NCBI GenBank assembly: GCA_964016885.1
Contig: OZ024753.1
Span: 33,356,001 to 33,420,000 of the forward strand
Origin: Eledone cirrhosa
Taxonomy: Eukaryota
Length of the DNA stretch: 64,000 bases
Direction of reading: 5' to 3'
Positions within the stretch are counted from its first letter, which is position 1, and every line of letters starts with the position of its first letter. The notes beneath the pieces are model-generated. The model made no database searches and was not told the DNA's origin. It saw only the letters and a program-made list of their open reading frames with translations. The position numbers were made by a program, and so were the translations under genes. Below, one piece after another: positions 1-64,000 of the stretch.

Positions 1-1209
1 TTGTCCTGAAGTAACTTGAAAATCCAAGTAATTACAACAATTTTGAGGATGCTTTAAAAAAATAAAATTACAACAATGTTAAACTGAATATGATGTCAAG
101 CAAGTCTCAGATGGGAAGAAGTTTTTATTATTCAGACTAGAAATTAATTTAACTGCATAAATCTCCAAGTGTTAATCTAATGATACAATGAAGGTATTTT
201 AAACTAAGAACTACCAATAAATAAAATAGAATTTTTGCAGACAAAATGTAAACATGCTAACGTTGGAACAAGAAATGTCAATGATTCTGGCAGAATATAT
301 TCTTGAAGAAATTTACATAAAACATATTTTGATTTATAAATTTGGTTTGTTTTCCAATTTTTTCTCCAACAATGATTGCTTTCTAGTTTAATTTGTGTAG
401 AAAATAGTAAAAGTAAATTTATCACACACACATGTATGAAAATATGCATGTCTGTATAATTCAGATTTACAAATACGCATCTTCTTGTATGTATGTGTTT
501 GTTTTTATGCATTATGTATGGCTATGTAGATATGTAAAATGTAAAGAAATAAAATAATTGTTATGGATCCTGTAAATTATTATTATTATGGTAAATAAAG
601 AAATTACTATTATTAGTATTATCATTATTATTATGGTAAATAAAAAAATTACTATTATTATTATTATTATTATGGTAAATAAAAAAATTACTATTATTAT
701 TATTATTATTATTAGCATTATTAGTGTCATCGCTGTTGTTGTTGTTAAAAACTATCTATCATAAACATATATATCCATTTGACAACTGCCAAAAGAAACA
801 AACATTAAAAGTTTTTTAAAAGATGTAAACTTAAAGTGTTTAGATAATTCAATATCATTAAAAAAATGTCTACTGTCTTCTGTAAGAATTACTGTCTCCT
901 ATATTAACTATAATTCTACACCATCCTAATGGAAGTAAGAATATAGTCTAGGGCAATACAATATAAATAAAACTCATCATCATCATCCACTTTCCATGCT
1001 GGCATGGAATAGATAAGTCATCAAGATCTGAAACTAGAAGAAGCAGCCAACCATGTCTGGCTTGTATATTCTATTGTTGGCATGGTTTCTATAGCTGGAT
1101 GCCCTTCATATAGCCAAAATGTACACTATTCCAACAGCAGCACTACTACATTACAAACTGTACTGGATGCATCATGGCAGCAGCACTAATGCATTATTCA
1201 AGGTACTGA

Positions 1210-1391
1210 GGCAGTGGATTGGCAGTATCAGTAGAGGGTCGCACACCATGCTTTGCAACATTGAGTTACGGCCCTAGTTCATATCTTGCCGAGGTAAACT
1301 TTACCTTTCATCCTTACAGGGTTGATAAAATAAAGTACCAGTAATGCACTGGGATAATTGCTGGCATTGTGACAAAAGTAGAAACAACTAT
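1210..1391 (+). mobile_element. tRNA-derived SINE with Nin/Deu-like core (family A)
   Basis: GGCAGTGGATTGGCAGTATCAGTAGAG head, then CTTTCATCCTTACAGGGTTGATAAAATAAAGTACCAGT core and GTAGAAACAA tail; closely similar copies occur throughout the window. Confidence 0.8.
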
Positions 1392-2539
1392 TTGTTTCCA
1401 TCTACAGAATTTCTCATAATTCAATACTATACTACAGTAGAAGACACTTGTTTGATACACCATGCAGTTGAATCAACCTAGGAAACACTTGCTTCTGTGA
1501 TACCAGACTGCAATGTCAATATCTATATATATAGTTTTAGCTGCAAATATTCAAAGTTTCAGGCTAAAACTCTGAATAGGATGTAAAAACACAGAATGTT
1601 TCACTATATAGCATTAATGTATTTTTTCCATTGTGACTTTCTGTACTGAAATTGTGTCTTTAGTGAGATATTGCCATTTATTCATTGTAGGTCTATGAGT
1701 CTATATATTGAAGTTGTGTCATGATGTGATGAAATATTCTTTAAAATTTATCTTTATGCCCATTTATGATAAATAAATTTCACAATGCTTTAAACTAATA
1801 AAATATTTTATCTACACACACATTCTTTGAATTACAACACCCTGTCATATAACAGAGCCTTAGGCATAGCTATGAAAAGTATTTACACTGAATTAAAATA
1901 TGTGTATGTATATATATATACATATATATATCTTTATATATTATTTTTTGTATGTATGTGCAAAATACAAACATATGACCTTCAATGTTTATTATACTTG
2001 TTGTCTCTCGCTCTCTCTTTCAATCTATAGAGAGAGAGAGATATGTTATAAACATCGTTGTTTTAATGTCCATTTTCTATGGCAGCAGATTTGATTGTCT
2101 GTATGTAAGTCCCTATGCATGTATTTGTATGTGTGTCTGCAAATATATATATATATATATACAGACACACATACACACAAATATATATATATCCACACAA
2201 ATATCTACATTATAATCATATTTTTCAAGTTGGTAAGAATTCAATAATTTATCTATTGACTTTACTATTTGTTGTAAATATTTCACTCTTTGATGCTGTT
2301 CCAATTTATCGACCATTTCTTTCATCTATTTTTCACTGATGTAAACTCACAGTAGCATATCTTGCTTAAGGATAATAATATTAATAATAATGATAATAAT
2401 GATGATGAATTCATTTTCATAATGTTTATTTCATATGTTAAAAAGAAATTCATTAAAAATGAGGTAAAAACCAACCAACCAAATTCAGAAATGTCATAAA
2501 ATATATCAATGTCTCTAGTTTGTAGTGTTGAATAGCTAT

Positions 2540-2675
2540 AAATATATATATATATATATGTGTAGATATATGTATGTAGATATATATATGTATATATATA
2601 TGTGTGTATATGTACGTATATATATCTTTATATGTATGTATATGTACGTGTATATATATATGTATGTATATGTAC

Positions 2676-2707
<32 letters not shown>

Positions 2708-2945
2708 GTATGTATATGTTTATATATATATATGTATGTATATGTTTATATATATATATGTATATGTGTGTATGTATATATATATGTATATATATGTATA
2801 TGTTTATATATATGTATATGTGTGTATGTATGTATATATACAGTATATGTATATGTTTATATATAAGTATATGTGTGTATGTATGTATATATATATGTAT
2901 ATAAATATATACACACATGCACACATATATATATATATATATACA
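2540..2945. repeat. (TA)n/(TATG)n compound microsatellite
   Basis: Directly visible low-complexity tract. Confidence 0.95.
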
Positions 2946-3239
2946 TTTGATGTTATTCATGTCTTTTATATTTCATTTGATATTTTGAGTTATTTAATGT
3001 ATTGTAATGTTGTAATGTGTTGAGATGCTTCATTAGGGATTACCGAAATATATAAGCTTGTGTTGGAGAATATAATAGTTGCAATATATAGACTCTTCCA
3101 TCTGATACATTACTTTTGTTCAATCTCCATAATTCCTAACGACGAGTGCTCTTTAAATTAATGTGTAAGTGGCTGAGCATTCCACAGATACATACACTCT
3201 TAAGTCTGACACAATGTGTGACAAAGCTAGCTCCTATGA

Positions 3240-3380
3240 ATTACCGGTATAACTTATTTTTGTCAGCTAGTGGACTGAAGTAATGTGAAATACAATATCT
3301 TGCTCAAGGACACAATACACTGGCCAGTCTGGGAATCAAATTCAAGACCTTACGATTGTTGGCTCAGCATTCTAACCATG
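3240..3380 (-). mobile_element. tRNA-derived SINE with CORE-like domain (family B), degenerate
   Basis: The reverse complement reads GGTTAGAATGCTG...TTGAATTTGATTCCCAGACTGGCCAGTGTATTGTGTCCTTGAGCAAGAT, matching 51768-51911. Confidence 0.6.
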
Positions 3381-3583
3381 CCCCAAACATTTTCTCACCT
3401 AAATACAGGAATGAATGAAAGGATCCCAGATCTCAATCACTTACTAAATGGGGCGAAACTCATCAGATCAGACCAAGGAAAGAATGTTTCCATTGGTCTT
3501 TCCAATTGCTGATAATATCTCTCAGTCAGAACTTGATAAACAGACAGATTTAATGCATGTGAAGTAACAAGACAACATCAAAG

Positions 3584-3790
3584 ACTTTACTGTGAGTCAT
3601 TGAGTGTGGAGGACTCTACTCCAAGTCCTTGTGTACAAAAGACTGTAGTCTCTACTTTGAATTAATGAGTGTTGAAGTCTTTACTCTATGTTACTGAGTA
3701 TGGAAGATTGCAGTCTGAATCACTGTGTATGGAAGACTGTACTCTGAATCACTTGGTGTTGAAGTCACTATTCAGAGTCATTGAGTGTGG
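3584..3790. repeat. degenerate ~29-bp tandem repeat, about 7 units
   Basis: Recurring ACT(G/C)TACTCTGAATCACTGAGTGTGGAAG-like units. Confidence 0.7.
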
Positions 3791-4040
3791 TATTTCAACA
3801 AAGAATGTATAGAGACTGAACAGATACCAGAAAGTGTCTCATATGACACTAACAGTCTCGTTAATCCACTGCCTTGGACTGGTACTTTATTCATCCACCT
3901 TGAAGGGCCAAAAGTCAATGCTGACTTCAACAGTATTTGAAAACAGCATAATTAGTTGGAACAAATTCCATAAGACATATCATGTGATGCTTTAACAACT
4001 CTGTGAATTCACCACTTAACTTGCAACAAAATAGACTTCA

Positions 4041-4280
4041 TTAACCTTTTAGATAGCAAACCACCGGTTGTATGATTCAAAGCTGCTTGTTTTAAAGTGT
4101 TCATGTGCAAATTTGAAGTTTCCACCGTGACTTTATATAAAGTTGTGTTAATTTATGCTCCAAATATCAGTTTAAAATTAATACTGAGAGTTATATTAGT
4201 TAATCTCTCTAAATTCTTGATTAATTTCAAAATTAATTGAAAATCATTGACAGTATTTCATTAGAAATATAACAAAAATA
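4041..4280 (+). mobile_element. TTAA/CCC-ended MITE (piggyBac-like), degenerate
   Basis: Begins TTAACCTTTTAGATAGCAAACCACC; interior is shared with copies at 11843, 13201 and 26001. Confidence 0.5.
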
Positions 4281-4821
4281 TAGACAAAATCAGAATGACA
4301 TAATGTGACATAAAACTGGACCTCTGAATGACTCTGCTTATAATTTTCTAAATTAATTGAAAATCTTCAGCAAAGTCTTTCATTATATACATGCTAATGG
4401 AAGAATTAAAGTCACTCAAAATTCAAGTGGTTATTGGTGCCAATATTTGATGAGATGGCTACAGGAAACATATTTCATTAATTTCTGTTCATTCTTGAAG
4501 AAATGCAGTTATACAAAAGTAAATGGCCACAAAATTACTTCCATAACCTAATTCATTAGTAACAAGAAAAAGAAATATTACTTAGAGGAAACATGCAGAT
4601 TTTGCAACAGCTGCCTGTTAATATTTACTCTTTGATATGACAACAATTGTATATGGAACCTAACGGACTTTATTAACAATACTCATAATTAGTTCTGTTA
4701 TAAACAAAAATATATTAGATCTTTTATGCTAGTAGGCATATTTATTTAATTGTAATGTACCAAATGTTTCACTAATATTTCTTGTATAGAAAGTTATACA
4801 GAAAATCAAACCCATTGTTTA

Positions 4822-4860
<39 letters not shown>

Positions 4861-4976
4861 GTATGTGTATATGTACATATATATAAATATGTATTGGTGT
4901 GCATGTGTGTATGTATATATGTATAAGCAATGGGTTTGAGTTTCTCTATAACTCTGGAAACAAGAAATATTATTGA

Positions 4977-5013
<37 letters not shown>

Positions 5014-6451
5014 TAATTGTAAGAACCTTTGTTAAGTTGTGCTCCAAACATGAGGTTAATAACGCGAAAGTTATTTTACAAAACCCTTCCAAATTCTTGC
5101 TTCTCTTCAAAATTCACAGGCAGTATCTTTTGTTAGAAATATGTAATAACAAAAATACTCAAGTGTAATGCTCAATCAGAATCAGCATGACATAGTGTGT
5201 GACAAATTGGATCTTTGAATTACAGGTACATTGATCTCAAGGATTGGATTGACCTGAAGCTCGGGAAAACGATGTTATGCAGCGAGATGTTAGGCCCAAG
5301 ATGTCATGTAGAGGGATTGAACCAAGGGTCTCATGATTGTGAACCAAACTCCTTCACCACCCAGCCATGCTTGTGTGCATTTTGATGTACTACTATGTAA
5401 AAAAAAATCTAATACTCAGACGTTTTCTGTGACACATGTAAAAATTTCATCATCATCGCCATTATCATCATCATTGTTTTTATGTCTGCTTTTTCATGCT
5501 GGCATGGGTTAGGCAAGACTATTTTCATTCTTTATATTTTATTCCCCTCAAAGTGAATTGGCCATTATCCAAATGTGACATAAGTTTCACTTATTTTATC
5601 TTTGAACAATAGTTAGTTACGTATATTTTTTCTTATAATCTTACTGAAATAAATGCACTTGCTCACACAAACACTCACATATTCAACTATACACATACAC
5701 AGCCATACTTCATTTTGCAGTTTACCTTACAGGAATGAATGTATTCACATACATATAAACATAATCACCAACACACACACACACACAGACAGACAGATGC
5801 ACATATGCAATGATATTCACATACACACAAGCACATCCACAAACATACATATATTCAACCAAACATCGGCTTACTGCTTTGCAGTTTACCTTACAGGAAG
5901 GAATGTATTTACATACAAACACAATAACCAGACTGACACATATACATGCAATCATATATATGCACACACATCCACAAACATACATACATACATATCTACA
6001 CACACTCTCACATATTCAATCATATACGTACAGAGGATATTTTTCAATAGTCTATTTTACATAACTAAATGCACTTACATATATACGTATACACATGTAC
6101 ATAGACGGGTAGTGCTATCTAATGACATCAGCTTCAGTCCTGTGGGTGGTGTGAATGGATATGGATTGTCACCAGTCATTGTTTATTTATTAAAATTCTA
6201 TATATCTGTTGCATGTTTTTAGTTAAAAATAGGTGCATTTTACTCTGTTGTGTTGTATGAAGCAACTAAATGGGTTAGCGTCAGGAACGGCAATCATCCA
6301 TAAAATATTGCTTCAAAAAGTATTCCATGAGGAATTTGTAGCCTAGCATAGAGTCTTCAAGGTGAAAACTTTCTTTAGCAAGGAGAATGGCCTTAAATGT
6401 CTTGTATATTTCTCAGTCACCTTAGATCTTGCAGCACTATTTAGAGTATGC

Positions 6452-6491
6452 TTCGCTGATGAGATTTAATAAGACTGAAATATATCCAGAA
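6452..6491 (+). ncRNA. minimal type I hammerhead ribozyme motif (partly decayed)
   Basis: TTCG-CTGATGA-GATTTAATAAGACT-GAAA-TATA-TC-CAGAA: conserved core, palindromic 4-nt stem III, UC cleavage site; stems I and II are imperfect. Confidence 0.6.
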
Positions 6492-7244
6492 TTGTTACCA
6501 TAGTTCCAAAAATCTGCCTCACTCCCTACTATTCTAATTTTGATTGATTTAAATTGATTCAAATTGCAGTCATCTCTTCTGCCTTTCTTTACTATTAATC
6601 ATCTAGATAATTATTTCTTTTCTCTTCACCAAGGAGGTAATTTTAAATATTTAAATTTTCTACTTGCTACATTAACTGTGTTAGCTCTGACTTCACTATT
6701 TGTTTTATAAGCAACGTGCATCCTTCAGAATATCTTCCACCTACCAGTCATTCATATCTATCAGTATGTTTGTCTTCTACACATCTCTTTCAATCTTTTA
6801 TATTGGTTTTTAAACTTAAGTAGAAAACTGAGCCTCAAACGAATTACTAACATTTTTTTCTGACACAACAAACTAAAAATAATAATAATACATTTCTCAC
6901 ATTCCAATTATGTTTGTCCACTTGGACAAAACAAAAAAAATATTATATGGAAATAACATTAATAATTATAACACTTGAAATAATAATCTAAAATATTTTC
7001 AGCATTCCACAAATATGATTTTTGTCCCCTAGGAAAAAAACTAAAAATTTGTATGAAAATACTATTTCTACTTATAAGTTTTATTCATTTATACATTTAT
7101 TTATATTTGTTGTATATCTTTGGTATTTTTTTTATTTGAAATCTTGGGAAGTAACTAATATTGCAGCATTTTAAGTGAGTATTTTTGATTTTCAATTAAA
7201 ACACATATGCCCTAGCTGTAGGCCACTTATTTATTGTTAACTAA

Positions 7245-7490
7245 CTTTACAATTTTGATATCAAATCCCCTGAATCCAATCCTGGTTCTATGATACAAAA
7301 TTGTTTATATTTATCTAAAAACCTTCCATCGTAATTTTATGTAAAAATCTTTTTAAAGACATGTTCCAAACATCAATTTAATATTGTCAAAATTATTATT
7401 ACTAAACCCCTCGAAACAGTCAATTATTTTCAAAGTTATTTAAAAATCATTGGCAGAGTTATTTAAAAATATGTTAATGAAAAGGTTGAT
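7245..7490 (+). mobile_element. TTAA/CCC-ended MITE, degenerate
   Basis: GGTTCTATGATACAAAA...AAAACCTTCCATCGTAATTTTATGTAAAAA interior is shared with 26001-26240; ends AAAAGGTTGA. Confidence 0.5.
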
Positions 7491-8951
7491 CAGAAATGTT
7501 TCACCACACTACTGTAACTTTATCAATGCTATTTCAATCGTCGGATCATTGACAATATCAGATGTGTGATGAAAAAACAGTTCTATATCATAAATCTAGG
7601 GACAGTTTTAGGTGGTTTGGTACCAACATTGTTAAACCAGATGATGGATTTTGTCTACTACCCAATTAGACCATGGCAGAATTTGAACTCCACATCTCAT
7701 CTGATGCACTAATGATTCCTTTAGTTCACCCTGGACTGGGACTTTATGAACCCTAGTAGGATTTAAATTCAGAAAGCAGGAATCCAAAATAAATATTTAA
7801 TGCAAGTCATTTCATCAGATGCTCTTGCAAATCTGCCAATTTAAAACTTATGTTAGATTTAGATTTAGAACTAGATAGAGACTGGTAGGTACAGAATCAA
7901 CAAAGGAGCTTCTACATATTGATTGACCCGCTAGAAATAGTAGCCAAATCTAACTTGAATCACACATTGATATTTTAAATAAAATGCACTAGACTTTGCA
8001 ATACACACACACATGCACGCACCACACACACACACAAATTAAAACAGGATGGTTATAGGACTGGAATGACTTCGCTTATAAGTTATATGATGAAAAATGA
8101 TCTAAGGCTAAAACAACTACAACAACAAAAGAGATAGAGAAATTTCTGAGAAAAAGAAAAAAAGAACAATATAAAGGAAACCATATTAATATATTCACAA
8201 AACGAGCTGACATTTTGCAGAATGTCCGCTAACCAACTGAACTAAAAATAAAAATTTCTATAAATTTCATTTCTGCTATAACTTCTTATATTAAAATTTT
8301 CCAAACATTTTCTTCACATGATTTACATTTGACATTTTGAATTGTATTTTCTTAGAAAAGTATTTCTTTAAAATAATTCAATGGATTAAAGTTATTAACA
8401 TCTTATTTTATTTTTTTTTTTTATGTTTCATGATTATTATATTTTTGGAAAAAAAAATGCCTTTTGTTTAATTTATTTTCTGATTGGAAAAGACATAATA
8501 TCATTTGAATAAAAAATTTCATGATATAATTTATGTGATATAATTTATATCCACAAAGAACTTTTATATGTTTTTTTAATGAGTTGTGACCAGTAGATAG
8601 TATCACGAAAAGAAAGTCCAATGGGAAGATTTCTTCTCTGGCCCAATTTGATTAATTCTACCTAACTGAACATGGCAAACTGACAATGTACTTGTTGCTC
8701 TCTGATAGGTTTCTTTTTTAACACTTAACAGTGAAAACATTTGGTGTCCTGGTCGCTTAAACCACCTCCCTACTCACTTTGATTCAAAATGGAGATGGCC
8801 AGCACTAAGGAGCAACTCACTACAATGGCGAAGCAACTCACTACAATGGTCTAGCTCCTTCAATGTATCTCCCTTGCCAATCTCTAGGGTAATGCATTTG
8901 TCATTTTGTCTGATGATACCATAAAACATTTACATGAGAGGTGTCAAATCA

Positions 8952-9133
8952 TGGCAGTATCAGTAGAGGGTTGAACGCCATGCTTTGCAGCATAGAGTTA
9001 CGGCCCTTTATGATCCGAGTTCAAATCCCACCGAGGTTAACTTTGCCTTTCATCCTTACGGGGTCGATAAAATAAAGTACCAGTAATGTACTGAGATAAT
9101 TTTCGGCCTTGTGCCAAAAGTAGAAACAATTAT
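8952..9133 (+). mobile_element. SINE family A
   Basis: GAGTTCAAATCCC B-box followed by the CTTTGCCTTTCATCCTTACGGGGTCGATAAAATAAAGTACCAGT core. Confidence 0.85.
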
Positions 9134-9195
9134 TTTCCATGCTGGCAATGTTTTACTGCCATTTATTTCTTGCTTATGGCATGCAGGGATAGAGT

Positions 9196-9310
9196 GTTTA
9201 GAATAGATACACTATTGATACACACACAGTTTAGAATAGATACACTATTGATACACACACAGTTTAGAATAGATACACTATTGATACACACACAGTTTAG
9301 AATAGATACA
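9196..9310. repeat. perfect 33-bp tandem repeat, 3.5 copies
   Basis: GTTTAGAATAGATACACTATTGATACACACACA repeated. Confidence 0.95.
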
Positions 9311-11842
9311 GCATGTATCTGCATGTTGTAAGAGACAACTAAGGGGGGGTTGGCACCAGAAAAGGTATCAGGCTGTAAAACATTGCCTCAAAAAGAAATC
9401 CATGATGATTATAAAACTTGACATGGAGTCCGTATGACTAATCCTTGCTTTAGTAAGGAAAATAACCATAATATGCTTGTTGTTATTGTTATTGATGCTG
9501 TAATTTCTTTTGTTTATTAAAACCAGAAACTATTTCTTTTCAACTATAGATGACAGAGTAATCCAATCTTAATGGTTTTAATGTAATAATGAAGAACTCA
9601 TCTTTAAATTTTTGTGAGAATTTTCCTGAAATATCTTTCCTTAATCTTAATTATTGTTTACCTCAGGGTATGGCTTAGTTACCAATAGAAGAAGGTTTGT
9701 GAGAGATTTATTGTATTTAGATAGAAACACAGTAACAAAGAAAACCACAACTTATCAACATTAATTTAATTATAAATTGATTGGCTATTTCTGAGAACAC
9801 AATTGATAGGATACAGCAAGAATGCAAGAACATTCTGGAGTAAAACAAAATTATAAAAAAGATACCAACATTTTATTGATGTATTCATCATTTATTTTCT
9901 GACTTGAATTATTTTTCATCATAAATTTTTATCTCAAGCTTCAATCTAAAGTCATATCATTTCCTTTTATACACTACTACTAATCCAGTTAACCTTCTTC
10001 TCATCATATCCTCTAAATAACATGCTTCTTCACAAACTAATGTAAGAACTGCCATTTAGTCACTCAGCCTGCTGGAAATAGTAGCTTTAACACCCCCAAA
10101 CAACATTCTATAGTCTTGAGAAAGAATGTGATCATTGAATAATATACATCTAGATACACTATTACACATCTTCGTGTAAAAACATCAGTGAATATACTAC
10201 TTCAAAAGCTATATAGTTGCTTAAAATAGAAGTTATAATACATTTAATCCACACTGTTGTCTTAAAAAGGGAAAGACAACCAATAATGTACAAGACACAT
10301 TACTAAATCCCATTTCATAACCTCATCAAAAGAATCCTGGAGTTTATGTTATGTGAATGTGTTTGATGTGTATACATGAGTGTGTATAAGCTTGGTGTTT
10401 ATGTTGTGTTGGTGTATATGTCTAGCATTTAGGTTGTGTGTATGTGAGTGTGGATGTATATGTCTGGTATTTATGTTGTGTGTCTGAATTCATCTGATGT
10501 TTATGCTGTTGTTGTGTGTGTGTGTGTCTGCGTGGGCGTATAGTTCTAGTGTTTCCGATGCTATGTAGATAAATATCTCCCTGGATAGTTCAGTGGGCTA
10601 TCTCAGACAACATTCCCAGTTGATCTGATAGTAAATATTCCTGACAGGCAAACTGAACGAATGTGAAATGAAGTTTACTGCACAGATAAGCTACAAAATA
10701 TCGGTAGTGAAATTAAATTCAGTTATATCTCTTGTAATATTCATTCACCCAGTCAAAACTGTGCTGGTTATTTTAAAGTATTTATATTTATCTAGAAACC
10801 TTCCATCATAATATAATATTTAATGAAAAAACCTTTGTTAGGTTATGTTATGTCTCAAATACCAGATTAATAATGAGAAAGTTAGTTATATTTTTAAATC
10901 CCTATAAATTCATGATTTTTAAAATGACTTGAAAATCACAGGCACTGTATTTCATTAAAAATATGGAAAGAAAAGAATTAATAGTACATCCTTTCTACAT
11001 TCCAGCCCCCCCCCCCCCCCCCTACTTCCAGCCATTATACCCTGGCAAGAAAAAACCCATATCCTTAGTATTTCATCTTCTAACCAAACTAAAATGAGTT
11101 ATTACAAAAAATAAATGGATAAATAAATAATGATATAGGGAGATTTATTAAAGTAGAACATAAAAATATGAATTGAATTAAGGCAAATAGAAAACAACAC
11201 AAAATATTTTACTGAACTAAAAAGAAAAATCAAATATTTATAAAAATTTTAGATACTTGCTTTTCTTTTGAACATTTTTTTTCCTAATTGGAATTTTTAG
11301 CACACAGTATTAAAAATATTAAGATATACTCAAGATCAATGAAGTAATTACACAATTTGATTCTGTTTTTGAAATCAATATTTTTTTTATAATGGATTTC
11401 TCAAGCAAAAATCCTTGCTGTACTGCCACTATTAAATTACATGTTAATAGCATGCATACATTTTTGCATATTTAGTACATTTTTGCATATTTAGTACATT
11501 TATACATTTTTGCATAATTTAGTAATATTTTGGGTATTAAGTACATTTTACATAATTACTGTTTAGTAACTTCTAAAGGACATATAAAATTGTTCTTTTC
11601 TCTCAATTGTGTTCTCTTAACATATTTGTTAAGGGATATTTTACATGAAATATCAGGACTAATTGAATATTTCAATATCTTTGTTATTGTTATTATTGAT
11701 ATTTAATGTTTGATCTACACAACTATAGCCTTCTATAAACACCTATAAATTGTTAACTTAGGTTGTTGAATCCATAAATATTGATTTTATCTGAGACAAA
11801 TTTTAATATGAAATATGAAATAAAAGACAAACAAACTTTCAT

Positions 11843-12193
11843 TTAACCCTTTCGATACCAATCCACCTGTAATGACCTCTATAAAACTCCTCGTTTTATA
11901 TTAAAAGTTTCTAATATAAGTTTATTCAACCTTTTAATTACTTCATTTGTAATGAAAAACACTGCCTACGATTTTCAAAATATTTTTCAAATAAACAGGA
12001 ATTTGGAAGGGTTGTATAATATAAGTAACTTTCTATTTATTAGGCTGGTGTTTGGGACATAAAATTGAATACATTTCCTTACATAAAATTATAATGAAAT
12101 ATGTTTATAGATAAATATAAAAACTTTAAAATAAACAGTTGTGTATCTTAGAATCAGGAACGGTTTCAGACAGTTTTGTATCATAAAGAATAA
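11843..12193. mobile_element. piggyBac-like MITE
   Basis: Left end TTAA-CCCTTTCGATACCAATCCACCTG; right end CAGACAGTTTTGTATCATAAAGAATAA is an imperfect inverted copy. Confidence 0.6.
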
Positions 12194-13200
12194 TAAATGA
12201 AAAATGTTATTTAGGATACTAAATTCTTCCAAATTAAAAATTATTATCTACTTGTAATGAAACAGCTTCAACTAGGTGATAAGACTATGTTGCAGAATCA
12301 GTTTTACTGCCATCTCTTCTTTGGCCATCATGGATATCAAGATTATTGATTTCTTTCTTTGCCAAAACATTTCAGATTTATTGCAGAAGTGAAATAAAAT
12401 TGTTTGTGTGACCTTTCTACATTTAACAAATACATTAAGGTAAATAAGTGGTGAGATATATGTGACTGTAAACAGGCAGTGATATGATAACTTCAACAAT
12501 TTTGTTCACCATCAGTTTTAAAAATCTATGTTGCTTGCAGTCATACAGTGTGTGTGTGTGTATGTATATATATATATATGTGTGTGTGTATATGTATATA
12601 CCTATGTATAAAAACACACACACATGTACATGTGTATAATGTACATATATATATATAAAAAATGTAAAAATTTAGTTTTCAAAATGCAAGTCTGAAGTGG
12701 AAAAATACATGTTTATGAGTAGGCTGTTGAAGATGGTGCGAAGCTTAGAAAAACTGAATAAATATTTTTGCATGATAATCTCACCACTAAAATCTCCAGT
12801 CTTTTAATACATAGTTTTTATGGCTTGAATAATTAAATCTCACTTTTATATTTGATAGCATCTAAATCTTATGCAAATCATAAATATTTTATTGTATGGT
12901 TCTGGAAACATTTTAGTGCATCTTATCTGTGTAAATTCTTAGTTGATTAGATTCAAGTACCTATTATTTTCTGAATAATTTAAAATGTTATCTTATGTAA
13001 TTTTCATTAATGACAAGTGGCTTCGGGTAAAATCTGTTAATATAAAGTTAATGATGTTCATTACATTCAAAATGTTTGTGGTCATATTAGGTGGAAAGAT
13101 CAGGGTATTTGTCACGGCAAAAGCATGCAGGTAGGGAAGTCATTAGTGTTTCTAATGATTTTGTCTCATCTGTAAAATAAAATAAAATATAACCTTTTTT

Positions 13201-13444
13201 TTTACCTTTTTGATATAAAACCACCTGAAACCAGCTTCTGGTTCTTTGATAGAAAAGCTGTTTATTTTAAAGTTATTTTTATATTTATCTAAAACATTCC
13301 ATAATAAATTTATATAAAAACCTTGTTTAAGTAATATTCCAAACACCAGCTTAAAGATGAGAAAATATTGTCAGTTATTTTCAAACTTATTTGAAAATCA
13401 CAGGCCATATGTTCCATTACAAATATAGTAGAGAAATGGTTAAA
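13201..13444 (+). mobile_element. piggyBac-like MITE, degenerate
   Basis: TTTACCTTTTTGATATAAAACCACCTGAAACC...AGAGAAATGGTTAA; same family as 11843. Confidence 0.55.
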
Positions 13445-14044
13445 GATCTGAAAAAATTAACATTACTTTTCCATGAAATTTTATATATTTTTCTGTTTCT
13501 GTTTAAGCAATGGTAAAATTTATCCAAACGTTTATTTATTGTAAATTAGGTGTGTTTCTATTTTTTACCAGAAAACCCTGGACATACTGTCTGGCTACAA
13601 AATTATATTTTCCTAATTTAAAGTAGATCTAGTTGACTAATTCTTTTACATGCAAAATAAAAGAGCTGTTGTGAGATTAAATAAAAGAAACTGTTTTCAT
13701 TGGTCGTCCCATTGCTGATACTATTTGCTGATTGCAGAGGTATCACTACTTATTCAGTGACCGAAGATGGGATTTCATCTCAGTATGGCCACTGTCAGCT
13801 AGCTGAAACATGTAAGAGCATACTTTCTGACACCTATTTATATGATTCCACCAATCCACCTTGAAAAGATGAAAAGCAAAGTTGACCTCAGGAGGATTTG
13901 AACTCAAAATGAAGAGAGCTGCAACAAATCCTAAAGTATTTAATTTAACACTAATGATTCTGCCCATTTACCACCTTTTTTTTATTATTTTTTAATATAT
14001 CTCTTGATGCTGGAAAAGCTAAGTCAATATAATCATCAAAGATG

Positions 14045-14304
14045 AACACTTTTGACACTAATACCAATACAAACCCTAGTTCTGTGATACAAAACTGTCC
14101 ATTTTTAAATGTTCATACTTATCTTTAAAAGCTCTATCATAATATTATTTTGTTTTAAATGTCTTAAGTAATGTTCGAAATATCTGTTTACTAATATAAA
14201 ATTAGTTATTTTATTACATTCCAGAAAATTTTGGATTATTTTCAAAATTAATTGAAACACATTGACAGTGTCTTTCTTAAGAAATATGGTTACAAAAGAG
14301 TTAA
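14045..14304 (+). mobile_element. piggyBac-like MITE, degenerate
   Basis: GTTCTGTGATACAAAACTG interior; ends GGTTACAAAAGAGTTAA. Confidence 0.45.
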
Positions 14305-15814
14305 GCACTCAGAACAATGAGACACCAATCTACATGTCTTGACATTCAAATGATTCAGAGCTGCAGTGCCAAAAAGCTTTTTGGTCATCTATTTGAAGCT
14401 GCATCTTACATCATACATTTTATTAATGCATAATTCCATAAAAACAAAATATACAAGAGAAAAATTTCTTTGTATTACTAGTTTGACTTCTTGTAATTTA
14501 AATAATACATATTTTTCATTACTTTTTTTATGAAAGTTTTAAAATTTGAAAAACTTTCTTTCCTCACAATAAGGTTAAAATATGCAATTTGTATGTATTC
14601 ATAAAAGTTTTTATCAGAAAATTCACTTGTCATAGACATACAATATCACTAACAAATACACTTATTCATATTTATTTTGTAAAAATATATTCAATTACCT
14701 ACAATTTGATGCATAACACAAAGTGCTTTATTCGTGTCATCAGGTACTTTTTAACAGTCATTATGAAAGAATGGTATGTTGTATAACTAAAATTTGATAT
14801 GATAGAAATAAAAATTAATGTAAATTGGGGATTTCAGCACCCTTAGATTAGTTGCAGACAAGTCTCAGATATAAGTCAACAAAAACTGAGTTTCATTTTA
14901 GCAACAGAACTTTGAAGTTCTGTGCACCTATAGATGTTACCATTGAGGGAAAAATAATCGTATAAATGAGCTTTTTATTGAATCTTGTAACAATTGTTAG
15001 GGCTTTTTGGTTTTTGTTATCACACTTTCTGTTCTGAGTTTAAATCTTGCCATGGTCAACTTCGATTTTCATTCTTTCAGGGTCGATAAATAAAGTATCA
15101 GTCGAGGAACAATGAAATGTTAGAATTATTAAAGTGTTAGATAGGATGGCTTGTAGCAGTATCTGTTCTATGTTTACATTCTGAGTTCAAATCCTGCAAC
15201 CTGTAATCAGAAAAGCAGTGATGCTTTTGCCAAGTTACAAGTAAAAGACAGGATTTGCAATGAAAAGATTAATCGAAGCATAATATATGTAGTCCAATCT
15301 GGAAGATCAGCTTCTTTCTTCTTTGTTTTTATGTAAAAGTTAAAGAATGAAAGCAAACTGTCCAATAATTCAGTTAATACACACACTTGGAGAGAGAGTG
15401 GGGGAGAAGCTATCAAAAGAAAATCTCAAATCTTATATTTGAGGAAAGCTTAAAATATGAAGTTCAGTGTTGCATGGAGCTGAATTGTCTCCAGTATGTG
15501 ATTGGCAATTATTTTGTTAAATATGAAAGGATGTATAACAAACATCACATGGTGTGATTTTAAATTAGAAATGCAAGCATGAATGAATAGTTAAGACATT
15601 CATTTAACAGCCATATAGTTCTGCTTTCAATCTCATTGTATGGCATCTTGAGCAGGTGCCTTTTACCATAGATTTGGATTGATTCAAGCTTTTTGAATGA
15701 AATCAGGTAGATGGAAATTGTTTAGAAGCCCATCATATGGACTATAACCATAATTTAAGAGGTCAGCATTGCCACATTTTGTCACAATATCTCTATATGA
15801 GAATTAGGTTAACA

Positions 15815-16020
15815 GTACTATGAGCATGTGGTTAGAATGTCTCAGGAAAGAATCCCATTTTATGTGCAAACCCAACCGGAAGGTGACCCAGGGGTAGACC
15901 CCGAGGAAGATGGTTGGATAACATCTATAACCTTAGCTGGTCTTGCTTGGAGACAGTTGCTTCTGACTGGAGCCACAGGAAGAAGTGTTTGAGGACTCTG
16001 CTAACTGAGAGGGCTAAGAA
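15815..16020 (+). pseudogene. RTE-type LINE 3' remnant
   Basis: Translates with stops and frameshifts to HVVRMSQERIP...PTGR*PRGRPRGRWLDNI, typical of the RTE ORF C-terminus. Confidence 0.6.
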
Positions 16021-16321
16021 GAAGAGAAGTACATGTACTTAGCCTCTTACATGTTAATTTCATGAGTAGATTGTTCTGTTGATCAAAAAAGTACAACATC
16101 TATCATCAAATGTAATAAAAGTGTCTCGGGATTTTATCATTTTCAACTGTTCTGCCAACATTTTCATCTCTATAAAAATATGGACTGACAAAATGTTAAA
16201 AGAAAATACAACTATAAATGGTTCTCAAATGAAACAGCCAACAAGAATGTGTGTATGTATGTGTATCTGTGTGCATGACAGAAATTATAAGAGAGAGAGA
16301 GAGAGAGATAGATAGATACAC

Positions 16322-16352
<31 letters not shown>

Positions 16353-16389
16353 CATTTCCATGCATACTGACAGGCGTGCAAGTATACAG

Positions 16390-16541
16390 AGAGAGAGAGG
16401 GGGTGAGAGAGAAGTAGGGGAGAGAGAGAGTGAGAGAGTGAGAGAGAGAGAGAGTGAGTGAGTGAGAGAGTGTGTGAGAGAGAGTGAGTGAGTGAGAGAG
16501 AGAAAGTGAGTGAGAGAAAGTGAGTGAGAGAAAGTGAGTGA

Positions 16542-16579
<38 letters not shown>

Positions 16580-16590
16580 CTGAGAGGGAG
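16390..16590. repeat. (GA)n/(GAGT)n microsatellite
   Basis: Directly visible. Confidence 0.95.
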
Positions 16591-17365
16591 ACTGGAAGTA
16601 AAACAAATGAATAAACAGACATACAGGTAGTGACTAAAAAATAAATTGTAATATGTTTGGGAGTGTTTGAAGATGAAATGAACAAAAAGTCTTCAAAACA
16701 GATTAATATTCTGAATTATAAAACACATACATACACAAAAGACAACAAAAAAAACCCCCCACACACACAAAAAAGCCACACACACACATACACAAAGATA
16801 ACAAAAAAAACCCCACACACACACACAAAATGGAAAGACAAAAAAATATGATTTATTCATGAAAGATGTAGAAAAAGAATTCTAACAACAATATAACATA
16901 TTTCATCTTCAGACTCTTGATAAACCATTTAGAATTAATGATAATATTTTAAATGTTAATAGATATTTTGATTATGAAGAAAAAAAATGTAGAAATTGCT
17001 GTGTGATTCTATCTATATTTCTGTGTTTTGTACAACTTTGTTTCAAAAGATATAGCTACTATAATGGAGGAGTGGAAAATTGCAGCAGTATAACTAATCG
17101 AAAGTTAGTTAAATATATTCTTTGCTTTGTCATGTTTCAGAGTTCAAATTTCCCACTGGATATTGAATTGCAATCTTTAATCATATTGATGAGATGAAAG
17201 TGAATCTAATTAATAATAAGTACTAATTGAATTCAATGTAATAAACCAAACATATATTTACTGTAGTAGTAGTAGTGGTGGTGGTGGTGGTAGATGTAAT
17301 GACAAAGGTAATGTTGAATACAGAGGGACTACTCTAAATAAATGAGTGTGTATATATATATATAT

Positions 17366-17678
17366 AATATAAGATCAAAAGATGGTTGAAAGAGTTCCAA
17401 GTATTTTATTATGCGCATTTCAAAAACAAATATCATCATGGGATGATATCTGCGTTCTCATCAGATAAAATAGGGAGACATGATATGAAGCTTAAAAAAC
17501 ACTTGTGAGCAGTGAAGTTTTAAATCATCCCATGATGATATTTGTTTTTTAAATGCGCATAATAAAATGCTTGGAACTCTTTTAACCATCTTTTGATCTT
17601 ATATTATTTATACTCCAGTCCTATAAACTGTAGAGTGCTACTTATCCGATATTTGCATTGCTTTATTGTGCTACCTCC

Positions 17679-17682
<4 letters not shown>
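17366..17682 (+). mobile_element. hammerhead-bearing fold-back element, family 1 (Penelope pLTR/retrozyme-like)
   Basis: Inverted arms (AAGATCAAAAGATGG...CCATCTTTTGATCTT) flanked by (TA)n on both sides; homologous to 44676-45100 and 62975-63256. Confidence 0.8.
17402..17472 (-). ncRNA. type I hammerhead ribozyme, family 1 (intact)
   Basis: Minus strand: TATTTTAT-CTGATGA-GAACGCAGATATCATCCCATGATGATATTTGTTTTT-GAAA-TGCGCA-TA-ATAAAATA; perfect 8-bp stem I, long stem II, palindromic stem III. Confidence 0.85.
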
Positions 17683-17716
<34 letters not shown>

Positions 17717-17852
17717 GGTTAAACAAGGTTCAATGAATAAATCAATGAATAAAGTTTCACAATAGATTAGAAGCACTCCACAGTGAGGGTTTCTGGAGTT
17801 ATTAATATTACTTAAAAATATTAATAAATATAGACATTCATGTGATCAAATA

Positions 17853-17918
17853 TATTTTATGATACATATTTCAGAAGCACTGAGCTATTTCAACAGTATG
17901 TACTCATCAGATAAAATA
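17853..17918 (-). ncRNA. type I hammerhead ribozyme, family 2
   Basis: TATTTTAT-CTGATGA-GTACATACTGTTGAAATAGCTCAGTGCTTCT-GAAA-TATGTA-TC-ATAAAATA. Confidence 0.8.
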
Positions 17919-18016
17919 AATTGCTGCTTGACATACCTTGACTATGTTGATGGTTATAATTCAGTCATGGCTGAATTATAACCATCACCATAGTTAAGGT
18001 ATGTCAAGCACCAACT

Positions 18017-18082
18017 TATTTTATCTGATAAGGATGTACTGTTGAAATAGCTCAGTGCCTCTGAAATATGTATAATAAAATA
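18017..18082 (+). ncRNA. hammerhead motif, family 2, opposite arm (core mutated to CTGATAA)
   Basis: TATTTTAT-CTGATAA-GGATGTACTG...CAGTGCCTCT-GAAA-TATGTA-TA-ATAAAATA. Confidence 0.65.
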
Positions 18083-18159
18083 TATTTGATCACATCAATG
18101 TCTATATTTATTAATATATATATATATTTATATTTATATATATATATATTTATATATAT

Positions 18160-18620
18160 TACACCTCTCCAAGACAATGTCACTGGACCGAGATCTTTGG
18201 CGGTACTCAGTAATAGAGAAGACCCGCCTTGCCTAAATACAAAGTAAACCTACTACAGTCAGTAGGCATCTCTAACAAAATACGCCCCCGTGACACCACC
18301 CTCACCCCATCCACACCGCCCCTTTCAATGTAAAGTTACGTTGGTGCCACAACATCCAGGCCGAAACAAATGAGATCGTGTAGGTGTCATGACAAAAATA
18401 CACACAGTCCACGCTGTAATGTGGCCGTGTAGGCAACACGGTAAAAACCTCCCAGTCCCACACTGTAAATGTGGTTGGTGTTAGGAAGGGCATCCAGCTG
18501 TAAAAAACCCGCTAGACAGTCCTATGCGAGCAAGACAACCACTCTTGCCTCAAGTGGGAAAACTCCCGTCCAAACCCATGCAAGCGTGGAACATGGACGT
18601 TAAACGATGATGATGATGAT
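18160..18620 (+). mobile_element. RTE-group LINE, 5'-truncated 3' end with (GAT)n tail
   Basis: Matches the ORF end at 33475-33550 (HLSKTMSLDRDLWRYSVIEKTRL) and the 3' UTR of 19965-20370; ends CATGCAAGCGTGGAACATGGACGTTAAAC(GAT)n. Confidence 0.9.
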
Positions 18621-18676
18621 ATATATGTATTTAAAACAAACCGAGGTTTCCTATTAAGGTCTTTATTGATTATACA

Positions 18677-18762
18677 TAGTTATGACCACTTCACAGATGT
18701 GTTGCTCGGGATCTATATAAATGCTATAGACCTAACTCCAATCCGATCTGCTCATCAGACAA
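18677..18762 (-). ncRNA. degenerate hammerhead motif
   Basis: Minus strand: TTGT-CTGATGA-GCAGAT...ATCTGT-GAAG-TGGTCA-TA-ACTA; GAAA is mutated to GAAG. Confidence 0.5.
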
Positions 18763-18981
18763 GTTAAGCAAGCAAAGTCAAAACCATAAGAATTTGATGT
18801 GTACAACATTCAGTACACCCATCTTCACATAATAGGCTAAATTCATTGAGTTATTCTATTGAGCTATCTCTCTTTGTTAACTTTATTATTTATGGAAATT
18901 ACCATTGGCTAAAACTATACCTAATTCTTTTTCTATGTGTTACTATGTAATTTCTGATTTGCAAACAAGTTAAGACTATAT

Positions 18982-19019
18982 TATGCTGACGAGGTCTAAC
19001 AGACAGAAACATGTACACA
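18982..19019 (+). ncRNA. minimal type I hammerhead ribozyme motif
   Basis: TATG-CTGACGA-GGTCTAACAGACA-GAAA-CATG-TA-CACA; CATG palindromic stem III, as in Penelope minimal hammerheads. Confidence 0.7.
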
Positions 19020-19379
19020 GTTGCCCCTTGCTTCCAACAAAAATGATATCCTTCTATTCATAGGATGTTAAATTATACAGGATTTTATTCCTGATTGTTT
19101 TAAATTACCATCTCTTCTCTTGGAGCACCTAATAATAGCCTTTGGGTGTTTTGTTCATCATCTCCCATAAATAGGAATAATTTTAAAAAATAATGAATTT
19201 AATTTATACAACATTCATTATTAACCGTTGGATTATATAGCATATTTAACACAGGATCATCAAAAATTGAAAGTGGTTTATCTATGTGAGATGTTTGCAG
19301 GGCGATGTTTAACAAACTTGAACCACAGTAGAATATACGTTGAAAAAACACACCGTCACTGTATGAATTCACATGCACA

Positions 19380-19722
19380 GTCGTTACATTGACGACTGTA
19401 TCGGAGCCACGACCCTCACCCGAGTACAGCTCGACTCCTTTCTCTCCTTCTTCTGCTCCTTCCACCCCTCCCTCCACTTCACCACCTCTATCTCCACCAC
19501 CCACGTCCACTTCTTAGACATCTCCGTCGCCTTCGACCCCTCCCACCACTCCTTCAAACCCACCGACTCCCTCTCTTACCTCGACTTCACCTCTTCCCAC
19601 CCCACCCACACTAAACTCTCCATTCCCTACTCCCAACTTCTCAGGATCCGCCGCCTCTGTAGCCGTGATGCTGACTTCGAGTCCCAGGCCCTTTCCCTAG
19701 TCAGCCATTTCATCCGCAGAGG

Positions 19723-19726
<4 letters not shown>
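19380..19726 (+). pseudogene. Penelope-like element reverse transcriptase fragment
   Basis: RYIDD catalytic motif, FHPSLHFT, FLD, KPTD..YLDFTSSHP..K.SIPYSQLLRIRRLCS...F.RRGY, the characteristic PLE RT C-terminal/thumb region; runs into (TA)n. Confidence 0.9.
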
Positions 19727-19757
<31 letters not shown>

Positions 19758-19964
19758 GTCTTGCATCCTGGAAACAAGTTAAATCAACTGAAAAAGTTAA
19801 ATCAACATTTGCAATTTTATAATGTTTAATTTATGAGAAATAAACTAGGGAGAGATTTTCTATAGCTTGAGCTGATCGAAGATTTTAATTTTAGGTGTGT
19901 GTGTGTGTATTATCATCGCCGTTTTACGTCCATTCTTCCACACGAGCATGGGTATATATACACA

Positions 19965-21297
19965 TCATCATCATCATCATCGTTTAACGTCCATTTTCCA
20001 CGCTAGCATGGGTCTGGACGGGAATTATCCCACTTGAGGCAAGATTGGTTGTCTTGCTCAGGACTGTCTGGCGGGTTTTCTACGGCTGGGTGCCCTTCCC
20101 AATACCAACCACGTTTACAGTGTATACTGGGAGGTTTTTACCGTGTTACCTACACGGCCACATGACAGCGTGGACTGTGTGTTTTTTTTGTTGTGACACC
20201 TACACGACCTCATTTGTTTCGGACTGGATGTTGTGGTACCAACATAACTTCGCATTTAAGGGGGTGGTGTGGATGGGGTGGAGGTAGTGGGACGGGGGTG
20301 TATTTTGTTAGAGGTGCCTACTGACTGTAGGCAAGGAGGGTCTTCTGTATAACTGTGTAGTGCCAAAGATCTCAGTCCAGTGACACTGTCTTGGAGAGGT
20401 GTAAGTGTGTGAGGTTGGAATTTATCAAGTCATCCCAGGTTTTTCTGAGTCTGCCTACTCCGTGGCTACCGTCTATTTTTATCGCCCTGAACTTTTTTAT
20501 ACAGCTGTCGTCTTTCATGCGCATCACGTGACCGTACCAACGTAGTCTTCTTTCGAGTAAACAACATCTGATCCCTCTTATTCCTAATTTCTCCCTTAGT
20601 TCGTTTATGCTTTGCCGTTCACGCATATTACTATTACACATCCAGCGGAGCATGCAAGCTTCGTTCCTCTCCAGTCTGTGTATATCCTCTGCACACAATG
20701 CCCAGGTCTCACTGCCATGTAACATTGCTGTTCATATGCAAGCATCATACAGCCTGCCTTTCATTTTTAGAGAGAACCCTTTAGCGGCCAATAGTGGTAT
20801 AAGCTCTCTGAACTTTTTCCATCCCGTTCTGACTCTAGCTTCTGTACTTTCAGAGCACCCTCCCCCACTGCTGATTTTGTCACCCAGGTAACGGAAGCTG
20901 TCCACTATTTCTATAGAACCATCTGTGCAATGGAATGAGCTAGTATTCTGTGGGCACTTGCTGCTACTTATTGCACCAGAGCACCGGCCACATATAAAAT
21001 CTATATTCTTAGTTAGCTTACCTGTGATCCCACTACATCTTTTATGCACCCATACTTTGCATTTGGAACATAAAATGGAGTTTCTGCCTACTCCTTTCCT
21101 ACACACTGAGCATGGCCATTTCCCAGATGGGACCGGTGCCCTATTTTCCTTCCTACAAACTAGAACTTTAGTCTTAGACCAGTTAGCTTTAAGGCCTTTT
21201 GATTCTAGGCCATGCTTCCATGTTTGGAATTTCTTCTCTAGTTCCGTCATTGATTCAGCTATGAGCGTTAGATCATCTGCGTATAGGAGTTCCCATG
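19965..21297 (-). mobile_element. RTE-group LINE, 5'-truncated at WELLYADD
   Basis: ORFs 20732-21358 and 20372-20725 are split by a CGA>TGA stop; highly similar to 33475-34445; has the 3' UTR and (GAT)n tail. Confidence 0.93.
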
Positions 21298-22164
21298 TGC
21301 GTGTATTTCTGAACATTGATATACACACACATATATATATATATATATACTCACTCACAGATATATACTCCTACAGAAACAAGTACACAGATAGGCTTAG
21401 ACTACGTTACTTTAAGATAGTTGGAAATAAAATTTCAAGTAAAGCAATTTGTGTGTGTGTGTGTTGTGTTTTTTGTTTGTTTGTTTTTTTCTTTTAATAC
21501 AGAATGTAATCGAAATTGGCAGCAAACTTGAGCAACACCAATTTTACACTAGAAAATCACTTTGGTGTTTCCATAAAGTCAACAAATAAGCGATAGTAAG
21601 AACATGTAATTATTTACTTAATAGAAAATTGAGAAAAAAAAATCTTGAGGAAAATAATACAAAATACAAAAGAAAAAAAAAAGAGAAAATTAGTCTTAAT
21701 CTTTATATTTTTTGTTATCACTTTTATTCAAATTTATTGTCTTTTATTTTTTATTTACCTCATCCCGGCTTTTTCTTTATCTAAAAGTAAAAATTGATGG
21801 CAAATCCCCCAAAAAAGTACACCGAGAAAATGAGAAATTATGTATTTTTTCTAAGTATTGATAAAAAATAAATAGATGAATAAAAAATAAAGCAAAAGCT
21901 ATGCAGCATCATTATCTTCCACAATCCTTTCTAGGAAAGGGGAAATAGTGATGGCAGAATTCTTTGAGAATATGACAAAATGCTTTGTTGAATTTGTTCT
22001 GCTTCTCCGAGTTCAAATCCTGCTACTGAGGTCAACTATGTCTTTCATCCTTTCAGATGAAAGATTGGCAGAATTGTTAGAGCTTTACATGAGATGCCTT
22101 GAGGTAAATATTCTAGCACTTTAATGTTCTGTGTTCCCTGATGAGCAGACTTAATCTGTTACCC

Positions 22165-22420
22165 AGTTTAACACCATCAGTTCTTGGCTGCCTTGAAGGC
22201 TGTTTACATTGTTGTGAGGCTCTATGATTCACTATGCCTCACAATAACCACACTACACCAGATATTCCTCCTCGATACACATGCACACATGAGTGTGTGT
22301 GTGTCTATATCATGACTCATACACTTCCTTTACATTTGTACATTATTCTATGTACTATACATGCACCCTCGATGAATTGTAGTGCACCTGAACACTGTAC
22401 ACAATTTTCATTATTATTTA
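22165..22420 (+). mobile_element. CR1/L2-type LINE 3' end remnant
   Basis: Inverted homologue of 48985-49240. Confidence 0.55.
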
Positions 22421-24543
22421 TAAGGGAGGCAGTTTCTTGTGGGATTCAAAATCTACTTGTTAACATAGTTTAGTTGATAATAATTATCTCACTATGATGC
22501 ACACCACTATTATTTTACTTTTATTTTATAACATATATATTGTTAAATCAAAAAAAGGATTTGTAATATTTTCGGCCAAGAGCAATATGCATAATTAAGA
22601 ATAAAAGGAGTAAACAGAAATAACCCAATAGGTAAAATAGCATGAATTTAGCCAATTAAGTGAAGGTGGGGTGTACTGAATCTTGTACACAGCTATTTTT
22701 TTTATTTTGTATTCTACCACCTGAGTGTCAAGATAAAAACAAATTACCTTGAGGCAATTGTTATTGACTCGAAAGATATATCTTTCAGATTTAACAAGTG
22801 ACATTGGTGAGGACTTGGCTAAGTTGTGATATATGATTGAGTGTGGTTTTTGTTGTCAAATTTCATTTGGAAATTATATATTTTTGTAAGTCATTAATTG
22901 TAAATTATCATTAACAATATTTGTAATTTGAAATAAATTTGTCGTTGGCGTATTTAAAAAAAAAAGTTTAAAATATAAAATAAAAAATATTTAAAAAAAA
23001 TATGTATAAATATATTTGTTTTAAATATATTAGTTTTTTTTTTTTCTGAAACCACTTAATCAGAAATAGAAATTAAAAAATGTAAAACATTTCATGGAAT
23101 TAGATATTTTCCAAATTAATATAATGTCATTACCTTGAAATTTAGGATTACTAACAGATATTCTGAGTTATAGATGTGATTTAGCACTTTTTCTAACAGG
23201 GTTAGATCTTCATTGCTTGAAATTTATTTGCTTATCACATTAACAAATGGAATTTCTTGGCCTAAAACTTACATTTATATTAATCATTTGCTTTTTACAC
23301 TGAAATATTTTCTTGATTATCAAAAACCATCATTAAAAGAATTTTGAGATTAAAAACTTTTAATGTTTAGACTTACCTGACACCTGCATATCATTTCATT
23401 TAAGCCTTTGAACTAAACATATTTCAACATGAACTCACCTGCAAAAGAAAAAAAACAAAAAAAAACATATATATATATATACATACATCCACTTGCGCAC
23501 ACAAAATCTATACACACAACCATATATGTGTGCAACTTTGCTATAATACTATGTACTCCTTCTTTTGATAAACCAACTATTTACTTACCAGCGTAATGAT
23601 TGTTTCCCTCTCCCACACTCTCTCTCTCACACACACACTCTCTTTCTCTCTCTCTCACACACACACACACTCTCTCTCTCTCTCTCTCCCCTCTTTTTTG
23701 ATGAATACATTATATTGTTATTTGTTTGCATGCTCGATTTTTTTTGTCCTTATTAAAAGACATTCTTTTTGTCCTCTGTTTCTATGTTGTGTTGTCTCTT
23801 ATACAACTCTGCATCTTTCTAATGATTTGCTGTGTTCAATATTGTGCAACACCACCCTTATAAACGAAATTGTAAAACCTTTCTTCACTTATAAATACTT
23901 CATGCACAGGCATCACTTGATCTAAATATATTTCACGAGTGTTGTCTGAGCATGGCTGGTCATAGCCAAAAAAGGCTTTTTTTCGCTGCAGCATATGCAA
24001 AAAGGAATGTAAGTCCTTGGCAAGATTAAGAGACCAAGTTTGTGCCGCCCATGTGTGAGAGAAGGATGAAGTGAGAGCAATTCTTGAAATCATGTGCTGC
24101 AAACATTTACCTCACTCTCATATATATATCATCATCATTTTACATCCATTCTTCCATGCTGTGTGTGTGTATATATAGAGAAAGAGGTGTATATATATGT
24201 ATGCAATAAATCAGCAATTTGTTCATTCTTTCATAATTTCTAAACTAATACATGTGTTATATTCTCTATAAAAATTTACAGTTCACCTGTTTTAATTAAT
24301 TTGAAGAACTCTGCACCTTTCACTACGATGTCAAGGTTCAATGACTTTTTCCTCAGAGTATCTTTCTACGCCATCTTAATTGTACTCTTCACATGATATA
24401 TAATCGTTTTACCATCTTCTCACTAGCTTCTTTCTATTGATCTCCAGTTGATCACTGCTTACACCTCCCAGACAGGACCAGAGATCAGGTTGCTTCTCAG
24501 ATATACCAACCAATGTATTGTAGTACAAAGATCTTTCAGAAAA

Positions 24544-24603
<60 letters not shown>

Positions 24604-25166
24604 GTTTCAGTGAACACTCAAAACCGATTATATTGTATTATATTACATTATATTTGTGATAGTATTAAGTCATCCAGACAAGCAGTCAATTTTACTGCTG
24701 TTTATTGATGGAAACAGGAATGGTTATTGAATTGAGTAGAAATTGAATACATACATATGAAGAGGGGGAGGATCTTAACTACAATCACTAGAAAGCAGAA
24801 AGGTTGGGTTGGGTTGGATTGGATTGGAAAAATGTAAGAAACGCTTGGAGGTGAGACAGAAAAACTCCAAACTAAACATTGCGTGCCAATAAATTTAAGT
24901 GCAAAGATTAAAGCTAATAAGATAAGTAATAAATAAGTAGATAACATAGAAATAAATAAATATATCATATATATATCATTATCATCAGTGTTTAATATCA
25001 GTTTTTCCTCACGTGCATAGGTTAAAGAGATTGTCATGTGATAAATAGGCGAAACTTCAGAGTAACAAAACTCTCTTTTTAGCTTTAATATAAATGAATA
25101 TTAAAACTACTTCGGTATTGAGTACTCCTTTCTCTCAGCCGTCAACCACTTATGATTATATATATA

Positions 25167-25345
25167 TATAGGAAAATGTTTAACCCCGACGGCAGAGCTC
25201 AAGCTGTTTCAATGGCTAGTTCTGGAGTCCAGAAATAGCCGTCAAAACGGCTTGAGCTCTGCCGTCGGGGTTAAACATTTTCTTATTACCCACTCTACTA
25301 CCCTAAGTATTGAGTACTCTGGTGTGTTATAGTCCATCTGGTTCC
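25167..25345 (+). mobile_element. fold-back element family 3 with 3' half of a hammerhead
   Basis: Palindrome of about 120 bp at 25167-25286 plus tail, flanked by (TA)n; homologous to 62764-62960; contains (G)AAA-CGGC-TTGAGCTCT-GCCG-TC. Confidence 0.75.
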
Positions 25346-26000
25346 TTACCACACCTCCTTCATTATATATATATATATATATATATGGGGGGATGGTATG
25401 TGTGTGTGTGTTGTTTCGTTCTTTTAATTTTAGATGATGATGTGTTAACCATATCAATTTCACCAGTCTGCAAGAGTCTAACCGTTTATGATTAATGCCC
25501 CTCCCCCCTTCACTAATTGATGAACAAAATTCTTTTTTTATTGTTTTCTTCTTCATCCATCCACATATTCCTGAATGTGCCATGGGAGCAGAGTCCTCAG
25601 TCTCTAGAGGGTCCTATCAGGAGCACCAGTCTCCAAATAATCTGTCAGGGTCTCAGAATCAAACCAACCAAGACTTTGAATGTTAATCAATGATCTTGCA
25701 TGTGCTCTAGCTCTCTTGATAGTTAGTTTTACCTTTAAATTCTGTCCACCAATTCTTTTCTTAGACAGTTTTATTGTATTTATATTAAACATCAATGCTG
25801 TATGTATCTAGTTTAGAATACATACATGATATCCCTGCATGTCATAAGAAGTGGCTAAAATGTTTGACACCAGGAAGGGTGTCTAGCTATAAAATATAAC
25901 CTCCAAAAGAATTCCAAGATGAGTATGAAATCTGTTTTTTAAAAAATGGTCAAAATGACCTGAAAATGCATGTTATATAAAATTATAATTATATACCATT

Positions 26001-26240
26001 TTAACCCTTTTTGATACCAGATCATCTGAATCTGCCCCTTGTTCTAGGATACAAAACTATTTGTTTATAATTGTTTCTATTCATCCAAAAACCTTCCATC
26101 ATAATTTTATGTAAAAACTTTAGTTAAGCTGTTTTCCAAGCACCAGCTTAATAATAAGAAAGTTGCTTATGTAACTATATCCCTCTGAATTCTTATTATT
26201 TTCAAAATTGATTGAAAACCATAGGCAGAGCTTTTTCAGG
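26001..26240 (+). mobile_element. piggyBac-like MITE
   Basis: TTAACCCTTTTTGATACCAGATCATCTG left end; interior is shared with the other copies. Confidence 0.55.
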
Positions 26241-26695
26241 CTAAATTGAAAGTTTCAATAAAGTCAATTCCACTACTAAACTGCAAGTATAAAGATTCAT
26301 GCTACAAAATTTCTCATATTTATGGAACAATGAAGCTGAAAATAGTTTGCAAAATATACACAATGTCATCTAAAAATGGATATCACTAAATATCAGTCTC
26401 TCTAGAATCTAAACTTTAGCTTGAGATTTTCAGTAATGGCACTTGACCAAATATTATTGTTCCATCTTGATTATTTTTTTTCTCTGGAGAATACAAGAAA
26501 AACAACATGGTACTGGCCAAAGAAGACATTTCACTTATTGGTTATTCTGGTTCATCACTGCAGCTCCTTCTTTAATTATTTAGTTCTTAGTTTTAGATGA
26601 GAATTTGTTGAATTTTCAGGAAATATCCTCTAATGTATTTTGTTTTATGTTTACATAATGTTTTATTTTTAGAAAAATCTAAATAATACCAAAAA

Positions 26696-26850
26696 GGCAG
26701 TAAATTGGCAAAGTCGTTGGGGGCATTGGATAAAATAGGCCTCAAGATGTGTTTTTAATTCACTGCCCTCTGAGTTCAAACCCTGCCAAGATGAACTTTG
26801 CCTTTCATTCCTTTGGGTTTAATAAATAAAGTATTAGTTCAGGGGCAGAT
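26696..26850 (+). mobile_element. SINE (family A-related) that seeds the satellite
   Basis: GGCAGTAAATTGGCAAAG head and GAGTTCAAACCC B-box run directly into the first satellite unit. Confidence 0.7.
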
Positions 26851-29800
26851 ATCCTGCCTAGATCAACTTTGCCTTTCATTCCTTTGGGTTTAATAAATAA
26901 AGTATTAGTTCAGGGGCAGATATCCTGCCTAGATCAACTTTGCATTTTAATCCTTTGGGTTTAATAAATAAAGTATTAGTTCAGGGGCAGATATCCTGCC
27001 TAGATCAACTTTGCATTTTAATCCTTTGGGTTTAATAAATAAAGTATTAGTTCAGGGGCAGATAACCTGCCTAGATTAACTTTGCATTTTAATCCTTTGG
27101 GTTTAATAAATAAAGTATTAGTTCAGGGGCAGATATCCTGCCTAGAATAACTTTGCCTTTCATTCCTTTGGGGTTAATAAATAAAGTATTAGTTCAGGGG
27201 CAGATAACCTGCCTAGATTAACTTTGCATTTTAATCCTTTGGGTTTAATAAATAAAGTATTAGTTCAGGGGCAGATATCCTGCCTAGATCAACTTTGCAT
27301 TTTAATCCTTTGGGTTTAATAAATAAAGTATTAGTTCAGGGGCAGATAACCTGCCTAGATTAACTTTGCATTTTAATCCTTTGGGTTTAATAAATAAAGT
27401 ATTAGTTCAGGGGCAGATATCCTGCCTAGATCAACTTTGCCTTTCATTCCTTTGGGTTTAATAAATAAAGTATTAGTTCAGGGGCAGATAACCTGCCTAG
27501 ATTAACTTTGCCTTTCATTCCTTTGGGTTTAATAAATAAAGTATTAGTTCAGGGGCAGATATCCTGCCTAGATCAACTTTGCCTTTCATTCCTTTGGGTT
27601 TAATAAATAAAGTATTAGTTCAGGGGCAGATATCCTGCCTAGATCAACTTTGCATTTTAATCCTTTGGGGTTAATAAATAAAGTATTAGTTCAGGGGCAG
27701 ATAACCTGCCTAGATTAACTTTGCCTTTCATTCCTTTGGGTTTAATAAATAAAGTATTAGTTCAGGGGCAGATAACCTGCCTAGATTAACTTTGCCTTTC
27801 ATTCCTTTGGGTTTAATAAATAAAGTATTAGTTCAGGGGCAGATAACCTGCCTAGATCAACTTTGCATTTTAATCCTTTGGGGTTAATAAATAAAGTATT
27901 AGTTCAGGGGCAGATATCCTGCCTAGATCAACTTTGCATTTTAATCCTTTGGGTTTAATAAATAAAGTATTAGTTCAGGGGCAGATATCCTGCCTAGATT
28001 AACTTTGCATTTTAATCCTTTGGGTTTAATAAATAAAGTATTAGTTCAGGGGCAGATATCCTGCCTAGATCAACTTTGCCTTTCATTCCTTTGGGTTTAA
28101 TAAATAAAGTATTAGTTCAGGGGCAGATATCCTGCCTAGATCAACTTTGCCTTTCATTCCTTTGGGTTTAATAAATAAAGTATTAGTTCAGGGGCAGATA
28201 TCCTGCCTAGATTAACTTTGCATTTTAATCCTTTGGGTTTAATAAATAAAGTATTAGTTCAGGGGCAGATAACCTGCCTAGATTAACTTTGCCTTTCATT
28301 CCTTTGGGTTTAATAAATAAAGTATTAGTTCAGGGGCAGATATCCTGCCTAGATCAACTTTGCATTTTAATCCTTTGGGGTTAATAAATAAAGTATTAGT
28401 TCAGGGGCAGATAACCTGCCTAGATTAACTTTGCCTTTCATTCCTTTGGGGTTAATAAATAAAGTATTAGTTCAGGGGCAGATATCCTGCCTAGATTAAC
28501 TTTGCCTTTCATTCCTTTGGGTTTAATAAATAAAGTATTAGTTCAGGGGCAGATATCCTGCCTAGATTAACTTTGCCTTTCATTCCTTTGGGTTTAATAA
28601 ATAAAGTATTAGTTCAGGGGCAGATAACCTGCCTAGATCAACTTTGCATTTTAATCCTTTGGGGTTAATAAATAAAGTATTAGTTCAGGGGCAGATATCC
28701 TGCCTAGATCAACTTTGCATTTTAATCCTTTGGGTTTAATAAATAAAGTATTAGTTCAGGGGCAGATATCCTGCCTAGATTAACTTTGCATTTTAATCCT
28801 TTGGGTTTAATAAATAAAGTATTAGTTCAGGGGCAGATATCCTGCCTAGATCAACTTTGCCTTTCATTCCTTTGGGTTTAATAAATAAAGTATTAGTTCA
28901 GGGGCAGATATCCTGCCTAGATCAACTTTGCATTTTAATCCTTTGGGTTTAATAAATAAAGTATTAGTTCAGGGGCAGATATCCTGCCTAGATTAACTTT
29001 GCATTTTAATCCTTTGGGTTTAATAAATAAAGTATTAGTTCAGGGGCAGATATCCTGCCTAGATCAACTTTGCCTTTCATTCCTTTGGGTTTAATAAATA
29101 AAGTATTAGTTCAGGGGCAGATATCCTGCCTAGATTAACTTTGCATTTTAATCCTTTGGGGTTAATAAATAAAGTATTAGTTCAGGGGCAGATATCCTGC
29201 CTAGATCAACTTTGCCTTTCATTCCTTTGGGTTTAATAAATAAAGTATTAGTTCAGGGGCAGATATCCTGCCTAGATCAACTTTGCCTTTCATTCCTTTG
29301 GGTTTAATAAATAAAGTATTAGTTCAGGGGCAGATATCCTGCCTAGATTAACTTTGCATTTTAATCCTTTGGGTTTAATAAATAAAGTATTAGTTCAGGG
29401 GCAGATAACCTGCCTAGATTAACTTTGCCTTTCATTCCTTTGGGTTTAATAAATAAAGTATTAGTTCAGGGGCAGATATCCTGCCTAGATCAACTTTGCA
29501 TTTTAATCCTTTGGGGTTAATAAATAAAGTATTAGTTCAGGGGCAGATAACCTGCCTAGATTAACTTTGCCTTTCATTCCTTTGGGGTTAATAAATAAAG
29601 TATTAGTTCAGGGGCAGATATCCTGCCTAGATTAACTTTGCCTTTCATTCCTTTGGGTTTAATAAATAAAGTATTAGTTCAGGGGCAGATATCCTGCCTA
29701 GATTAACTTTGCCTTTCATTCCTTTGGGTTTAATAAATAAAGTATTAGTTCAGGGGCAGATATCCTGCCTAGATTAACTTTGCCTTTCATTCCTTTGGGG

Positions 29801-31737
29801 TTAATAAATAAAGTATTAGTTCAGGGGCAGATATCCTGCCTAGATCAACTTTGCATTTTAATCCTTTGGGGTTAATAAATAAAGTATTAGTTCAGGGGCA
29901 GATATCCTGCCTAGATCAACTTTGCATTTTAATCCTTTGGGGTTAATAAATAAAGTATTAGTTCAGGGGCAGATAACCTGCCAAGATCAACTTTGCATTT
30001 TAATCCTTTGGGGTTAATAAATAAAGTATTAGTTCAGGGGCAGATAACCTGCCTAGATTAACTTTGCATTTTAATCCTTTGGGGTTAATAAATAAAGTAT
30101 TAGTTCAGGGGCAGATAACCTGCCTAGAATAACTTTGCCTTTCATTCCTTTGGGGTTAATAAATAAAGTATTAGTTCAGGGGCAGATAACCTGCCTAGAA
30201 TAACTTTGCCTTTCATTCCTTTGGGGTTAATAAATAAAGTATTAGTTCAGGGGCAGATATCCTGCCTAGATTAACTTTGCCTTTCATTCCTTTGGGTTTA
30301 ATAAATAAAGTATTAGTTCAGGGGCAGATATCCTGCCTAGATCAACTTTGCCTTTCATTCCTTTGGGTTTAATAAATAAAGTATTAGTTCAGGGGCAGAT
30401 AACCTGCCTAGATTAACTTTGCCTTTCATTCCTTTGGGTTTAATAAATAAAGTATTAGTTCAGGGGCAGATATCCTGCCTAGATTAACTTTGCCTTTCAT
30501 TCCTTTGGGTTTAATAAATAAAGTATTAGTTCAGGGGCAGATAACCTGCCTAGATTAACTTTGCATTTTAATCCTTTGGGTTTAATAAATAAAGTATTAG
30601 TTCAGGGGCAGATAACCTGCCTAGATTAACTTTGCATTTTAATCCTTTGGGTTTAATAAATAAAGTATTAGTTCAGGGGCAGATAACCTGCCTAGATTAA
30701 CTTTGCATTTTAATCCTTTGGGTTTAATAAATAAAGTATTAGTTCAGGGGCAGATAACCTGCCTAGATTAACTTTGCATTTTAATCCTTTGGGGTTAATA
30801 AATAAAGTATTAGTTCAGGGGCAGATAACCTGCCTAGAATAACTTTGCCTTTCATTCCTTTGGGTTTAATAAATAAAGTATTAGTTCAGGGGCAGATATC
30901 CTGCCTAGATTAACTTTGCATTTTAATCCTTTGGGGTTAATAAATAAAGTATTAGTTCAGGGGCAGATAACCTGCCTAGATTAACTTTGCATTTTAATCC
31001 TTTGGGTTTAATAAATAAAGTATTAGTTCAGGGGCAGATAACCTGCCTAGATTAACTTTGCATTTTAATCCTTTGGGGTTAATAAATAAAGTATTAGTTC
31101 AGGGGCAGATAACCTGCCTAGATTAACTTTGCATTTTAATCCTTTGGGTTTAATAAATAAAGTATTAGTTCAGGGGCAGATAACCTGCCTAGATTAACTT
31201 TGCATTTTAATCCTTTGGGTTTAATAAATAAAGTATTAGTTCAGGGGCAGATAACCTGCCTAGATTAACTTTGCATTTTAATCCTTTGGGGTTAATAAAT
31301 AAAGTATTAGTTCAGGGGCAGATAACCTGCCTAGAATAACTTTGCCTTTCATTCCTTTGGGTTTAATAAATAAAGTATTAGTTCAGGGGCAGATATCCTG
31401 CCTAGATTAACTTTGCATTTTAATCCTTTGGGGTTAATAAATAAAGTATTAGTTCAGGGGCAGATAACCTGCCTAGATTAACTTTGCATTTTAATCCTTT
31501 GGGGTTAATAAATAAAGTATTAGTTCAGGGGCAGATATCCTGCCTAGATTAACTTTGCCTTTCATTCCTTTGGGGTTAATAAATAAAGTATTAGTTCAGG
31601 GGCAGATAACCTGCCTAGATTAACTTTGCATTTTAATCCTTTGGGTTTAATAAATAAAGTATTAGTTCAGGGGCAGATAACCTGCCTAGATTAACTTTGC
31701 ATTTTAATCCTTTGGGTTTAATAAATAAAGTATTAGC
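26782..31737. repeat. 71-bp tandem satellite, about 70 copies
   Basis: Unit TTCAGGGGCAGATATCCTGCCTAGATCAACTTTGCCTTTCATTCCTTTGGGTTTAATAAATAAAGTATTAG; period measured from 26838 to 26909; no spacers. Confidence 0.98.
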
Positions 31738-31927
31738 CCAGAGGCAGTTGATTGATGGAATTGTTAAAGAGTAGGATGGGATAATTGCAGTATCTGGCCC
31801 AATGTGTATGACTTGTTTGGGTTTTACTTTAGTAATTAATAGAAATACTCACCAGAAAATTAATTAATGTCTCGTTAACATGCAATACTTAAGACAACTA
31901 TTTACATATGAATGAAAAATAAGATAC

Positions 31928-32172
31928 ACCATTTATCTGAATTATATACATTAGTGTACAATGAGTGTTAACAGAAGAGACTCCACTCATTGCATTAAAA
32001 TACTTAAGTGTACCATGAGTATACCTTAAGAAGCACCACTTATTTCAATATATTTTAGTGTAGCACAAGTGTGAAAATAAAAGGCACCACTTGTATCATT
32101 AATATATTTGAGCGTACCACTAATGTAAACATAAGAGGTACCACTCATCACATTTAAAGACTTGAGTGTACC
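31928..32172. repeat. degenerate ~52-bp tandem repeat, about 5 units
   Basis: Recurring CCACT...ATAYTTRAGTGTACCA...AAGAGGCA pattern. Confidence 0.6.
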
Positions 32173-32269
32173 TTTATAGCAGTTATCTCTAATATTCAAA
32201 CACTAAAATGAAAAATCGTGTTTTTCTATAAATAACCGATTCCATATAGATTTTTAACATGTTTTGTTT

Positions 32270-32432
32270 ATTTAGGGAAAGTTGGTTAAATCTACCCCAG
32301 TGCATTACAGGTACTGTAAGGATGAAAGGCAAAGCTAACCTCGGTGGGATTTGAACTCGGACCACAAAGGGCTGCAACTCTATGCTGCAAAGCATGGTGT
32401 CCGACCCTCTACTGATACTGCCAATCCACCAC
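32270..32432 (-). mobile_element. SINE family A
   Basis: Reverse complement of the GTGGATTGGCAGTATCAGTAGAGGGTCGGAC...GAGTTCAAATCCC consensus. Confidence 0.8.
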
Positions 32433-32632
32433 AATGATAGTGTTATAAACTGGACACAACGATTCTCTTATATATCTAACAACAAACATTTTTTGTCATT
32501 ATAAATCAAAGATAATTTGTATTCAAAGCAGGTTTACTTTTATATTCTTTTATTCACCCCCAGCTGTTTATGTATTTTGTTTCATTCTCTTTAACTTAAA
32601 GATAATTCATTTTAAGATAATTCATCAAGTGA

Positions 32633-32945
32633 AGGCAGAAAACTTAGTGGTTAGAGCATTGGGCTTACAATTGTGAGGTAGTAAATTCGATTCTTGGACC
32701 AAGTTGTGTGCCCTTGAGCAAGATACTTTATTTCATGTTGCTCCAGTTCACTCAGCTGTAGAAATGAGTTGCAATGTCACTGGTGCCAAGTTGTATCAGC
32801 CTTTGCCTTTTCGATAACATCAGTGGTATGGAGAGAGGAGACTGGCATACATGGGTAATTGCTGGTCTTCCACAAACAGGCTTGTGCCTTGGAGGGAAAC
32901 ATTTTAGGTGCAAATCCTATGATCATTTGTGACTGAATGGGGTCT
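32633..32945 (+). mobile_element. SINE family B (tRNA head, CORE-like domain)
   Basis: CTTAGTGGTTAGAGC A-box, TTCGATTC B-box, GTGCCCTTGAGCAAGATACTT core. Confidence 0.7.
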
Positions 32946-33424
32946 TTCTTTTATTTCATCAACTACCATACACTCATATATCATAACATCTATGAACATA
33001 GGCTTGCTTGATCAGGACTGAGCTGGCGCCAAACAGCAATAAAATCAACACTGTGTTAACGAAATATTTCTTAACTGCAAATGCAGGAAAGAATATATTT
33101 AGAAAATAAAACGAGTGATTTTAAAAAAATTTCTTTTTGCTAAAATTTTAAGTTTGTAGATTATTTGTAATTAATTCAATAATTGGGTGATCAATCACTA
33201 CATTTAATGGAAAAAATATTAATCAATATTATATGTCTCACCCAACTAAATTGTACACAGTACCACACACATGCACACACTAATATATATTTACAGACAC
33301 ACACTCTCTCTCTTTTACGCGCACACACACACACATATATTAACGACCGTTTTCCTTGCTAGCAAGGGGTTGAATGAGTTGTCACAAACCAAGTCAGTAG
33401 TTAATCGGAATTAAAGACCTTAAT

Positions 33425-35935
33425 GTGTATTTTGTTAGAGATGCCTACTGGCTGTAGTAGGTTTTACTTTGTATTTAGGTAAGGCGGGTCTTCTCTATTA
33501 CTGAGTACCGCCAAAGGTCTCGGTCCAGTGACATTGTCTTGGAGAGGTGTAAGTGTGTGAGGTCAGAATTTATCAGCTCGTCCCAGGTTTTTCTGGGTCT
33601 GCCTACTCCGTAGCTACCGTCTATCTTTATTGCCCTGCACTTTGTTATACAGCTGTCGTCTTTCATGCGTATCACGTGACCATACCAACGTAGCCTTCTC
33701 TCGAGTAAACAACATCTGATCCCTCTTATTTCTAATTTTTTCCTTAGTTCGCTTATGCTTTGCCGTTCACGTATGTTACTATTACACATCCAGCGGAGCA
33801 TGCAAGCTTCGTTCCTCTCTAGTCTGCGTATATCCTCTGCACACAATGCCCAGGTCTCACTGCCATGCAACATTGCTGTTCGTATGCAGGCATCGTACAA
33901 CCTGCCTTTCATTCTTAGGGAGAACCCTTTAGCGGCTAATAGTGGTATAAGCTCTCTGAACTTCTTCCAACCAGTTCTGACTCTAGCTACTGTACTTTCA
34001 GAGCACCCTCCCCAACTGCTGATTTTGTCGCCCAGGTAACGGAAGCTGTCCACTATTTCTATAGAACCCTCTGCGCAATTGAAAGAGCTAGTATTTTGTG
34101 GGCACTTGCTGCTACTTATTGCACCAGAGCACCGGCCACATGTAAAATCTATGTTCTTAGTTAGCTTACCTGTGATCCCACTACATCTTTTATGCACCCA
34201 TACTTTGCATTTGGGACATAAAATGAAGTTTCTACCTACGCCTTTCCTACACACTGAGCATGGCCATTTCCCGGAAGGGACCGGCGCCTTATTTTCTTTC
34301 CTACAAACTAGAACTTTAGTCTTAGCCAGGTTAATTTTAAGGCCTTTTGATTCTACGCCGTGCTTCCATGTTTGGAATTTCTTCTCTAGCTCGGCCATTG
34401 ATTCAGCTATGAGCGTTAGATCGTCTGCGTATAGGAGTTCCCATGGGCAGCCGGTCTTGAACTTCTCTGTTATAGCCTGAAGGGCAATAATAAATAGGAG
34501 GGGGCTAAGAACAGAGCCCTGATGGACACCAACCTTTACGCTAAACTCTTCACTATATTCGTTGTTAATTCTAACCTTGCTGACTGTTTCTTTATACATG
34601 GCTTGTATAGCTCTGACAAGCCATTCGTCAACACCTAGTTTTCTAAGAGCCCACCAGATAATGGAACGGGGGACTCTGTCGAAGGCTTTCTCCAAGTCAA
34701 CAAAAGCTAAGTATAGGGGTTTACTTTTAGCTAGGTACTTCTCCTGTAGTTGTCGTACAATGAAAAGAGCGTCTGTGGTACTTTTGCCTGACACAAACCC
34801 GAACTGCATTTCATCTAGATCAATTCTCTCTCATTAGTTGCGCTATTACTTTTTCCGTGACCTTCATGACCTGGTCGATTAATTTAATGCCTCTATAGTT
34901 ACACCTATCTAGGGCATCTCCTTTACCCTTGTAACAGTTAATGATGATGCTGCTACGCCAGTCCTTCGGAACAACCCCATTCTGTATGACTTGGTTTACT
35001 ATCCGGGAGACCATGGTGTGTCCCACCGTTCCAGAGGCTTTCAGCATCTCAGCAACTATTTCCAAAGGCCCAGCCGCCTTTCCCGTCTTCATATCTTTGA
35101 TTGCCTTACTTATTATACTCCCTTCAACTAACACTGCTGGTCCCTCTATTGGGTCGATGTGGGGGAGACTGTCTTTCTCCCATTTATTCTCGTCATTTAG
35201 AAGCCTTTCGTAGTGACTCTTCCATGCTACCTTCTTATCAGCATCAGTGATGGCAAGTACGCCTTCATCATTAAGTACACACTTCTCCCCGACAATATCA
35301 CGGTTTTCCTTGACACATTGCCTAGCAATCCTGAACACCTCCCGTTTTTGGTCCGCGCGTTGTAGAACATGCTTGAACTTTCTTTCCTCTGCTTCCCTTC
35401 TTGCGAAGTACACTTGTCTTCTAGCTTCCCTCCTGGCCACTTGATAGTCTTCTCTACTTACCCCATCCCGCCATACTTTCCAAGCCTGCTTTTTGGCCTT
35501 AATTGACTCCTCCACCTTACTGTTCCACCACCATGTTACTCTCCTACCTACCGGCCTGCTCCAGCCACAGACTTCGTCTGCCACCGTCAGCAGGTTTGCT
35601 TTCAGGAATTCCCACTGATCCTCTATATTATACGACTAATTGCTCTTCCTTACTGTCGAAAGCATCAAGTAATATGCTTTGAAATTTATTTCTGGCTGTG
35701 GGGTCCTTTAGCTTCCATATTTTTCTCCTGAGGATAGTCCTCTTCTGCTGTCTAGTACGTCTCGTCCTGACTATGAGGTCGCTAATTATCAGTCTATGTT
35801 GGGAGGTGCATTCTTCATGGGGGAGGGATTTAGTGTTAACAACAGACACTCTGTCACGTCTTCTGGTAAGGATATAATCTACCTGGCTTGTGTGTTCCCC
35901 CGATCTATAGGTGATCAAGTGATTGTCTCGTTTTT
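33425..35935 (-). mobile_element. RTE-group (RTE-X-like) LINE, 5'-truncated, about 2.5 kb
   Basis: Collinear ORF pieces 35918-35628 (end of the AP endonuclease: TY.SG...SQVDYIL...SQHRL), 35584-34820 and 34809-33475; one stop and one frameshift; the 5' side runs into a microsatellite. Confidence 0.95.
33475..34809 (-). CDS. reverse transcriptase of the RTE-group LINE, with inserted PHD finger (frameshift-isolated part)
   Basis: QFGF, FVDLEKAFD, GVHQGSVLSPLLF, LLYADD, FRYLG, RRLRWYGHV, GRPRKTW motifs. Confidence 0.9.
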   Translation of the reverse strand: MQFGFVSGKSTTDALFIVRQLQEKYLAKSKPLYLAFVDLEKAFDRVPRSIIWWALRKLGVDEWLVRAIQAMYKETVSKVRINNEYSEEFSVKVGVHQGSVLSPLLFIIALQAITEKFKTGCPWELLYADDLTLIAESMAELEKKFQTWKHGVESKGLKINLAKTKVLVCRKENKAPVPSGKWPCSVCRKGVGRNFILCPKCKVWVHKRCSGITGKLTKNIDFTCGRCSGAISSSKCPQNTSSFNCAEGSIEIVDSFRYLGDKISSWGGCSESTVARVRTGWKKFRELIPLLAAKGFSLRMKGRLYDACIRTAMLHGSETWALCAEDIRRLERNEACMLRWMCNSNIRERQSISELRKKLEIRGIRCCLLERRLRWYGHVIRMKDDSCITKCRAIKIDGSYGVGRPRKTWDELINSDLTHLHLSKTMSLDRDLWRYSVIEKTRLT

Positions 35936-35969
35936 TGAAGTTAGTGTTACAGATAGTTAGGTTTGTGTG

Positions 35970-36013
<44 letters not shown>

Positions 36014-37628
36014 TTTATGTGTGTGTGTATCTAAGTATATCTGTTCGTCTGTCTATCTCACTCTCTCTCTCTTTATATATATATGTGTGTGTGTGTTTGT
36101 ACACATGCATACAGACAATATATTACATATTCCAGGCATCACCTTACAACATGTCAATGTCTTTAACACACCAAAGAATATGAATAACCAAAGTGAAAAT
36201 ATAATTAAGATACGCTGCAAATATTCCGTGACACAAATAATTGACCAAAATAATGACAAGTATGATAATATTTGACGAGAAATACCTGGAAATTATTTCA
36301 CCTGGATTTGATGAGAAAAGTTATTATTGGGGAAGTTTTCACCTTAGAATGATGAGATAAATTCTAATTAAAGAAACTTTCACCTTGATATGAAAAAAGA
36401 ATTATTATTACCTGTTTGTGACCATATTTCAAATGAAATATATTGATTAAGTGTTTGATTAATTTTCAAATTGATCGAACATTTGTGAGTTGGTTTACTG
36501 AAATAGATACTTTTTTTTTAAATTATTATTTAAAATCATCATCATTGTTTTAATATCAGCCTTCCCTGCTAGCAAGGGTTGGCCATGTCTAAATAGGCCA
36601 AATCAGTAGTTAAGTGGGGCTACTGACCATCCAGGCAGGCCAGATGTTTGCATTTCTCTTACATATGGTCTCACATTCTCCCGAGTGCACAAGTGAGGGT
36701 TTTATCTCTTTAACACAACTGAAGGGTCCTCCTCAACCTGTTTTTGGCAAGATTTCTACACCTGGATGCCCTTCCTGTGGAGACTAAATCCATTCATTGG
36801 CCTAATTCCACTGAAAGGCTAAGTTAAAACAACTTTGGAAACGTATTTGAAAGTATTTAGTAATATAATTTACTTCAGTTTCATTATCATGTGTCTATTT
36901 TCTGTGCTTGCATAGGTTAGGTGAATTGTCATATGCTGAGGCCTGGCAGGTAGGTCAGACAACTGTGTCTTGGTCATATGTTCAATTTTGGCATGGTTTT
37001 TACAACTGGATGCCCTCTCTAATGCCAACTATTTCATGGCATGTACTAGTTTTGTTTACAAGTGGTACCACTACAACCACCGTATGTTTGGAATATAATT
37101 TTATTTTATTTCTATATTTATTTCAGTAATTTCTAGACATACATTCTTATGAAGCTCACTTTGAACCGATTTCTGAATTACATGCAACAATTCTGAGGGA
37201 ATTACCATTCTTGGGTGAATAGAAGAGTGTTAGCATATTTTAAAGGTAAATCATCCAAAATATTGTGAATTCATGTGATTGCATATTTTAAGTATTGATA
37301 AACCTGGACAAAGTAGGTTACTGCAGCCAGTCAGTGAAACTTGTAGTATGAGTTACTGTCTTTCTCCATCATTATTGTTTAACATGCATTTTCCATGCAA
37401 GCATGGGTTATACAACTTGTCCCATTGTGAAACAAGTCAAGTAAGGTGACCATGCCTTGCTCATACAGAACTGTTTCTGACTTGGCTTCTATAGCTGGAT
37501 GCCCTTCCTAACACAAACCACATATACAGCATGAACTGGGTATTTTATCATGGCACCCGAACAACCACACACTGGGTAATTGCTGGCCTTGTGCCAAAAG
37601 TAGAAACAATTATTATGTATATATATAT

Positions 37629-37818
37629 GGGCGGTGGATTGGCAGTATCGGTAGAAGGTCGGACGCCATGCTTTCCAGCATAGTTATGTTCCTTTACGGT
37701 CTGAGTTCAAATCCCGCCGAGGTTAACTTTGCCTTTCATTCTGACGGGGGTCGATAAAATAAAGTACCAGTAATGTACTGGATAATTGCTGGCCTTGTGC
37801 CAAAAGTAGAAACAATTA
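37629..37818 (+). mobile_element. SINE family A
   Basis: Close to consensus; inserted in (TA)n. Confidence 0.88.
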
Positions 37819-38986
37819 TGTATATATATATATATATTCCAAACTGTTGGTACTAGCCATATCCAGCTGAATGGACTTAGTCAATATGAAATGAAGTGCA
37901 TTATTCCAAGACACAACTCATCACCCAGTCTTGGAAGAGAACTCACAAGCCTATAATAACGAGCCCAGCATGTGAACCACTATATTACATGCCAACACTA
38001 TTGCCACCAATGTACAGGAAGGAAGTGAAAAGTGGAAGAACTTTTTGAGTAAAGTAAATCTTTCACTAAAACATTTATTTTAAAAGAAGAAAAAATAAAG
38101 AGAGATTTGAATCATTTTTCATTAAAAAAAACCTAATGTGTTTTGATAAATGAATTCTAAACTGTGAGGATAAGCATTATATTTAAAGGAAAACTATGTT
38201 TTAGTTGTAACATGTAGTCAAGTAAAGATATGTTGATGATAAATTCCTGGAGCAAGATCACATATATAACATTGTAACATGTAATCCTGAATAGACCTGC
38301 AGATGTTTTTTATAGAAAACTTTAATGGATATTGAAATAACCACGTGCTGATCTGGTTCTTTATCATAGCATCACATATATTGATAAAATTCTACCCCAT
38401 TTTTTCAACATTACATTGAATTCACCTCAGGAATATTATCTTGTATATTGGTTACATTCTTTACAATGATTTTAACACTTTTTTTAAACTGTCAGTATTT
38501 ATTTATCTTAAAAATATGAAATGTGGTCGATAGGCCAAAAAAGAAAAAAGAAAAAAGAAAAAACATTTAGCAAATGGCTTGTCATACAAATATGACTGGA
38601 AACTATCTTTTTAATGAAGTTCTCACCAAAGTTAAGTGTAGATACCACCTGTTATATAACTTTACATTAATATAATGGTAGGAACATATCTGGATAAGAG
38701 TAGCTGCTTCCTGAACCAGCAGGATATCAAACTACCAGCTTGGAGGGTAATGGTTTGTATAACATCCATACTACTGTGGAAGCAGTAAGGCAGAGGGAAC
38801 ATCTTATAAGACTACTTATCCATATATCATGTGTTGAAATTTTCTGCAGGTATTGTATTTTATGGGATTAGGATAAGATGTACTCAATACATGCTGTGAA
38901 ATATTTGGTAAACGAATGGCGACATCATAGGGTAGATAAAATGTCTAATTTTTGCAGAAGTGTTGATGCTATAATAAACTAACCAG

Positions 38987-39197
38987 GTTGATGCTATAAT
39001 AGAATGCACCCAGTACATCCTGTAAAGTGGTTTGTGAACAAATTGAGATAAAGAATTAAGAAGACTCGCTAGTGTTGATGTCATGATAAAATGCACCCAG
39101 TACATTCTGTATAGTGGTTTGTGAACGAATAGAGACAACAAAAGATTGAGAAAACCCTCTAGTGTTGATGTCATAATAAAAGGCACCCAGTACATTC
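38987..39197. repeat. ~87-bp tandem repeat, about 2.5 copies
   Basis: GTTGATGTCATRATAAAATGCACCCAGTACAT occurs three times. Confidence 0.75.
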
Positions 39198-55630: not shown

Positions 55631-56999
55631 CTGTATAATAATAATATTTTTTATAGCATTGGCTCAATACCCTTGGGGGAAAGCGAAAGTCGATTATATT
55701 GACCCCAGTACATAGCTGGAACTTTATTTTATCAATCCCGAAAGGATGAATGAAATGCAAAGTTGACCTTGACATGATTTGAACTCATAACTAAATGCAA
55801 TAAAGTATTTTGTCTGATACTCTTCTGATATTGCTAACTCACTATCCTTTATAATAATGATGATTTAGTGATATCTAAGGCCAAGTGTTGTGGTATGTTA
55901 ACAATTAACATCTTATCTAAGAAAACAGTCCATCATCATCACAGTTTACCAGACTTTCTAGGTTGTAAAGTGTTGAGGGTGCAAGGGTTCAGCAAGGAAG
56001 GTGAATCAGTCAAGATTCCTCTTTGGTTTCCATGCTAGCATCAGTTGGGCAAAGAAGTCAAGAGTATATTAGCTGATGAGGACCTGAGATTTTTTCCATC
56101 TCTATGCTTCTTTGGATTTAGGGTGGAGAAAGGGATCATATTTCATTGGTGGTCCTCTATAAGCTATAGTTTGTTAAATAGACACCAGCATTCCATTGGT
56201 GGTCCTGCATAAGCTATAGTTGCTTAAATAGACACCAGTATTTCATATGTGGTCCTACATAGACTATAACTGGGAAAAGTCAGATGATTAAGGAGTTATA
56301 ATCAGAATCCCGTTAATCATAGATCTGCTCAACAAGTATGACCTCAACTAAACACTCTGATAAGTCATAGTCCATAATTTTATTTCACACACCCACTTGA
56401 CCCATGAGGTGTGTGTGTGTGGGGGTGATAGCTTTCACAGAACCCACATTGTTGTAAATATTTCAACCAGGTTTCCATGACACGGAGCTAACTTTTCTTC
56501 CCCTAGATACATAGGCCCTTCCTCCTTTTGTTAAATCAACAGCAACAAACACATTTCCATTTATGGTAATATTAATTCGCTTACATTTACTGACGTCATG
56601 CATTGCCGTTAATTATTAATTTACCATCAATTTCAAGTACTCTGTCTATTACTATCACAAATCAATAATATTAATAATTTCTCTATTACCATAAGGGACC
56701 TTCAGGCTCTCATTAAATCTGAAGTGTAAACTTTACTGTTAATAAACGCGTGTGTGGTTCAAGGGGAATAACTCTTCAGAACGTCCAGTGTTTCTATCCT
56801 AATAGATTTACTACATTAAGTAGATTGCTTAATCGTCGAACTGAAGTTTGTAAAAATACCAGATCATTAAAATGTGGACAGATGGCCTTGCGGTGTTTCA
56901 TTCAATGTCACAGATGTGAGATCAAATCCTACTGAATTCAAATGTGCGTTTCATCGTCACAGTTTCGGCAAATAAAATGTCAATCAAATACAGAATAAT

Positions 57000-57208
57000 G
57001 ATTTCTAGTATAGGCACAAGGCCAGTAATTTGGGGGGAGGGGAAAAATGATTAAATCGACATCAGTGCATTACTGGTACTTTATTTTATCGAACCCCCGT
57101 ACGGATGAAAGGCAAAATTAACCTCGGTAGGATTTGAACTCAGAACGTAACTCTATGCCGCTAAGCAAGGTGTCCAACGCTCTATCGATTCTGCCAATCC
57201 ACCGCCCT
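57000..57208 (-). mobile_element. SINE family A, long-tail variant
   Basis: Head and core match the consensus; carries a GGGGGGAGGGGAAA tail insert like the copies at 53490 and 51220. Confidence 0.8.
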
Positions 57209-57308
57209 CAATCAAATACATAATGTAAACAGATTGAGTGATACAGGCCTGAACACCTGAGGTGGTGATAAAATGCATCATGTTCTCTTTTTCTCTCACA
57301 CATATATC

Positions 57309-57997
57309 AGAGAGAGAGAGAGAGAGAGACGAGAGAGAGAGAGACGAGAGAGAGAGAGACGAGAGAGAGAGAGACGAGAGAGAGAGAGACGAGAGAGAGA
57401 GAGACGAGAGAGAGAGAGACGAGAGAGAGAGACGAGAGACGAGAGAGAGAGACGAGAGACGAGAGAGAGAGACGAGAGAGAGAGACGAGAAACGAGAGAG
57501 ACGAGAAACGAGAGAGACGAGAGAGAGAGAGACGAGAGAGAGAGAGACGAGAGAGAGAGACGAGAGAGAGAGAGAGAGACGAGAGAGAGAGACGAGAGAC
57601 GAGAGAGAGACGAGAGAGAGACGAGAGACGAGAGAGAGAGAGACGAGAGAGAGAGAGACGAGAGAGAGAGACGAGAGAGACGAGAGAGAGAGAGACGAGA
57701 GAGAGAGACGAGAGAGAGAGAGAGAGAGAGAGACGAGACGAGAGAGAGAGACGAGACGAGACGAGAGACGAGACGAGAGAGAGAGAGAGACGAGAGAGAG
57801 AGAGAGAGACGAGACGAGACGAGACGAGAGAGAGAGAGAGACGAGACGAGACGAGACGAGAGACGAGACGAGAGAGAGAGAGAGAGAGAGACGAGAGAGA
57901 GAGAGAGAGAGAGACGAGAGAGAGAGAGAGAGAGAGACGAGACGAGAGTGAAAGAGAGAGACGAGACGAGAGTGTGAGCGAGAGACGAGACGAGAGA
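57309..57997. repeat. (GA)n/GAGAC compound microsatellite
   Basis: Directly visible. Confidence 0.95.
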
Positions 57998-60599
57998 ACT
58001 TTATGGATTTTGTTATAATTACTATTTATAATACAAGTAAAACTGCGTTTGCTTTATGCCTTGTTTTGCTAAATGTAAGTATTATTTGTTCCGTGTCTGT
58101 TAAAGTGTTTATAATCAGTAACCACCACATAGATCGATAGTGTACATTTACACACACATGTACACCAGGTCCGACCTCCCACTGTCATCTCTCTCACTAT
58201 TATGAGCAAAGTATTATTATACCTTGATAATACTGTTATGGTTGAGGTTTTGTTTTTATGATGCACGCGAAATATGACCAAAAAGAAATGCAACAAAACC
58301 ATCTTCTGTTGTATATTTATATTACTCTTCGCTACTCTGTATCAATTTCAATTGGAAATAAGCCGGTAATTAACAACAGACAAATTTAATTTATTTCATA
58401 TTAATTACTATTTAAAACTTGCATTCCTTTCAATAAAACTATACACCAAGGTAAACATTAATGCAAGGGTAATAACTCTAAACGACAAAAGCAAAGCATT
58501 TAGAGTGACTTCCCTTGAAATTTAAGTAAACGCATGTAGAGTTAGCCGCCATGTTGAATGTTTACTAAGACAAGAGAATCGTTGTCGTCGTATTTATTGT
58601 TTTCGTTGTTTTGTTATTTCGAGACACAAGGCAACCCTTATCACCCGAACGTTATGTGTGTGTATGTATGTTTCTGATTATTAACAGCAGAGCTATGTTT
58701 TACGAGGCTTTTACGTTGCAGAAGTTAGATAATCAATGATAACTACATTATGAAATCCCATCACTCCGTTTTTTTTTCTCTCTCAAATAATAAATTATTA
58801 TTTCAACAAATTCTAAGAAACAGGTAACTTTTTACTAATGTTATTGCCGTCTGTCATGCTGAGATCACATACGTACTTCTAATATAGATTTCAGCTCGGA
58901 GTTACGACACCCAGGCCAACCAACAATAGCAATGTTGTCAACTCTGAGTAATCATGTCTCAGTGATTGCTGTTGTCCTTTATTACTATGTCAGTTCTGAT
59001 CATGTAGGCATTTGATGAAAGGCGTTCCAGTCGTGGATATTCTTGCTTTCAAACATAGTATACCTAGGCCAACTTCATACAATTTATTTTGTTTAAAATT
59101 AAACATTTGAAGTCTTTGGGTGCGATAAAGTATATTATTTCCCTTTAATTCTTTTTCACCAGAGTTATTCCCCCACCAAAAAATGATTATCGATCACACA
59201 ATAAGCTATATCTTTTTTCTTTTTGTTCATATCAAAATACACCATTGGGTGAGGATGGAGATGGTTGCATATGTACAGTACATATTAGTGTGGTGTCAAT
59301 GACTAGTTTGGAAATATCGGTCCCTCTTTAAACAAATGGATTGCATTTAATCCAATGATGTAATCCCTATATTGTCAGTTGGTTTGTAAGAAATGCCAGA
59401 TAAATTCTCTCAAATGATACACACATCCTATTATCATTATCATTATCTTCATCCCGATTTGTAACAAAAGACATATTAGACAATGTGGCCCTGAATAAAT
59501 TATAAAAAGATATGGTTGATCACTGTTGGAAAAACTTTTATCATAGGTGTGCTGCATAATAATGACTTGGGGCTAAACAACAACAAGAATGACATTCTTC
59601 ATTTGTTCTTTCCTGCTTCTCTTCACATAGTCTCAGAAATAGAGAGGTAGAGGGAGTCTGCAAATAGAGAGGGGTGAAGAGAGAGAACCTGCAAGAGCGA
59701 GAAAGAGATTGAAAAGTTTAGAGGGATGTGTGTATGTGTGTTTATATATATATACGTGTACTGTATATATATATGTGTGTGTGTGTATATATATAAGAAA
59801 TAAAGCTGTTTAATTTGATTCAAATCTATCTCTTCAGGTGTGTGGCTATATGTGAGTGACAGGTGTGTGAGGGATGGGATTGGTACAATAGCATTAGATG
59901 TAAAGAGTTCAGTCTTTATCATGAGTATTATTTCTTTAGCAAACAATATGTTTATGGTCTGCTTGGAGCAGAGAATCTTATATATAAATACAATGTTATA
60001 ACAAACCCCTTCACCATGGCATACATAGACCTCATGGTCTGTGAAATCAAAACGAAATTCTACCAGCAACAACAACTCAGCTTTCAAAACCCAGCCAAAA
60101 AAAAAAAAAAATGGCCCGACATTCTTGAGTTATATGTGGGACCTACATGAAATAAATTACTCCTTTGAAGTCGCAATGCGATATCCTGACCCAGGTCAAA
60201 CTGTACACTACTCACCCTGAAAAACCAAACCTGTTACAGCATGCTAATACAGGAGATTTAAATAAAATGTTCAACCTCATACCTGTACACGACCATGGAG
60301 AATATGACTATCTGCTACTGTTACACGACTAATCTCCAAACACTTCAAAACCTATCGTGCACACACAACACACCAATCACATGCCCAACACCATGAATGA
60401 TACCTGTGTGAAGGGAACCTATACAAATATCAAAATGCTCAGATACCCAAGCGAGACCAACTGAGCTTATGGATGTTATCCAACTATACTGCTTTTGTCT
60501 GCCTCTTGGTCTCCTGTCAGTTGGCTTTGCTCATAAAATCTGTCCTGCGATTCTTTCTTTAGATATTCTAACAACATATTTGCAATACTGGAATTATGA

Positions 60600-61050
60600 T
60601 CTCTCAATGTGGAGAATTAGTAGCTTTATCTGGAGTATTTCCTGATCTCAGAGCTATGAGTAATGTTACTCCAAAGACCATTTGGAGGAACCCTGTTTTA
60701 GATGCTTGCATTTACGATCATATTATTTTAGTCGTTACTCAAGATTCCTAGCTGTAGTTAAGGATAGGGATAAATACAGAATTGGCCTTTATATCTACCT
60801 GTATTCTTTTGATGACCAAATGGTGGAGCTGTCATGGGTGATATCAAAACTGGCAGGTATAAGATTAGTTGACTGATATTTGCAGATAACATGGTGCTAC
60901 TTGACTTATTGGAAGTTGATCTCCGACATGCAATAGATAGGTTTGCTGCAAGACTGGAATGGAAATCTGCTGTGAAGACAGACATTTGTTCTCTCTGCAG
61001 TGTGATTTGTATTTGAGTGGAGTTACACTGAAGCAAGTGGAGATGTTCAA
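60600..61050 (+). pseudogene. highly decayed LINE RT remnant
   Basis: LIFADNMVLL...DLRHAIDRFAA resembles the RT FADD region of RTE elements. Confidence 0.4.
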
Positions 61051-61600
61051 GCATTTATATATTTATATCTATTTACCACCTGTTAACCCAGCACTTACTG
61101 TAACGTGGTTGGTGTTAGGATGACATACATCTGTAGAAACTATGCCCAAAAGGATTAAAAAGAGCCTCCAATTAAACTATTGCTAATGCCAGGAAAATGC
61201 ACTAGTCGCGAACGAATACCACCAAAATTACCCATTAATACTGTCTTACATTTGTATCTCTCTGCTTGTACAATAAATTATATCAAGCAGGTCTAGTGGG
61301 AATCAGGTATAAGCAGCATCTCGGTGTGTTAGATATTTAACACATTCTCATGATGAATGAAATTACTAAGGACAGGTATTTTTTGCATTGTATTCTCCTT
61401 TTGTATGATTATGTGTTTGTACAAACATAAATATATGAGCTGCAATACATTACGTTGCTTAAGAAAGAAATGACTCAGTCTGTGGACAATGAAAAGAATA
61501 ACAGTAATATGATTTAAATCATGATTTATATATTTTGTAACAGAAATACACTTCAAAAACATCTAAAAAGTATATATATATGTGTGTGTGTGTATGTATG

Positions 61601-61635
<35 letters not shown>

Positions 61636-61648
61636 GTATATCATTATC

Positions 61649-62162
61649 GTTATACTTTGGGAGGGTCATGTTGCCAATAAGAAACACACGCACCAGTTGC
61701 TTTCACTTCAATTTATTATATATTTATAAATTTATAAATTTACAAATTTACAAACCCATAAATTTCTGGTTGGTTGGTTGGTTCCACAACCAGATAGTTG
61801 TTTATATATATAGTCATAGTCCTCCCGTCACACACTCTGTGACCTCCTCAGTGACTGGGGATTCCTTTCTTCGTTTCTGTGCCCCTCCCTTCTTCTATCT
61901 CACGCCATTTTGTTTCAGAAGAAGGGAGGGGCACAGAAACGAAGAAAGGAATCCCCAGTCACTGAGGAGGTCACAGAGTGTGTGACGGGAGGACTATGAC
62001 TATATATAAACAACTATCTGGTTGTGGAACTAACCAACCAACCAGAAATTTATGGGTTTGTAAATTTGTAAATTTATAAATTTATAAATATATAATAAAT
62101 TGAAGTGAAAGCAACTGGTGCGTGTGTTTCTTATTGGCAACATGACCCTCCCAAAGTATAAC
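61649..62162. repeat. near-perfect long inverted repeat (arms about 247 bp, 20-nt loop)
   Basis: 61649-61896 is the reverse complement of 61917-62162, apart from about one mismatch and one TA indel. Confidence 0.95.
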
Positions 62163-62710
62163 AATATCGGTTTCAACACACGATTTCAGATAAAGAATCT
62201 TGCTAAACAAATTCAGAAACGAAATATATCATTATCATTTAACATCTAATGTTCTATGCTTGTATGTGTTAGAAACACTTCATTTTTGAATTTGTTTCGC
62301 AAGATTCTTATCTGAAAATGTATGTTGAAACAGATATTGTTCTACTTTGGGAGAGTCATACTACCAATAACAACAAAATAGCCATTCGATTATTAAACTA
62401 ACTGGCAGGGTGTTTATAATAAATTGAAGTGAAAATCCAACAGATGTGTGTTTTTATAGGCAGCATGGCCCTCAAAGTATAATATATATATATACATACA
62501 TACAAACGTTCCATAGCTAAGGGGCTTTTGGGGAAACTTGTTGAATAATCTAACAGTTTTGTTAGTTATTGACTCTAAATATGTTAATATAATCATGTTT
62601 TTAATTTCTTTCTTAGTCTTGTAATGGTGGTGAAAAAGCGCGAGTTAATAATAATATACATGAACAGTATATATAGTTAAGCTTCTTCAATCTGAAACTG
62701 CTAAGACAGG

Positions 62711-62763
<53 letters not shown>

Positions 62764-62766
<3 letters not shown>

Positions 62767-62960
62767 GAAGGAGTTGTGGTAAGGAATCAGATGGACCATA
62801 ACGCACCAAAGTACTCAATACTTAGGGTAGTAGAGTGGGTAATAGGAAAATGTATGACCTCGACGGCAGAGCTCAAGCCGTTTCGACGGCTATTTCTGGA
62901 TATAGTCCAGAAATAGCCGTTGAAACGGCTTGAGCTCTGCTGTCAGGGTCATACATTTTC
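62764..62960 (-). mobile_element. fold-back element family 3 with 3' half of a hammerhead
   Basis: Inverted homologue of 25167-25345; the minus strand has GCCGTC-GAAA-CGGCTTGAGCTCTGCCG-TC-GAGGTC. Confidence 0.75.
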
Positions 62961-62974
62961 ACATATACAGGGAT

Positions 62975-63256
62975 GTATCATGAGATGATATTTGCGTTCT
63001 CATCAGATAAAATAGGGAGACATATGAAGCTTAAAAAACACTTGCGAGCAGTGAAGTGTTAAATCAACATCTGATGAGAACGCAAATATCATCCCATGAT
63101 GATATTTGTTTTTGAAATGCGCATAATAAAATACATGGAACTCTTTTAACCATCTTTTGGTTTTATATTATTTATACTCCAGTCCTATAAACTGTTGAGT
63201 TCTACTTATCCGATATGTGCATTGCTTTATTGTGCTACAATAAAACTCACCTCTAC
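62975..63256 (+). mobile_element. hammerhead-bearing fold-back element, family 1
   Basis: Same sequence as the copies at 17366 and 44676, with a partial inverted arm at 62975-63070. Confidence 0.8.
63069..63133 (+). ncRNA. hammerhead core, family 1 (5' strand of stem I cut to 2 nt)
   Basis: AT-CTGATGA-GAACGCAAATATCATCCCATGATGATATTTGTTTTT-GAAA-TGCGCA-TA-ATAAAATA. Confidence 0.75.
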
Positions 63257-63267
63257 ATATATATGTC

Positions 63268-63370
63268 TGTGTGTGTGTGTGTGTGTGGTGTGTGTGTGTG
63301 TGTGTGGTGTGTGTGTGTGTGGTGTGTGTGTGTGTGTGTGGTGGTGTGTGTGTGTGTGTGTGTGTGTGTG
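63268..63370. repeat. (TG)n microsatellite
   Basis: Directly visible. Confidence 0.95.
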
Positions 63371-64000
63371 ACAGAGAGAGTAAACGTTTGTTTAAATAAT
63401 TAAATAAATAAAACATTCATTGAACGTAAATGGAGAATGAATTTATGAACATCCTCAGGGCAAGGGGGATAATTTTAGATTAATGGCTCCTTCAATAAAT
63501 GTAACACAAAAGAATGCTATAATCATTAAATATCAATTTGCATAATCAAATACTACACGAAAGACGAAATTAATAGCGCCATTAATTTTCTTTTAAAAAA
63601 ACTGATTATTATAAAGTTAGTTATTTAGAAATGTTTAATGTCAAATTTCAAATAAATCAAAGTTTAGAGGTGAATTGATCCATTATTTTATGATCGTTTC
63701 AAAGGGAAAAATAAAGATATTATCAATATTTTGACTAATCAATAGCAGTTATGCAACTCCATGGTATCAGCTTTGATAAAATACATTAATTCTGCAATGG
63801 GAGTTATAAATCATACCTGAAGTGTGTAGAATATTAATGTGTGTGTGTGTGTGTGTGTAGGCATAAGAGGGATCAGATGCAGTGTGCAGGAAAGGAGACT
63901 GCAATGGACATGTGATGCATATGAAAAGGTGCAGGGCACTCAAAGTCGATGGAAGTTACTGAATAAGAAGACCTAGGAAGGCTTGGGAAAAGTGATAAAA

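Follow-up and report, generated by a model that had tools for sequence, protein, structure and literature searches.

The window analysed here is the whole 64-kb stretch (64,000 nt) of Eledone cirrhosa DNA, and it contains nine sites at which a short bulged RNA hairpin had been named in an initial annotation. All nine were confirmed at their coordinates and on their strands. The hairpin has the consensus RCTC-Y..loop..R-TN-GAGY-RCT, and two copies of it, designated H1 and H2, lie between a hammerhead ribozyme and the start codon of the elements that carry it. The order in these elements is hammerhead, site 1, H1, site 2, H2 and start codon, where sites 1 and 2 are the points at which genomic insertions end. 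The hairpins of the window and the features beside them are as follows.

17367..17507, minus strand: short arm of a family-1 fold-back (with 17531..17681), ending in (TA)n at site 1, before H1
17410-17464: complete minimal hammerhead in this short arm
17531..17681, plus strand: long arm of the family-1 fold-back, which runs from a hammerhead 3' half whose GAAA box is damaged, through H1 and the tail, to its (TA)n end at site 2
17612..17639, plus strand: H1 of family 1 (inner pairing CAG/CTG), by covariance model and direct check
17772..17799, minus strand: H1 of family 2, by covariance model and direct check
17861..17910, minus strand: minimal hammerhead in the family-2 long arm
18025-18074, plus strand: damaged-core hammerhead copy in the arm opposite the family-2 long arm
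25049-25064: hammerhead 3' half beside the damaged H1 of the next line
25106..25126, plus strand: damaged H1 of the TTCG-loop family, with 2 nt missing from the 5' outer strand, without a link to an ORF
25292..25318, plus strand: H1 of family 3, which is family A (TAC/GTA), inside the long arm 25226-25369, with an inverted short arm to the left
42283..42305, minus strand: H1 of family B (CAA/TTG), in a copy cut down to H1 and tail (42220-42312) within (TA)n
44664..44823, minus strand: family-1 short arm with a hammerhead at 44718-44771, ending at site 1
44862..45104, plus strand: family-1 long arm with a hammerhead at 44915-44969, ending at site 2
45022..45049, plus strand: H1 of family 1, by covariance model and direct check
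48079-48093: hammerhead 3' half beside the damaged H1 of the next line
48128..48150, plus strand: damaged H1 of a further family, without a link to an ORF, with a look-alike copy in locus L078
62810..62836, minus strand: H1 of family A, in the long arm 62759-62900, which ends at site 2
63176..63203, plus strand: H1 of family 1, in the long arm 63069-63258 with a hammerhead at 63071-63125

All three inner pairs are intact in seven of the nine sites. Across 200 block shuffles of the window the mean was 0.005 fully paired copies (maximum 1), and the reversed window gave 1. A covariance model built from 42 sequences, among them four of the nine window sites, matched exactly the nine named sites in the window at E<=2. 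The hairpin had been placed 25-60 nt 3' of a hammerhead cleavage site, and such a site is indeed predicted 25-61 nt upstream in six of seven full copies (50, 52, 50, 61, 25 and 25 nt), but several of the neighbouring hammerheads are 3' halves only. The hammerheads beside the 17612 copy and both family-3 copies proved to be 3' halves, the first with its GAAA box damaged, and there is none at the 42283 copy; all four of these copies are 5'-truncated. The copy at 63176-63203 ends in TCT instead of the RCT trailer. The ACUC/GAGU stem that had been described as fixed is nearly invariant, but its first outer pair is A-U in H1 of this genome and G-C in H2 and in other hosts. The initial annotation had allowed for an existing Rfam entry, and none was matched at the hairpins: Rfam 15, including its RT-n motifs, gave no match there in the window (E<=5, 150 of 152 matches listed) or in eight loci with an intact hairpin pair (E<=0.5). 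Rfam hits elsewhere were all sub-threshold and were set aside; the majority were miRNA models that fell on simple repeats or long inverted repeats.

The H1 pattern is abundant in the 3.0-Gb genome, with 127,242 matches versus 2,723 in the reversed control; as copies with longer loops also occur, this is a lower bound. The window and 554,761 nt of sequence surrounding the matches listed together yielded 87 distinct copies. All three inner positions are paired in 75 of them, 66 of these by Watson-Crick pairs alone, and the first inner pair is TA in 49, CG in 31 and something else in 7. The canonical hammerhead pattern detected a same-strand core within 260 nt in 28/87 copies, a score that is explained in large part by truncation and by the variant core of family A.

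The elements that carry the hairpin were identified from their coding sequence. Fragments of a Penelope-like element (PLE) reverse transcriptase (RT) and GIY-YIG endonuclease are encoded in frames upstream of three motif loci, and a search with these fragments recovered intact elements, including a four-unit tandem of family A with a 3,542-bp period and a 719-aa ORF. This single ORF encodes an RT (YRDD at 348) with a C-terminal GIY-YIG domain (YIG at 606), and has RWR at 37, DKT at 117, a CxCx5C linker at 572, CxxC at 670 and CxH at 698, with no GxKF. Among 120 homologues RW[KR] was present in 114 and DK[TS] in 118, and the full-length homologues carry PF26215/PF28514. A hammerhead is located in the pLTR, with a canonical core in families 1, 2 and B; that of family A has a U3-A8 core variant, a GUC site (read by eye) and a stable stem III. 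Three family-A copies (L008, L019 and L099) start at the predicted hammerhead cleavage site. By these motifs, the hammerhead and (TA)n targeting, the sequences identify the carriers as PLEs of the Hydra clade. Most of the sampled copies (70/87) align to one of six intact leaders that precede a Hydra-type ORF, and the other 17 match none of them.

The carriers resemble the published Hydra clade (PMC8557442) in their single RT and GIY-YIG ORF, RWR, DKT, CxCx5C and CxxC/CxH motifs, pLTR hammerhead, (TA)n target, and tandem and inverted copies. In the available text of that source, Hydra-clade proteins are described as having an RWK-type motif, a GxKF/Y motif that is not conserved and DKT in place of DKG, and the elements as generally <3 kb. 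The family-A tandem unit, at 3,542 bp, exceeds this norm, which is descriptive and not absolute, because of a long 3' UTR. The tail measures 78-96 nt here and 53-83 nt in other hosts, in contrast to the usual 30-40 nt. On sequence grounds, the elements would be new members of this known clade.

Other repeats in the window were considered as well. A Neptune-like PLE fragment at 19370-19726 (plus strand) is young and C-rich, with 150 scored matches at 96-100% identity; it has DKG and CX4CxxC and belongs to a distinct family, whose element is ~4.4 kb long, has its own hammerhead and ends in (TA)n. It was rejected as the source of the hairpin: a covariance-model search of its five long copies found no hairpin inside them and four matches outside the elements. 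By this comparison the hairpin is not shared by all PLEs. A 3' hairpin is also carried by Helitron/Helentron elements. This candidate was rejected too, as the carriers encode a PLE RT and GIY-YIG. Two copies of a LINE-type RT ORF, at 33475-35635 and 20372-21370 on the minus strand, have a PHD finger within their C-terminal region (Pfam RVT_1 and PHD). An abundant repeat of ~150 nt, which resembles a tRNA-derived SINE, is present at 8952-9093 and in about ten other places in the window, as well as in other loci. At 61645-62166 there is a 99% inverted repeat of 166 nt with hammerhead-like core boxes at 61845 (minus) and 61962 (plus), probably a fold-back copy of another PLE family in which the hairpin is absent. 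At 62759-63258 a family-A fold-back adjoins a family-1 fold-back with a cut-off short arm, so that two families share one insertion site.

The second hairpin was predicted from one intact family-A element. There, H1 starts 165 nt ahead of the start codon, and a hairpin built in the same way, with a first pair of G-C instead of A-U, starts 78 nt after H1 and just past the point at which genomic copies stop. H2 was then found in seven more coding families of this genome, namely families 1, 2 and B and four others. In intact family-1 elements H2 lies 90 nt beyond H1 and is accompanied by a Hydra-type ORF, intact family-B elements carry hammerhead, H1, H2 and ORF, and five of six inspected intact family-2 loci have both H2 and the ORF. 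The tail is 78-96 nt long in this genome. A pattern of paired H1 and H2 gave 1,043 matches in the genome versus 0 in the control; that H1 alone is so much more frequent (127,242) is as expected if H2 is omitted from terminal copies. Among 30 paired-pattern loci examined, 22 have the start of a Hydra-type ORF directly after the pair; most of the others are cut off after H2, and two represent non-coding types. The TTCG-loop family has intact relatives of the 25106..25126 copy (L007 and L002), but a search for an intact copy of this family with H2 found none, and the hairpins at 25106-25126 and 48128-48150 therefore remain unlinked to an ORF.

One non-coding element is a tandem unit of 1,322 bp with no ORF match and at most 72 open codons, yet it retains the hammerhead, H1 (with a new inner pairing, CGT/ACG) and H2. 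It occurs in tandem and inverted at L287 (G000:C1:130882000-130891999), and also at L292-L294, L260 and L244. It is retrozyme-like, with a minimal hammerhead, and is frequent among the paired-pattern matches. PLE pLTR hammerheads and non-LTR retrozymes share this neighbourhood (PMC4209133; bioRxiv 10.64898/2026.07.22.740005). The hairpins are separate from the ribozyme fold and go unmentioned for minimal type-I hammerheads in the available text of the same two sources. A different arrangement was seen at L291 (G000:C1:202171500-202176499), where two near-identical tandem hairpins, one with a G-U first pair, lie 3' of a Hydra-type endonuclease fragment, possibly as a local duplication.

Related elements in other hosts were collected with a protein-based scan that was blind to the motif and comprised 78 metagenome-contig loci (the best 80 of 412) and 15 prokaryote genome records. 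The Hydra-type PLE ORFs in those 15 records (L229-L243; metagenome-assembled or symbiont genomes) most likely represent host contamination. None of 17 candidate viral contigs checked was related. The 78 ORF starts from other hosts fell into 53 families, 41 of which have a leader of at least 150 nt in their best member, on which the hairpins were tallied. Under a strict rule two hairpins were found in 29 of the 41 families, one in 10 and none in 2; under a relaxed rule these numbers were 33, 6 and 2. Control regions gave three matches in 99,169 nt of ORF interiors and six in antisense leaders. The spacing between H1 and H2 is 53-83 nt, H2 lies 34-71 nt ahead of the ORF, and of the 28 families with enough sequence, 25 have a hammerhead core upstream. 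Both hairpins are kept across families at 41-78% protein identity, with the spacers between them diverging. The hairpin was also recognised in four of six published consensi read by eye from File S7 of PMC8557442. Hydra-1_Ajap has both hairpins ahead of the start codon, while at its 3' end the consensus terminates short of H1; H1 is present near the 3' ends of Hydra-2_Amil and Hydra-2_Ajap, Hydra-1_Crog has a variant hairpin, and none was recognised by eye in the consensi of Hydra-1_Amil and Hydra-1_Obim (PMC8557442).

The inner base pairs had been said to covary, and the other-host hairpins bore this out for inner pair 1. That pair is intact in all 82 hairpins (58 CG, 23 TA and 1 GT), compared to a shuffle mean of 63.7, and 0/5000 shuffles reached 82. 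On a protein tree of 38 families (one too short was omitted), H1 pair 1 changed on both sides in 7/7 independent contrasts (p = 0.016). Pairs 2 and 3 of H1 are paired in 30/37 (shuffle mean 18.8) and 22/27 (mean 11.3) of the other-host hairpins, with few independent contrasts on the tree. H2 is weaker, its inner stem in many cases reduced to one pair, with pair 2 paired in 21/39 and T-T in 15/39. The outer stem barely covaries; it had to be complementary by the search rule, and all 82 other-host hairpins read GCTC/GAGC, so that an A-U first outer pair is so far confined to H1 of the E. cirrhosa genome. The nearly invariant stem, first bulge base and trailer suggest sequence-specific recognition. 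In a structure-fitted alignment of 119 rows, 49-61 rows are gapped at the inner pairs and its pair counts were given little weight. Taken singly, the copies fold weakly (-2.9 to -8 kcal/mol, z -0.2 to -2.0), with similar values for the opposite strand, and for the 17772 copy a different fold is predicted.

The hairpins coincide with the ends of insertions. Genomic copies run out into (TA)n at two sharply defined sites, which lie 0-6 nt ahead of H1 and H2, respectively, and a TA-like stretch is present at each. Ends lie within -10 to +2 nt of an H1 or H2 start in 19/21 cases for family 1, 38/41 for family B and 52/63 for family A, and 100 of 109 ends at site 1 or site 2 run into TA repeats. In other hosts, counted from copies at least 87% identical and 50 nt long, 20/32 ends, in 17/20 families, lie within -8 to +1 of a hairpin; TA masking moved three ends of one family from -3 to -12/-13, and these were scored as misses. 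Contigs from run X2, which were not selected for the motif but possibly derive from the same sample as the genome, have loose (AT)n ends at both sites, 352 of them at site 2 and 82 at site 1, and their depth drops roughly 200-fold across site 2.

Fold-back insertions join a site-2 arm, which has H1 and the tail, to a site-1 arm, which has neither. Both fold-backs at 17367-17681 and 44664-45104 of the window are of this kind, the left arm stopping before H1 and the right arm bearing it. Among 43 fold-back insertions, 37 combine site 1 with site 2, one combines site 2 with site 2 and five have one unclassified arm; the loci were selected on H1 and overlapping loci were perhaps counted twice. With equal and independent choice of site, about a third would be expected to combine site 2 with site 2 (P = 4e-6). 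Owing to the selection on H1, insertions of site 1 with site 1 are hardly visible in this count. The junctions of family-A fold-backs are concentrated at a hammerhead palindrome, 51-75 nt ahead of H1. Both arms of a fold-back overlap in sequence, and one-template twin priming is thus no simple explanation; two templates or repeated copying would be needed.

In the published work on PLEs, the choice of RT start, the tail and the formation of inverted copies are named as an open task (PMC8557442), and start sites have been mapped biochemically in one element, without a defined RNA determinant (PMC11167929). In that element, the purified Anolis Poseidon protein cuts AT-rich DNA, extends both of its strands, and initiates within the RNA at two sites on either side of the tail, by a stem-loop 3' of the hammerhead and with no need for ribozyme cleavage (PMC11167929). 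The two sites around the tail and the AT-rich target are alike in the two systems, as the extension of both strands would be. Unlike Poseidon, for which one stem-loop inside the ORF and no conserved consensus are described, the elements studied here have two hairpins of one clade-wide consensus upstream of the ORF, each 3' of its site. The Anolis stem-loop, compared by description, is AC-rich with starts inside it, and may be unrelated (PMC11167929).

Taken together, these results are consistent with H1 and H2 being a clade-wide RNA signal that positions RT starts and defines the PLE tail, which we regard, from sequence comparison, as the probable reading. The hairpin would act on the element RNA as a protein-binding signal that sets the RT start. 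The RT/GIY-YIG protein would bind the invariant stem, the 2-nt bulge and the single-stranded RCT, cut a (TA)n target, and use the TA-like stretch immediately 5' of the hairpin it has bound to prime cDNA synthesis. H2 is not part of the terminal segment that is copied; it can therefore have no role in that product and would most simply act on the template RNA. Insertions end 5' of each hairpin and not 3', which makes a classical 3'-end signal less likely than a start-site signal. The conserved cis-acting structure of the initial annotation is thereby upheld, as the hairpin is clade-wide, covarying and tied to element ends; of the refuting outcomes named there, none was seen, with annotation looked up in Rfam and covariation examined on the protein tree. 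The suggested RT recognition or 3'-end signal fits the ends, with the classical 3'-end form now less likely, and endonuclease recognition at the DNA level is less favoured. Less securely inferred is that a single event makes use of both hairpins, each serving one target strand, with two 5'-truncated cDNAs joined head to head; such joining would yield the known one-sided tail. Non-coding derivatives in which hammerhead, H1 and H2 are retained may be mobilised in trans. That both hairpins together form a clade-wide two-part RT-loading element, with one RNP priming both strands of the cut (TA)n, is put forward tentatively, as a possibility that could readily prove wrong.

Telomerase template-boundary elements, the hepadnavirus epsilon and LINE/R2 3'-UTR stem-loops are RNA elements that position an RT. 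The likeness, which is by description, is that a small RT-bound bulged stem-loop would define the start or end of copying; here, in contrast, there are two copies of the signal, positioned 3' of start sites that would be internal.

Among the alternatives, only H2 could mark a start, with the short arm arising by snap-back of the cDNA and H1, folded in the cDNA or bound by protein, stopping the second synthesis. One end of each type would result here too, the reverse strand folds to a similar degree, and the two arms overlap, often with a common truncation point, at -51 to -75 and the hammerhead palindrome for both arms in family A. However, in other hosts site 1 is also where copies with a complete ORF end (L160, L164, L188, L209 and L224), H1 and H2 have a common asymmetric consensus on one strand, and both Anolis sites were reported as RT starts in vitro (PMC11167929). 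We therefore consider this explanation unlikely.

It is still less probable that a host nuclease cuts the RNA 5' of each stem, recognising a minihelix with a 3' RCT trailer, followed by ordinary priming at the 3' end. A hairpin stem with such a trailer loosely recalls a tRNA acceptor arm, and the ends do lie 0-6 nt 5' of the stems. Yet no tRNA-like Rfam match was found at the hairpins, the offsets vary with the nearest TA-like stretch, and the Anolis protein starts internally on uncut RNA (PMC11167929).

We also give little credence to recognition of the motif in DNA, whether in the duplex of the donor or in a single strand extruded from it, with the GIY-YIG endonuclease or the CxCx5C linker reading it while intermediates are resolved. 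The core letters are nearly invariant in the alignment of 119 rows, and wobble counts, used as a strand test, neither separate RNA from cDNA nor favour RNA (G-U versus A-C, 8 versus 6 in other hosts and 10 versus 11 in this genome); moreover, the Penelope endonuclease of D. virilis needed the tail for DNA recognition (cited in PMC11167929). Against this, new insertions are in (TA)n at a great distance from any donor, the terminal segment that is copied does not include H2, and there is covariation across the bulge. The inner spacing varies widely, from 6 to 24 nt in other hosts and up to 26 in one family of this genome, in keeping with a folded single strand rather than a DNA site of fixed spacing. 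Finally, translation regulators in the 5' UTR or promoter elements, with the neighbouring ends a side effect, would suit the position of H2 34-71 nt ahead of the start codon in other hosts, but both copies coincide with an end and the non-coding tandem element keeps both, making this very improbable.

The motif was not found described in the openly available full-text literature searched, including the available text of PMC8557442, PMC11167929, PMC4209133, PMC5737381, PMC10085705, PMC6765202 and bioRxiv 10.64898/2026.07.22.740005. In PMC8557442 the hairpins are undescribed in the available text, with 'stem-loop' occurring 0 times in the main text and 'hairpin' 0 times in the supplements. This is apparently, then, an undescribed duplicated cis element tied to the known but unexplained phenomenon of the PLE tail.

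If the proposal is correct, a two-part RT-loading element would explain both the PLE tail and the fold-back insertions. For the first time an RNA recognition motif would then be defined for an RT of telomerase's sister group, and the hairpin, at ~25 nt, would be a portable signal that directs the copying of any RNA placed upstream. The consensus predicts both ends in dozens of divergent families and so allows a direct mutational test. It is also a simple marker for Hydra-type elements and their non-coding parasites, with >127,000 copies in this genome, and the hairpin offers a point of comparison for RNA recognition by telomerase-related RTs.

Follow-up and report, generated by a model that had tools for sequence, protein, structure and literature searches.

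What kind of element is a short, loopless palindrome that carries a hammerhead ribozyme motif on each strand and lies between two tracts of TA repeats? The question is raised by a locus in a 64-kb stretch of Eledone cirrhosa DNA, analyzed in full and referred to here as the window, which is AT-rich and contains many microsatellites and LINE fragments. The palindrome, called family 2 in the initial annotation, has relatives of a distinct family, family 1, at 17359-17681, 44666-45101 and 62977-63257, each with inverted arms, a tail on one arm and TA flanks; the 62977-63257 copy has a broken left arm. The best reading is an inverted insertion of the pseudo-LTR (pLTR) of a Penelope-like element (PLE), a class the initial annotation did not name, which explains all of the features. 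We hold it probable that family 2 is a gene-less head-to-head pair of pLTRs, likely a PLE remnant inserted by an enzyme of the Neptune/Nematis type, and that its ribozymes are now inactive, as predicted. Any tie to a specific PLE is through anatomy only.

Architecture of the palindrome

Family 2 is bordered on the left by a (TA)14 tract (17683..17710), its likely insertion target, which also borders the tail of the family 1 copy at 17359-17681, and on the right by an imperfect (TA)n tract (18118..18160). Two arms of 150 nt each run outward from a loopless head-to-head junction (17960..17975, centered at 17967/17968): the long, or tailed, arm on the minus strand (17818..17967) and the short arm on the plus strand (17968..18117), which ends 43 nt past the hammerhead cleavage site. 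They match at 138 of 150 bases, with 12 substitutions, no gaps and no loop. The palindrome is predicted to fold into a hairpin of -213 kcal/mol (z = -26.6), and none of 100 shuffles was equally stable. In each arm the center lies 57 nt upstream of hammerhead position C3, and the two C3 positions are 115 bp apart.

The initial annotation had described arms of about 150 bp, without a loop, around 17967/8, and these are present as described. It had also given 17712..18118 as the extent of a palindrome of about 300 bp; the palindrome proper occupies 17818-18117, but that span also holds an unpaired one-sided tail of 106 nt (17712..17817, minus strand), not described at the time, which extends the minus-strand arm at its 3' end. 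With 106 unique bases beyond the end of the left arm, the termini of family 2 are not inverted repeats.

No coding capacity is evident, all three sense frames being closed in each arm, and a tblastn search of 35 PLE proteins against the element gave no match at E<0.1. Neither blastn nor nhmmer found a second copy in the 64-kb window, the next-best nhmmer matches there being family 1 sequences (E 0.002-0.18); with a single copy in the window, the standing of family 2 as a true family is unproven. The literature searched contains no description of the family 2 sequence or of a fixed-length, palindromic, ORF-less PLE family, although this is weak evidence of absence because Repbase, Dfam and subscription journals fell outside its scope. 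A motif search of supplements to PMC8557442 and PMC4209133 (file 2) returned no match. Searches of prokaryote genomes with two family 2 patterns, and of plasmid and phage collections, were negative, as expected, which says nothing about the animal genome; a bacterial promoter scan of the locus, irrelevant for an animal locus, likewise found nothing.

Comparison with family 1

Both families carry the tail on one arm only, with a length of about 88 nt in family 1 and 106 nt in family 2. Past the cleavage site, the short arm continues for 43 nt in family 2 and for about 43-45 nt in family 1; the TA tract makes these values uncertain by a few bases. A predicted AT-rich hairpin straddles the end point of the short arm, and the family 2 tail starts within it. 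A further hairpin, of the type ACTCC...GAGTG, is predicted in the tails of both families, at 17765..17798 on the minus strand in family 2. When a profile built from the three family 1 tails was used to search the window, its best match outside family 1 was the family 2 tail, on the expected strand (E 0.28). In alignments of the family 2 tail to the three family 1 tails, 19, 4 and 48 of 2000 shuffles reached the observed score, these three tests being non-independent. We take this as moderate, weakly significant evidence that the hairpin motif may be common to the tails of both families.

Three other regions have no sequence resemblance between the families: 601 of 2000 shuffles score as well as the comparison of the 5' flanks, 1108 of 2000 as well as that of the 35-nt 3' flanks, and 1950 of 2000 as well as that of the stem II sequences. 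The early claim that stem II and the flanks differ from family 1 is therefore right for these three regions but not for the similar tails. From center to core the distance measures 57 nt in family 2, against 67 nt in family 1. The arms of family 2 have diverged by 8%, against 3-5% in family 1, a difference we read as one of age. The neighboring family 1 copy does face family 2 with 3' end toward 3' end, as had been proposed, one tail ending at about 17681 and the other beginning at 17712, with the TA tract between. The proposal that family 2 is related to family 1 yet distinct from it is borne out by a shared stem I, stem II geometry and short-arm offset, together with the similar tail hairpin.

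These comparisons bear on the idea that a solo pLTR was later duplicated as an inverted repeat by DNA repair, or that family 2 is a MITE or foldback DNA transposon with a captured hammerhead. Short, non-coding inverted repeats between TA-rich flanks would suit either origin, and elements of the latter class (PMC8969392) are likewise short non-coding inverted repeats, but family 2 differs from them in having no terminal inverted repeats, with its 106 unique bases outside the left arm, and in carrying ribozyme motifs. The same short-arm offset, abutting TA, is moreover seen in two families of distinct sequence, a regularity that repair is not expected to repeat, and we consider such an origin unlikely.

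Hammerhead motifs and their condition

A strict scan for the type I pattern, requiring stem I to pair at 8 of 8 positions by Watson-Crick rules, finds five matches in the window, two in family 2 and three in family 1, and none in 100 block-wise dinucleotide shuffles of the window. The family 2 motifs occupy 17853..17918 on the minus strand (C3 at 17910) and 18017..18082 on the plus strand (C3 at 18025). Against the core C3-U4-G5-A6-N7-G8-A9 plus G12-A13-A14, the minus arm is complete (CTGATGA...GAAA, with an AUC site), and the plus arm, with CTGATAA and an AUA site, deviates by a change of G8 to A; the latter description agrees with that given initially. The A15.1-U16.1 pair and an NUH site are present in both. 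Stem I pairs at all eight positions in both arms, by A-U pairs only, and is identical across all five complete motifs of the two families, as the initial annotation had stated. The 8-nt stem III region pairs with itself at 8 of 8 positions, including two G-U pairs, giving a palindromic loop III; such self-complementarity is the design of dimer-type hammerheads (PMC4209133).

Rfam hammerhead models produce no match in the window at gathering score, and the 26 Rfam matches obtained at E up to 10 include no hammerhead family; the family 1 copies are missed as well. Inspection ruled out an alternative register that uses the GAAA within stem II, since stem I then fails to pair.

The two arms differ in stem II. 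In the plus arm 9 of 10 pairs form, including 4 of 5 at the base, with predicted probabilities of 0.7-0.8 above the first pair; the minus arm forms 7 of 10, with 2 of 5 at the base, at predicted probabilities of 0.05 or less. The minus-arm core, previously called intact and assigned a UC site, has the right letters and the right site, but it is intact in letters only, because merely two of its five basal stem II pairs form. Stem II pair 4 is a pyrimidine-pyrimidine mismatch in all five motifs of both families, and two further pairs change on both sides between motifs. Covariation across the five sequences is no better than a shuffle control (80 of 500 reach the score), yet the register beats all slid alternatives. 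Pair 10.1-11.1 is G-U in three of the five motifs and A-U in two, never G-C.

Folding predictions for the isolated family 2 arms assign stem I pairs a probability of 0.00-0.02. Drawn as an active dimer, the minus arm comes to +0.2 kcal/mol, against a minimum free energy of -24.2 kcal/mol for the dimer, and the active dimer of the plus arm to -21.8; these energies compare the two family 2 arms only, values for family 1 not being comparable with stem II limited to 10 pairs. In the plus arm, G8A breaks the C3-G8 pair. That pair is required in the system of PMC11167929, where G8C or C3G abolishes cleavage, and the tolerated natural variant at positions 3 and 8 is U3-A8 (PMC4209133); we infer that C3.A8 is also disabling. 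Both ribozymes are thus predicted to be crippled, the plus arm by G8A and the minus arm, whose hammerhead is expected to misfold, at the base of stem II, and neither arm as it stands should self-cleave. The source element probably carried a complete ribozyme, with a different part lost from each arm.

In RNA read through the center, on either strand, the predicted probability of stems I and II is 0.0, and a hammerhead could be exposed, according to these predictions, solely by a transcript that starts near the palindrome center. The fold-back mechanism first proposed for both families is plausible for the making of the DNA palindrome, but in RNA, folding back abolishes both hammerheads.

The same results weigh on the suggestion that family 2 is a live fold-back RNA replicon, retrozyme-like or viroid-like, whose hammerheads work on both strands to release and circularize a hairpin RNA. 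A motif on each strand, the very stable hairpin of -213 kcal/mol and the self-complementary loop III are what such a replicon might show. Each strand, however, carries a single sense hammerhead, leaving no unit between two same-strand cut sites, and in addition to the loss of stems I and II from both read-through strands, G8A is present in the plus arm, while the minus arm drawn as an active dimer lies far above its minimum free energy. Non-LTR retrozymes, for their part, are head-to-tail tandems. A replicon of this kind is, in our judgment, quite improbable.

Differences between the arms

The 12 differences between the arms, seven transitions and five transversions, are scattered and show no A-to-G bias, and no ADAR signature is seen between the two arms. 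The A/G differences that can be polarized run from G to A. A host-selected small-RNA gene, whether a miRNA or a hairpin siRNA locus, would account for a long and stable hairpin, and Rfam miRNA models do match its center, the best at 45.8 bits. All of these matches nevertheless fall far below gathering scores (45.8 against 90) and reflect a generic hairpin shape, mismatches are scattered along the arms, and the G-to-A direction is not that expected from ADAR, so that this account appears very unlikely. Loopless palindromes are a known type of chimera, but an assembly or fold-back read artifact is hardly credible at this locus, where 12 substitutions but no indels separate the arms and where family 1 shows the same design at three loci.

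TA flanks and a nearby PLE enzyme fragment

Both ends of family 2 lie within 2 bp of a tract of (TA)4 or longer, as do six of the seven intact termini of families 1 and 2 taken together, compared with a background of 1.3-3.2% of positions. In this count two termini share one tract, the broken left end at 63 kb is excluded, and the seventh terminus adjoins a shorter TA run. The same target, (TA)n, had been proposed for both families and is what the termini show. No target-site duplication (TSD) is readable within the TA tracts.

At 1.26 kb from the palindrome lies a fragment of a PLE reverse transcriptase (RT) with thumb region (19376-19720, plus strand), ending in a (TA)15 tract (19724-19753). 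Pfam does not recognize the RT fragment (about 19367-19720); it was identified as PLE by a homolog search that returned 35 homologs at 34-58% identity, several with both RT and GIY-YIG domains. Eight of the nine long homologs examined contain the CX2-5CxxC linker, which marks Neptune and Nematis elements (PMC8557442). There are no other PLE coding pieces in the window by tblastn, and no sequence link is found between the RT fragment and family 2. To judge from the fragment, an enzyme of the right kind, from a PLE, has been present in this genome.

A probable inverted pLTR insertion

Because the anatomy of family 2 matches published PLE insertions and a PLE enzyme fragment lies nearby, we infer that a short pLTR RNA was inserted into (TA)n by target priming. 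In PLE insertions carrying the endonuclease, of Neptune and Nematis type, an inverted, 5'-truncated copy stands beside the pLTR, with a tail at one end only; hammerheads occur in the pLTRs, near the 3' end, and a preference for (TA)n hides TSDs (PMC8557442). Their head-to-head copies meet at palindromic junctions that have been attributed to self-priming, solo pLTRs occur, and pLTRs are sufficient for mobilization in trans (PMC3846280). Family 2 likewise has a palindromic head-to-head copy, a hammerhead within the repeat and (TA)n flanks without a readable TSD, all three expected of an ORF-less pLTR insertion. It also has an extension at one end only, although at 106 nt this is longer than the published tail of 30-40 bp. 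It differs from the elements described in PMC8557442 and PMC3846280 in lacking an ORF, and the match between them is one of anatomy.

The biochemistry of a PLE protein offers a route to such a structure: it cuts and extends both strands of AT-rich DNA with uncleaved RNA as template, and a stem-loop downstream of the hammerhead contains two start sites for reverse transcription, the sequence between which becomes the tail (PMC11167929). For family 2, the PLE literature suggests that a GIY-YIG endonuclease would nick the TA tract and that the RT would prime on uncleaved pLTR RNA at the distal 3' start site and copy about 256 nt, yielding the tailed arm. That event would also yield the inverted arm, most likely because the end of the cDNA folded back or primed again on the template already in use. 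This arm would stop 43 nt past the cleavage site of the hammerhead, where the proximal start site would lie, so that the tail would correspond to the interval between the two start sites. At insertion the arms would have been alike, presumably holding a complete dimer-type hammerhead with intact core, paired stem II and self-complementary loop III. Neutral decay to the present 8% divergence would then have damaged the core in one arm and stem II in the other. Read-through transcription today is predicted to give a 150-bp double-stranded RNA hairpin, possibly a substrate for RNAi or ADAR, but no working ribozyme.

Synthesis of both arms from one template is favored by two observations on family 1. 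The arms of the 44 kb copy are closest to each other, with 6 substitutions in 172 positions against 10-18% (untrimmed) to the other copies, and one base, at a single site, is common to both arms of the 17 kb copy but missing from those at 44 kb and 63 kb. In family 2, however, the two bases of the stem II pair-4 mismatch are exchanged between the arms (C.U in one, U.C in the other), a pattern in the sequence that would also fit two different templates.

Relation to known hammerhead-bearing elements

The motifs resemble the minimal, palindromic-loop hammerheads associated with PLEs (PMC4209133) in their type I topology, U-rich or AU-rich stem I, long stem II and a palindromic loop III that implies activity as a dimer. 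PLE-associated hammerheads are also found as pairs on opposite strands 100-700 bp apart, as in Schistosoma mansoni (PMC4209133), a range that includes the 115 bp between the C3 positions of family 2. Unlike the hammerheads of that paper, those of family 2 have G-U rather than a conserved G-C at pair 10.1-11.1, a stem I of 8 bp and a stem II mismatch at pair 4 that is kept in both families, and both family 2 copies are damaged.

Metazoan non-LTR retrozymes (PMC7761336; bioRxiv 10.64898/2026.07.22.740005) are likewise short, non-coding and equipped with a type I hammerhead, and a PLE origin and PLE-dependent mobility have been proposed for them. They are head-to-tail tandems whose same-strand ribozymes release circles, whereas the two arms of family 2 stand head-to-head and each strand holds a single sense ribozyme. 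In the Poseidon element PAc of the green anole (PMC11167929), the tail arises from two RT start sites in a stem-loop and the target is AT-rich, and the short arm of family 2 similarly ends in a predicted hairpin; PAc is autonomous, with an ORF that starts at stem II, while family 2 has no open frame. Family 2 is therefore not an autonomous PLE, having no RT/GIY-YIG ORF, nor a non-LTR retrozyme, not being tandem, nor a MITE, having no terminal repeats.

Significance of the shared features

As a single locus, family 2 is a decayed transposon remnant, and its value is comparative. Stem I, stem II geometry, the short-arm end and the tail hairpin are kept in two adjacent but distinct families and point to cis-signals for the PLE enzyme. 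How PLEs form inverted structures and what role their hammerheads play are open questions (PMC8557442, PMC3846280), for which a natural template of 250 nt would be a compact test substrate. Were they transcribed from end to end, palindromes of this kind would supply long double-stranded RNA for RNAi and A-to-I editing.

A bolder reading, which we regard as possible but doubtful, is that families 1 and 2, rather than leftovers of random 5' truncation, are dedicated, ORF-less PLE parasites of 320-440 bp, with the 5' end of the RNA fixed about 60 nt upstream of the hammerhead, that rebuild a head-to-head palindrome at each (TA)n insertion. A miniature of fixed length would be supported by the family 1 left arms, which share a 5' end (the same sequence to within 2 nt in the 44 kb and 63 kb copies, which represent two subfamilies, and to within about 6 nt in the 17 kb copy), and by the similar center-to-core distances of the two families (67 and 57 nt). 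If this were so, these elements would correspond, in inverted form, to the tandem non-LTR retrozymes and would be a retro-analog of MITEs, seeding double-stranded RNA hairpins genome-wide, and stem I, the pair-4 mismatch, the 43-nt offset and the tail hairpin would map signals for PLE protein binding and priming.

Other observations on family 1 and the window

The 44 kb family 1 copy, a palindrome without a loop, has 8 bp duplicated at its center and is embedded at 44.7-45.1 kb in several kb of degenerate TA-rich repeat (about 41600-48400, 5-17% G+C). The tailed arm lacks its 5' part in the copies at 17 kb and 63 kb, where it is joined through a short microhomology. Differences in stem II between family 1 subfamilies preserve pairing (G-U to A-U, C-G to U-G). 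The minus-strand family 1 motif at 17402-17472, in which loop III is perfectly palindromic, is the leading candidate for an active ribozyme.

A decayed hammerhead-like motif lies at about 18626-18770 (minus strand, C3 at 18758), with a CTGATGA core, GAAG in place of GAAA and a stem II region of 57 nt; it was matched by a relaxed scan only, which gives 10 matches in the window and 0-3 in each of 20 shuffles. Upstream of it, 18781-18932 has an inverted homolog, 72% identical, at 22552-22708. A near-perfect palindrome at 61645-62166, with arms of about 260 bp that are 99% identical in their outer part and a short loop near 61905, has a TA tract on its left and no hammerhead pattern; it may be a different element, inserted head-to-head more recently.

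A repeat of about 460 bp ending in (GAT/CAT)n occurs at 18159-18620 (plus strand) and 19967-20404 (minus strand), inverted around the PLE RT fragment, with a third match near 33511-33552 at the 3' end of a LINE ORF. Non-LTR retrotransposon RT ORFs are found on the minus strand at 33475-35635, 20735-21370 and 54731-55162, the first two with a PHD-finger match inside the RT region. The best named animal homologs of the LINE ORF at 33475-34830 are cnidarian and lancelet proteins, 49-56% identical.

Follow-up and report, generated by a model that had tools for sequence, protein, structure and literature searches.

How two short palindromes, each carrying what appears to be half of a hammerhead ribozyme in both of its arms, came to be made is the question raised by the locus at 25167 in Eledone cirrhosa. 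The window, the whole 64,000-nt stretch that was analysed, is AT-rich eukaryotic DNA with long (TA)n tracts, a 71-bp satellite, LINE RT fragments, and several palindromic repeats. The two palindromes (copies A and B) constitute family 3, next to two other palindromic families with hammerheads (families 1 and 2). The family-3 loci are very probably ordinary inverted stubs of Penelope-like elements (PLEs). On balance, they are likely dead 5′-truncated insertions of a hammerhead-bearing PLE, in which two stalled cDNAs were likely joined head to head inside a likely helix II arm. Papers are cited by their PMC numbers, in each case for the sections drawn on here.

The two palindromic loci

The palindromes that had been claimed at 25167 and 62764 are both real. 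Copy A spans 25168-25286 (~119 bp, 89% arm identity) and copy B about 62842-62960 (~119 bp, 91% arm identity across 62846-62960), with folding z scores of −18.6 and −20.9, respectively, against 200 dinucleotide shuffles each. The extent first given for copy A, 25167..25345, contains the palindrome and stops short on the right, where the copy reaches 25363. The two copies are 89% identical across 226 nt and share a plan of 59-bp mirrored arms, of which one bears a 77-nt tail, between TA-repeat ends, the whole insert being <200 bp. Copy B is on the minus strand and presents tail, long arm, TATAG, and short arm in rising coordinates. The fold-back string proposed for both copies, GGCTATTTCTGGA-loop-TCCAGAAATAGCC, is exact in copy B with TATAG (62901-62905) as the spacer; copy A departs from it by one mismatch in the left arm and has a single G (25227) as spacer. 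The coordinates are collected in Table 1.

Table 1. Positions of the family-3 features in the window
Feature	Position	Strand	Remarks
(TA)7 target, tail-less end of copy A	25157..25170		sequence
Copy A short tail-less arm	25168..25226	−	GAAA 25210-25207, TC site 25188, end ATTTTCCTAT into (TA)n
Copy A junction	25227..25227		single G between mirrored CTGGA/TCCAG
Copy A long arm, paired portion	25228..25286	+	
Copy A putative hammerhead 3′ half	25244..25271	+	decayed core AAAA, helix III CGGC/GCCG, GAGCTC loop, TC site 25266, GGGGT helix I strand
Copy A 77-nt tail, one arm only	25287..25363	+	
Copy A bulged tail hairpin	25292..25318	+	CTC-TAC/GTA-TT-GAG, then TACT
(TA)n target, tail end of copy A	25364..25386		sequence
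(AT)24 target, tail end of copy B	62716..62764		
Copy B 77-nt tail	62765..62841	−	bulged hairpin 62836-62810
Copy B long arm	62842..62900	−	intact GAAA 62884-62881, helix III, TC site 62862, GAGGT 62861-62857
Copy B junction TATAG	62901..62905		mirror and non-inverted copies part here
Copy B short tail-less arm	62906..62960	+	ends ATTTTC, then ACATATA and family-1 element

An assembly fold-back artefact was ruled out, as the arms differ from each other, 7 of the 9 private arm differences in copies A and B are CpG transitions, and short reads and contigs cross the centres. With one CpG column as the exception, arm variants follow the copy rather than the side; two alignment columns are the same in both arms of one copy and differ between copies A and B.

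Both copies have neighbours of related kinds. Directly left of copy A and in the same (TA)n, 25030-25160 (+) holds the decayed remains of a hammerhead-like motif, with TTGT/ACAA as helix I and GAAACT..AGTA, and after them 13 nt that match the family-3 tail hairpin; it is likely the 3′ end of another PLE family. Copy B is fused via ACATATA and short filler to a family-1 inverted unit (62961-63258), whose left arm is cut inside helix II. The fusion is either a nested insertion or one composite event. No ORF combining RT and GIY-YIG adjoins copy A or copy B.

The putative half-hammerhead in the arms

Each arm of the two copies contains a GAAA-helix III-TC half-hammerhead. GAAA is intact in three of the four arms, including the long arm of copy B (62884-62881), for which it had been noted; the long arm of copy A (25244) has AAAA, a CpG change. 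CGGC/GCCG and TC, read earlier from the letters, are exact in both long arms. The expected upstream CUGANGA was reported missing, and none of the four arms indeed has a CTGANGA of its own (≤1 mismatch, 150 nt upstream of each GAAA). The similar words near the arms are one with a single mismatch in the flank of copy A and two that belong to the family-1 element next to copy B. A type II or III hammerhead was ruled out, helix III being closed and the tail having no CTGANGA downstream.

The half-hammerhead pattern turned up in 39 of 5000 shuffled versions of the 136-nt arm, but it is common across the AT-rich window, with 25 sites versus 5-18 in 20 shuffles. At gathering scores, Rfam returned no match, and none of its 67 weak matches in 61500-63300 is a hammerhead. 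The miRNA look-alikes that Rfam gave in this region are sub-threshold only.

Variation within the family offers a second line of evidence. Among the 40 variants listed (of 110), helix III and the TC site vary at CpG positions only, and one GRGGT position shifts to a majority G. In the same set, loop III varies, with one common change giving TGAGCTCA, a perfect palindrome, and variation climbs immediately past GGGGT. In a sister subfamily (1863 reads, 194 contigs), GCCGTC-GGGGT and GAGCTC are retained and the other loop letters differ. PLE hammerheads typically have a palindromic loop III, according to the part of PMC4209133 considered. With helix III, TC, and GGGGT preserved and the changes in the loop falling around GAGCTC, in the sister subfamily as well, the 3′ half appears to behave like a conserved hammerhead half, with support that is good but indirect. 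The window copies would be unable to self-cleave.

Non-inverted copies and a likely native helix II

Four sequencing runs were aligned to 62759-62985, yielding 18737 contigs (X1), 21123 reads (X8), 44 matches (X5), and 283 contigs (X6). They show family 3 to be of high copy number, with mirrored and non-mirrored copies. The non-inverted copies whose search the original prediction had recommended thus exist, in the run data. Loose ends lie behind 62900 in 1247 of 21123 reads (X8), 129 of 18737 contigs (X1), and 1 of 44 (X5). Among the 23 loose-end rows listed (of 477), 50 X1 contigs and one X5 contig have loose ends before 62903, and the loose ends agree on one native upstream stretch that is unlike the mirror. 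Loose ends were read to 30 letters and the native upstream sequence to about 45 nt; one junction insert in X8 (19 reads, 4 starts) extends it to CGGCTATTT, the complement of AAATAGCCG.

The native upstream motif has no match within the window at ≤3 mismatches. Exact-pattern scans of metagenome contigs, viral contigs, and prokaryote genomes had no hits. Family-3 motifs were not found in the supplement of PMC8557442, where line breaks can hide matches, or in that of PMC13282606, which contains no repeat library. What run X6, from a related organism, has in common with family 3 is mainly the proximal tail with its bulged hairpin (62794-62850), the sequence on either side being different.

In the non-inverted copies, GGCTATTT lies ~33 nt upstream of AAATAGCC, with the full strand present in one record. 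Two X5 contigs contain only the last 2 and 4 letters of the GGCTATTT strand, one of them with a G where T would pair. GGCTATTT and AAATAGCC, paired by eye, are thus likely the strands of a native helix II, whose closing G-C pair does not appear in the letters read. The arm so drawn has a helix of at least 9 bp and a 33-nt top, which is unrelated in sequence to the strands that it separates (about 33 nt in native copies) and harbors a second, 7-bp hairpin (GGCTAAA/TTTAGTC). The expected CTGANGA of the non-inverted copies would lie just beyond the ~45 nt read upstream, in which neither it nor the 5′ strand of helix I occurs in native position. One X1 contig insert has CTGATGA in element sense beside the arm, in an odd rearranged context. 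It was not counted as the native core, as its upstream letters pair poorly with GGGGT and it resembles a mutated native segment.

Tails, bulged hairpins, and other hammerhead elements

Two 3′ ends occur in family 3, i.e., the end of the tail or (TA)n directly before 62842 (3273 reads, 206 contigs). The same asymmetry is seen in all five window loci of families 1, 2, and 3 with both ends intact, in which one arm has a tail and the other has none. A bulged hairpin immediately beyond the tail-less end is found in all family-1 and family-3 tails, in the family-2 tail, and in an isolated tail at 42304. A descriptor of this hairpin has 7 sites in the window against 0-1 in 200 shuffles, of which only two are independent because it was built from families 1 and 3 and Hydra ends. 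Folding z values of the tail hairpins are weak (−1.0 to −1.3), and plain alignment of the tails does not bring the hairpins into register. Between families, a compensatory change converts TAC/GTA to CAG/CTG. In the listed portion of the PMC8557442 supplement, visual inspection finds the pattern CTC-NNN/N′N′N′-NN-GAG followed by YRCT at the 3′ end of three elements, Hydra-2_Amil, Hydra-2_Ajap, and Hydra-1_Crog (1 mismatch). It is not visible in the 3′ ends listed there for Hydra-1_Obim and Hydra-1_Ajap, the latter having a similar hairpin word at its 5′ end.

Family 1 (17359-17684, 44664-45104, and 62977-63258) has a complete type I hammerhead with an 8-bp helix I, a perfect helix II of 11-12 bp, and a palindromic TGCGCA helix III. 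All three loci have one arm that begins at a common 5′ site, and one arm starts inside helix II. Its junctions pair unit positions 1-6 with 1, 67, and 93. At locus 17359, 87 nt of 5′ sequence in the tail-less arm are absent from the tailed one, and each arm has sequence of its own. Family 2 (17712-18117) is a symmetric 300-bp palindrome whose axis is CATG. Both of its arms contain a hammerhead, one of them with a mutated core, and the left arm also bears a tail that has the bulged hairpin. The isolated tail (42304-42230, minus strand) sits inside a long (TA)-rich tract.

An ordinary palindromic MITE with a chance half-hammerhead would be in keeping with the TA context, the lack of any CTGANGA in the four window arms, the frequency of the half pattern in the window, and the silence of Rfam. 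Such an origin is nevertheless extremely improbable. The inverted repeat is not terminal, with the 77-nt tail lying outside of it; copies are variably 5′-truncated and often non-inverted; and the tail hairpin is common to families with complete hammerheads. Inverted repeats at both termini and a uniform length, which define MITEs, are not what is seen in family 3; a high-copy family with non-inverted members, it is not a MITE.

The window contains further repeats and motifs. Overlapping palindromes at 61645-62166 (522 bp, 20-nt spacer) and 62128-62373 (about 245 bp, older) have hammerhead-like remnants. A C-rich Penelope-type RT fragment at 19367-19723 (+) ends in (TA)n, has PF26215 as its Atlas look-alike (0.95), and by eye resembles Neptune; the 119-aa fragment has no match in Pfam. 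A separate hammerhead-like motif lies 380 nt upstream of it, at 18986. CTGATGA..GAAA motifs are also present at 6456 and at 48901, the latter following a CTACCTCCTTTAT word that resembles tail ends. About 70 copies of a 71-bp unit (26782-31747, 96% matches) are related to part of the window's common SINE-like repeat. Two LINE-type RT copies (33475-36014, minus strand, and 20298-21370) are 90% alike over 1 kb and have a PHD-finger-like insert.

Junctions and the origin of the mirror

Any palindrome centre folds; therefore, the label "stem II" that the central hairpin had received is an interpretation. Its proximal 8 bp were rightly guessed, but CTGGA/TCCAG is a product of the mirror and not native. 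Nor is the axis at the native helix II loop. Its place is within the distal hairpin, on the 3′ strand, some 10 nt past the native apex in the 3′ direction and next to a short quasi-palindrome, CTAA..TTAG, in which 8 of 9 positions are self-complementary. What holds of the proposed tie between palindrome and stem II is that the junction falls inside the helix II arm, as a result of which the 5′ half is lost; centring on the loop does not hold. The CUGANGA half would have gone through truncation rather than through replacement by design with the mirror of the 3′ half.

The original prediction attributed the palindromes to a nascent cDNA that snapped back at stem II. A cDNA that copies both helix II strands and folds through them would produce a palindrome centred on the helix II loop, and it must keep the 33-nt native top. 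This is very unlikely to have happened, even with a likely native helix II that has the junction inside its arm and with one X8 record (62820 to 62899) that could be such a product after two further deletions. The native top is kept in neither window copy, a clean one is found in none of the 12 inserts listed (of 14), and family 1 is centred on helix II in none of its three loci.

Breakpoints were tabulated as had been suggested, and the junction partners vary from copy to copy among the 15 joints listed (of 33). In ten of these 15, one side falls within 62899-62904 and the partners take nine different positions in 62808-62852; between the two sides, one of these ten joints carries 33 native letters and two carry unidentified letters. 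Joints labelled "opposite strand" may be tandem or inverted, and the pile-up at 62899-62904 is partly an edge effect because the reference ends there. The centre itself is 4 letters shorter in 26 X1 contigs (copy-A type) and 6 shorter in 8 contigs and 8 reads, and substitutions affect three of its positions in 62, 55, and 34 contigs. Further axes fall on TCGA and CTAG in the run data and on TATA and CATG in the window, all of which are loop-less self-complementary words. The depth ratio across the centre was dropped as a gauge of the mirrored fraction, as mapping favours the long arm and hairpins may be under-sequenced.

These variants bear on whether the palindrome arose only a few times, with the palindromic stub now spreading as a unit from master copies. 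Nearly the same axis and ends in both window copies and the recurrence of the copy-A centre would agree with such spread. It is quite unlikely, however, given at least five centre variants, the nine partner breakpoints among the joints listed, and arms that track the copy and not the side, bar one CpG column.

Alternatively, a single cDNA could stall in distal helix II, self-prime on the micro-palindrome CTA-AAT-TAG (3 bp), copy back, and stop before the tail hairpin, with the tip being trimmed. Variants common to both arms of a copy, symmetric centres that differ by small losses, and the confinement of the tail to one arm in 5/5 loci are all consistent with this course, and the portion of PMC3846280 used here reads junction palindromes so, on an antisense template. 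Its probability is nonetheless rather low. The full micro-palindrome is kept in neither of the two window centres, both arms of locus 17359 have unique sequence, and the loop-less axes suit the annealing of two ends better.

The favoured origin, at slightly less than an even chance, is that two stalled cDNAs were joined head to head; it ranks above both the micro-hairpin and the helix II snap-back. One argument for two cDNAs is that each arm of locus 17359 holds sequence that the other lacks, which copying of one cDNA cannot give. This asymmetry is a single case from another family, and a later central deletion could account for it. Furthermore, arm variants shared within a copy fit snap-back at least as well as they fit two cDNAs.

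Proposed mechanism and significance

Joining of two cDNAs can be cast as a sequence of steps. A Penelope-type RT/endonuclease, perhaps of the Hydra clade, would cut (TA)n and prime synthesis at either side of the cut, in one case at the end of the tail and in the other at a site just ahead of the tail hairpin. Twin priming is known for L1. Both cDNAs would tend to stall past the GC-rich base of helix II, upon entering the distal 7-bp hairpin. Joining of their ends, in the self-complementary CTAA..TTAG stretch, would then involve small losses or filler. In this course, the CUGANGA half would be lost through truncation.

It is tentatively proposed that the helix II arm is a hotspot of truncation and joining, which destroys the ribozyme, and that a bulged tail hairpin, conserved as far as coral, sea cucumber, and copepod Hydra elements, is a cis signal that fixes the tail/no-tail asymmetry; both may well prove otherwise. 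If they are right, thousands of stubs form a ready record for distinguishing two cDNAs from self-priming in PLE inverted ends. As the family is abundant, the junction site recurs, and the tail hairpin is shared, tabulating both arms per copy could test the mechanism of PLE inversion. Stubs of this kind are easily misfiled as MITEs or microRNA-like hairpins. Self-priming of PLE inverted insertions has already been proposed in the pages of PMC3846280 relied on here.

Comparison with known systems

The family-3 palindromes are mostly of a known kind, since truncated PLE ends that stand head to head and have a single tail are familiar. Inverted 5′-truncated PLE copies and one-sided tails are described in the consulted parts of PMC8557442 and PMC8969392. 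In the literature outside most subscription journals, and within the sections covered, no paper was found that ties PLE junctions to helix II or names the tail hairpin; Repbase or Dfam may already hold the family.

A close counterpart is the inverted pLTR plus tail unit of endonuclease-bearing PLEs (PMC3846280, PMC8557442, as excerpted), which likewise has a head-to-head 5′-truncated copy, a junction palindrome, a one-ended tail, and an AT-rich or (TA)n target. Family 3 shows the features of such an insertion unit, namely, an inverted 5′-truncated head-to-head copy, a tail at one end only, and two alternative 3′ ends. It departs from the unit in that the insert has no ORF, is <200 bp, and is truncated through the hammerhead region. 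The tail is also longer, 77 nt versus 30-40 nt in the relevant part of PMC8557442.

The reading as Penelope-like inverted insertions follows from the one-armed tail, (TA)n targeting, and a bulged tail hairpin like that of Hydra-clade elements. With the Hydra clade as presented in PMC8557442, family 3 has in common (TA)n insertion, a trait not unique to this clade, and a hammerhead, in family 3 a putative one, close to the 3′ end. By eye, three of the Hydra elements also have its bulged hairpin. In contrast to family 3, the Hydra hammerheads listed have much shorter helices II and III, and family 3 is known here from its non-coding parts alone.

Metazoan PLE hammerheads (PMC4209133, in the sections cited) resemble family 3 in the expected type I layout, the long helix II that is likely in family 3, and the palindromic loop III. 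There, motifs that occur in pairs on opposite strands, at distances of 100-700 bp, are taken to be truncated PLEs. Unlike those hammerheads, only the 3′ half survives in the window copies; helix III of family 3 comprises 4 bp plus an A-U pair with a 9-nt loop, and the helix II arm would be about 55 nt.

For the Poseidon element PAc in vitro, the part of PMC11167929 consulted reports extension of both target strands and two RT start sites that bound the tail. Family 3 is comparable in its two proposed start sites, the proposed cutting and extension of both target strands, and the AT-rich target. PAc Poseidon belongs to a different clade, and inverted junctions are not explained in that part of the work.

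Finally, non-LTR retrozymes (PMC7229834; bioRxiv 10.64898/2026.07.22.740005, both in excerpt) are also short, non-coding, and PLE-related, with type I hammerheads. They form head-to-tail tandem repeats that hold complete ribozymes. Neither window copy has this arrangement and there is no tandem array at either locus; the family-3 loci are, instead, head-to-head stubs carrying half a ribozyme.
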